DNA from: a virus | Taxonomy: Duplodnaviria; Heunggongvirae; Uroviricota; Caudoviricetes | DNA length: 12,834 bases | IMG/VR virus record: IMGVR_UViG_2526164634_000024 | Span: 1 to 12,834 of that record | Reading direction: 5' to 3' (one strand) | In this document: positions 1-12,834 of the stretch, one piece after another | How positions within the stretch are numbered: position 1 is the first letter of the stretch | How the letters are laid out: the number at the start of each line of letters is the position of its first letter | Translations under genes and position numbers: made by a program | Notes under the pieces: model-generated | Database searches by the model: none | What the model was told of the DNA's origin: nothing | Seen by the model: the letters and a program-made list of their open reading frames with translations, nothing else

Positions 1-960
1 TTACTCCTTGTCCATTGCGTACAGCCCATTAACCAGAGCAAATTGTGGCACCCCGTCCGCGATGAAAGTCGCATTAACTCCGCAGGCTTCGCGGATAGCG
101 GGTGCCACAATCTCCGCCCCGCCACCGACAACCATCACCCGCCCGTAACCCGAAAAACCCGCCAGCGCGCGGATCACGCGTTGTTTCAGTGTTTCTTCCT
201 TTTCACGAATAACCGCCATCAGGCTGGCGTAATGCGCGTCATTGTGGATGTGCTGGCGCAGCCAGGCTTCATCATGGCGATGTTCGATAATGGTATTGGC
301 GATGTGGTGACTGGTGCGCATACCGTTAGTGGCCATCACCGACAGTACGGCATCGGCCATAAGAGAAACGCCTACGTGTGGATCGCAAAACACCTGGCTG
401 ATACCTGCCAGTTGCCCCTGAACCTTTGCCACATCCAGCGTGGTTCCGCCCAAATCCACAATCAGCAGGGATTCAAACGGACTCATGTCAGCCAGTGCTT
501 TAAAGCCAGCCGGAATGGATTCAGGCATAACCCGTACGTTACGGATAGTGAATGCTTCGCCGTTCTGGTACTCCACCGGGCGCATAACGTTCGCTTTTTT
601 GCGGTTGATGTTGGCCATGTCCGGCTGTGCGTTTGTGTCGAAATACTCGCTCAGTGGCAGGGTAACAACCACATCCACTTCCTGTGGCGTGATGTCTGAT
701 TTGACCAGCGCGTGATGAATGGCAATGACATTCACATCGCTGTACTGGTATTGCGTGTCGGTCGTCTGGACAAAGCGATCGCTGACCGGATCAAAACCAT
801 AGCGCACGCCATCAAGCATGTAGTTAGCAGGCTGCGAGCCACCGAACGGCGCAGACCATTCCGACTTGAAGCTGTTCGGGCTGATGGCGTTGCGGCGTTC
901 GCCGTTCTCAGTCCATGCCAGCTTGATGTTGGTGGAGCCGTCGTCGATGTAAATTTTCAT
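1..960 (-). CDS. ParM/StbA-family actin-like ATPase (plasmid-segregation type), complete, 319 aa
   Basis: ORF from ATG at 960 to TAA at 1-3; AAGGA Shine-Dalgarno 8 nt upstream. N-terminus MKIYIDDGSTNIKLAW plus PNSFK, YSDVNV..HHAL, VMPESIPAG, LIVDLGGTTLD and VVGGGAE blocks match actin-fold nucleotide-binding motifs as I recall them from R1/R100 ParM (StbA); size matches ParM (~320 aa). Confidence 0.8.
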   Translation of the reverse strand: MKIYIDDGSTNIKLAWTENGERRNAISPNSFKSEWSAPFGGSQPANYMLDGVRYGFDPVSDRFVQTTDTQYQYSDVNVIAIHHALVKSDITPQEVDVVVTLPLSEYFDTNAQPDMANINRKKANVMRPVEYQNGEAFTIRNVRVMPESIPAGFKALADMSPFESLLIVDLGGTTLDVAKVQGQLAGISQVFCDPHVGVSLMADAVLSVMATNGMRTSHHIANTIIEHRHDEAWLRQHIHNDAHYASLMAVIREKEETLKQRVIRALAGFSGYGRVMVVGGGAEIVAPAIREACGVNATFIADGVPQFALVNGLYAMDKE

Positions 961-991
961 GTCGGTTTTCCTTATGTTGATTAATTAATCG

Positions 992-1103
992 TTTACGGGA
1001 TTCTGAAATCCCGTTTTTGCCTGTTTTGTGCGCGCCTCATATATCGCTGCGCGTTTTTTGCTCATTTACGGGATTCGTGAGTCCCGTTTCTGTCTGTTTT
1101 TTG
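992..1103. repeat. Two imperfect ~39-bp direct repeats (992-1030 and 1065-1103, period 73 bp), each containing a short palindrome (CGGGATT-n4-AATCCCG; ACGGGA-n8-TCCCGT) followed by a T-rich tract
   Basis: Read directly: TTTACGGGATTCTGAAATCCCGTTTTTGCCTGTTTTGTG versus TTTACGGGATTCGTGAGTCCCGTTTCTGTCTGTTTTTTG (~33/39 identical). Copy 1 is intergenic between the replication gene stop and the ParM-like start; copy 2 lies in the last ~20 codons of the replication gene. Confidence 0.6.
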
Positions 1104-3877
1104 TTTCCACTGGTCAGGCCACCCCGCAGCAGGTCTGCTTTGCGGCTGGCGCGTTCAGTGGTTTCACTGATTCTCTGTGCGTGCTCTGCGTCGCGGATGG
1201 CGCGCAGCATGTCAGAAAGCACGGTAACGGGTGTTTTCATGGTGTTCTGGTCCTGCTGAAGTGTGGATGCCAGGCGTGCGGCGGCTTCAGGGTCTGATGC
1301 CCCCAGCTGTGCCAGATAGCTGGCGACCGGGTTATGGCGGATCTCCGTGCTGCTTACGCCATGATTACGGCTCAGACGCTGCCAGAGCTGCGTGATTCGG
1401 CTGTCCGGGCGGGTATCCGGTTTGCGTACAATTTCAAATCCCTGCGGTGCAATGATGCTGCCGTCAACGTACAGACTGCCGCCCCGTAACAGGTGCTGCA
1501 TCTGTTGTTCACCGATATGCAGGCCGAGAGATTCAGCAGACTCCCGCCATTCTTTAGCGAGTAACTCGTGGTTATCAGGCAAAGGCCGCTGCTGTTTGCG
1601 GCTCTGTGTCCAGTTCTGCATTTCATCGCTGCTGTTTTTTGCCTGTTTGTCACGAAGCGAACGCATCAGCGCCCGGCGTTCGTGCCGTTTCAGTGAGCGC
1701 ATCCATTCATTTACTTCAACGCCGTCAGGAAGCTGCGGCCACGGTGCTGGCCGTTCTTCCGGCTGTTCTGTCCCGTTGTTGCCTGTTTCCTGTACACGGG
1801 GACAGTTATTGCCACGAGTCCAAGGGGCGGCAGGGCCGCCCTGAAGGTCAAAACCATTTTCGCGGGCGCTGTCTTCCGCTTCCGGTTTACGTCTTACCAG
1901 CTTCCAGTTATCCGGATGTGTGCACACACGGGAAGACTCCCCGATGAGTGGTGACCAGATCCCGTAAATCTGTACGCTCTGTTCGCCGTAATCGTTCAGC
2001 TCATCTGCGAGGTCGTAGGCGGTGCGAATCAGGTAGTCTTTGCGTGGAACAAGTACGCCGCCCTGTTTTTCAATGTAGGAGGCAAAACACCCGGCATCAG
2101 CGGCAGCGAGCACTGCATCCATTGCGTCATCCTTCAGCCGTTGCGGGCCTTCCGGGTTGCGTGCCATCTGGCTGGCAAGGCGGCGCAGTTCACGCCACAC
2201 CTGACGGGAGGGGATGCCAAAGAACTGGAACTGGCGGACCCGGTGAAGGCGCGCCCAGCCGATGGCGCGCTCCACGCTCTCGGCCATTGATTTTCCGGTT
2301 TCGTGGTCAACGCGTGGCTTGCCCGTTTTCGGGTCGATACCATCCACGGCGCGGCTGTCCAGGTTCTTTCCGATGTAGGTGGCGATGTAGCTGGTCGGTG
2401 TGCCTTTTGAGCCGTCGACGTACTCTGCCTTAAAGCGTGGGGTAATATCATCACCCAGCTCGTGACGATCTTCCTGAATGGCAATATCGCGGGTGTGGGA
2501 CACAATGGTGTCGATTTCTTCCGGATGAGCAAAGACCATCATATGCCAGTGCACGGTGCCGTCATGGTGAGGCTCCACCGTGCGGATGCCATACCAGCGC
2601 AGGCCGTCGCGGTTCAGTTTCTTGCGGACCGCCGCAAAAAACGAGTTAACCAGGTAATCGCTGGAGTCGCGCATAGTGGCCCCGTTCCATTTGGGATTCG
2701 GATGACCGTTCTCCGTTGTTGCGTGGTATTTTGACGGGCAGGTGACAGTCAGAAACACCGCTCTGTCGCCACGGGCTTCGGCCAGAAGTTCCAGCCCCTT
2801 CATGGTGGCCATCATTTCTGCCTTACGGTGAACCGGGTTACTTACTCCCGCGTAATACACTGTCTCAAGATCAATCGTGAACCCGTCTTCGTTTTCCAGC
2901 ATGAAACTTTTCAGGAAATCGCGTGTTTTCTCGCGCTGTGCGCGAAACTCGCTTAACGCATCCTGGCTCAGATAGGGCGATGTTTTTCTGGAAACCAGAC
3001 AGGCGGCGCGGAGTTGTTCTTCTCTCCACTCGCAACGTAACAGCCACAGTTTGCGTTTCCACCATTCCGCACAGGTCAGGCGAAGGATTGCGCCCGGCAG
3101 CAGCTCCGTGTCTGGTTCGTTCCTCCGGCCTTTGTCTGTTGTCAGTGCGTCATAATGCGGAGGCATGGCGTGCAGGTGTAACGCCATGCGGGCCAGCATC
3201 TGATACGCCTTCAGCGTTACATCCATGGTCAGCTCGCCATCAGTCGCACCAAAGCCATCGCAGAGTTTTTCGAAGGTGCTGCTGAACATCGCCGCCGTCA
3301 TGGTGGCCAGCGTCTGTATCTGGTGTTTGTTGAGCTGCGGCAGGTAAAGCAAATCGTCCAGGCGTTCGCGTCCGGCAAGGGAGCGATAACCCGGTGTCAG
3401 CCAGTGTCCGTCAGTGCGATCCAGACGTTCGAATATTTTGCGCAGGGTTCCGCGTGCATAGCGTTCTGCCTGCCAGCTCTTTTTGCCTTTCCGGCGATCG
3501 ACTTCCTGTTTTTTGCGCAGGAAAGAGAGGTGGCGGCTCAGAGGTTCACGCAGATAAACGGGAAGCACCTTCAGTGTGGCAAAAGCACGGGCCACCGGGT
3601 CTTGTTCTGTTGCCTGACGCTTGCTGATGATGCTTTGTGCCAGCTTTTCACGCTGTCCGGCTTCCTCAAGGGATGCCATGAGTTTTTTACCCACGGTGGA
3701 TTGTGCGAAAAAGGCTTCCTCCTTCGCTTCCTGTTCTTCCAGAGCCTTTTTGTCTGCCTCAAGGTAGTAACGGATGGCGCGTTGCAGGTCGGTTTCAGTT
3801 TCCTGCCTGTGCTCCGTAAATCTGGCCGGATCAATGGCTGGCCGTGGTTCATTCCAGCTCCATGCAAACTCATTCAT
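1037..3877 (-). CDS. Phage P2 gpA-family rolling-circle replication initiator (HUH endonuclease), ~946 aa
   Basis: Contains VEPHHDGTVHWHMMVF (HUH-type motif, cf. P2 A VEPHHDGTPHWHMMLF as recalled) and SYIATYIGKNLD (cf. P2 A GYIAKYISKNID). Preferred start is ATG at 3877 (MNEFAWSW...), overlapping the upstream ORF stop as ATGA; the ORF-track start at 3904 is a GTG. Stop TGA at 1037-1039. Confidence 0.85.
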   Translation of the reverse strand: MNEFAWSWNEPRPAIDPARFTEHRQETETDLQRAIRYYLEADKKALEEQEAKEEAFFAQSTVGKKLMASLEEAGQREKLAQSIISKRQATEQDPVARAFATLKVLPVYLREPLSRHLSFLRKKQEVDRRKGKKSWQAERYARGTLRKIFERLDRTDGHWLTPGYRSLAGRERLDDLLYLPQLNKHQIQTLATMTAAMFSSTFEKLCDGFGATDGELTMDVTLKAYQMLARMALHLHAMPPHYDALTTDKGRRNEPDTELLPGAILRLTCAEWWKRKLWLLRCEWREEQLRAACLVSRKTSPYLSQDALSEFRAQREKTRDFLKSFMLENEDGFTIDLETVYYAGVSNPVHRKAEMMATMKGLELLAEARGDRAVFLTVTCPSKYHATTENGHPNPKWNGATMRDSSDYLVNSFFAAVRKKLNRDGLRWYGIRTVEPHHDGTVHWHMMVFAHPEEIDTIVSHTRDIAIQEDRHELGDDITPRFKAEYVDGSKGTPTSYIATYIGKNLDSRAVDGIDPKTGKPRVDHETGKSMAESVERAIGWARLHRVRQFQFFGIPSRQVWRELRRLASQMARNPEGPQRLKDDAMDAVLAAADAGCFASYIEKQGGVLVPRKDYLIRTAYDLADELNDYGEQSVQIYGIWSPLIGESSRVCTHPDNWKLVRRKPEAEDSARENGFDLQGGPAAPWTRGNNCPRVQETGNNGTEQPEERPAPWPQLPDGVEVNEWMRSLKRHERRALMRSLRDKQAKNSSDEMQNWTQSRKQQRPLPDNHELLAKEWRESAESLGLHIGEQQMQHLLRGGSLYVDGSIIAPQGFEIVRKPDTRPDSRITQLWQRLSRNHGVSSTEIRHNPVASYLAQLGASDPEAAARLASTLQQDQNTMKTPVTVLSDMLRAIRDAEHAQRISETTERASRKADLLRGGLTSGNKKQTETGLTNPVNEQKTRSDI

Positions 3878-4263
3878 GGCTGGTATCCCGTCACGCGCTG
3901 CCACTCCTGCGAGAAGAGGGCAGAAAGGCGGTTAAATTCAGCGGTGTATTCACTCAGCGAGGCACACCCGCCAGCAGTGCGATGCGCCAGCATTGCCGCA
4001 AATACGGAGGCCGGGGAGTCGTAATACGCCAGCAGTGATTCTCCGTGTGGTGTCAGGCAGTGCAACGCCAGCCCGTGTGGTGTGAAGTCCACGCGGTAGC
4101 AGTCGTCTACTGTGAAATAAAGGGTGTCTGCATTCTCCGGTTTTGTGGTGCGTGCTCTGTTGTCACGACCACGGATGTAGAGATCAAATAATCCCTGAAG
4201 AACGGGAGCCAGACGGGTGTCCTGTGTGCGCACCCATCTTGTGAAGTCATGAGCGTCAATCAT
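3874..4263 (-). CDS. Hypothetical protein, 129 aa, translationally coupled to the replication initiator
   Basis: ATG at 4263, stop at 3874-3876 overlapping the Rep start (ATGA); same strand and context as the early operon. No family recognised. Confidence 0.55.
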   Translation of the reverse strand: MIDAHDFTRWVRTQDTRLAPVLQGLFDLYIRGRDNRARTTKPENADTLYFTVDDCYRVDFTPHGLALHCLTPHGESLLAYYDSPASVFAAMLAHRTAGGCASLSEYTAEFNRLSALFSQEWQRVTGYQP

Positions 4264-4335
4264 GCTGCAATTCTCTTTACTACAGATGTGCGAAGGCCTC
4301 CCGCCGCAAGGTGCAGGAAAGGCCCGGAACAGGAA

Positions 4336-4566
4336 TTAATGGAGTTTGTTTTGCTGCTGGAAGAGTTGTTGCAGCTCGCGCAGATCATCCGCCAGATAGC
4401 TGAAAACAGAGGCGGAATAGATGTTCGATAGCGCGTGGCTGCGCTCATGCAGCATATTGATGTGCATGATTTGCGCGACGCGTGATGCGCGGAAAAGTCT
4501 ACGGTTGATTTCAGTCTGGATGTGACGACGCGCAGCGTATGCGCGCTGTTGTTTGCGGTTTGCCAT
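4336..4566 (-). CDS. Hypothetical small basic protein, 76 aa
   Basis: ATG at 4566 preceded by AAGAGG Shine-Dalgarno at 7-nt spacing; R/K-rich N-terminus. No family recognised. Confidence 0.55.
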   Translation of the reverse strand: MANRKQQRAYAARRHIQTEINRRLFRASRVAQIMHINMLHERSHALSNIYSASVFSYLADDLRELQQLFQQQNKLH

Positions 4567-4745
4567 GGTGTGGCCTCTTTGCTCGGTGATAGAAATAGCT
4601 CACCATCCAGAGTTGAGAATCTCGGGGTGGCGAGACGTACAGGGTTCTCAACACCGGAGAGCAAAGAATCCGGCCCGACCGAAGTCGGCCCCGTACGCCC
4701 CGCCATAATTCTGACGCGAAAAAGACGTGGCAATACAGTACGCAC

Positions 4746-4766
4746 AAAAAAACCGCTGGCGCGGTT
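4746..4766 (-). terminator. Candidate intrinsic terminator on the minus strand (6-bp GC stem AACCGC/GCGGTT, 4-nt loop, followed by a 7-U run)
   Basis: Plus-strand sequence AAAAAAACCGCTGGCGCGGTT reads on the minus strand as hairpin followed by TTTTTTT. The stem is short, so this is tentative. Confidence 0.35.
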
Positions 4767-4838
4767 ATGCGCTTTGCTCTGTATCGGGTTGAGAATCCCG
4801 GCACCCGTTTTATGAGGTGCAGCGGAAATGTAACCTGA

Positions 4839-4867
4839 CCGATTGCGGCATGGCAAGCGGTTTTTTT
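4839..4867 (+). terminator. Candidate intrinsic terminator on the plus strand (8-bp stem with one mismatch, 6-nt loop, 7-T run)
   Basis: CCGATTGC-GGCATG-GCAAGCGG-TTTTTTT read directly. No credible plus-strand protein gene lies upstream, which suggests a plus-strand non-coding or antisense transcript. Confidence 0.35.
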
Positions 4868-4888
4868 GTGTGTGCATGTTCTGGTTTC

Positions 4889-5188
4889 TTACTGGTTCAG
4901 AAAAAAATCAAAAACCTTGTCAATGCGTTGCAGCAGCTCTTGCTGCATTGCTTCCGGCGTTTCCGGTTCGCCAGGTGCCCCCAGCGTTGCGCAGAAATCA
5001 GCGATTTCATGATGGAGCGTCAGGCGAATGGCAGGAGCCGTGGTTCTGGCGTGCTCCAGCTGATCCAGCAGTGCCAGCACAGCAGACGGCGAGAGCATTG
5101 CGCGAAATGCCAGTAATTTTTGAGGAGTTGCCATTCGTTGCAGGGCAAATGCCAGTTCGCGTAGCTTCTGGTGGTTGATGGTGCTCAT
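4889..5188 (-). CDS. Hypothetical protein, 99 aa
   Basis: ATG at 5188 overlaps the stop of the upstream ORF (ATGA); part of the leftward early operon. No family recognised. Confidence 0.55.
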   Translation of the reverse strand: MSTINHQKLRELAFALQRMATPQKLLAFRAMLSPSAVLALLDQLEHARTTAPAIRLTLHHEIADFCATLGAPGEPETPEAMQQELLQRIDKVFDFFLNQ

Positions 5189-5451
5189 GTTCTGGCTTCC
5201 TTCAGTAGCTGGTTAAACATGTGAGTAAGTGGATTGCTACACCCGAACGGCATCGGGTTTACTTGGTAAGAAGCCTGGCCTCCAGTTTTGCGAGCGCGAC
5301 CACCTGTGCTGCGGTTTGTTCTGATGACTAAGCCGCCGCGCCAAAGTTGGCGTAACTCAGCATTAATGGCTGTGGTTGGAGTATTCAGTGCTGCGGCGAT
5401 CTCTCCGCCGCTACACCCCGGATGAGTAGCGATGTAGTCCAGAATGGTCAT
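5185..5451 (-). CDS. Putative small winged-helix DNA-binding protein, 88 aa
   Basis: N-terminal ILDYIATHPGCSGGEIAAALNTPTTAINAELRQLWRGGLV pattern resembles winged-HTH recognition modules; start overlaps the upstream stop (ATGA). Family assignment is tentative. Confidence 0.5.
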   Translation of the reverse strand: MTILDYIATHPGCSGGEIAAALNTPTTAINAELRQLWRGGLVIRTNRSTGGRARKTGGQASYQVNPMPFGCSNPLTHMFNQLLKEART

Positions 5452-5651
5452 CTGCGTGGCTCCTGTACTTGTCGGATAAGATTCACCCGCGCCACGTTGG
5501 TGGCGCAGAAATAAGTGCCGTCAGTGAGGTAGATGTGGTGCGCATCCTTTTCCGAACGATGTTTGTCGATAGTGGTAATCAGGCGTTCGTCGACCTCGTA
5601 TTCGCGCCCTCTGGAGGTAAAGCGAACGACGGAAAAATGCTTAATTGCCAT
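5448..5651 (-). CDS. Hypothetical protein, 67 aa
   Basis: ATG at 5651 with strong AAGGGGG Shine-Dalgarno upstream; stop overlaps the next start (ATGA). Confidence 0.55.
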   Translation of the reverse strand: MAIKHFSVVRFTSRGREYEVDERLITTIDKHRSEKDAHHIYLTDGTYFCATNVARVNLIRQVQEPRR

Positions 5652-5674
5652 TGCGCCCCCTTTGTCCAGTAACC

Positions 5675-6091
5675 CTATGCGTTAAATACGGCACGTTGCG
5701 CGTCATCAATGAATACAGCTTGAGAGCGTTCTATCAGGCGGAGATTTGTCAGAAGCTCAGACTCTTTTGTGTGGTAAGGCGTTATCAGGTATTTGCCGTG
5801 CAGTTCGGCAATAATGGTGTATTGCGGCATCATTGCTGAACCAAGAATATAAATGCAGCGTCCAATGCTGGACGGATTCATGGCTGCAACTGTTGACTGT
5901 GTTTTAAGAGTGTCGATTTCTTTGCTCTGTTCCTCAATAATTTTGGCTGCGTCAGCGGTGATTTTTGCAATGGTCAGTGCGTGAAGTGCTGCCATATGTT
6001 GGCTACGCTTCACGGCATCTTTAGCCGTTTCATCTTCCGCTTCTGATATTTTTTTTAATGTGTTGATAATGCCTTCTTCTTTTGTGTTCAT
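5675..6091 (-). CDS. Hypothetical protein, 138 aa (N-terminal coiled-coil-like)
   Basis: ATG at 6091 preceded by GGAGA Shine-Dalgarno at ~6 nt; no family recognised. Confidence 0.55.
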   Translation of the reverse strand: MNTKEEGIINTLKKISEAEDETAKDAVKRSQHMAALHALTIAKITADAAKIIEEQSKEIDTLKTQSTVAAMNPSSIGRCIYILGSAMMPQYTIIAELHGKYLITPYHTKESELLTNLRLIERSQAVFIDDAQRAVFNA

Positions 6092-6183
6092 TTTATATCT
6101 CCGTTATTTACGTGTGCGAATACCTCCGCGAATGCGGATAGTTTTCAGGTTTTCGGGTTTAATCTGGTGTTTTGTTTAAGCTG

Positions 6184-6297
6184 TTATTCGTCAGTGAAAA
6201 AGCGTTCAATCTTTTTTACTGAATGAATAATTCGCATAATCCCAATGGCGCAGGCCACCGAAATAATCAGAACAAGCCATGAGATAAATATACTCAT
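6184..6297 (-). CDS. Candidate small hydrophobic membrane peptide, 37 aa (MSIFISWLVLIISVACAIGIMRIIHSVKKIERFFTDE); not in the supplied ORF track
   Basis: Hand-translated: ATG at 6297-6295 overlaps the TGA stop of the upstream 80-aa ORF (ATGA), runs to TAA at 6186-6184. One predicted transmembrane helix followed by a basic/acidic tail. Confidence 0.4.
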   Translation of the reverse strand: MSIFISWLVLIISVACAIGIMRIIHSVKKIERFFTDE

Positions 6298-6536
6298 GCG
6301 ATATTCCCCAGCTTATACGGTTCAATATGTTCCCCGCATTCTGCGGCACAGATCAGCTCGGAAAGTTCGTTAAGTGCATCCAGATCATCAGCGTAAAAAG
6401 CGACGTCATACAAACTCCGGATTGCCCTGGTCAATGAGTCACGAGCTGCACGTTCAGCATGAGCGCCTGATGCACTTAAGCGAAAATAAAATCGTTCAAG
6501 TGCTTTGTTAATGAGAGTTTTATATTCTTTGCCCAT
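6294..6536 (-). CDS. Hypothetical protein, 80 aa
   Basis: ATG at 6536 with AAGGG Shine-Dalgarno upstream; coupled to the small downstream peptide ORF. Confidence 0.55.
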   Translation of the reverse strand: MGKEYKTLINKALERFYFRLSASGAHAERAARDSLTRAIRSLYDVAFYADDLDALNELSELICAAECGEHIEPYKLGNIA

Positions 6537-6547
6537 CGCAACGCCCT

Positions 6548-6826
6548 TTAATCTGCTTTCTGAATTTCAGCTTCTGAATCCATACAAATAATTTCGATAT
6601 ATGGTTCATCGCCATTAACCTGACGTGCCTTTTCAGCTTCGCTAATGATTCCGTGTACAGTCTGGTACGGAAGTTCTACGGTCAGGCGCGTGCCGTTCAG
6701 ATAAACGTAAGTAGCTGCATTTTTTTCTGATGGGACAACTCCATCAATAGCTGATGCGCGCAATAACAGTTCACCGCGAAAATCAATAAAACGGATAAAT
6801 ACACCTTGTGCATGCTCTTTGGTCAT
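6548..6826 (-). CDS. Hypothetical protein, ~92 aa (start taken at internal ATG 6826 rather than the ORF-track start at 6925)
   Basis: Start at 6826 follows the stop of the upstream ORF (6837) by 10 nt with a GGTG upstream; the 6925 start would overlap the upstream gene by ~90 nt. Confidence 0.45.
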   Translation of the reverse strand: MTKEHAQGVFIRFIDFRGELLLRASAIDGVVPSEKNAATYVYLNGTRLTVELPYQTVHGIISEAEKARQVNGDEPYIEIICMDSEAEIQKAD

Positions 6827-6836
6827 AACGCACCTG

Positions 6837-7175
6837 TTATAAATCAGTCTGTTTAATAAAACTTTGCCCGCGAAGCAGACGATCAACCGTGCGAAGTGCT
6901 TCGTACAATGTGAAATCCTGTCCAAACTGAGTGTCGCCGTTGCTCAGAGCAAAAATGCGGTTTCCGGTAAATGGGTTGCGTTGGCATCTGTGAACCACGA
7001 TTCCAGCTTTCTCAATCAGCCAGGTGTGTTCACCAATTTGTTTTACGGGATGGCCATCAGGTGTAGCGTGTGTTTCGCTCAGGCTGTAGCGGGAGTTACT
7101 ACGTGATGCACTGGTAGCGAAACGGTTAGCGTGGCGTTCCGTTCCGGTACGAAAATTATGGCGTTGCTTCAGCAT
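6837..7175 (-). CDS. Hypothetical protein, 112 aa; second gene of the leftward early operon
   Basis: ATG at 7175 with GAGGTG Shine-Dalgarno at 7-nt spacing, 14 nt after the Cox-like stop. Confidence 0.5.
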   Translation of the reverse strand: MLKQRHNFRTGTERHANRFATSASRSNSRYSLSETHATPDGHPVKQIGEHTWLIEKAGIVVHRCQRNPFTGNRIFALSNGDTQFGQDFTLYEALRTVDRLLRGQSFIKQTDL

Positions 7176-7189
7176 AAAATTACACCTCG

Positions 7190-7468
7190 TTATTTTGTCA
7201 TCTGCACGTATTTCTCTGCGCTCCTGATGGTTTTCAGGAATATTGCGAAAAGGTTTACTTTGCGTTTTGTGTTTCTTCCTTCTTGGGTGACGGGGATTAC
7301 TGATCTGTCGGCCTGCCTTCTTACCGCAAGAATGCTTTGATTCGTGCGTTTCGCGTAATCTTCCAGGCTTTCTTCAAGCACAGGTAACCCATGCTCATCA
7401 CGGTATGGGTAGAACGCCGCCAAACGCTCAAAATCCGCTTGTTCGTATGTGTTCAGGACTTTTGCCAT
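7190..7468 (-). CDS. Cox-like small HTH excisionase/early regulator, 92 aa
   Basis: First gene of the leftward operon, divergent from the C-type repressor as in P2; length matches P2 Cox (~91 aa); segment YAKRTNQSILAVRRQADRSVIPV resembles the P2 Cox region FAKLIGKSTGAVRRMIDKGKLPVI as recalled. Positional and weak-motif evidence only. Confidence 0.5.
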   Translation of the reverse strand: MAKVLNTYEQADFERLAAFYPYRDEHGLPVLEESLEDYAKRTNQSILAVRRQADRSVIPVTQEGRNTKRKVNLFAIFLKTIRSAEKYVQMTK

Positions 7469-7563
7469 GATGTGATAACCTATTCAATCTGGTGCTATTT
7501 GTGGCTTTTTGTGGCGTCAAGTGGTACTCAACTGATAACCAATATAGTATTCAGGTGCACACC
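7469..7563. promoter_or_regulatory. Divergent control region between the Cox-like and C-type repressor genes; contains direct repeats TTTGTGGC x2 (7498-7505, 7508-7515) and TGATAACC x2 (7471-7478, 7534-7541)
   Basis: Repeats read directly. P2 C repressor is known to recognise direct rather than inverted repeats at the early promoter. Promoter hexamers here are not confidently assignable by eye. Confidence 0.5.
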
Positions 7564-7875
7564 ATGTCAATAGAGATATCAAAGAAGCTAAAAGCAATTC
7601 GAGAATCTGAGGGACTTAGCCAGGCAAAGTTCGCGGATTCAATAGGTATTGCGGTTGGTACAGTTAAGCAATATGAGACTGGTATTAGAGGTGTGGGGAC
7701 GGAGGTTTTACTGAAAATCACAATGCATCCGAACTTTAAAAAATACACCACGTGGTTGATGAGTAACGAAACAAATGAGGCTGCTGGGCAGATCAGTCCG
7801 TCTCTCTCCCCTGATGGGCCAAAAAGCACATCGCCTTCTCAAAAACCCCGCAAGACTGGCACACAGCCCGGCTAA
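7564..7875 (+). CDS. P2 C-type immunity repressor (XRE-like HTH), 103 aa
   Basis: Start at internal ATG 7564 (MSIEISKK...) with AGGTG Shine-Dalgarno at 7 nt. HTH region LSQAKFADSIGIAVGTVKQYETG and C-terminal ...PNFKKYTTWLMSNE...AAGQISP resemble P2 C (..PQFTKYTLWFMTNQ...SGQIAP) as recalled. Located directly upstream of int, as in P2. Confidence 0.8.
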   Translation: MSIEISKKLKAIRESEGLSQAKFADSIGIAVGTVKQYETGIRGVGTEVLLKITMHPNFKKYTTWLMSNETNEAAGQISPSLSPDGPKSTSPSQKPRKTGTQPG

Positions 7876-7924
7876 TCATGGAGCGCTGGGGGCATGGTGG
7901 TCTTGTAACGCTGGGGTTTCACGA

Positions 7925-8902
7925 ATGAGCATAAAATCAATTCCGGGAGGGTATCTTCTTGACATGCGCCCGGAGGGGCGTAAAGGCAAACGCATTCGCA
8001 AAAAATTTAAAACGAAATCGGATGCAGTTTTATATGAGCGGTGGGTGCTGGCGCAACAGCATAACAATGAGTGGAAAGGAAACTCCATTGATCGCCGTCC
8101 GCTGTCAGTGCTTATTGACTTGTGGTGGAAATACCACGGCCAGCTAATGAAGTCAGGGCATAACACGCGCCTTAAATTGCTGCGCTTGAGTGAGGCAATG
8201 GATGACCCGTGCGTGCATAAACTTAATACAACGATGCTCACCGAGCTACGTGTGTCCAGGATAGAGCAGGGGATACAGCCCAGCACCATAAATCGAGAGA
8301 TTGGGGCGTTAAGCGCGATGTTTACCGCACTCATCTCATCCGGCCATTTTCTTAACGATAACCCCGTTCAAGGCCTTAAAGGAATGAAGGTTAACGAGCG
8401 CGAAATGGGATATCTGAGTAAGTCTGAATGTGTTCAGTTGCTGGATGCACTGGCTGAAAATCCCGATGAACGACTGGCTGTCGAAATCCTTCTGTCGACC
8501 GGGGCGCGATGGGGCGAGGTAGCGGCACTGGAGCAGCGCCGTGTTCTTCATTGTCGAATCACTTTTTCAAAAACGAAGAACAGCAAAAACCGTACCGTTC
8601 CTATTTCTGAAAGCCTGTTTGAAAAGATCAAAAAACGGGGCGGGAAACTGGTGTTTCCGACGCTGGATTATTCATTGGTTCGCGATGTCATCAAAACGGT
8701 CGCACCTGATGTTCCTGACGGCCAGGCTGTTCATGCGCTGCGCCACACCTTCGCCAGTCATTTCATGATGAACGGCGGCAATATTCTGACGCTCCAGAAA
8801 ATTCTGGGGCACGCAAAGATTCAGACAACGATGATTTATGCCCATCTTGCGCCGGATTACCTGCAGGATGCGGTGAGGTTTAATCCACTAGGAGGTGCTT
8901 AA
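7925..8902 (+). CDS. int: Tyrosine integrase, P2 Int-like, 325 aa
   Basis: Start at ATG 7925 (MSIKSIPGGY...). Conserved catalytic-region motifs LSTGARWGE, HALRHTFASHF and MIYAHLAPDY (catalytic Tyr); strong overall resemblance to P2 Int as recalled (GKRIRKKF, TGARWGE, PISE, NGG.I.TLQ.ILGH). Confidence 0.9.
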   Translation: MSIKSIPGGYLLDMRPEGRKGKRIRKKFKTKSDAVLYERWVLAQQHNNEWKGNSIDRRPLSVLIDLWWKYHGQLMKSGHNTRLKLLRLSEAMDDPCVHKLNTTMLTELRVSRIEQGIQPSTINREIGALSAMFTALISSGHFLNDNPVQGLKGMKVNEREMGYLSKSECVQLLDALAENPDERLAVEILLSTGARWGEVAALEQRRVLHCRITFSKTKNSKNRTVPISESLFEKIKKRGGKLVFPTLDYSLVRDVIKTVAPDVPDGQAVHALRHTFASHFMMNGGNILTLQKILGHAKIQTTMIYAHLAPDYLQDAVRFNPLGGA

Positions 8903-8904
8903 GA

Positions 8905-9267
8905 GTGAAGTTTCATTTAGATGAACTTAAAAGAATGGCAACGCTCGATAATTTTGCGCGTTTTCTCAATGAGTCGTCTACGAATGAAAAATGTTTGTCG
9001 TGTGGCGATACGGATATGTACATGTATTTGACGAATATTGTTGAGGTGGGGCCTGAGCCGAAAACTGCTGAGGAGTGTGATTTAGGCACTTTTGTTATGC
9101 TTGATTACATCGGTCCATTTACTGGGTATCCGGGATATGAGGGACATGATCGGGAAAATATCCATAACTATGAATTCCGACTTACCTGTAACAGATGTGG
9201 GTTTGTTCATCGTTACTCGGCCCGGGCCTTTATGAACTGGGTAGGCAAGCAGGGTGATGAGAAGTGA
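8905..9267 (+). CDS. Hypothetical Cys-rich (putative Zn-ribbon) protein, 120 aa
   Basis: GTG start at 8905, 2 nt after the int stop, with GGAGG Shine-Dalgarno 9 nt upstream (inside the int 3' end). Two CxxC pairs (CLSCG near residue 30, CNRCG near residue 100). Visibly AT-richer than the flanking int. No family recognised. Confidence 0.55.
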   Translation: MKFHLDELKRMATLDNFARFLNESSTNEKCLSCGDTDMYMYLTNIVEVGPEPKTAEECDLGTFVMLDYIGPFTGYPGYEGHDRENIHNYEFRLTCNRCGFVHRYSARAFMNWVGKQGDEK

Positions 9268-9704
9268 TGGCAGAGAATGTTGCACATATTTCGCGGTTCA
9301 GAAAAAAGAAAGAGAATGCCTATAATGTATCCAACAACCAAGTAACAGGAAGTGGTAATGATGGAGGTGATGGCATGAATGACGACCTTGAACGGCGGGT
9401 CAGTTGCCTGGAAAGTGATGTGACTGAAATCAAAAACAACCTGATTACTCTCACCACAAGAAGCGAATCCTTTGCTACCAAATCTGATGTACTGGAGATT
9501 CGCGAAGGGTTGAGGCTTGAGATGGCAGAATCGCGCCAATCCCTGAAGTCTGAGATGGCTGATTTACGCCAGTCTCTGAAAGTTGAGATGGCTGAGCATC
9601 GTACTGAACTTCAGAAATCATTTGCAAATCAGACTTGGTTACTCACAGGTATTGTCCTGTCTGCGATGGCCGTGCTTGTGGCTGTGGTTACTGTTATTAA
9701 GTAA
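9267..9704 (+). CDS. Hypothetical coiled-coil protein with C-terminal transmembrane anchor, ~145 aa (alternative start at 9375 giving ~109 aa)
   Basis: Start overlaps the upstream stop (GTGATGA). Internal ATG at 9375 has a perfect GGAGG at 7-nt spacing. Three tandem 11-residue repeats (EMAESRQSLKS / EMADLRQSLKV / EMAEHRTELQK) and hydrophobic C-terminus LLTGIVLSAMAVLVAVVTVIK. Confidence 0.55.
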   Translation: MAENVAHISRFRKKKENAYNVSNNQVTGSGNDGGDGMNDDLERRVSCLESDVTEIKNNLITLTTRSESFATKSDVLEIREGLRLEMAESRQSLKSEMADLRQSLKVEMAEHRTELQKSFANQTWLLTGIVLSAMAVLVAVVTVIK

Positions 9705-9829
9705 ATTTATGGCGGCGATATGATCCACAAAGTGACCACATCCCTGTTATTTGTTGTGGTTGGCTGTGTTTTTGTGTGTCTGTAAGTCTTTGATAATTAT
9801 CTAACTTGTTGATTTTTACTTGTGTTTAT

Positions 9830-9845
9830 GGCCGCTTGCGCGGCC
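9830..9845 (-). other. Perfect GC hairpin GGCCGC-TTGC-GCGGCC located 19 nt downstream of the acrB stop
   Basis: Read directly. No U-tract follows on the acrB strand, so it is not a canonical intrinsic terminator; it may be a 3' stabilising stem-loop or part of a recombination/junction region. Confidence 0.4.
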
Positions 9846-9864
9846 TTAGTGATTACACGTTGTA

Positions 9865-12834
<2,970 letters not shown>

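Follow-up and report, generated by a model that had tools for sequence, protein, structure and literature searches.

Why would an integrating P2-like phage lineage with rolling-circle replication keep an R1-type partition machine under strong purifying selection? The question is raised by the first gene of a 12,834-nucleotide stretch of DNA from a caudoviricete virus (IMG/VR record IMGVR_UViG_2526164634_000024, positions 1 to 12,834; hereafter the window), whose remainder is a P2-like early region that encodes an HTH repressor and an integrase. A first-pass annotation, made from the sequence alone, had described this gene as an intact ParM/StbA-type gene directly after a gpA-like gene. It had proposed either that the element persists as an episome or that an actin-like ATPase has been recruited into a defence module, in a slot that is a hotspot for anti-phage cargo in P2-like prophages. 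The features of the window on which the present analysis bears are collected in Table 1.

Table 1. Positions of the features discussed, with strand and basis or remarks
Feature	Position	Strand	Basis or remarks
parM, intact 319-aa actin-fold partition ATPase	1..960	-	ORF list, Pfam, PHROG, PDB, BLASTP
Shine-Dalgarno region of parM, AAGGAAAA on the sense strand	966..973	-	Read from the sequence; ~6-13 nt before the ATG
Perfect 12-bp palindrome GATTAATTAATC	979..990	.	Between the proximal repeat and the parM Shine-Dalgarno region
Proximal 42-nt repeat, candidate parC half-site block	989..1030	-	Palindrome ACGGGATT-N4-AATCCCGT at 995-1014
Distal 42-nt repeat, candidate second parC block	1062..1103	-	Palindrome at 1068-1087
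gpA-type rolling-circle replication initiator, 955 aa from the first listed start	1037..3904	-	Pfam Phage_GPA
76-aa ORF of the Derepression family (PF25738)	4336-4566	-	Directly downstream of the C4 and isrK RNA matches
C4 antisense RNA match	4623-4710	-	Rfam gathering level, 78.5 bits
isrK sRNA match	4746-4820	-	Rfam gathering level, 62.8 bits
120-aa ORF, overlapping the next	8905-9267	+	Between the integrase and the prophage end
146-aa ORF, overlapping the previous	9264-9704	+	Between the integrase and the prophage end

An Intact ParM Gene Follows the Replication Initiator

The parM open reading frame starts with ATG, and its stop codon occupies bases 1-3 of the window, which ends exactly there. 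Pfam domains cover the protein from end to end, with StbA_N at residues 1-157 (E = 9.8e-81) and the C-terminal ParM domain at residues 159-316 (E = 1.3e-68). The protein is also matched by PHROG 691, annotated as 'partition protein' (E = 8e-89), and residues 1-316 align with the solved structures of R1 ParM (1mwk, 4a62, and others) with an E-value of 1.7e-92. By BLASTP, it is 46% identical to R100 ParM over the full length (68% positives, E = 2e-109). The nucleotide-binding motifs DDGSTNIK (residues 6-13), PESIPAG (146-152), DLGGTTLD (169-176), and GGGA (279-282) are invariant among the ParM proteins of the phage clade described below, and we take Glu-147 and Asp-169 of the phage protein to be the counterparts of Glu-148 and Asp-170 in R1. 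With its full length and with the phosphate-1, phosphate-2, catalytic-Glu, and adenosine motifs all intact, the protein has the features expected of a type II partition motor. When ParM, ParR, and gpA were compared with NCBIfam, all three fell below the cut-off of every model. The Shine-Dalgarno region in front of parM is kept among the relatives.

The gpA gene lies on the same strand, and 76 nt separate its stop codon from the start of parM. Its product matches Pfam Phage_GPA at residues 194-518 of 955 (E = 2.2e-130), and its homologues in relatives carry the annotation 'replication endonuclease'. The approximately 430 C-terminal residues of gpA are without family assignment. The profile and structure matches and the short distance between the genes bear out the first-pass description of an intact ParM/StbA gene, with the actin-type fold, directly after gpA.

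A ParR Gene Is Found Immediately Downstream of parM in Relatives

The parR gene of the window copy would lie to the left of position 1, and it is described here from relatives, the closest of the fetched loci being 98.5% identical to the window over 4960 nt and none being identical. In phage P88, in E. coli chromosomes including CP180607, and in the IMG/VR relatives, a gene for a protein of 103-104 residues (103 in both P88 and CP180607) begins 4 nt past the parM stop codon. The protein belongs to the Plasmid_stab_B (ParR/StbB) family (PF10784, E = 1e-24). It is the small DNA-binding partner for which the first-pass annotation had suggested looking at this place, and parM and parR are apparently translationally coupled. 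The gene was found in all 80 IMG/VR loci, with one copy truncated (79 residues) and another cut by the contig end; these loci are biased toward the best matches, are all 98-100% identical, and serve for population statistics rather than for deep comparison. Small variable ORFs follow parR in P88 and CP180607; beyond them lie the genes for portal and terminase, which are on the opposite strand.

At least two ParR allele families occur, approximately 54% identical to each other and with the same first 14 residues (MTTPTRRISFYLKP). An alignment that includes R100 ParR and distant phage ParR proteins reveals a conserved N-terminal domain ('RRISFYLKP...AGLAL') and a conserved C-terminal 'N-x-x-x-L/F-F-P' tail, which aligns with the C terminus of R100 ParR. 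From the R1 system, including the structure of ParM with a ParR peptide (4A62), we take the tail to be the ParM-binding peptide, and the N-terminal strand is presumably the DNA-reading element of a ribbon-helix-helix fold. In terms of pN/pS, residues 1-67 have a ratio of 0.12 and the tail (residues 93-103) one of 0.07, against 0.81 in the linker (residues 68-92), which evolves near neutrally. This pattern of selection agrees with a predicted DNA-reading N terminus and a predicted ParM-binding tail in the small downstream adaptor of the relatives. No match to ParR was found among PDB sequences at E ≤ 1, and a tblastn search of PLSDB returned copies within P88-like prophages only and identified no plasmid donor.

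Two Repeats Upstream of parM Are a Candidate Centromere

Two direct repeats of 42 nt, 81% identical and with starts 73 bp apart, are situated upstream of parM. Each holds a palindrome with 8-bp arms of the form ACGGGATT-N4-AATCCCGT, and the distal repeat overlaps the last ~20 codons of gpA. The core motif of the repeats has no other copy in the window or in one whole 34-kb phage genome. Phages of E. coli, Plesiomonas, and Hafnia each have exactly two sense-strand copies of a degenerate version of the site, GGG-N8-14-CCC-N-AA-N-G, at a distance of 72-73 bp from each other; between the proximal copy and the parM ATG lie 52-59 nt, and in the Plesiomonas and Hafnia phages the sequence of the copies has diverged. 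The degenerate motif is nearly absent from the rest of these loci, a specificity that is only indicative because the motif was built from the sites themselves. The distal copy of the Hafnia phage lies within a different upstream ORF. The phages of Serratia and Enterobacter have a different ParR N terminus and other repeat sets. Two repeat blocks are also found 5' of parM in R100 and in a Pantoea plasmid, spaced 94 and 72 bp, respectively.

One IMG/VR relative differs in the 3' end of gpA, and its homology restarts at approximately the beginning of the distal repeat, which suggests that a module boundary lies near this point. Polymorphisms of the repeats in the E. coli population fall mainly in the palindrome loops. 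The ParR allele family does not covary with variants of the upstream sites, the same sites being present with both families. Across the repeat region, A-tract/C motifs recur at multiples of ~10-11 bp. We regard the segment 989-1103 as the likely candidate for parC. The main rival reading of this segment is that the palindromes could have a transcriptional role, instead of or besides that of a centromere, since on the (+) strand a T-run comes after each of them and both have terminator-like scores. When 955-1110 was folded as RNA on either strand, the z-scores were low, owing to pairing between the two similar palindromes, and the folding separated neither the centromeric from the transcriptional reading nor one strand from the other.

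parMR Is Probably the Tail of the Early Operon

A consensus promoter scan of positions 1-1400, a stretch in which a ParR-autoregulated promoter embedded in parC would fall, revealed no sigma-70 site, and the terminator scan gave no sense-strand site between gpA and parM. Because neither a recognisable promoter nor a sense-strand terminator is present between the two genes, parMR is probably the distal end of the early cox-B-A operon, reached by read-through from gene A, with gpA and parM probably in one transcript. The simplest inference is that parMR is silent in the repressed lysogen and is made when the phage genome is extrachromosomal.

The sole hint of a promoter is in the 12-bp palindrome in front of the Shine-Dalgarno region, which includes a -10-like ATTAAT, and a weak regulated promoter may therefore be situated here. 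In 7 of 81 relatives, both arms are changed and the palindrome is kept (GGTTAATTAACC); a change in a single arm is seen in 3 of the 81. The candidate roles of this element are an operator, a -10-like element, or a small hairpin.

A Proposed Role in Partition of Circular Phage DNA

The family matches, the ParR partner, the selective constraint, and the upstream repeats make it likely, in our judgment, that parM encodes the motor of a complete type II (ParMRC-type) partition cassette that works on circles of phage DNA. If it operates as R1 does, dimers of ParR would bind both repeat blocks of the candidate parC, and the conserved C-terminal tail of ParR would capture the ends of ATP-bound ParM filaments. 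Growth of the filaments would then push or position copies of the circular phage genome. The two proteins would be made while the phage DNA is extrachromosomal, as it would be between infection and integration, once the prophage has excised, or during an occasional plasmid or carrier state. The cassette would prevent the loss of excised or not-yet-integrated genomes at cell division, or it would distribute replicating circles.

The module resembles ParMRC (StbAB) of R1 and R100 in the order parC-parM-parR (with parC a candidate in the phage), in the full-length alignment of ParM, in the membership of both ParR proteins in PF10784, and in the two repeat blocks upstream of parM. There are also differences. 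The replicon is an integrating P2-like phage, and the phage ParR is only 26% identical to that of R100 and is devoid of an internal segment of ~12 residues. The R100 parC consists of 2 x 5 iterons of 11 bp of the AAACCC type, whereas the phage has two 42-nt units with 8-bp palindromes. The phage arrangement also differs in that the distal block runs into the 3' end of gene A and in that the promoter scan picked up nothing between the two blocks.

Functionally, the nearest precedent is SrpMRC, likewise a type II partition system on normally integrated elements, the integrative conjugative elements SXT/R391. Its expression is confined to the time at which the element is about to become extrachromosomal, together with that of the excision functions, and experiments showed it to stabilise both a test plasmid and the excised SXT/R391 element (PMC4489591). 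R1 ParM is only a distant relative of SrpM, and SrpR is without a recognisable ParR domain. SXT/R391 is conjugative and not viral, and function has been demonstrated there, whereas the phage parMR is known from sequence.

A second precedent leads to a different reading. The AlpAC/alpS system of the Corynebacterium glutamicum prophage CGP3 consists of an actin-like filament former and a DNA-binding adaptor that act in replication and transport of viral DNA, and AlpC and AlpA are needed for efficient viral DNA replication (PMC4446434, PMC5539076). In the same way, ParM filaments and ParR could move or anchor replicating circles for replication or packaging during the lytic cycle and have no role in inheritance. 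Such a role would suit the position of parM, which shares its strand with the replication initiator and follows it immediately with no terminator between, and CGP3, too, encodes a filament former and an adaptor that work on phage DNA. However, AlpC belongs to a distant actin-like family from a Gram-positive host, with a shown role in replication and transport rather than inheritance, whereas the phage ParM is 46% identical to the R1 segregation motor and its ParR retains the R1-type architecture. We therefore consider an exclusively lytic role rather unlikely. The lytic and inheritance timings are not mutually exclusive, and the sequence cannot tell them apart.

An StbA-type ParM (47.5% identity over the full length) is also encoded by D6, a P1-like temperate phage. 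D6 is an obligate plasmid prophage of 91 kb, whereas the element studied here has an integrase and is chromosomal.

P88-type Phages Are Found Almost Exclusively in the Chromosome

At least 80% of window positions 1-4300 is present in 1223 of 5426 complete E. coli genomes at 95-99% identity, and some genomes contain up to four matching places. Nearly all of these places are chromosomal (1630 of 1632). The same region is found in phage P88 and in other Xuanwuvirus genomes. In the intact ones among P88 (NC_026014, Xuanwuvirus), phiSM, PhiR44_2, and 520873, ParM is 97.5-99% identical to that of the window and occupies the same position after the endonuclease gene. The early-region mosaic of the window differs from that of P88, the DNA match to P88 stopping at window position 3556, and so does the chromosomal junction.

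The window copy is integrated next to acrB. Prophage homology ends at approximately 9841-9848, within a GGCCGC...GCGGCC hairpin, and the acrB stop codon (9865-9867) is some 18 nt away. This acrB junction was found in none of the 5426 complete E. coli genomes. In relatives with this integrase and the two ORFs that follow it, the insertion is next to btuC instead.

One circular record, a 34,461-bp 'plasmid' (pZ1323PEC0009-2, NZ_CP148288.1, our locus L003) of strain Z1323PEC0009, is a complete P88-like phage including the integrase. It is 100% identical, over the 14.5 kb compared, to a phage integrated in the chromosome of the sister isolate Z1323HEC0067 (NZ_CP148378.1). An excision product that was assembled as a circle could account for this one record. 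The genomes of P88 and pZ1323PEC0009-2 both include genes for capsid, tail, and lysis as well as int, gpA, and parMR, and hence combine virion and lysis functions with partition genes, as phage-plasmids do. We know of no case in which the cis-acting rolling-circle replication of the P2 type supports stable plasmid maintenance. Because the matching places are chromosomal with two exceptions, the plasmid state of P88-type phages is rare or transient, if it exists at all.

Pfeifer et al. (2021) listed P88 among putative phage-plasmids with possible episomal and integrative states (PMC7969092). The episome proposed in the first-pass annotation is thus plausible and has a published antecedent, while a stable plasmid lifestyle is not supported by the mostly chromosomal location of the matches. 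It is conceivable, though we think it doubtful, that P88-type phages are facultative phage-plasmids, in which a ParMRC lineage of their own enables a genome that is excised or not yet integrated to be maintained and segregated over generations as a low-copy episome. Such a facultative episome, if real, would be a hidden carrier state affecting lysogenisation, prophage loss, and horizontal spread. On a related and equally doubtful view, ParMR made by a prophage might act on a parC embedded in the chromosome. An extrachromosomal state might be either like that served by srpMRC in SXT or a true phage-plasmid phase. The module is present in about 23% of complete E. coli genomes, and if it stabilises extrachromosomal phage, it matters for prophage dynamics.

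parMR Belongs to the Phage Backbone and the Cargo Hotspot Begins after parR

The order gpA-ParM-ParR (PF10784)-variable genes-portal recurs in P2-like prophages of four other genera, with ParM identities of 62% in Plesiomonas, 62% in Hafnia, 58% in Serratia, and 53% in Enterobacter, and an E. coli variant with a 93% identical ParM has the same gene order. A Pantoea homologue, 51% identical, is on a plasmid. In a neighbor-joining tree of 106 full-length ParM homologues, calculated without bootstrap, all ParM proteins with a verified phage context form one clade apart from R1/R100 and the Pantoea plasmid. When 50,697 phage records were searched, ParM homologues were found in P88-like phages and in the phage-plasmid D6 only, and a contig scan with ParM returned relatives at 97-99% or ~50% identity only.

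ParM is intact in 80 of the 80 IMG/VR loci, and parM is under strong purifying selection, with a pN/pS of 0.05 among 53 haplotypes. Full-length ParM proteins fall into clusters of 1308 and 4287 member sequences. Truncated clusters of 261, 229, and 188 residues also exist, with 414-649 members, many of which may be contig-end fragments. Some singleton database proteins (P0005, P0007, P0010, P0011, P0013, and P0015) combine ParM segments with ParR or with unrelated domains from phages (tail protein I, macro domain, GPO); these fusions are probably frameshift or assembly artefacts.

The gene order kept across genera, the separate ParM clade, and the purifying selection indicate that parMR is a conserved part of the backbone of P88-type (Xuanwuvirus) and related P2-like phages, as far as these comparisons reach, and is not cargo. 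Variation sets in one module further along. Where IMG/VR loci extend as far as the portal gene (48 loci), the interval from the parR stop codon to the portal stop codon measures 1.0-2.5 kb and has at least 23 unrelated configurations. The cargo includes an AbiLi/AbiLii-like ATPase-Toprim pair (locus L039), which matches a defence model, and an RmrA-like protein with a PIN-like partner (locus L074), of which RmrA has a defence-model match. HicAB and a KAP NTPase occupy the equivalent position in the Serratia and Enterobacter phages. By eye, Fic/Doc-like and HigBA-like pairs that resemble toxin-antitoxin systems were also seen past parR.

The anti-phage hotspot proposed for the slot after gene A is therefore real and rich in defence-like genes, but it begins after parR and is without ParM. 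The idea that ParM itself is variable cargo of the tin/old class fails, the gene being present and intact in all relatives examined, including those of the four other genera. Searches for defence genes in P88-type prophages should accordingly start after parR and not after gene A.

The neighborhood of this hotspot would invite the reading that the cassette is itself hotspot cargo with a defensive or exclusion function, or that it disturbs the partition of competing plasmids and phages; the presence of several matching places in some genomes and the existence of two ParR allele families would suit such functions. ParM matched no PADLOC family at E ≤ 1, for which reason a defence role of ParM was dropped, and its partner is a canonical ParR rather than a component of a defence module into which it might have been recruited. 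Whereas the cargo changes, ParM and ParR are constantly present, and their arrangement is kept in five genera. The two ParR families share the N-terminal 14 residues and the upstream sites, and the parC iterons of R100 are unrelated in sequence to the phage repeats. Defence, exclusion, and incompatibility are on this evidence very improbable functions of the cassette. That parMR is a non-functional relic of an old plasmid-phage recombination, passively carried, is barely credible: an integrated copy, as nearly all are, has no need of partition, and truncated ParM clusters exist, but parM and both functional ends of ParR are constrained, the full-length protein predominates in the loci and clusters described above, and synteny is held down to the 53% identical ParM of Enterobacter.

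The module has been recorded before. In P88 the two genes are annotated as 'plasmid segregation protein ParM' and 'partition protein', and Magaziner et al. (2019) gave the phiSM homologue only as a 'fitness' gene (PMC6456863). The module is thus already known as an annotation, in RefSeq and P88 genes that are 97-99% identical, and as a published computational hypothesis, and no functional or experimental work on P88 parMR was found in the literature. Four points are added here. The module forms a phage-specific, selectively maintained lineage that spans several genera; its ParR partner and a conserved two-part upstream element, the candidate parC, have been defined; the hotspot is placed after parR; and ParM does not belong to a defence system.

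Other Features of the Window

Further along the early region, the C4 and isrK RNA matches and the ORF of the Derepression family together look like an RNA-controlled antirepressor unit of the P1 immI type within a P2-like early region. The two overlapping ORFs near the prophage end had no Pfam or PADLOC assignment. Both are conserved in the relatives inserted next to btuC, and they are possible moron genes; the 146-residue product has a coiled coil and a C-terminal hydrophobic segment.

Follow-up and report, generated by a model that had tools for sequence, protein, structure and literature searches.

A conserved pair of palindromic repeats upstream of parM in P88-like prophages is a candidate split parC-type centromere

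Introduction

The type II centromere, parC, lies immediately upstream of the parM-parR genes and is either continuous or split in two blocks (reviewed in PMC5016525). The characterised type II centromeres consist of tandem repeats, either in a continuous array or divided by the par promoter; each iteron binds one ParR dimer, and the C-terminal tail of ParR binds ParM (PMC5016525). The srpC site of the SXT/R391 elements is made of few short direct and inverted repeats; SrpR bound 40-bp fragments carrying two repeats, and single repeats gave no stable complexes (PMC4489591). AlpAC of the Corynebacterium prophage CGP3 is reported, in the passages that describe it, to support viral DNA transport and replication and not plasmid inheritance (PMC4446434; PMC5539076).

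Between gpA and gpQ, roughly one in four E. coli P2-like phages has what a passage of a recent report terms a 'putative plasmid partitioning system' (Rousset et al., 2022; PMC9122126). The passages of that report on the gpA-gpQ partition system describe genes only, and name no cis-acting site, repeat or centromere.

We have analyzed a stretch of 12,834 nucleotides of viral DNA (here termed the window, at its full length) in which an initial annotation had noted a pair of repeats next to a parM-like gene. Three roles had been offered for the pair, a parC-like centromere or autoregulatory site, a replication-origin element, or paired terminators, and these had been taken to be inseparable from sequence alone. 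We show that comparative data do separate the three options. The finding is real and functional-looking, and represents a new architectural layout in an already known cassette.

Results

The parM-parR cassette of a P88-like prophage

The window covers the left portion of a P2-type prophage of the P88-like kind (Xuanwuvirus, Peduoviridae); the region searched matches E. coli O157:H7 FRIK944 at 99.9% identity. The minus strand carries all phage genes around the repeats. The parM gene (1–960, minus strand) encodes a 319-aa actin-like partition ATPase (Pfam StbA_N, 9.8e-81; ParM_N, 1.3e-68), which the R1 ParM structure 1MWK matches with an E value of 1.7e-92. The neighboring replication endonuclease gene (gpA family, P2-type Rep; 1037–3877, minus strand; Phage_GPA, 2.2e-130) is annotated in RefSeq as 946 aa, and its stop codon occupies 1037–1039 of the minus strand. 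The gene for ParR (103 aa) directly follows parM just beyond the window and is known from the matching genome, where the gene order is parM, parR, a small ORF and the portal gene. ParR belongs to the Pfam family Plasmid_stab_B (PF10784; 9.8e-24) and aligns with R1-type ParR. No defence-family match was obtained for ParM, ParR or the downstream ORF with PADLOC.

The cassette occupies the variable hotspot that P2-like phages have between gpA and gpQ. Among 5,426 complete E. coli genomes, 1,372 carry it, including strains of O157:H7 and ST131. Farther along, the window carries the prophage integrase (7775–8902) and, past the prophage end, a host AcrB/AcrD-family efflux pump gene (9865–12834), so that it spans the attachment junction. 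We also observed that a complete P88-like genome, with integrase, C, Cox, Rep, ParM, ParR and all structural genes, has been deposited from an E. coli isolate as a 34.5-kb circular 'plasmid', pZ1323PEC0009-2 (L236, NZ_CP148288.1, 1–34461; also L006). The deposit may represent a genuine episome, or else an excised circle that entered the assembly.

Two palindromic direct repeats precede parM

Two 42-nt direct repeats, at 989–1030 (proximal to parM) and 1062–1103 (distal), are identical at 34 of 42 positions (81%). When the 500-bp region was shuffled 200 times with dinucleotides preserved, no 42-nt direct repeat exceeded 28 of 42. The repeat pair of the initial annotation is thus confirmed as two direct copies beyond the shuffle maximum, with a unit of 42 nt in place of the ∼39 bp first given; their start-to-start distance is 73 bp (seven helical turns). 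The distal unit falls within the last ∼22 codons of Rep and the proximal unit in the Rep-parM intergenic region, as had been described.

On the gene strand each unit has the same order: an A-rich tract (AAAAACAGACAGAAAC in the distal and CACAAAACAGGCAAAAAC in the proximal unit), a palindrome, and GTAAAY (GTAAATGA and GTAAACGA, respectively). The tract had been recorded as a T-rich tail; the tract itself holds, and on the gene (minus) strand it is an A-rich run that comes before the palindrome. The palindrome, ACGGGAyTC-N5-TCCCGT, is 20 nt long, is hairpin-capable in both copies as the initial annotation had it, and lies at 995–1014 and 1068–1087. It gave four strand-matches in the 12.8-kb window vs. 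0.29 expected, a number reached in 0 of 200 shuffles, and no further copies were found elsewhere in the 12.8-kb window, the immunity (C/Cox) region included.

Each palindrome contains a 16-bp core of the form GGG-N10-CCC. The distal core, GGGACTCACGAATCCC (1070–1085, minus strand), is centred 117.5 bp before the parM ATG, and the proximal core, GGGATTTCAGAATCCC (997–1012, minus strand), 44.5 bp before it and 73 bp from the distal core. Together the two units span 29 to 143 bp upstream of the parM start (989–1103), within a site of ∼150 bp. The central spacer between them (1031–1061) contains the Rep stop codon and an A6 run (1054–1059), and is the most polymorphic stretch. The leader from the proximal unit to parM (961–988, minus strand) contains ATTAATCAA at 977–985 and a ribosome-binding site, AAGGAAAA, at 966–973. 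A tandem array of 10–11-bp iterons was not found, the autocorrelation having its only peak at lag 73, and no Rfam family matched.

The repeats accompany parMR rather than Rep

On the comparisons that follow, the repeats belong to the parM-parR cassette and not to Rep. The Rep protein of E. coli M1/5 is about 99% identical to that of the window over its core (residues ∼120–910, the whole nuclease domain included), and despite this near-identity M1/5 has no repeat. Its homology to the window ends at ∼1149, its Rep ends in ...DKGNSEKKK*, and its cargo consists of an AAA ATPase and an S8 peptidase. Two more Rep-only loci break at ∼1149–1153. Other cargo cassettes in the gpA-gpQ hotspot likewise have no palindrome, and an APEC locus (L100) retains only a fragment of the A-tract, with its homology breakpoint at ∼1086.

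The IMG/VR locus L074 has a 783-aa Rep, with an unrelated 155-aa ORF between it and parM. The locus becomes homologous to the window at ∼1103, where the distal unit has its outer edge, and the 155-aa ORF and the window Rep end in the same 21 residues. Since this ORF shares the tail and the M1/5 Rep is without the repeat, the 'Rep tail' is whatever the upstream gene reads from the cassette; the last ∼20 codons of Rep are simply read from the distal unit. In the Hafnia locus L109 the gene ahead of parM is an unrelated 167-aa ORF whose reading frame continues through the site, and a methyltransferase-like gene and a small ORF stand between Rep and parM in the Enterobacter locus L113, which has a different site layout. 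The parMR genes can also be found with neither Rep nor repeats: in the E. coli locus L101 (NZ_CP085183.1, 2500–2960) parM and parR are intact, Rep and both repeats are gone, and a deletion joins a DUF4761 early gene to parM, with the junction exactly at the edge of the proximal palindrome (window ∼994).

The length of Rep itself differs between these loci. It is 946 aa in the window, and relatives have a Rep of ∼785–835 aa followed by a separate ORF of 155 or 167 aa (spans compared: window 1037–3877, L074 109–2924, L109 946–3956). Neither ORF (L074, L109) has a Pfam match, and the 155-aa ORF of L074 shows no similarity to the C-terminus of the window Rep beyond the repeat-encoded tail, nor to the 167-aa ORF.

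The P2 origin lies within gene A, and HUH nucleases often act at hairpins. With one copy inside the Rep gene, the repeats might therefore be a replication element, namely an origin, nick site or Rep-binding site of the P2-type rolling-circle initiator. Yet M1/5 keeps the whole Phage_GPA domain and is without the repeat, L100 has the A-tract fragment only, and in L074, L109 and L113 the site adjoins parM, with other genes between it and Rep. The origin proposal of the initial annotation is disfavored by this comparison, and we consider it very improbable that the repeats are a replication element.

The breakpoints described above bear on another reading, that of a recombination scar: exchange of cargo at the gpA-gpQ hotspot would have left the 3′-end of a replication-gene allele behind in duplicate, and the repeat would either be functionless in itself or serve solely as a favored crossover point. 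These breakpoints coincide or nearly coincide with the edges of the units (∼1103 of the window for L074, ∼1086 for L100 and ∼994 for L101), and translation of the intergenic copy gives a peptide resembling the Rep tail. Recombination remnants are reported to be common in the gpA-gpQ hotspots of P2-like phages (PMC13586616). However, the other cargo cassettes of the hotspot are without the palindrome, and the Rep-tail peptide is not conserved. The core, its 72–73-bp spacing and its distance from parM, on the other hand, are kept while the flanks diverge (ParM 62%; see below). We hold a scar to be unlikely.

The core pair persists in diverged relatives

Lineages with ParM proteins 94% and 62% identical to that of the window were found by a large protein search combined with contig look-ups. 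Scans of viral contigs and genomes with ParM yielded relatives at 97–100% or ∼50% only, and a plasmid search with ParR returned prophage-bearing records only. With the E. coli window as the ParM reference and all cores read on the parM strand, the Hafnia locus L104 (ParM 94%, ParR 75%) has GGGATTCATGAATCCC as distal and GGGATTTGAAAATCCC as proximal core, 73 bp apart; the Hafnia locus L109 (ParM 62%) has GGGATTGAGGAAACCC and GGGTTCATTAAATCCC, also 73 bp apart; and the Plesiomonas locus L111 (ParM 62%) has GGGACAACAAAAACCC and GGGACAACACTAACCC, 72 bp apart. In all three, as in the window, the site is placed immediately upstream of parM-parR.

In each of the four lineages, the 300 nt ahead of parM contain GGG-N10-CCC two times and no more, at −117 to −124 and −44 to −52, with 72–73 bp between the cores. 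It is absent from the equivalent region of ten plasmid or symbiont parM loci. A core pair 71–74 bp apart arose in 0 of 20,000 shuffles of the upstream region of L109, and in 0 of 20,000 of that of L111. What has changed in L104, L109 and L111 is the surrounding sequence, the encoded peptides and the long A-rich flank. In L104 the sequence of the spacer is changed and its length kept, and Rep stops inside the distal core (...KQKRDS*); in L109 the spacer is unrelated to that of the window. Both copies in L111 read GGGACAACA..AACCC. The two copies inside one genome are more alike than copies between genomes (L111 and L074, where both copies share one G-to-A change), as one would predict if a single specific binder recognized both sites.

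The initial annotation had suggested that related elements retaining the same genes be searched for the repeat, and the outcome favors function, the core being kept. It also supports the centromere or autoregulatory option, as the repeats travel with parMR and as core, spacing and distance from parM are retained at 62% ParM identity. Across 114 scored IMG/VR loci the core spacing was 73 bp in 109, 74 bp in three and 72 bp in two. A scan of viral contigs for the double palindrome returned P88-like loci only, all adjoining parM; these loci are homologous and are thus not independent evidence.

A different site was found upstream of parM in Serratia L112 (3850–3970) and Enterobacter L113 (3850–3975), where ParM is 54–58% identical and the ParR strand reads NRKISFYLKP. 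It consists of a 19–20-nt inverted repeat (in the perfect 19-nt version AGGAACGAAATAGAAAAAT, 28 nt, then the complement) with flanking direct repeats, TTCC..AAAA...TTAAAnGGC, 92–93 bp apart.

The leader element ATTAATCAA (977–985) is, on reading the sequences, kept across the E. coli, Hafnia and Plesiomonas lineages despite diverging neighbors. Its interpretation as a −10 element or an IHF site was unconvincing, and promoter readings by eye were inconsistent between lineages.

Arms, centre and spacer within the E. coli clade

Variation within the E. coli clade was compared over 46 haplotypes (distinct sequences). The distal A-tract (1091–1101) and, in the cores, GGA and AATCC(C) are invariant, and the palindrome centre and the spacer vary freely. 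The spacer shows whole-segment replacements among haplotypes, e.g., from GCGATATATGA to CATAAAACATGA. The A6 run (1054–1059, minus strand) has five or seven A in three of the 46 distinct sequences, giving core spacings of 72 or 74 bp; Rep is fused to a small ORF and ends in ...TGFQNPVND* in the five-A variant, and in the seven-A variant Rep ends later and the small ORF is truncated.

Covariation for an RNA hairpin was considered and rejected, because natural stem variants favor neither RNA strand consistently: they form G-U pairs on the gene strand in the proximal copy and on the opposite strand only in the distal copy. Conserved arms, a variable centre and a fixed spacing point to a binding site for a protein on double-stranded DNA rather than to an RNA or DNA hairpin.

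Terminator, promoter and peptide predictions

The units might be intrinsic terminators for antisense (plus-strand) transcripts, guarding the early operon from convergent transcription. On the plus strand of the window each has the appropriate shape, an 8-bp stem, a 4-nt loop and a T-rich run, with a hairpin of about −10 kcal/mol in E. coli; the shape is called in L104 as well, again on the plus strand only, and two different palindromes of Serratia L112 are also called terminator-like. No gene or predicted promoter lies upstream on the plus strand, however, and no U-run follows the hairpin on the gene strand. L109 and L111 keep the core with stems of only 3–4 bp, loops of 10 nt and no T-run, and no terminator is called in either. 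The inconsistent strand preference of the stem variants also argues against this reading, in which a fixed 73-bp spacing has no role. The paired terminators of the initial annotation are thus disfavored, and we consider a terminator role quite unlikely.

A crude consensus scan predicted no sigma-70-like promoters in the window region, L104, L109, L111 or L112, and the same scan found the central promoters in two plasmid parC controls (L095 and L008). With no predicted promoter, the autoregulatory half of the parC definition does not apply here in its usual form: the overlap with a par promoter was not detected by the sigma-70 scan, and weak or non-sigma-70 promoters are possible.

The conserved feature could also be a peptide, either a C-terminal motif, K-Q-x-x-T-G-x-x-N-P-V-N, that Rep has in common with a 26-aa ORF, or this ORF as a real gene. 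Both copies are read in an equivalent frame, giving KQTETGLTNPVNE and KQAKTGFQNPVND, and a 26-codon ORF, MSKKRAAIYEARTKQAKTGFQNPVND* (985–1065, minus strand), spans the spacer and the proximal unit and is open in most haplotypes and in L104. Nevertheless, L104 loses the motif and keeps the DNA core, its 26-codon ORF differs at 12 of 26 residues with one synonymous change only, which is not protein-like constraint, and the same tail is found on the unrelated ORF of L074. The 26-codon ORF has no ribosome-binding site before its ATG and no equivalent in L109 or L111. We judged it incidental, and a conserved peptide is the least probable of the readings considered.

ParR and the candidate half-sites

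No DNA-binding protein other than ParR is always found together with the site. The N-terminal strand of ParR, TRRISFYLKP, is invariant across all E. coli-clade alleles (set: L003 3086–3397, L004, L011–L090 and P0001–P0084), the rest falls to 55% identity, and the C-terminal tip NI(R/Q)xLFPE is kept. ParR alleles down to 55% thus leave almost no variation to pair with variation in the site, and the DNA-reading strand barely varies among the GGG-N10-CCC lineages. The protein is also a mosaic, with residues 1–24 and the last ∼8 nearly invariant and the middle and C-terminal half hypervariable (to 55%), over loci in which ParM is 97–100% identical. This mosaicism may reflect diversifying selection or recombination.

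Within the core, GGGAy and AAWCCC are the candidate ParR half-sites, and their centres are ∼11 bp apart, about one helical turn. Such a spacing would suit two ribbon-helix-helix dimers on adjacent major grooves. The right half-site and its tail fit AAWCCCNNAAAY, which resembles the R1 parC iteron; this pattern was derived from the phage sites, so that only the match to the R1 iterons is independent. The iteron-like 12-mers of the window are AATCCCGTAAAT (1064–1075, minus strand) and AATCCCGTAAAC (991–1002, minus strand). AAACCCAAAAAC of L109 is identical to two iterons of the R1-type parC of L008, whose ParM matches R1 ParM (PDB 1MWK) at 319 of 320 residues. A third exact iteron-like match in the window, AAACCCGAAAAC (6149–6160, minus strand), lies in an intergenic part of the early region as a single copy with no palindrome, and is probably due to chance. 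A-tracts are phased at 10–11 bp in the window (10 of 1000 shuffles), in L104 (33 of 1000) and in the R1-type parC (20 of 1000), and no phasing at 10–11 bp was seen in L109 or L111.

A protein other than ParR, whether a host factor or a phage regulator, might bind the palindromes and control read-through into parMR, in which case the site would be an operator and not a centromere. Conserved arms with a variable centre suit any dimeric DNA-binding protein, binding by ParR is itself a prediction, and with no promoter inside the site a regulator other than ParR would have to act on read-through. Against this, the palindrome is unique in the window, with the C/Cox region included in the count, the site moves with parMR among different phage backbones and upstream genes, ParR is the sole DNA-binding protein that always travels with it, and the half-site resembles the R1 ParR iteron. 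A binder other than ParR is unlikely, although it is the alternative we take most seriously.

Discussion

The reading that we favor, and hold to be probable though far from certain on the strength of sequence comparison, is that the two units form a split parC-type centromere or operator of the R1-family ParM/ParR system of the prophage. The comparisons show the position of the site, its linkage to parMR and the conservation of core, spacing and distance from parM; that ParR is the binder we infer, and each step set out below would depend on that binding. Several observations weigh against this reading: the strong sites number only two, no sigma-70 promoter was predicted in any phage lineage scanned, A-tract phasing was not seen in L109 or L111, the Serratia and Enterobacter relatives have another layout, and L101 retains parMR with neither repeat.

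Each arm would provide a 16-bp palindromic core, GGGAyT-N4-AAWCCC, whose half-sites would be bound by ParR, a predicted ribbon-helix-helix protein, in dimeric form. With the cores spaced by 73 bp (seven helical turns), both ParR complexes would lie on one face of the DNA. They could then join into one wrapped ParR-DNA complex, aided in the E. coli clade by the phased A-tracts, and the conserved C-terminal tips of ParR would capture the ends of growing ParM filaments. Filament growth would then drive the copies of an excised or replicating phage genome away from each other. The upstream gene, whatever its identity, would read into the site until its stop codon. As the site has no predicted promoter of its own, parMR probably depends on transcripts that read through from the early (Rep) operon, and ParR bound at the site would act as a roadblock or operator on that read-through.

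A bolder extension, which we put forward tentatively and which may well be wrong, is that this is a minimal, two-site and promoterless centromere, driven from the early operon, by which an integrative, rolling-circle P2-like phage would be actively partitioned or positioned when excised or replicating. If so, a plasmid-like or carrier state would be hidden in one in four E. coli P2-like prophages, and the site would be a compact natural type II centromere with two palindromes instead of ten iterons, informative on how few ParR dimers suffice to cap a ParM filament. The cis site offers a testable handle, a 190-bp fragment with four half-sites and 73-bp spacing, also on why an integrating phage keeps an actin-type segregation machine, be it for episomal carriage, positioning or prophage incompatibility.

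Among the described systems, AlpAC/alpS of the Corynebacterium prophage CGP3 is similar in that a prophage encodes an actin-like protein and a DNA-binding adaptor that acts on specific phage DNA sites; the likeness is one of description, taken from the passages on that system and not from sequence comparison, and the actin-like family, the adaptor and the host phylum differ. The SrpMRC locus of SXT/R391, with its srpC site, is likewise a type II locus on a normally integrated element (PMC4489591). It differs in that SrpR has no detectable ParR similarity, the repeats are 13 bp long and of unrelated sequence, and the element is conjugative.

The closest likeness is to parC of R1. The phage site occupies the upstream position that defines parC, its partners are ParM and a predicted ribbon-helix-helix ParR, and plasmid relatives have the same upstream layout. 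Like R1 parC, it lies directly upstream of parM-parR as two blocks ∼70 bp apart; ParM matches its R1 counterpart (E value 1.7e-92) and ParR is of the same Pfam family (PF10784); the phage half-site with its tail resembles the R1 iteron AAACCCAAAAAC, and A-tracts are phased at 10–11 bp. In contrast, in R1 parC the par promoter is flanked on either side by five 11-bp direct iterons, ten in all, whereas the phage has two 16-bp palindromes with no predicted promoter between them and places its distal block inside the coding end of the upstream gene. The strong sites of the phage are thus only two (four half-sites), compared with the ten iterons of R1.

Follow-up and report, generated by a model that had tools for sequence, protein, structure and literature searches.

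The island at positions 4567-4888 is very probably a P4-type RNA immunity and anti-repressor control module, lodged in the early operon of a P88/Sp13-like prophage of the P2 family. It lies in a stretch of viral DNA of 12,834 nt that was analysed as a whole (the window). This reading draws on membership in two RNA families, on covariation within stems and among three copies of each of two short boxes, on the overlap of one box with a ribosome-binding site (RBS), on the homology of the following gene to P4 epsilon, and on a conserved frame that reads through the entire island. Judged from these sequences, antisense action is by way of two short box pairs, a and b, carried by RNAs of the same strand, and not by convergent transcription.

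The element belongs to the P88/Xuanwuvirus type, with an integrase, an HTH repressor (7492-7875), gpA and ParM among its genes. The order of the genes downstream of the island is also found in P88 and P884B11, and a 641-bp query containing the module is 100% identical to the chromosome of E. coli strain 300709. No tRNA or tmRNA was found in a search of the window, and defence-system and family scans of the neighbouring small ORFs returned nothing informative. SOS control through a LexA box was considered and rejected: none lies near the module, and the sole matches in the window, at 1790 and 7368, are below chance expectation.

All of the sequence elements listed in the original prediction were recovered in place, and its suggestion of a small regulatory or antisense RNA in this interval is borne out by isrK and C4 matches above the Rfam cut-offs. 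Its proposal that a checkpoint separates the replication genes from the first early genes is likewise probable, by homology to P4. Its remark that the classical P2 early operon has no such checkpoint was right, since P2 and 186, when examined, lacked the module. What had been overlooked are a second triple repeat (CTTTGCTC) and a 205-codon ORF.

Two structured RNAs on the operon strand

Upstream in the module is an RNA of the IsrK family (Table 1), which folds into three hairpins (z -3.1). The third hairpin together with a run of seven U residues makes up a Rho-independent terminator (4766>4746); this is the minus-strand hairpin and U-run first noticed at 4746-4766, and it was called in our terminator scan as well. 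Compensatory changes are seen in 7 of the 16 isrK pairs among 17 distinct homologues. Within the predicted promoter, the -35 element TTGCCA (4856>4851) is separated by an 18-nt spacer from the -10 element TACATT (4832>4827), which would place the start at about 4820, the first base of isrK. Promoter-like -35 and -10 elements occur at the matching position upstream of isrK in 16 of 16 loci, P4 among them. In P4 we take this promoter to be PLE, of which P_isrK is presumably the counterpart. A second promoter-like site in the consensus scan (4733>4705), from which transcription would start inside the C4 stem, is doubtful. From a reading of the spacer sequences, the -35 of that site is not kept in lambdoid modules.

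Table 1. Features of the module and its surroundings. Coordinates are those of the window; an arrow (>) gives the 5' to 3' direction on the minus strand.
Feature	Position	Strand	Basis or remark
gpA rolling-circle replication initiator, downstream, under the putative checkpoint	1037-3904	-	Pfam Phage_GPA, 434.8 bits
129-aa ORF, downstream, under the putative checkpoint	3874-4263	-	phrog_3237
eta/ORF199-like read-through ORF, 205 codons	4260-4877	-	covers isrK, C4 and the targets; continues out of frame (+1) over the epsilon-like gene
76-aa homologue of P4 epsilon (helper-derepression/anti-repressor)	4336-4566	-	Pfam Derepression PF25738, 31.5 bits (cut-off 27)
Downstream target leader, seqC-like	4574-4625	-	carries b2 and a2
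Box a2 GAGCAAAGA	4584>4576	-	overlaps Shine-Dalgarno AAGAGG (4579>4574), 7 nt before the ATG at 4566
Box b2 UUCUCAAC	4619>4612	-	directly 3' of C4
C4/P4-CI-type antisense RNA	4623-4710	-	Rfam RF01695 (clan CL00128), 78.5 bits (cut-off 45), model positions 1-87 of 87
Box b' GUUGAGAA	4652>4645	-	single-stranded C4 junction
Box a' UCUUUGCUCU	4667>4658	-	loop of C4 hairpin 2
IsrK/P4-seqA-type small RNA	4746-4820	-	Rfam RF01394, 62.8 bits (cut-off 50), model positions 1-77 of 77
Box a1 AGAGCAAAG	4780>4772	-	isrK linker
Box b1 UUCUCAAC	4795>4788	-	loop of isrK hairpin 2
Predicted internal sigma-70-like promoter P_isrK	4827-4856	-	consensus scan
A7 run and imperfect hairpin overlapping the -35	4837-4873		the plus-strand 'terminator' of the original prediction

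The C4 RNA has a 17-bp outer stem that ends in a tRNA-like ACC tail and encloses two hairpins. The first of these is the GC hairpin that had been pointed out at 4670-4693, which is real and is capped by a UUCG loop. The minimum free energy (MFE) structure of C4 is the Rfam consensus structure (-47.6 kcal/mol, z -4.9), and 13 of its 27 pairs show compensatory changes, with none broken, among 18 distinct sequences. Covariation across related prophages thus favours structured RNAs in the island, through compensatory stem changes in both C4 and isrK and through the three-way covariation of the boxes described below.

The two RNAs also travel together. In all 15 relatives that we fetched, which comprise P88-like and lambdoid/Stx phages, ST64B, a Yersinia phage and P4, isrK is present and is followed by C4. 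Co-occurrence with isrK is also mentioned in the Rfam description of C4. The C4 model matches P4 at 8420-8507 and the isrK model at 8615-8692, both in the immunity region and with epsilon downstream in the same operon; the spacer between isrK and C4 is 35 nt here versus 107 nt in P4. We take these P4 matches to be the CI RNA and the seqA region, respectively.

These strand assignments bear directly on the arrangement first envisaged, in which convergent transcription units with facing terminators would yield transcripts overlapping by about 120 nt, or in which the island would be a simple attenuator. This account, which we regard as scarcely credible, has in its favour the minus-strand terminator at 4766-4746, a plus-strand hairpin followed by T7 at 4837-4867, and a 21-nt inverted repeat that joins the two hairpins. 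However, both covariance-model matches fall on the minus strand, where the RNA genes are co-oriented with the early operon and with all genes flanking the island, and no plus-strand promoter is predicted between 4200 and 5300. The plus-strand hairpin and U-run that had been placed at 4839-4867 do exist, but the stem is weak, interrupted and statistically unremarkable: taken alone it folds with a dG of -11.4 kcal/mol (z -0.35), and 61 of 200 shuffles fold equally well. It goes uncalled in the terminator scan, and its second (distal) arm is replaced in one relative, L025, so it was rejected as a plus-strand terminator. Because of the strand assignments, the weakness of this hairpin and the lack of a predicted plus-strand promoter in that interval, we reject the convergent arrangement; moreover, the repeats are accounted for by three-way a/b pairing in RNAs of the same strand.

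Three-way pairing of the a and b boxes

The repeated GTTGAGAATC of the original prediction is one of two box sets, each of which is present in three copies. Its 10-nt direct repeat (4612-4621 and 4788-4797) is real and extends to 14 nt. A search for GTTGAGAA returned plus-strand copies at 4612-4619 and 4788-4795, an inverted copy at 4645-4652 and one further site that is unrelated. A count of four was reached in none of 200 shuffles. The second triple repeat, CTTTGCTC, is found at 4577-4584 and again at 4772-4780, and its complement lies at 4659-4667. In each set one copy thus belongs to IsrK, one to C4 and one to the leader of the epsilon-like gene (Table 1).

Strongly indicative of pairing is the manner in which the copies change together. 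The three box copies covary across 25 related loci, and three-way complementarity is found in every fetched locus, with box sequences that differ between loci. Between a C4 and its own targets the summed complementary run is 30.8 nt, but only 18.3 nt when the targets are taken from other loci (16 loci). A finer comparison was made with 10 gap-free sequences of the P88 group, which are about 90% identical elsewhere. For a'/a1 and b'/b1 taken together, 95.3% of cells are paired and the covariation score is 0.73; for a'/a2 and b'/b2 the corresponding values are 93.5% and 0.71. Shuffles gave 66% of cells paired and scores of 0.14-0.15 in both cases, none of 500 shuffles matched the observed covariation scores, and slid registers reached at most 0.23. 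In two relatives (L021 and L023) the a2 matches are imperfect.

The P88 group holds at least four b' and at least ten a' alleles; P88 itself carries b' GUGGAAA and a' CUGUAGUUG. Such a multiplicity of a/b alleles within one group is a signature of immunity specificities, and the specificity of immunity would be set by the sequences of the a and b boxes.

Folding calculations are consistent with this pairing. The MFE structure of the read-through RNA contains both the a'/a2 and the b'/b2 pairing in cis, and the local box duplexes have energies of -10.3 to -16.4 kcal/mol. When the whole C4 RNA was combined with IsrK or with the leader in RNAcofold, box pairing was not predicted, because loop-loop (kissing) contacts fall outside the model of that program. 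Local duplex energies and covariation were used in its place.

The gene that we propose to be controlled by the RNAs, on the evidence of its sequence and position, is the 76-aa epsilon-like gene. In addition to the Pfam match, its product shows 33% identity to P4 epsilon over 51 aa in a BLASTP comparison (E 4e-9), and a match to phrog_3688 covers its full length. A search for related loci with this protein returned three close relatives only.

From these features the following course of events can be proposed. Transcription from the internal promoter at about 4856-4827 on the minus strand would produce an IsrK RNA of about 75 nt, ended by its own terminator. Transcripts that read through would bring in C4, which, as with P1 c4 and P4 CI, may then be processed, possibly by RNase P, into a stable RNA that resembles tRNA; we infer this maturation because of what is known of P1 and P4, the tRNA-like stem and the ACC tail. 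Boxes a' and b' of C4 would then pair with a2 and b2 downstream, either in cis or in trans, hiding the RBS of the epsilon-like derepression gene and blocking its translation. The same pairing probably also exposes the RNA to premature, putatively Rho-dependent termination before gene A, as in P4, whose Rho-dependent terminator timm becomes effective through the RNA pairing. Since IsrK holds a1 and b1 as decoys, it could switch the anti-repressor on, either by competing for C4 or by opening the cis structure. Relief of a block by IsrK has been established experimentally for the IsrK/STnc1160/AnrP system of Gifsy-1 (PMC4825925).

The read-through frame and a possible antiterminator

The island had been described as having no convincing coding potential, which does not hold: a 205-codon ORF on the minus strand spans all of it. 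The end of this ORF overlaps the start of the next gene (4263) in an ATGA. In all 15 loci of the P88 group the frame is open over 202-208 codons and ends in ATGA, despite differing a/b alleles, and its ATG, 57-66 nt upstream of the isrK +1, precedes the internal promoter. Beyond this group, P4 and many lambdoid modules that are fed from upstream have the same frame (frame 1 relative to C4) open; in stand-alone modules it is closed.

One way to understand this frame is as an ordinary gene, whose 205-aa 'Ash family' or 'transcriptional regulator' product is functional and of which the RNA matches are by-products. Conservation of the open frame in 15 of 15 loci would fit, as would matches to PHROG 'transcriptional regulator' families (to E 9e-16), a weak Pfam Ash match and the annotation of a CDS in some database records. 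Residues 16-111 resemble Pfam Phage_ASH below its cut-off (19.3 versus 26), and P4 Eta and lambdoid homologues exceed that cut-off over the same RNA-coding stretch. However, in P4 Eta, in the lambdoid 'antirepressor' ORFs and here, the Phage_ASH domain is coextensive with isrK, C4 and the targets, as it is in every homologue. The NCBI annotation pipeline, for its part, often labels the frame an incomplete pseudogene, and in P4 the immunity factor of the region is an RNA, with eta acting through being translated (PMC10111431). Because substitutions follow RNA pairing in stems and boxes while the encoded residues change freely, and because a Rho-independent terminator lies inside the ORF, we reject a pure 'Ash' gene, an explanation that we consider very improbable. 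The 205-aa product resembles a low-quality protein.

In P4 the corresponding ORF is eta (ORF199), for which translation is possible only from the upstream late promoter and prevents immunity-specific termination (Forti et al. 1999, summarised in PMC10111431). By the same design, ribosomes on transcripts from the early promoter of the present element would traverse the module in the eta-like frame, in coupling with the next gene. It is rather unlikely, in our estimation, that the RNAs are real but that C4 is limited to translation of the epsilon-like gene in the style of P1/P7, with no termination checkpoint and with an eta-like frame owed to chance or ancestry. The overlap of a2 with the Shine-Dalgarno sequence would fit such control. 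In addition, when the amino-acid sequence of the epsilon-like protein is held fixed, its +1 frame is open in 28% of synonymous resamplings, which is not significant, and the extension of the eta-like frame through this gene is thus weakly significant on its own. The members of the P88 group are also close relatives, so that 15 of 15 does not amount to 15 independent observations. Against this account, mononucleotide shuffling leaves the whole 615-nt frame open in only 0.02% of cases, its ATG upstream of the promoter is kept behind four different upstream genes, the ATGA overlap is retained with two variants of the next gene, and the same design is functional in P4 (PMC10111431). We favour a module in which translational control is probably joined by a termination checkpoint, with the eta-like frame as a putative bypass.

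A further route around the switch may be encoded in the imperfect hairpin upstream of isrK. In RNA of the minus strand, the segment 4873>4853 shows 90% complementarity to 4760>4740, where the 3' half of the isrK terminator and its U-tract lie, the two segments forming the 21-nt inverted repeat already mentioned. In the MFE structure of 4880>4740 (-50.9 kcal/mol, z -4.4), a long-range helix displaces the isrK terminator. It is thus possible, on the basis of this model, that 4873>4853 is an antiterminator for transcripts started upstream. The segment does not vary within the group and hence offers no covariation, so the antiterminator is something that we infer. Through translation of the eta-like frame or through such an RNA antiterminator, the replication genes would be expressed in the lytic state regardless of the switch.

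Relation to known systems and biological implications

Both RNA families are curated in Rfam, and the mechanism is established in P1/P7, P4 and Gifsy-1, so that the module is of a known type. The closest comparison is offered by the immunity region of P4, which is ordered PLE - seqA - CI RNA/seqB - seqC - eta/kil - epsilon. Both Rfam models match P4 with order and strand unchanged, a promoter lies directly upstream, the three-copy box layout is shared, a read-through ORF starts upstream of the promoter, and an epsilon homologue lies downstream in the operon. Nevertheless, the module is carried here by a P2-family phage that replicates through gpA and has ParM, whereas P4 is a satellite, and the a/b alleles are not the same. 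There is no kil, and the first gene under control is the epsilon homologue, whose RBS lies under a2. This gene is also out of frame with the read-through ORF (frame 0 versus ORF frame 1), in contrast to P4 and the lambdoid modules, where the regulated gene is nested in frame.

In Gifsy-1 of Salmonella the order is isrK - orf45/STnc1160 - anrP (Hershko-Shalev et al. 2016, PMC4825925), and IsrK has been recognized as a structural homologue of P4 SeqA (PMC4825925). There too, a C4-class RNA follows isrK, and isrK is furnished with a promoter and a leaky terminator of its own, as is predicted for the present module. Other shared features are the complementarity of IsrK to downstream RNA and an anti-repressor-type gene downstream of a translationally silent read-through mRNA, the silencing being predicted in our case. 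The differences are that an orf45-type coupling ORF is lacking here and AntQ is not found nearby, that the anti-repressor is of the epsilon type rather than the AnrP/Rha type, and that the module lies within an operon that is entered by transcription from upstream, with an eta-like frame for bypass.

The immI region of P1/P7 (c4 - icd - ant) shares the C4 RNA family, the a1 b1 / a' b' / a2 b2 logic, the overlap of one target with an RBS, and allelic boxes that lead to heteroimmunity. In the present element, however, icd and ant are absent, the genes downstream being the epsilon-like gene, the phrog_3237 gene and gpA. The upstream boxes are packed in a terminated IsrK RNA and the regulated protein is epsilon-like. 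Co-occurrence of isrK and C4 has been recorded, for example in APSE phages (PMC7313666). Three aspects appear not to have been described in searchable papers: the presence of the module in a helper-type phage of the P2 family, the direct control of an epsilon homologue, and the nesting of an epsilon-like gene out of frame in an eta-like ORF.

The module is widespread. It was present in 1,122 of 5,426 complete E. coli genomes, about one fifth, when a genome was counted as a carrier if at least 80% of the module was found. Prophages of O157:H7 and O104:H4 strains are among the E. coli carriers, O157 genomes having the module at 96% identity, and it also occurs in Salmonella and E. albertii.

A possible role for the module is suggested by Sp13, a P2-like prophage of O157 Sakai that has a P4 epsilon-like gene and is inducible by mitomycin though its repressor is without a peptidase motif (PMC2669165). 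Asadulghani et al. suggested that the epsilon-like gene might account for this inducibility (PMC2669165). Tentatively, and as a possibility that we judge to be well short of even, IsrK-C4 could be the missing induction switch of P88/Sp13-like prophages, gating an epsilon-like anti-repressor that would inactivate the prophage's own repressor or that of a co-resident of the P2 type, which would explain SOS-independent or mitomycin inducibility. The anti-repressor gene would lie out of frame within an eta-like antitermination ORF, and a promoter-specific antiterminator at 4873>4853 would let early-promoter transcripts alone bypass the switch. Since the module occurs, in many a/b alleles, both in helper-type phages and in P4-like satellites, RNAs of satellite and helper could also cross-regulate one another.

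Although no new principle is revealed by this module, its recognition means that the database labels 'hypothetical', 'ash family protein' and 'transcriptional regulator' can be replaced by that of an RNA immunity and anti-repressor switch. It also offers a testable route to the induction of P2-family prophages that are not under SOS control. Finally, a single regulatory cassette that is common to a helper-type phage and to the satellite P4 bears on cross-talk between such elements and on the typing of heteroimmunity by a/b alleles.

Prophage end and neighbouring genes

Downstream of gpA lies a complete gene for ParM, an actin-like segregation ATPase, and the P88 annotation has a partition protein beside it; a plasmid-type partition function is carried within an integrase-bearing P2-family prophage. 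Next to the integrase, which marks the prophage end, come two functionally uncharacterised ORFs for which PADLOC returned no match, and after them a host transporter gene. The attachment site is expected at around 9700-9865.

Features of the window and of two relatives
Feature	Position	Strand	Remarks
ParM	1-960	-	complete
Phage_ASH/PHROG-matching stretch	4539-4841	-	P4 (L015) 8329-8704; lambdoid locus L005 1494-1785
Second promoter-like site	4705-4733	-	-35 TTGCCA, 17-nt spacer, -10 AATTAT
Extra a-box target copy	5919-5927	-	transcribed strand
Integrase	7775-8902	+	prophage end, 7775-12834
Two ORFs, function unknown	8905-9267, 9264-9704		PHROG matches only
AcrB/AcrD-family transporter	9865-12834	-	host gene

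Pairing boxes and the second promoter-like site

The b-box alleles of some loci are mirror images of one another. P88 carries GUGGAAA in C4 and UUUCCAC in the targets, whereas Stx2a_WGPS2, mEp460 and ST64B carry UUUCCAC in C4 and GUGGAAA in the targets; the window and P4 are likewise mirrored. Mirrored alleles of this kind could allow the C4 RNA of one phage to pair with that of the other.

Other modules have imperfect a boxes. In the E. coli 99-3165 prophage both a2 and a1 match a′ over 5-7 nt only, as does a2 in the RIVM_C039205 prophage, and in both modules b1 and b2 are perfect. These modules may be partly immunity-escaped ("vir"-like) or decaying. Within the window, the 9-nt a-box target GAGCAAAGA has an additional exact copy inside a 138-aa early ORF (5675-6091); the chance expectation for the whole window is about 0.05 copies (12,834 nt / 4^9). 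This copy has no b box next to it and could be a chance occurrence or a further C4 target.

The -10 element of the second promoter-like site is made up of bases 1-6 of the C4 model, and a transcript starting from this site would have a truncated C4 outer stem. By our reading of the spacer sequences, its -35 element is not conserved in lambdoid modules.

The Ash family and other matches in relatives

Two further Rfam matches lie near modules in relatives: sRNA-Xcc1 in phage P13374 (79.6 bits, L011 2523-2606), overlapping the annotated "antB2", and ryfA in Yersinia phage vB_YpM_39 (134.6 bits, L008 149-447). An epsilon-like gene 93% identical to that of the window occurs in a draft assembly of the Gram-positive Vagococcus sp. 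WN89Y, and is probably contaminating enterobacterial DNA.

In the window, in P4 Eta and in the lambdoid "antirepressor" ORFs, the Pfam Phage_ASH domain match has exactly the extent of the translated isrK-C4-target RNA stretch, and matches to several PHROG "transcriptional regulator" families are coextensive with it. NCBI's annotation pipeline frequently labels this stretch a pseudogene, as an incomplete "ash family protein". It is probably the RNA genes that impose the conservation seen in the Ash family.

Follow-up and report, generated by a model that had tools for sequence, protein, structure and literature searches.

The 37-codon open reading frame (ORF) on the minus strand at positions 6184 to 6297 of the window, i.e. 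the whole 12,834-nucleotide stretch of viral DNA analysed here, is almost certainly a real coding gene, as judged from how its sequence has been conserved. The explanation that we favour for the locus as a whole, and that we hold to be reasonably probable, is that the ORF encodes a bitopic inner-membrane protein of 37 residues, comes second in a two-cistron module with a DUF4754 gene, and has an accessory role directed at the host envelope early in lytic growth. The gene itself is no discovery, being already annotated in thousands of genomes. What our analyses add is firm evolutionary evidence for translation and for selection at the amino acid level, the finding that conservation is higher in the peptide than in its neighbour, and the fixed nature of the module with DUF4754. 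As a kind of gene, it belongs to a well-known category, the small single-pass membrane proteins of temperate phage early operons.

Prophage context and existing annotation

The prophage in the window is P88-like (Xuanwuvirus, a Peduoviridae genus of the P2 family) and is represented by its immunity and early region; adjoining it is an ORF at 9865-12834 which, recognised by eye, we take to be an acrB-type efflux-pump gene. On the plus strand lie the genes for a helix-turn-helix (HTH) repressor (7564-7875) and an integrase (7925-8902), together with two cargo ORFs. The minus strand carries a long operon that starts with a gene of 92 residues, followed by DUF4761, a 92-residue ORF, DUF4754 and the 37-residue ORF, which is thus the fifth cistron; it continues with ORFs of 138 and 67 residues, a MarR-type winged HTH gene, an Ead/Ea22-like gene and the C4/isrK RNAs, followed by a Derepression-family ORF, a 129-residue ORF, the replication protein gene gpA and ParM. 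The first 92-residue gene is cox-like by position only, having no match in Pfam. A TTGACA-18-TATATT site at 7541-7570 on the minus strand (11/12 consensus match) faces the early operon, divergent from the C-repressor gene; this putative early promoter corresponds by position to Pe of P2 and pR of 186. Across the region promoter- and terminator-like sites occur at chance frequency, as assessed by shuffling, and none is placed to drive the DUF4754-peptide pair, which lies 11 nt behind the preceding gene. The 1.4 kb surrounding the ORF is 99.9% identical to a prophage of Escherichia coli O157:H7 Z885, and 86-92% identical to phages P88, P884B11, PhiR44_2 and PhiSM. The sequence-only reading had placed the ORF in a prophage early region, a view that the P88/Xuanwuvirus-type early operon around it bears out.

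The ORF runs on the minus strand from an ATG at 6297-6295 to a TAA stop at 6186-6184 (minus-strand DNA, 5' to 3', ATGAGTATATTT...ACTGACGAATAA) and its translation is MSIFISWLVLIISVACAIGIMRIIHSVKKIERFFTDE. The position given for it earlier was correct, but the strand was missing from that description. Its ATG and the next base form an ATGA (6294-6297, minus strand) that is shared with the TGA stop of the preceding 80-residue ORF (6294-6536, minus strand). This upstream partner cistron matches the DUF4754 family (Pfam PF15946, E 2.8e-54) from end to end.

The earlier description of the ORF as unannotated does not survive comparison with public records, which list the gene; the label arose from the length cutoff of the ORF track then used. 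In RefSeq the ORF is WP_000021654.1, a 'hypothetical protein' (a predicted name only) whose CDS lies at the equivalent place in the Z885 prophage region (99.9% identical). The phage P88 record has it as gp07, 'membrane protein' (YP_009113050.1); this is the same gene, its product being 97% identical over all 37 residues and its position after DUF4754 and its overlap being the same. It is a 'putative membrane protein' in the record of vB_EcoM-569R5, and a 'Prophage membrane protein' in UniRef, where the exact sequence falls in a 183-member 90% cluster (>1000 contigs). Judged by identity and synteny, the peptide is thus a member of the catalogued P88 gp07/WP_000021654.1 cluster. The ORF region is present in 1384 of 5426 complete E. 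coli genomes (~25%), and a PGAP 'hypothetical protein' CDS stands beside DUF4754 at this site in 29 of 30 E. coli records sampled evenly down the ranking. The E. coli hosts of module-carrying prophages include O157:H7 and O104:H4 strains; the few 'plasmid' matches of the module represent the same prophage.

The family is a narrow one. A phmmer search of 1.84 billion representative proteins returned only 8 clusters at E <= 1e-3, all of one protein family, with members that are 37-, 41-, 45- and 59-residue forms of the peptide; distant homologues and fused architectures were absent from its results. Only 5 close clusters were found with a natural 41-residue allele as query, matches by tblastn in 50,697 phage records were limited to Xuanwuvirus-type phages of Escherichia and Citrobacter, and a search of genome contigs with DUF4754 yielded 2 loci only. 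In Pfam, PHROG, NCBIfam and PADLOC the peptide has no match above noise (none below E 0.4 in PHROG) and hence no homologue among the characterised proteins or described functional families that they cover. A literature search covering Xuanwuvirus, CP-933T, DUF4754 and the peptide sequence turned up nothing on this gene, including no expression, localisation or phenotype data and no published direct evidence of translation of the peptide.

Conservation of the reading frame and of a translation signal

The 85 related loci, taken from 80 IMG/VR contigs, 2 genomes and 3 annotated records, all have the ATG, the ATGA junction and an uninterrupted frame. The junction is kept also in the divergent loci L087, L097 and L101, and purifying selection is apparent in this frame only. 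Among close relatives, 10, 4 and 15 variable sites fall on codon positions 1, 2 and 3, respectively, and pooling gives a pN/pS of 0.26 in frame, against 1.38 and 1.02 in the two shifted frames. Comparisons with L087, L097 and L101 gave dN/dS values of 0.17, 0.13 and 0.12 (Fisher p 5e-5, 3.9e-5 and 1.4e-5), with pS of 0.54-0.71, such that synonymous sites are near saturation, and pN of 0.15-0.24; in the same comparisons the ratios for the other two frames were ~0.9-2.2 and not significant. The divergent loci include 41-residue alleles such as MNIFISWLILIISVLCAIGIVRIIDSVKDIESLFTGEKRRK and MNIFISWLILILAIICAVGIMRIINSIKTIESLFTGDKRHK, and between the 37- and 41-residue clades 20 of the 37 residues are invariant. 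The proportion of variable alignment columns is 26% in the peptide CDS and 28% in DUF4754, compared with 62% in the 92-nt non-coding spacer (6092-6183, minus strand) that lies between the peptide and the next gene and forms a mosaic boundary.

A Shine-Dalgarno-like GGGG (6306-6309, minus strand) is located 8 nt upstream of the peptide ATG, within the DUF4754 coding sequence. Its predicted pairing with the 3' end of 16S rRNA is -5.5 kcal/mol, compared with -2.9 to -10.7 kcal/mol for the other operon genes, although ~15% of background 20-mers reach -5 kcal/mol. Divergent lineages have GGGAG, GAGAGGG or AGAGGG at -6.3 to -6.9 kcal/mol, and an SD-like motif is kept in all five lineages compared even though it overlaps the codons for a DUF4754 C terminus that reads LGNIA, LGSAA, IERAA or IQRAT. 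The sequence-only reading had staked the ORF on a frame conserved in relatives and on a translation signal, and the conservation of both argues for its translation.

Alleles of 45 residues occur at 7 of the 85 loci and also in the representatives P0090 and P0091. They arise by a 1-nt deletion in either of two homopolymer runs in the tail codons, A6 (6212-6217) or T5 (6197-6201, both on the minus strand), and retain residues 1-28 or 1-33, the remainder being swapped for a polar extension. Since these alleles replace the end of the tail, either the extreme C terminus is dispensable or the alleles are impaired.

The 45-residue alleles are apparently tolerated, which might be taken to indicate that the peptide itself is functionless and that the ORF is kept for the sake of translation, for example against Rho-dependent polarity downstream, or as a DNA or RNA regulatory element. 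Such a role has a parallel in phage 186, where, according to the record, gene A is translated only if orf84 is translated to its end. The dN/dS values, confined as they are to this frame and obtained at near-saturated synonymous sites, make this explanation very improbable, as do the residues that are invariant between the clades and the better conservation of the peptide than of the neighbouring protein; in addition, the ORF has no match in Rfam.

A broken copy of the peptide gene was observed in phage 503458. In the same record DUF4754 is also frameshifted and gpA is annotated as three CDSs, and we have therefore not counted this copy against the gene.

A further candidate was that the hydrophobic segment is made as a -1 frameshift fusion to DUF4754. 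It was rejected: no slippery X XXY YYZ heptamer is present in the five lineages, and the ATG is invariant. In the window, a stop 6 codons upstream leaves the peptide frame just 5 open codons before that ATG, and the database 'fusion' proteins of 103-128 residues are frameshifted assemblies, mostly in the wrong frame.

The predicted membrane helix and the DUF4754 module

Residues 3-21 (codons at 6235-6291, minus strand; IFISWLVLIISVACAIGIM) very probably form an inner-membrane helix, as predicted from hydrophobicity and structural modelling. Their 19-residue Hessa sum of -2.9 kcal/mol is the lowest among the 60 ATG-initiated ORFs of 30-60 residues in the window, and their mean Kyte-Doolittle value is 2.7. 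AlphaFold2 (AF2), with a 6-sequence alignment, predicts one continuous helix over residues 2-35 (pLDDT 87.6). The remaining codons, 22-37 (6187-6234, minus strand; RIIHSVKKIERFFTDE), encode a basic juxtamembrane tail, of which residues 22-35 (RIIHSVKKIERFFT) are strongly amphipathic, with a hydrophobic moment of 0.72. No Lys or Arg residue flanks the hydrophobic stretch on its N-terminal side, whereas 4 do so on its C-terminal side; by the positive-inside rule this asymmetry predicts an N-out/C-in topology and supports a cytoplasmic location of the tail. The single transmembrane (TM) helix and charged tail that had been proposed from the sequence alone are thus in accord with the more detailed predictions.

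Across 42 distinct alleles M1, S6, W7, L10, I11 and I24 are invariant, and F4, C16, A17, G19, I20, I23 and K28 nearly so. Nearly all columns of the TM segment are conserved, and only position 15 varies freely (A/V/I/L/F/T). Helical periodicity of variability, sought as a mark of a single interaction face, was not significant (permutation p 0.46), and the TM helix therefore appears to be constrained on all of its faces rather than on one. We infer that constraint of this kind, at saturated synonymous divergence, exceeds the need of a generic membrane anchor. Together with the slower evolution of the peptide than of DUF4754 (see below), the conserved TM faces suggest specific helix-helix contacts, with itself or with a partner, rather than a generic anchor or a detergent-like pore former.

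An alternative assignment of the hydrophobic segment, as a lipoprotein or signal peptide in which SVAC (residues 13-16) resembles a lipobox of the form [LVI][ASTVI][GAS]C, was considered and rejected, because residue 15, at the -1 position, varies more than any other column and the hydrophobic core is not preceded by a charged n-region with Lys or Arg.

In each case examined, the peptide gene follows DUF4754 and overlaps it by 4 nt. The module is kept in loci L087-L090, which have a different downstream gene set, in L097, which has a different repressor and different early genes, and in L101, which is without DUF4761 and the 92-residue gene; it was seen only inside the early operons of P88-like prophages. 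DUF4754 of the window is 39% and 36% identical to its counterparts in L097 and L101, whereas the peptide is 62% and 68% identical in the same loci, and the peptide is therefore the slower-evolving partner.

The AF2 model of the DUF4754 protein (pLDDT 88.8) is all-helical, with a long helix over residues 4-48, a second helix over residues 52-66 and an extended tail with a conserved IEPY motif; the C-terminal half, as read from the sequence, is acidic. Foldseek found no fold match in the PDB with E below 1 (best E 1.7), a sequence-profile search of the PDB gave nothing significant, PADLOC had no match, and neither Pfam, the PDB profile search nor Foldseek gave an HTH, ribbon-helix-helix (RHH) or RNase match. 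With no informative fold or sequence match, the partner does not provide a functional lead. That the peptide works together with DUF4754 is a proposition to which we give not quite an even chance. Speculatively, it is conceivable that the acidic second helix of DUF4754 could match the basic tail of the peptide electrostatically.

Two observations bear on how the pairing is to be read. The co-occurrence and coupling of the two genes may reflect mere tight linkage of adjacent genes. The last 4-9 residues of the peptide are replaceable, as seen in the 45-residue alleles at 7 of the 85 loci, which weakens the case for a specific interaction of the tail.

Possible roles at the host envelope

The context of the gene, an early operon with a cox-like gene, the C repressor with its HTH, the integrase, gpA and a Pe-like promoter, suggests the following sequence of events. 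When the C repressor is lifted, by derepression or on infection, the early promoter would give rise to a polycistronic mRNA, on which ribosomes ending DUF4754 may re-initiate at the overlapping ATG, the internal SD-like motif helping, such that both proteins would be made together. The peptide would then insert in an N-out/C-in orientation, with residues 3-21 across the membrane and the basic amphipathic tail (residues 22-35) on the cytoplasmic face. The TM helix is proposed to act by specific contacts, either by self-association or by binding a host envelope protein, and the tail is probably in contact with the inner leaflet or with the DUF4754 protein, which is acidic and helical; DUF4754 may dock on the peptide or act in parallel. 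Most likely, the peptide would be a non-structural accessory protein that acts early on the host envelope, in lytic growth or upon induction, with modulation of division or of cell-wall synthesis, or early exclusion, as candidate activities. The roles named in the sequence-only reading, those of a toxin, a modulator of cell division or membrane potential, or a superinfection-exclusion factor, are plausible by analogy. That it acts on a host envelope process we put forward tentatively, as a possibility that the present evidence leaves somewhat more doubtful than not.

Related phages provide precedents of position. The 186 proteins Fil (75 residues, a division inhibitor) and Dhr (66 residues, an inhibitor of host replication), and P2 Orf78, are small, non-essential and host-directed; their genes occupy the same stretch of the early operon as that of the peptide, between the Cox/Apl switch genes and replication gene A, and fil and dhr overlap each other, as DUF4754 and the peptide gene do. 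The likeness does not extend to sequence or to membrane association: no similarity of the peptide to Fil, Dhr or Orf78 was detected (best BLASTP E 0.38 over 6 residues), and these proteins are without a TM segment, with 19-residue Hessa sums of +9 to +17 compared with the strongly negative value for the peptide. The functional analogy that we favour is with Gp11 of the Staphylococcus phage PhiNM1, a small membrane early-gene product that binds MurG and DivIC and is not pore-forming (PMC11237401); Gp11 is from another host and phage family, and no homology is to be expected. Host-encoded small membrane proteins, such as AcrZ, MgrB, MgtS, CydX and CcoQ/CcoS, are also similar in form, having 30-60 residues and a single TM segment, often N-out/C-in, that makes helix-helix contacts with a larger membrane protein (PMC12648545). 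These regulators differ from the peptide in being products of chromosomal genes with known partners, and we found no homology of the peptide to them.

A different type of action is that of a membrane-damaging toxin, i.e. a type I-like toxin, holin or cell-death effector, with the peptide oligomerising and dissipating the proton-motive force, and DUF4754 perhaps serving as antidote or chaperone. In its length, its single hydrophobic helix of ~20 residues and its short charged tail, the peptide does resemble the type I toxins, some of them prophage-borne, such as Hok/Gef, Ldr, TisB, Ibs and Fst (PMC12648545), and both its hydrophobicity and the AF2 model are in keeping with a small hydrophobic membrane peptide. 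An upstream gene for a small acidic helical protein, overlapping by 4 nt, recalls the organisation of toxin-antitoxin genes, and there is a precedent in RonA, a 61-residue TM peptide and lethal effector that is held back by partner proteins (bioRxiv 10.1101/2023.04.06.535777). The peptide is, however, unlike the type I toxins: its gene lacks an antisense RNA of a known family and a promoter of its own, matches no toxin family and is translationally coupled inside a long operon. Neither at nor near the ORF is there an Rfam RNA or antisense element, no promoter- or terminator-like site is so placed as to serve the pair, and the close spacing to the preceding gene does not suit an autonomous cassette; Pfam, NCBIfam and PADLOC gave no match to a toxin family. 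The position-by-position conservation of the TM helix is, moreover, stricter than would be expected of a generic pore former. P2-family phages carry their lysis genes in the late region, which also speaks against a holin at this site. Overall we regard a membrane-damaging toxin as unlikely.

Assignment to known systems was considered in three cases, each of which was rejected. For a type I toxin-antitoxin locus, the only Rfam matches in the window, Rfam comprising known RNA families, are C4 and isrK at 4623-4820, ~1.4 kb off, and there is no plus-strand promoter/terminator pair over the ORF, which is not an autonomous locus; a novel small RNA at the site is improbable. For a holin or antiholin, no lysis genes were found near the ORF, which lies in an early operon between the cox-like and gpA genes rather than in a lysis cassette, and PHROG and Pfam gave no match. 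The two small overlapping genes (80 and 37 residues, ATGA) do present a feature of protein toxin-antitoxin pairs, but for a type II- or V-like pair there is no convincing promoter of their own, no HTH, RHH or RNase domain, and no cassette outside P88-like prophages.

The peptide might alternatively sit in the inner membrane and stop DNA entry, i.e. act in superinfection exclusion or as an injection block, either early in infection or via leaky expression in the lysogen. Small inner-membrane proteins act in this way elsewhere, T4 Imm being one. P22 SieA is another (PMC10883804). The presence of the module in a sizeable share of complete E. coli genomes (1384/5426) would fit with a competitive benefit. 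Exclusion genes of the classical kind are expressed by the prophage itself, whereas this gene belongs to the early lytic operon, runs opposite to the repressor and integrase genes and lacks its own promoter; it should therefore be off in a stable lysogen, so that an exclusion function would require action early in infection. PADLOC, moreover, has no match for the peptide. We consider exclusion quite unlikely as the principal role, and an accessory early-lytic function at the host envelope remains the reading that we prefer.

Time and again, small phage membrane proteins whose sequence is this tightly constrained have proved to inhibit host envelope machinery specifically. A more specific form of the preferred reading, which we advance as speculative and judge unlikely, is that DUF4754 and the peptide together form a device of two components, confined to P88-like prophages, for taking over the host or for early exclusion. 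An essential envelope protein of E. coli would be the target of the TM helix, for instance a divisome, lipid II or transport component, and the co-translated DUF4754 would dock on the basic tail to regulate or extend the inhibition. If this is correct, the module would represent a new pair of small-protein inhibitor and target present in ~25% of complete E. coli genomes. The constraint on the peptide, its fixed pairing with DUF4754 and this prevalence make it a cheap and well-defined candidate for functional study.

Sequence variants of the peptide and its module

Natural alleles that encode a 45-aa rather than a 37-aa form of the predicted membrane peptide, i.e. with a polar C-terminal extension, are present in 7 of the 85 viral loci compared, as well as in two representative proteins of the peptide family (P0090 and P0091). 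They are explained by 1-base deletions in two homopolymer runs, a T5 run (6197-6201) and an A6 run (6212-6217), both on the minus strand and close to where the peptide ORF ends. Frameshifts disrupt both the DUF4754 and the peptide ORFs in the related locus from phage 503458 (L086; NC_049341.1, positions 125-520), in whose deposited genome gpA is annotated as three separate CDSs. These frameshifts are consistent with sequencing errors in homopolymers or with decay of the prophage, and the broken copy is thus not to be counted as gene loss. A 98% identical DUF4754 and peptide module is located on a 226-kb contig (L004; NZ_JBQPOM010000071.1), the record of which is labelled as Vagococcus sp. WN89Y, a Gram-positive organism; the contig is probably an enterobacterial contaminant or part of a mislabelled assembly.

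Variable DNA downstream of the module and at the chromosomal junction

A mosaic boundary lies in the DNA directly downstream of the peptide gene (from window position 6092 downward; loci L087-L101), past which the genes vary among relatives, with ORFs of 138, 92, 71 or 84 aa being present. On the plus strand, in or near the spacer between the peptide gene and the 138-aa gene of the window, are a weak (9/12) promoter-like site (6043-6070) and a short GC hairpin with Ts after it (6125-6138). The two together could specify an RNA of ~60 nt that would be antisense to the 138-aa gene at its 5' end. Conservation of the spacer is poor, and the counts of such promoter-like and hairpin sites are at chance level.

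The chromosomal sites of the prophages also differ, being next to an acrB-type gene in the window, next to btuC in the E. coli O157:H7 strain Z885 and next to pheA/pheL in L091, another related locus. Two cargo ORFs in the window (8905-9267 and 9264-9704, plus strand), which overlap by 4 nt, are flanked by the integrase on one side and the acrB-type gene on the other, whereas in the Z885 relative other genes occupy this site. Neither cargo ORF has a match in Pfam or PADLOC; in the 146-aa product of the second, 'SLK.EMAE'-type segments are repeated, and there is a hydrophobic anchor at the C-terminus.

A C4/isrK region and a ParM gene in the early operon

Immediately upstream of a 76-aa ORF (4336-4566, minus strand) that belongs to the Pfam 'Derepression' family are Rfam matches to the C4 antisense RNA (4623-4710, minus strand; 78.5 bits) and the Hfq-binding isrK RNA (4746-4820, minus strand; 62.8 bits), both exceeding the gathering score. 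Together they resemble an immI-like antirepressor control unit of the P1/P7 type, here within a P2-family prophage. A mechanically called 205-aa ORF (4260-4877, minus strand), which spans both RNAs, is probably spurious.

The early operon also carries, after the gpA replication gene, a full-length gene for a ParM plasmid-segregation actin (1-960, minus strand), which in Z885 is followed by a partition/stability gene. The same DUF4754 module is present in NZ_CP148288.1, a record of 34,461 bp with plasmid classification, which suggests that P88-like phages with this module may occasionally persist, or be assembled, as episomes.

What the first reader, a model, noticed from the sequence alone, without database searches (positions are those of the whole stretch)
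8905..9704. AT-rich two-gene cassette (Zn-ribbon protein + membrane-anchored coiled-coil protein) translationally coupled downstream of the integrase
In P2 the integrase is the last gene before the attachment site; here two extra genes follow it. They are coupled to int and to each other (2-nt gap with a GGAGG inside the int 3' end; GTGATGA overlap) and are visibly lower in GC than int and the replication genes, suggesting separate acquisition. Being on the repressor-int transcript, they would be expressed in the lysogen. That is the expression pattern expected for superinfection-exclusion, abortive-infection or other lysogenic-conversion functions. Neither protein matches a family I recognise; a Cys4 zinc ribbon paired with a bitopic coiled-coil membrane protein could act as a sensor-effector pair.
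Basis: partly seen in the sequence, partly recalled or inferred. Interest (0 to 1): 0.7.

Follow-up and report, generated by a model that had tools for sequence, protein, structure and literature searches.

The report
Swappable two-gene prophage cargo cassette
Two small, tightly coupled genes sit just after the integrase of a P2-like E. coli prophage: a zinc-ribbon protein and a membrane-tethered coiled-coil protein. They form a conserved, mobile accessory module of unknown function, most likely a candidate phage-exclusion module, in a slot already known to collect such cargo.

Summary
ORF1 (8905-9267) and ORF2 (9267-9704) follow int with a 2-nt gap and overlap each other. Both are under purifying selection.

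They belong to the prophage, not the chromosome. The same cassette sits next to btuC or yhbY in other strains, and prophage-free E. coli have none of it beside acrB.

ORF1 founds an unnamed family of ~100-165-aa proteins with invariant CxxC...CxxC. ORF2 is a tail-anchored, DUF1640-like coiled coil with an 'FATKSD' beta-layer-type motif and a variable number of 11-residue repeats.

The A-then-B pair is conserved in 33 of 36 viral loci and hops between accessory slots:
- int-att
- cI-int
- gpV-gpS
- a siphophage tail region

In E. coli prophages with this int, the slot holds three alternative alleles (86, 39 and 158 genomes) between conserved flanks.

Low GC is not diagnostic, because the neighbouring early region is equally AT-rich. 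No hit to any known defence model.

The int-att slot was described in 2026 as a minor P2 defence hotspot. Function is untested. My best guess is a lysogen-expressed, membrane-tethered exclusion or defence module. It is a good experimental candidate, not a surprise.

The parts
7564..7875 (+). C-type HTH repressor, the first gene of the presumed lysogenic operon
   Evidence: PF01381 HTH_3 at 9e-10 and phrog_147 at 1e-32.
7925..8902 (+). Tyrosine integrase of 325 aa. Its last ~10-15 nt form the left boundary of the swappable cassette.
   Evidence: Int_N plus Phage_integrase domains. Present in 299 of 5426 E. coli genomes. Identity to other alleles ends at 8886-8895.
8892..8896 (+). GGAGG Shine-Dalgarno sequence for ORF1, inside the int 3' end
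   Evidence: Read directly from the sequence. It lies 8 nt before GTG 8905.
8905..9267 (+). ORF1 ('A'): a 120-aa acidic soluble protein with an N-terminal helix and a Cys4 zinc ribbon. The loop at residues ~44-64 is hypervariable.
9267..9704 (+). ORF2 ('B'): a 145-aa tail-anchored coiled-coil protein. Its ATG overlaps the ORF1 TGA; an alternative GTG lies at 9264.
   Evidence: RefSeq WP_000829983.1. phrog_9415 at 1e-42. Relatives hit PF07798 CCDC90-like with best E 5e-7. AF2 predicts a helix over residues 37-144 and a disordered N-terminus.
9363..9377 (+). Internal GGAGG plus ATG (Met37 of ORF2). This is a possible second start giving a 109-aa isoform.
   Evidence: The Met is conserved in most B relatives aligned, and the window and 11 other loci inspected all have GGAGG or GGGGG 5-10 nt upstream. 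Many GenBank records use this start. Unresolved.
9471..9488 (+). The 'FATKSD' beta-layer-type motif (residues 69-74 of ORF2) at the start of the stalk
   Evidence: R65, S66, E67, K72 and D74 are invariant in the closer relatives (A3/A5). The consensus [aliphatic]-A-T-K-[polar]-[DE] of DUF1640 comes from PMC4786415.
9517..9595 (+). A 33-bp tandem repeat (2.4 copies) encoding 11-residue repeats EMAxxRQSLKx. Copy number varies among alleles.
   Evidence: TRF score 98. Homologues carry 1 to 5 or more repeats, and Erwinia has about 12.
9642..9698 (+). C-terminal transmembrane anchor of ORF2 (residues 126-144)
   Evidence: KD19 of 2.65 and no other hydrophobic segment. The same feature is present in 33 of 36 downstream partners in viral loci.
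9705..9829 (.). Prophage attL arm (35.7% GC). It is conserved in prophages that carry other cargo alleles, and the right cassette boundary lies at ~9715-9720.
   Evidence: 93-95% identity to L003, L005 and L027 from 9715/9720 onward. GC.
9827..9848 (.). Prophage/chromosome junction inside the acrB terminator hairpin GGCCGCTTGCGCGGCC
   Evidence: The SE11 prophage match ends at 9840 and the acrB-side match starts at 9830.

Best explanation
The region is a self-contained two-gene accessory ('moron') module carried in the int-att cargo slot of a P2-like prophage.

Shown:
- The genes are real and translationally coupled to int and to each other.
- They lie inside the prophage.
- They are exchanged as a unit between conserved flanks.
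- The A-then-B pair recurs in several accessory slots of different temperate phages.

Inferred:
- The pair is transcribed from the lysogenic promoter together with C and int, and so is made in the lysogen.
- B inserts by its C-terminal anchor into the inner membrane and forms a (probably trimeric) DUF1640-like coiled-coil stalk on the cytoplasmic face. A short conserved N-terminal peptide hangs from this stalk on a flexible Gly-rich linker.
- A is a soluble acidic zinc-ribbon protein with a fast-evolving loop. It binds B and acts as the specificity or sensor subunit.
- Together they would act at the membrane against incoming or replicating competitor phages, by superinfection exclusion or abortive infection.
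For: Mobility and allele swapping:
- The cassette is 95-100% identical in 86 of 5426 complete E. coli genomes, always chromosomal.
- In the SE11-type genomes examined it follows the same int next to btuC. Diverged versions (72% and 66% protein identity) follow int at yhbY in L010 and, on a short contig, in L012.
- The slot holds three alleles between conserved flanks: 86, 39 and 158 genomes out of about 299 with this int.

Synteny:
- A-then-B is found as int-A-B-att in E. coli, Salmonella, Yersinia and Klebsiella.
- It is found as cI-(Flk_N)-A-B-int in Citrobacter and Hafnia 186-like prophages.
- It lies between gpV and gpS in Pectobacterium, with its own terminator.
- It lies in the tail region of Klebsiella siphophages.
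- 33 of 36 viral loci have an overlapping downstream tail-anchored partner.

Coding and operon structure:
- Purifying selection acts on both genes.
- The A loop at 44-64 concentrates 15 of 26 differences against L007, while B is nearly identical.
- No terminator is predicted inside the operon.

Literature:
- The int-att region of P2 holds 3% of recognised P2 defence systems (PMC13586616).
- The cI-int region of K139-like phages is a defence hotspot (PMC9122126).
- DUF1640 beta-layer and trimer logic comes from PMC4786415.
Against: - No experiment or expression data exist for these genes. A search for the accession numbers in papers found nothing.
- There is no significant hit to any PADLOC model, and no Pfam or NCBIfam hit above cut-off for the window proteins.
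- The A fold matches nothing beyond a generic zinc ribbon.
- B-like genes occur alone, without A or int, at a fixed chromosomal site (map-glnD) in two Erwinia species. The B family is therefore not intrinsically a phage-defence effector.
- Only 15-32% of unknown P2 proteins scored as defence-like in PMC13586616.
Confidence: 0.42

Rival explanations
1. Lysogenic-conversion module that alters host physiology rather than blocking phages. B would act as a tail-anchored cytoplasmic-face scaffold, in the manner of E. coli ElaB/YqjD/YgaM or mitochondrial MCUR1/CCDC90B, and A as its adaptor. The result would be a change in membrane or stress behaviour of the lysogen.
For: - B has the DUF1640-like architecture.
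- Stand-alone B homologues are vertically kept between map and glnD in Erwinia, which suggests a cellular role.
- There is no defence-model hit.
Against: - A is found only with B and, in every context examined, in temperate phages.
- The pair sits in slots known for defence cargo and is swapped rapidly.
- The A loop diverges fast, which is more typical of conflict genes.
Confidence: 0.2
2. Phage life-cycle accessory acting at the inner membrane. One example would be a modulator of holin or endolysin release, analogous in concept to the membrane-tethered cytoplasmic Mu gp25 releasin. Another would be a regulator of induction or lysogeny.
For: - 3 of 10 B relatives give weak hits to DUF2730, the Mu gp25 family, with best E 4.6e-4.
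- Mu gp25 is a membrane-tethered cytoplasmic protein (PMC9239132).
- B carries a conserved internal start-like Met, reminiscent of dual-start lysis regulators.
Against: - DUF2730 proteins have an N-terminal TMD, whereas B has a C-terminal one, and those genes lie within 5 genes of the endolysin.
- A-B is never in the lysis cassette. It sits in the lysogenic operon or in moron slots on the opposite strand to the late genes.
- It is dispensable. More than half of the prophages with the same int carry an unrelated 131-aa gene instead.
Confidence: 0.15
3. Toxin-antitoxin or addiction pair that stabilises the prophage. B would be a small membrane toxin and A its upstream, translationally coupled antidote.
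For: - The gene order (small soluble protein first, membrane protein second, overlapping) resembles type II TA layout.
- B has a single very hydrophobic helix.
Against: - B homologues exist alone in Erwinia chromosomes.
- B is mostly a long soluble coiled coil with variable repeat number, not a minimal pore peptide.
- One genome has a frameshifted A allele next to an intact B.
- No TA family hit was found.
Confidence: 0.08
4. Integrase accessory or recombination-directionality factor, since the genes are glued to int.
For: There is tight coupling to int in both gene orders, int-A-B and A-B-int.
Against: - The pair also occurs far from any int, between gpV and gpS and in siphophage tail regions.
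- A is acidic (pI 5.1), so an unlikely DNA binder.
- Prophages with the same int lack it.
Confidence: 0.03
5. Host chromosomal genes next to acrB, not part of the prophage.
For: None found.
Against: - K-12 and thousands of genomes have tomB-acrB with no such genes.
- The acrB-side match starts only at 9830.
- The cassette moves with the prophage.
Confidence: 0.01

Closest known systems
Cargo of the int-att hotspot of P2-like prophages (PMC13586616, NAR 2026) and of the cI-int hotspot of K139-like P2 relatives (PMC9122126)
   Same: Same position: between int and the att site here, and between cI and int in 186-like relatives. Content is swapped between conserved flanks, and the orientation matches the lysogenic operon.
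   Different: Those papers describe the slots and the recognised defence systems in them. This A-B pair matches none of the DefenseFinder/PADLOC-type models tested here and has no assigned activity.
DUF1640 / CCDC90-like family (PF07798; MCUR1, CCDC90B and prokaryotic homologues)
   Same: A coiled-coil stalk ending in a C-terminal TM helix, with an A-T-K-x-D beta-layer-type motif at the start of the stalk. RefSeq names a sister allele DUF1640, and 4 of 10 relatives hit the HMM.
   Different: The window protein itself scores far below the Pfam cut-off (10.9 against 33.5 bits). It has a Gly-rich linker plus a short N-terminal peptide instead of the DUF1640 head domain. It has hendecad repeats of variable number, and it is paired with a zinc-ribbon partner.
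P2 exclusion genes old, tin and fun(Z), and other lysogen-expressed exclusion morons (e.g. K139 glo, HK97 gp15; from my own knowledge)
   Same: Non-essential prophage genes in variable slots, expected to be expressed in the lysogen.
   Different: No sequence or fold relation. Old is a nuclease and Tin targets a T-even ssDNA-binding protein, while A-B has no enzymatic domain.
Mu gp25 releasin (DUF2730)
   Same: A small phage protein made of a cytoplasmic, mostly helical, acidic domain tethered to the inner membrane by one TM helix.
   Different: The anchor has opposite polarity (N-terminal TMD). It is a late gene next to the endolysin, whereas A-B lies outside the lysis cassette.
Zorya ZorA cytoplasmic coiled-coil tail
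   Same: A membrane-anchored long cytoplasmic coiled coil in a defence context. B relatives give weak compositional hits to ZorA tail positions.
   Different: There is no MotA/ExbB-like channel domain. The hits have E of 1e-3 to 2e-5 and fall on coiled coil only, so this is resemblance of shape, not homology.

Membership tests
DUF1640 / CCDC90-like (PF07798), for ORF2 | Pfam HMM score at or above the gathering cut-off | tested here: not met
   The window protein scores 10.9 bits (E 0.43) against a cut-off of 33.5. 4 of 10 relatives hit at E<=0.1, best 5.2e-7. RefSeq labels allele WP_001689686.1 as DUF1640.
DUF1640 / CCDC90-like (PF07798), for ORF2 | C-terminal single TM helix after a coiled-coil stalk | tested here: met
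   KD19 of 2.65 at residues 126-144 of 145. Helix predicted for residues 37-144.
DUF1640 / CCDC90-like (PF07798), for ORF2 | Beta-layer motif [aliphatic]-A-T-K-[polar]-[DE] at the start of the stalk (PMC4786415) | tested here: inconclusive
   The motif is F-A-T-K-S-D at residues 69-74, with K72 and D74 invariant in the closer relatives. The first residue is aromatic, not aliphatic, and the monomer model cannot show a beta-layer.
DUF1640 / CCDC90-like (PF07798), for ORF2 | Homotrimeric assembly | not testable with these tools
   Only single-chain prediction was available.
Zinc ribbon (TFIIS/Rpb9-type), for ORF1 | Two CxxC knuckles on beta-hairpins | tested here: met
   C30, C33, C95 and C98 are invariant in 30 sequences. 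Strands flank both pairs in the AF2 model.
Zinc ribbon (TFIIS/Rpb9-type), for ORF1 | Significant structural match to solved zinc ribbons | tested here: inconclusive
Known anti-phage defence systems (PADLOC-DB v2) | Significant match of a component to a system model | tested here: not met
   Best E is 0.03 and 0.007 for the window proteins. Relatives hit only coiled-coil parts of ZorA and LmuB.
Prophage hotspot cargo (int-att slot of P2-like phages) | Lies between int and the att site, inside the element | tested here: met
   The junction is at 9830-9840, and the cassette ends about 125 nt inside it.
Prophage hotspot cargo (int-att slot of P2-like phages) | Alternative, unrelated contents between conserved flanks in close relatives | tested here: met
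   Three alleles in 86, 39 and 158 genomes, with flanks 93-98% identical.
Prophage hotspot cargo (int-att slot of P2-like phages) | Confers protection against phages | not testable with these tools
   Needs plaque assays.
DUF2730 / Mu gp25 releasin, for ORF2 | N-terminal TMD (N-out, C-in) and a position within about 5 genes of the endolysin | tested here: not met
   The TM is C-terminal and there is no lysis gene nearby. Family features come from PMC9239132.
Type II toxin-antitoxin pair | Match to a known toxin or antitoxin family, and a toxin not found without its antidote | tested here: not met
   No Pfam or NCBIfam hit. B occurs alone in Erwinia.

The most novel reading that the evidence does not exclude
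A-B is a previously unrecognised two-component anti-phage (exclusion or abortive-infection) system, widespread in enterobacterial temperate phages. A hypervariable zinc-ribbon protein would act as sensor. It would be docked on a tail-anchored, trimeric, DUF1640-like coiled coil whose stalk length varies by hendecad repeat number. That coiled coil may be made as two isoforms from a conserved internal start. This would also give the first functional handle on prokaryotic DUF1640-like proteins.
Probability: 0.3. Interest if true: 0.7.

Novelty: new variant of a known kind. Interest (0 to 1): 0.45.

Why it matters
If the pair is a defence or exclusion module, it adds a compact system with no enzymatic domain (265 aa in total) and an unusual architecture. 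It would also show that the int-att slot, read from the lysogenic promoter, is a productive place to look for such systems.

It would give a testable function to two families of unknown function:
- the zinc-ribbon family, with about 255 clusters at 50% identity;
- the phage branch of DUF1640-like tail-anchored coiled coils.

The three-allele polymorphism between identical flanks in about 290 E. coli genomes is a ready-made natural experiment. Even if the pair is not a defence system, the strict A-B synteny across P2-like, 186-like and siphophage genomes marks it as a functional unit worth cloning.

Tried and rejected
- DNA search of the phage collection with the cassette found no match. A protein search with ORF2 also found none. 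ORF1 found only 4 Klebsiella records.
- The plasmid collection gave no match.
- Pfam, NCBIfam and PADLOC on the window proteins gave nothing above cut-off.
- PDB sequence search with both family profiles returned only insignificant coiled-coil or CxxC hits. These include beta-layer constructs 7o92 and 5apt, and 6h9l at E 0.82.
- The search for related loci with the broad A alignment failed for lack of a conserved stretch. With the B alignment on species-representative genomes it returned only two Erwinia loci.
- The sigma-70 scan gave no more promoter-like sites than chance. I therefore do not lean on the TTCAGA-18-TATAAT site at 9297-9326, upstream of the internal start.
- Low GC as evidence of foreign origin is rejected because the neighbouring early region has the same GC.
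- The frameshifted A allele in RM12367-C1 is not evidence that A is dispensable, because other genomes have it intact (1039 against 1038 bp).

Full report
WHAT IS IN THE WINDOW

The window is E. coli DNA. Positions 1-9830 are the early end of a P2-like prophage:
- ParM gene, 1-960 (-)
- replication endonuclease, 1037-3904 (-)
- C4 and isrK small RNAs
- DUF4754 and DUF4761 early genes
- a cox-like gene
- C-type repressor, 7564-7875 (+)
- integrase, 7925-8902 (+)

Positions 9865-12834 are acrB on the minus strand.

The finding lies between int and the prophage end. ORF1 runs from 8905 to 9267 (GTG start, 120 aa) and ORF2 from 9267 to 9704 (145 aa). RefSeq annotates exactly these two genes as hypothetical proteins WP_000668483.1 and WP_000829983.1.

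CHECK OF THE OBSERVATION

The coupling signals are as described. The int stop is TAA at 8900-8902, GGAGG lies at 8892-8896, and the ORF1 GTG at 8905.

Both ORFs evolve as coding sequence. Against relatives with dS above 1, dN/dS is 0.11-0.18 for ORF1 and 0.12 for the ORF2 core. The 36-residue N-terminal extension of ORF2 gives 0.19-0.23, so the upstream, overlapping start is really used.

The GC values are correct: 43.3% and 44.7% against 49.6% for int and 56.7% for repA. But the whole early/immunity region 5675-7875 is 44.6%. Composition alone therefore does not mark the cassette as foreign.

No terminator-like site separates C, int, ORF1 and ORF2.

INSIDE THE PROPHAGE, AND SWAPPABLE

The cassette is found at 95-100% identity in 86 of 5426 complete E. 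coli genomes, always on the chromosome. In SE11 and STEC384, the two such genomes whose annotation I read, it follows the same int next to btuC, not acrB. The spread of chromosomal positions suggests the same for most of the others.

Diverged versions follow int in other prophages. One is at yhbY/rlmE. Others are in a Salmonella genome, a Yersinia genome and on a Klebsiella P2-like episome.

In K-12 the neighbour of acrB is tomB. The match to ordinary E. coli starts only at window 9830, and the match to the SE11 prophage ends at 9840.

The same int occurs in 299 genomes. Identity between prophages stops at window 8886-8895 and resumes at 9715-9720. Three inserts occupy the space in between:
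- this A-B pair, in 86 genomes;
- a second, diverged A'-B' pair whose B is annotated 'DUF1640 domain-containing protein', in 39 genomes;
- an unrelated 131-aa gene, in 158 genomes.

In CH4793 that 131-aa gene is frameshifted. This is cassette exchange by recombination in conserved flanks. It is much better evidence of separate acquisition than GC.

THE TWO PROTEINS

ORF1 ('A') is acidic (pI 5.1) and has no hydrophobic segment. A profile search found 33 clusters in Enterobacterales. An exhaustive HMM search found 255 representative clusters at E<=1e-3. All are about 100-165 aa and unnamed.

Invariant features are the two CxxC pairs. Nearly invariant are an N-terminal 'TPxxFxxFL' helix and a C-terminal Trp. 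The AF2 model (pLDDT 74.6) shows two N-terminal helices, a beta-ribbon core and a C-terminal helix.

ORF2 ('B') has, in order:
- a short N-terminal peptide;
- a Gly-rich linker ('GNDGGDG');
- a conserved Met;
- a conserved helix, 'LERRVxxLExDVxxIK';
- the motif 'RSESFATKSD';
- 11-residue repeats (33-bp tandem repeat at 9517-9595, with 1 to 5 or more copies in alleles);
- a C-terminal TM helix with one residue after it.

The motif matches the beta-layer consensus that Hartmann et al. describe for DUF1640 membrane proteins at the start of their stalk (PMC4786415). Four of ten relatives hit PF07798, best 5e-7. The window protein itself is far below the Pfam cut-off, so I call it DUF1640-like rather than a member.

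Weak DUF2730 hits are compositional, because the Mu gp25 family has its TM at the N-terminus.

In the window and the 11 other loci I inspected, the Met after the Gly linker is preceded by GGAGG or GGGGG at SD distance. Many GenBank records annotate only the 109-aa form. A second, shorter isoform is possible, but the Met may equally be a core residue of the coiled coil.

THE PAIR IS THE UNIT

A is followed by a B-type gene in every context examined. Four arrangements were seen:
- int-A-B-att;
- cI-(Flk_N protein)-A-B-int in 186-like prophages of Citrobacter and Hafnia;
- between gpV and gpS (by my recollection the position of the P2 orf30 moron) in Pectobacterium, on the strand opposite to the late genes and with its own strong terminator;
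- in about 50-kb Klebsiella siphophages, 1-2 kb upstream of the tape-measure gene.

Of 36 IMG/VR loci with a recognisable A gene, 33 have a downstream ORF of 94-137 aa that overlaps A by 4-14 nt (ATGA or longer overlaps). Each has a strongly hydrophobic C-terminal tail and no other TM.

B without A occurs between map and glnD in two Erwinia species.

HOW IT PROBABLY WORKS

From my own knowledge of P2, int is co-transcribed with C from Pc. The lack of any gap or terminator here makes co-expression in the lysogen the simplest reading, but it is inferred.

B should sit in the inner membrane with everything but its anchor in the cytoplasm, probably as a trimer. A is soluble with a fast-changing loop and is the likely specificity subunit bound to B.

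All four positions are accessory slots, and the two flanking int are published defence hotspots. The int-att slot holds 3% of P2 systems (PMC13586616). The cI-int slot is a hotspot in K139-like phages (PMC9122126). PMC13586616 also reports a hotspot of accessory and defence genes within the P2 tail genes.

I therefore rate a phage-exclusion or abortive-infection role as the most likely single function, at about 0.4-0.45. Non-defence lysogenic conversion, a life-cycle accessory role and an addiction module are the rivals. An int-accessory role is unlikely because the pair also occurs far from any int.

Nothing here demonstrates activity. No defence model matches and no paper mentions these accessions.

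COMPARISON AND NOVELTY

The kind of thing is known: swappable cargo in a P2 hotspot. The specific module is not described anywhere I could search. Its composition, a zinc ribbon plus a DUF1640-like tail-anchored coiled coil with no enzymatic domain, differs from catalogued systems. I file it as a new variant of a known kind, of moderate interest.

Noticed in passing
window 9827-9848 (junction), with 9705-9829: The prophage is joined to the chromosome inside the acrB terminator hairpin GGCCGCTTGCGCGGCC. Phage DNA replaces the T-tract that follows the stem on the acrB strand. None of 5426 complete E. coli genomes has this junction. The usual site for this int is a similar hairpin (GGCCGCTCTGCGGCC + T-run) upstream of btuC. 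It looks like a secondary-site integration. The lysogenic operon now converges on acrB without a T-run terminator on its own strand.
   Followed up: partly
window 9706-9716 and 9825-9835: An 11-nt direct repeat, TTTATGGCGGC / TTTATGGCCGC. One copy lies directly after the ORF2 stop and the other at the att core. It could be an Int-binding repeat or a scar of cassette insertion.
   Followed up: no
window 4623-4710 (-) and 4746-4820 (-): Rfam matches above gathering score to C4 antisense RNA (78.5 bits) and isrK Hfq-binding sRNA (62.8 bits). Both lie in the early leftward operon, in a stretch with no convincing ORF.
   Followed up: no
window 1-960 (-): A full-length ParM actin-like segregation ATPase gene (StbA_N 1e-80, ParM C-terminal 1e-68) lies just downstream of the replication gene. 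This is the main gpA-gpQ cargo hotspot of P2-like phages, and it is an unusual cargo for an integrated prophage.
   Followed up: no
window 9363-9377; also L007, L010, L011, L013, L014, L016, L030, L033, L035, L038, L042: In each of these loci, which span the B lineages I examined, B has a Gly-rich linker followed by a Met with GGAGG or GGGGG 5-10 nt upstream. This suggests a possible conserved internal start giving a short isoform. The N-terminal extension is nevertheless under purifying selection.
   Followed up: partly
L014 4606-5631 and L022 3954-4979: In 186-like prophages, the C-terminus of the cI-like 128-aa protein (..NRVAGRDYNENNK) and the N-terminus of the next gene share a motif. That next gene is a 209-aa tail-anchored protein carrying a precomputed Flk_N hit (..QNRTAGRDFTENRV). 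It precedes A-B in the same operon.
   Followed up: no
L002 (E. coli F8704-2) 11820-12800: Here the A-B cassette is preceded by a truncated gpW/gp25 baseplate gene instead of int. The prophage is rearranged or deleted but has kept the cassette next to btuC.
   Followed up: no
L017 4929-5399 and L018 4827-5615 (Erwinia): Stand-alone B homologues lie between map and glnD, with no A and no integrase. The E. aeris copy carries about 12 hendecad repeats (LRGELKEDxxS).
   Followed up: partly
L019 6247-7530 (Yersinia enterocolitica): In the Yersinia prophage a further 427-aa gene with no Pfam or PADLOC hit follows int-A-B before the chromosome. The slot can therefore hold more than the pair.
   Followed up: no

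Follow-up and report, generated by a model that had tools for sequence, protein, structure and literature searches.

The window analyzed here is the whole 12,834-nt stretch of the virus record IMGVR_UViG_2526164634_000024; its source is contig AIHD01000019.1 (assembly GCA_000250275.2), and the junction described below lies well inside that contig. The left 9.7 kb comprises parM, gpA, early genes, a repressor gene, an integrase gene, and two small ORFs, and the right end is occupied by acrB; all the ORFs in the window are intact. An actin-like segregation gene (ParM/StbA, 1-960) adjoins the gene for the replication protein gpA (1037-3877), an arrangement seen here in an integrating P2-like phage. 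In relatives, a Plasmid_stab_B gene directly follows parM, and the source contig breaks inside that gene. Gene calls conflict between assemblies for 4260-4877 and 4336-4566 (minus strand): many assemblies carry a 205-aa protein matching regulator PHROGs, the exact sequence of which was indexed in 4599 blocks, and the source assembly carries an overlapping 76-aa ORF in another frame with the Pfam 'Derepression' domain (PF25738).

The first ORF of the leftward early operon (7190-7468, minus strand; 92 aa, phrog_11533, function unassigned) occupies the position of P2 cox and is preceded by a strong promoter-like site (7570-7541, minus strand; TTGACA-18-TATATT, 11/12). An immunity-repressor-like HTH gene (7564-7875, plus strand; 103 aa, HTH_3, phrog_147 transcriptional regulator), also called as a gene in the source contig, lies 5' of the integrase gene, as in P2 C-int. 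The P2-type tyrosine integrase (7925-8902, plus strand; 325 aa) matches Int_N (2e-28) and Phage_integrase (6e-20), and its domains above threshold are PF00589 (catalytic) and PF24624 (N-terminal arm-binding). It is 49% identical to P2 Int, with R195, K218, H270, R273, H296, and Y305 invariant. Between the integrase gene and the P arm, a position that is empty in P2, lie the cargo gene orf120 (8905-9267, plus strand; phrog_4293, function unassigned, no Pfam domain) and orf145/146 (9264-9704, plus strand; phrog_9415, function unassigned), the latter being the phage gene nearest the att site. All the lysogens at the canonical ihfA-btuC site described below contain orf120. The orf145/146 gene has a 33-nt tandem repeat (9517-9595) encoding 11-residue repeats, and its product has a hydrophobic C-terminus. 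The two genes may represent lysogenic-conversion cargo.

When window positions 1-9864 were compared with isolated phages, all the matches fell within 1-7154, a segment 92-94% identical to PhiR44_2, vB_EcoM-569R5, and P88 (61-68% of the query). The module at 7155-9829 (immunity, integrase, and att) was without a close match in isolated phages. The closest integrase in the phage records was 56.5% identical, those of P2 and Wphi were 48-49% identical, and none of the isolated phages in the phage collection had an integrase more than 57% identical. In the public collection, a protein exactly matching the integrase was indexed in 405 blocks. Look-ups by the integrase or the 205-aa early protein returned only prophages at the canonical site or at unrelated sites; the source contig was reached through gpA alone. 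On gene content and similarity, the element is classified as a P88-like, P2-type temperate prophage.

The stop codon of the last phage ORF at 9704 bounds one side of the junction interval, and the TGA stop codon of acrB (minus strand, C-terminus ...VDHH) at 9865-9867 bounds the other, in agreement with the original prediction that acrB ends at 9865 with phage genes less than 160 bp away. The GC hairpin that the prediction had placed at 9830-9845 was found exactly there as the perfect sequence GGCCGC-TTGC-GCGGCC. The window holds the 3' 989 codons of acrB (9865-12834) and stops where the first start codon follows a frameshift located beyond the window edge; this end coincides exactly with the start of the 989-aa acrB ORF. 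Near codon 24, acrB of the source contig has a run of 7 G, compared with 6 in intact strains (about positions 930-940 of L033, roughly 110 nt beyond window position 12834), and thus the gene was called as 52 aa + 989 aa. The 989-aa call recurs in 53 blocks of the public collection, and the extra G reflects either an error in sequencing the homopolymer or a frameshift that is real and recurrent.

In prophage-free E. coli, tomB and hha lie 546 nt beyond acrB, where the prediction had expected them, and neither was present among the open reading frames of the window. The prophage-free order after the acrB stop codon is 19 nt, the hairpin, a spacer of ~500 nt, tomB, and hha, and on the acrB sense strand the hairpin is followed by TTTTTTATGCAT. 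Of 5425 complete E. coli genomes, 5414 had an intact match to an 801-nt probe over the tomB-acrB spacer and the terminator. The chromosomal match to the window started exactly at 9830 in 5425 of 5426 complete E. coli genomes, with 98-100% identity from there through acrB, and the match to the phage arm in other lysogens extended to about 9838-9847 (window 9265-9838/47 is 99.5% identical to E110019). From the ends of these two matches, the breakpoint falls within the hairpin.

An insertion between acrB and its usual neighbors, as originally predicted, is borne out by the alignments with the empty tomB-acrB region and with the phage arm elsewhere; they place the breakpoint, and with it the att copy expected in or near 9705-9864, at 9830-9836 inside the hairpin. 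The other option offered, a different host background, is ruled out by the chromosomal match from 9830 and the number of intact empty sites. We read the interval 9705-9864 as an attR junction (P-O-B'), in which 9705-9829 is the phage P arm and the DNA from 9837 onward is unbroken E. coli chromosome. The B' side from the exchange point to the acrB stop codon (9837-9864) is unaltered and identical to that of empty-site strains. The acrB junction was found in none of the 5426 complete E. coli genomes, the exact window junction had no match in the GTDB species representatives or in IMG/VR, and nothing relevant on prophage integration at acrB/tomB was found in the literature; a paper on the diversity of P2-like phages leaves integration sites aside. 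Insertion-site counts were obtained from junction probes in place of BLAST match ends; classing by match ends (window 9840 versus 9847) was dropped, as the end point shifts with nearby SNPs.

The phage side of the junction (9705-9829) is the arm kept in attR and is identical to that in btuC-site lysogens; from predicted sites, it has the features of a P2-type attP arm. Putative arm-type Int repeats were located at 9721-9729 (TGTGGATCA, minus strand), 9732-9740 (TGTGGTCAC, minus strand), and 9755-9763 (TGTGGTTGG, plus strand), comprising two minus-strand TGTGG(A/T)(T/C)CA direct repeats 11 nt apart and a third copy on the plus strand. The stretch 9721-9763 is the sole 45-nt span of the window with three TGTGG. 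IHF sites were predicted from consensus matches at 9783-9795 and 9802-9814 (both minus strand); the entire 12.8-kb window has three such matches, against 0.41 expected over its full length, and two of them are thus in the P arm. The arm consensus of the P2 group is tgTGGaCa (PMC3448106), and the P2 sequence has the same repeat doublets after int. The P' arms of VCSW5 (L005) and of L034, a contig described below, show the same repeat layout as the P arm, so that tgTGGaCa-type repeats are predicted on both arms together with IHF sites, the arrangement of a P2-type attP.

The same arm and integrase were traced to another chromosomal site. The identical integrase was found in 10 places, all adjoining btuC, one of which is E. 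coli SE11 (L012); the genome paper of this strain lists a P2-like prophage in the interval between btuC and ihfA, with 25 nt duplicated (PMC2608844). The module of the integrase, orf120, and orf146 with the following 125 nt always ended in ...CTTGTGTTTAT-GGCCGC across many genomes, and the P arm in all the btuC-site lysogens ended in GTGTTTAT-GGCCGC. In VCSW5, attL reads ihfA...CTAAAAA-GGCCGCTTTGCGGCCTTTTTTCTTT-CAGTAACC and attR reads GTGTTTAT-GGCCGCTCTGCGGCCTTTTTTCTTT-TCACTGTC...btuC; the empty attB of K-12, in the ihfA terminator, reads AAAAA-GGCCGCTCTGCGGCCTTTTTTCTTT-TCACTG. The canonical lysogens are flanked by a ~25-nt repeat, GGCCGCTYTGCGGCCTTTTTTCTTT, and the canonical attR junction was present in 304 of 5426 complete E. 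coli genomes, as counted with a 150-nt probe that was at least 80% covered. These junctions identify the ihfA terminator, between ihfA and btuC, as the normal attB of the integrase.

Two further settings of this phage type were observed. The identical integrase and P arm also occur beside a btuC whose flank differs (CAAGTAAAGGATACCCACCG), and the hairpin there has an ATT loop (L006 11906, L019, and L032 1187-1221); this variant locus presumably belongs to another enterobacterial species, in which case the ihfA-terminator site is used across hosts. In ETEC1738, the phage type lies inside a lambdoid prophage at tRNA-Ser near hyaA (L004 5431-5460; L040 about 49370 and L041 about 8913), between the lambdoid lysis genes and the terminase small-subunit gene. 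Its target hairpin, AAACCATAAA-GGCCGCTCTGCGGCCTTTTT-CATGTT, has 20 nt in common with the core, and the junction was present in one of the 5426 genomes.

For the other end of the acrB prophage, the left junction was predicted as tomB flank, phage core, and P' arm, and public collections were scanned for TGCATAAAAAAGGCCGC-N3-4-GCGGCCTTTTTT. A single contig, L034 (IMGVR_UViG_2526164634_000023), was returned from IMG/VR; the metagenome scan gave five matches, all of them unrelated terminators with different flanks, and the L034 junction was found in none of the complete E. coli genomes. L034 has the order tomB-spacer-GGCCGCTATGCGGCC-P' arm and reads AAAAAA-GGCCGC-TAT-GCGGCC-TTTTTTCTTT-CAATAACCGATTG at the junction. 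Its tomB-acrB spacer is 99.5% identical to that of empty-site strains, and the genes beyond the core (hok, ogr, gpD, sheath, and tube) are those of a P2-like left arm. The host flanks of L034 and of the window are closest to the same reference loci. When the 478-aa cargo protein of L034 was looked up as an exact sequence, only two other contigs were returned, one of them at ihfA, and L034 itself was not returned. By its layout, L034 represents the reciprocal B-O-P' junction type and is a candidate attL for the source strain, in which the left junction is expected to be tomB-AAAAAAGGCCGC-TAT-GCGGCCTTTTTTCTTT-P' arm.

The gap between ogr and gpD in P2-like prophages holds variable cargo (L034 1883-3319 and L041 4398-7795); in P2-like phages, it is known to be a hotspot at which anti-phage genes are carried. 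L034 carries there the 478-aa ORF, which has no Pfam domain and 891 homologues at E<=1e-30 (named examples are from Vibrio, Pseudomonas, Klebsiella, Shewanella, and Aeromonas), and the ETEC1738 prophage carries the HxsABCD radical-SAM system.

The empty site, L034, and the window were aligned to delimit the exchange. Left of GGCCGC, attL is chromosomal and attR is phage; right of GGCCGCT, attL is of phage type (3-nt loop and T-run) and attR is chromosomal (4-nt loop and TTAGTG). The loop and the right stem of the hairpin at 9830-9845, which appears to serve as the att core here, are accordingly of bacterial type. GGCCGCT (9830-9836) is the sole block identical in the acrB attB, attL, attR, and the inferred attP, and strand exchange probably took place within this putative overlap segment. 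The true cleavage sites could lie further right if the overlap spans the loop and the heteroduplex was resolved by replication. The matching direct repeat that the original prediction expected at the other end of the element was found in L034, the candidate attL, but its exact length is only 7 nt (GGCCGCT), after which GCGGCCTT is displaced by 1 nt.

The acrB site, GGCCGCTTGCGCGGCCTTAGTGATT, has 7 contiguous identical nt, a 4-nt loop versus a 3-nt loop, and then GCGGCCTT; it lacks the ~25 nt of identity to the attP core GGCCGCTYTGCGGCCTTTTTTCTTT that characterizes the canonical attB. With only 7 contiguous nt, versus about 25 at the normal site, it is regarded as a secondary site. A search of IMG/VR for a free attP (P arm, core, and start of P') returned only another attR with an adjoining btuC-like gene and an ATT loop, and attP was therefore reconstructed from attL and attR as, most plausibly, GTGTTTAT-GGCCGCT-ATGCGGCCTTTTTTCTTTCAATAACC. 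The attB expected on excision is AAAAAA-GGCCGCTTGCGCGGCC-TTAGTG. The loop base is polymorphic among the canonical lysogens (TCT, TTT, and ATT), so that these lysogens give no independent fix of the exchange point. As a marker of phage or host origin, the loop base (TCT or TTT) was considered and rejected, being polymorphic on both sides.

Judging from both junctions, it is highly probable that the tyrosine integrase of a P88-like, P2-type phage, whose usual target is the ihfA terminator, here used the acrB terminator hairpin as the partner of attP. This would be an Int-mediated attP x attB recombination at a secondary site, expected to occur at low frequency, with the exchange confined to the one block that all four sites have in common. 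The same 7-nt block would have set the orientation of the insertion. On its other strand (GGCCGCGCAAGCGGCCTTTTTT), the acrB hairpin offers a better right-side match to the canonical core (12 nt of GCGGCCTTTTTT), but the seventh base of its left block is G where the core has T. The phage is inserted in the orientation with the perfect GGCCGCT, as expected if GGCCGCT is the direction-setting overlap.

L034 also weighs on three other explanations of the junction. This phage type is very common at ihfA-btuC, and the window holds one arm only, with the contig breaking inside the prophage; both would suit a chromosomal rearrangement in which attR of an ihfA-btuC prophage recombined with the acrB hairpin (attB2) by inversion or translocation, without fresh integration. 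Such an attR x attB2 event predicts tomB-core-btuC, whereas L034 has tomB-core-P' followed by hok, ogr, gpD, and tail genes, the product expected of attP x attB2, and we therefore consider a rearrangement very improbable. It is barely credible that the assembly misjoined the end of a prophage contig and the acrB region through the GC hairpin common to both. The source assembly is indeed a draft, its prophage is interrupted by a contig break, and its acrB differs in a homopolymer. However, 7 exact nt, or 15 nt if an indel is allowed, is not enough sequence for an assembler to overlap, the joining point coincides exactly with the phage recombination core, and L034 is an independent contig with the reciprocal junction.

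It is rather unlikely that the window records a fossil junction and no functional att site, in which only the right arm from parM to attR was left after an old insertion and a deletion. The source contig does end 39 nt past parM, and deleted derivatives are known at the canonical site (L007, and E110019 with IS3). Against such a remnant, every window ORF is intact, the integrase exactly matches the protein indexed in 405 blocks, and the left arm seen in L034 at this site is intact; moreover, a contig break is also what would result if the genome contained another, related P2-like prophage. We speculate that a second related prophage might explain both the contig break and the use of a secondary site.

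If the integrase used the acrB hairpin as proposed, the insertion would have divided the terminator of acrB. The empty site, AAGGCCGCGCAAGCGGCCTT followed by TTTTAT, was called by the scan as a minus-strand intrinsic terminator; in the window, the stem is followed by AUAAACAC, and no terminator was called. In the acrB transcript, the 6-bp GC stem is kept and UUUUUUAU is changed to AUAAACAC, so that the GC stem-loop lacks the direct U-tract of an intrinsic terminator. On this comparison, the hairpin at 9830-9845 is identified as the stem-loop of the acrB intrinsic terminator, used as an attachment site. The stem appears to have been retained and the U-tract lost from acrB; the U-tract half is now part of attL and makes up a strong terminator there that looks bidirectional.

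At the ihfA-btuC and lambdoid sites, the gene beside attR is directed away from the prophage, whereas acrB is directed into it. The transcription of acrAB is stress-inducible via MarA, SoxS, and Rob. Read-through from acrB would first cross orf146, orf120, int, and the repressor gene in the antisense direction and then enter the early operon (promoter-like site at 7570-7541) in the sense direction. If this occurs, efflux-pump induction could alter prophage stability or integrase and repressor levels, and transcription continuing from int could in turn weaken acrB expression. A likely safeguard is that Rho would terminate the antisense RNA, which is untranslated. If GGCCGCT alone sets the target and orientation, any terminator containing GGCCGCT would be a potential landing site. 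That both hold, i.e., that acrAB read-through alters the prophage (stability, integrase or repressor levels) and that GGCCGCT alone determines target and orientation, seems distinctly unlikely.

The analysis fixes the prophage boundary to within 7 nt and suggests that a common P2-like integrase of E. coli and other enterobacteria can use another terminator hairpin with minimal identity. It provides a natural data point on the core identity needed by the integrase and on the block that probably forms the overlap region. It also points to a possible change, in one lineage, in how the 3' end of acrAB is processed, an efflux operon of clinical importance. The acrB insertion has no counterpart in more than 5400 complete E. 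coli genomes, yet it is mechanistically ordinary; the process is a known one, and the current understanding of site-specific recombination is unchanged.

Compared with the P88/Xuanwuvirus group (Peduoviridae), window positions 1-7154 are 92-94% identical over about two thirds, including parM and gpA, and the difference lies in the 7155-9829 module, to which isolated phages offer no close match. Secondary sites are also known for P2: Barreiro and Haggard-Ljungquist reportedly described in 1992 a preferred site, locI, along with locII, locIII, and locH. The general features of P2-type Int/attP (PMC3448106) are shared by the window. In both, the integrase (49% identical) is of the heterobivalent tyrosine type, arm repeats of the tgTGGaCa type flank a short core, the arm contains IHF sites, C-int is the gene order next to attP, insertion is intergenic and not in a tRNA gene, and partial core matches are usable. 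Unlike in P2, the core of this phage type is a terminator hairpin (GGCCGCTYTGCGGCCTTTTTTCTTT), two extra ORFs separate int from the P arm, and the secondary site has only 7 contiguous common nt. The secondary attachment sites of lambda (Shimada, Weisberg and Gottesman, summarised in PMC6379469) are similar in that rare sites are used by Int-mediated insertion and that the core resemblance lies mainly in the overlap segment, but lambda has another branch of the integrase family and another core. A further parallel is PP_SE11-4 of SE11 and its relatives, with the identical integrase, the same P arm, orf120, and orf146 on a P88-like backbone. That group occupies the ihfA terminator with a 25-nt duplication (PMC2608844), whereas the prophage of the window lies in the acrB terminator, its exact repeat is 7 nt long, and the flanking host gene points into attR and not away from it.
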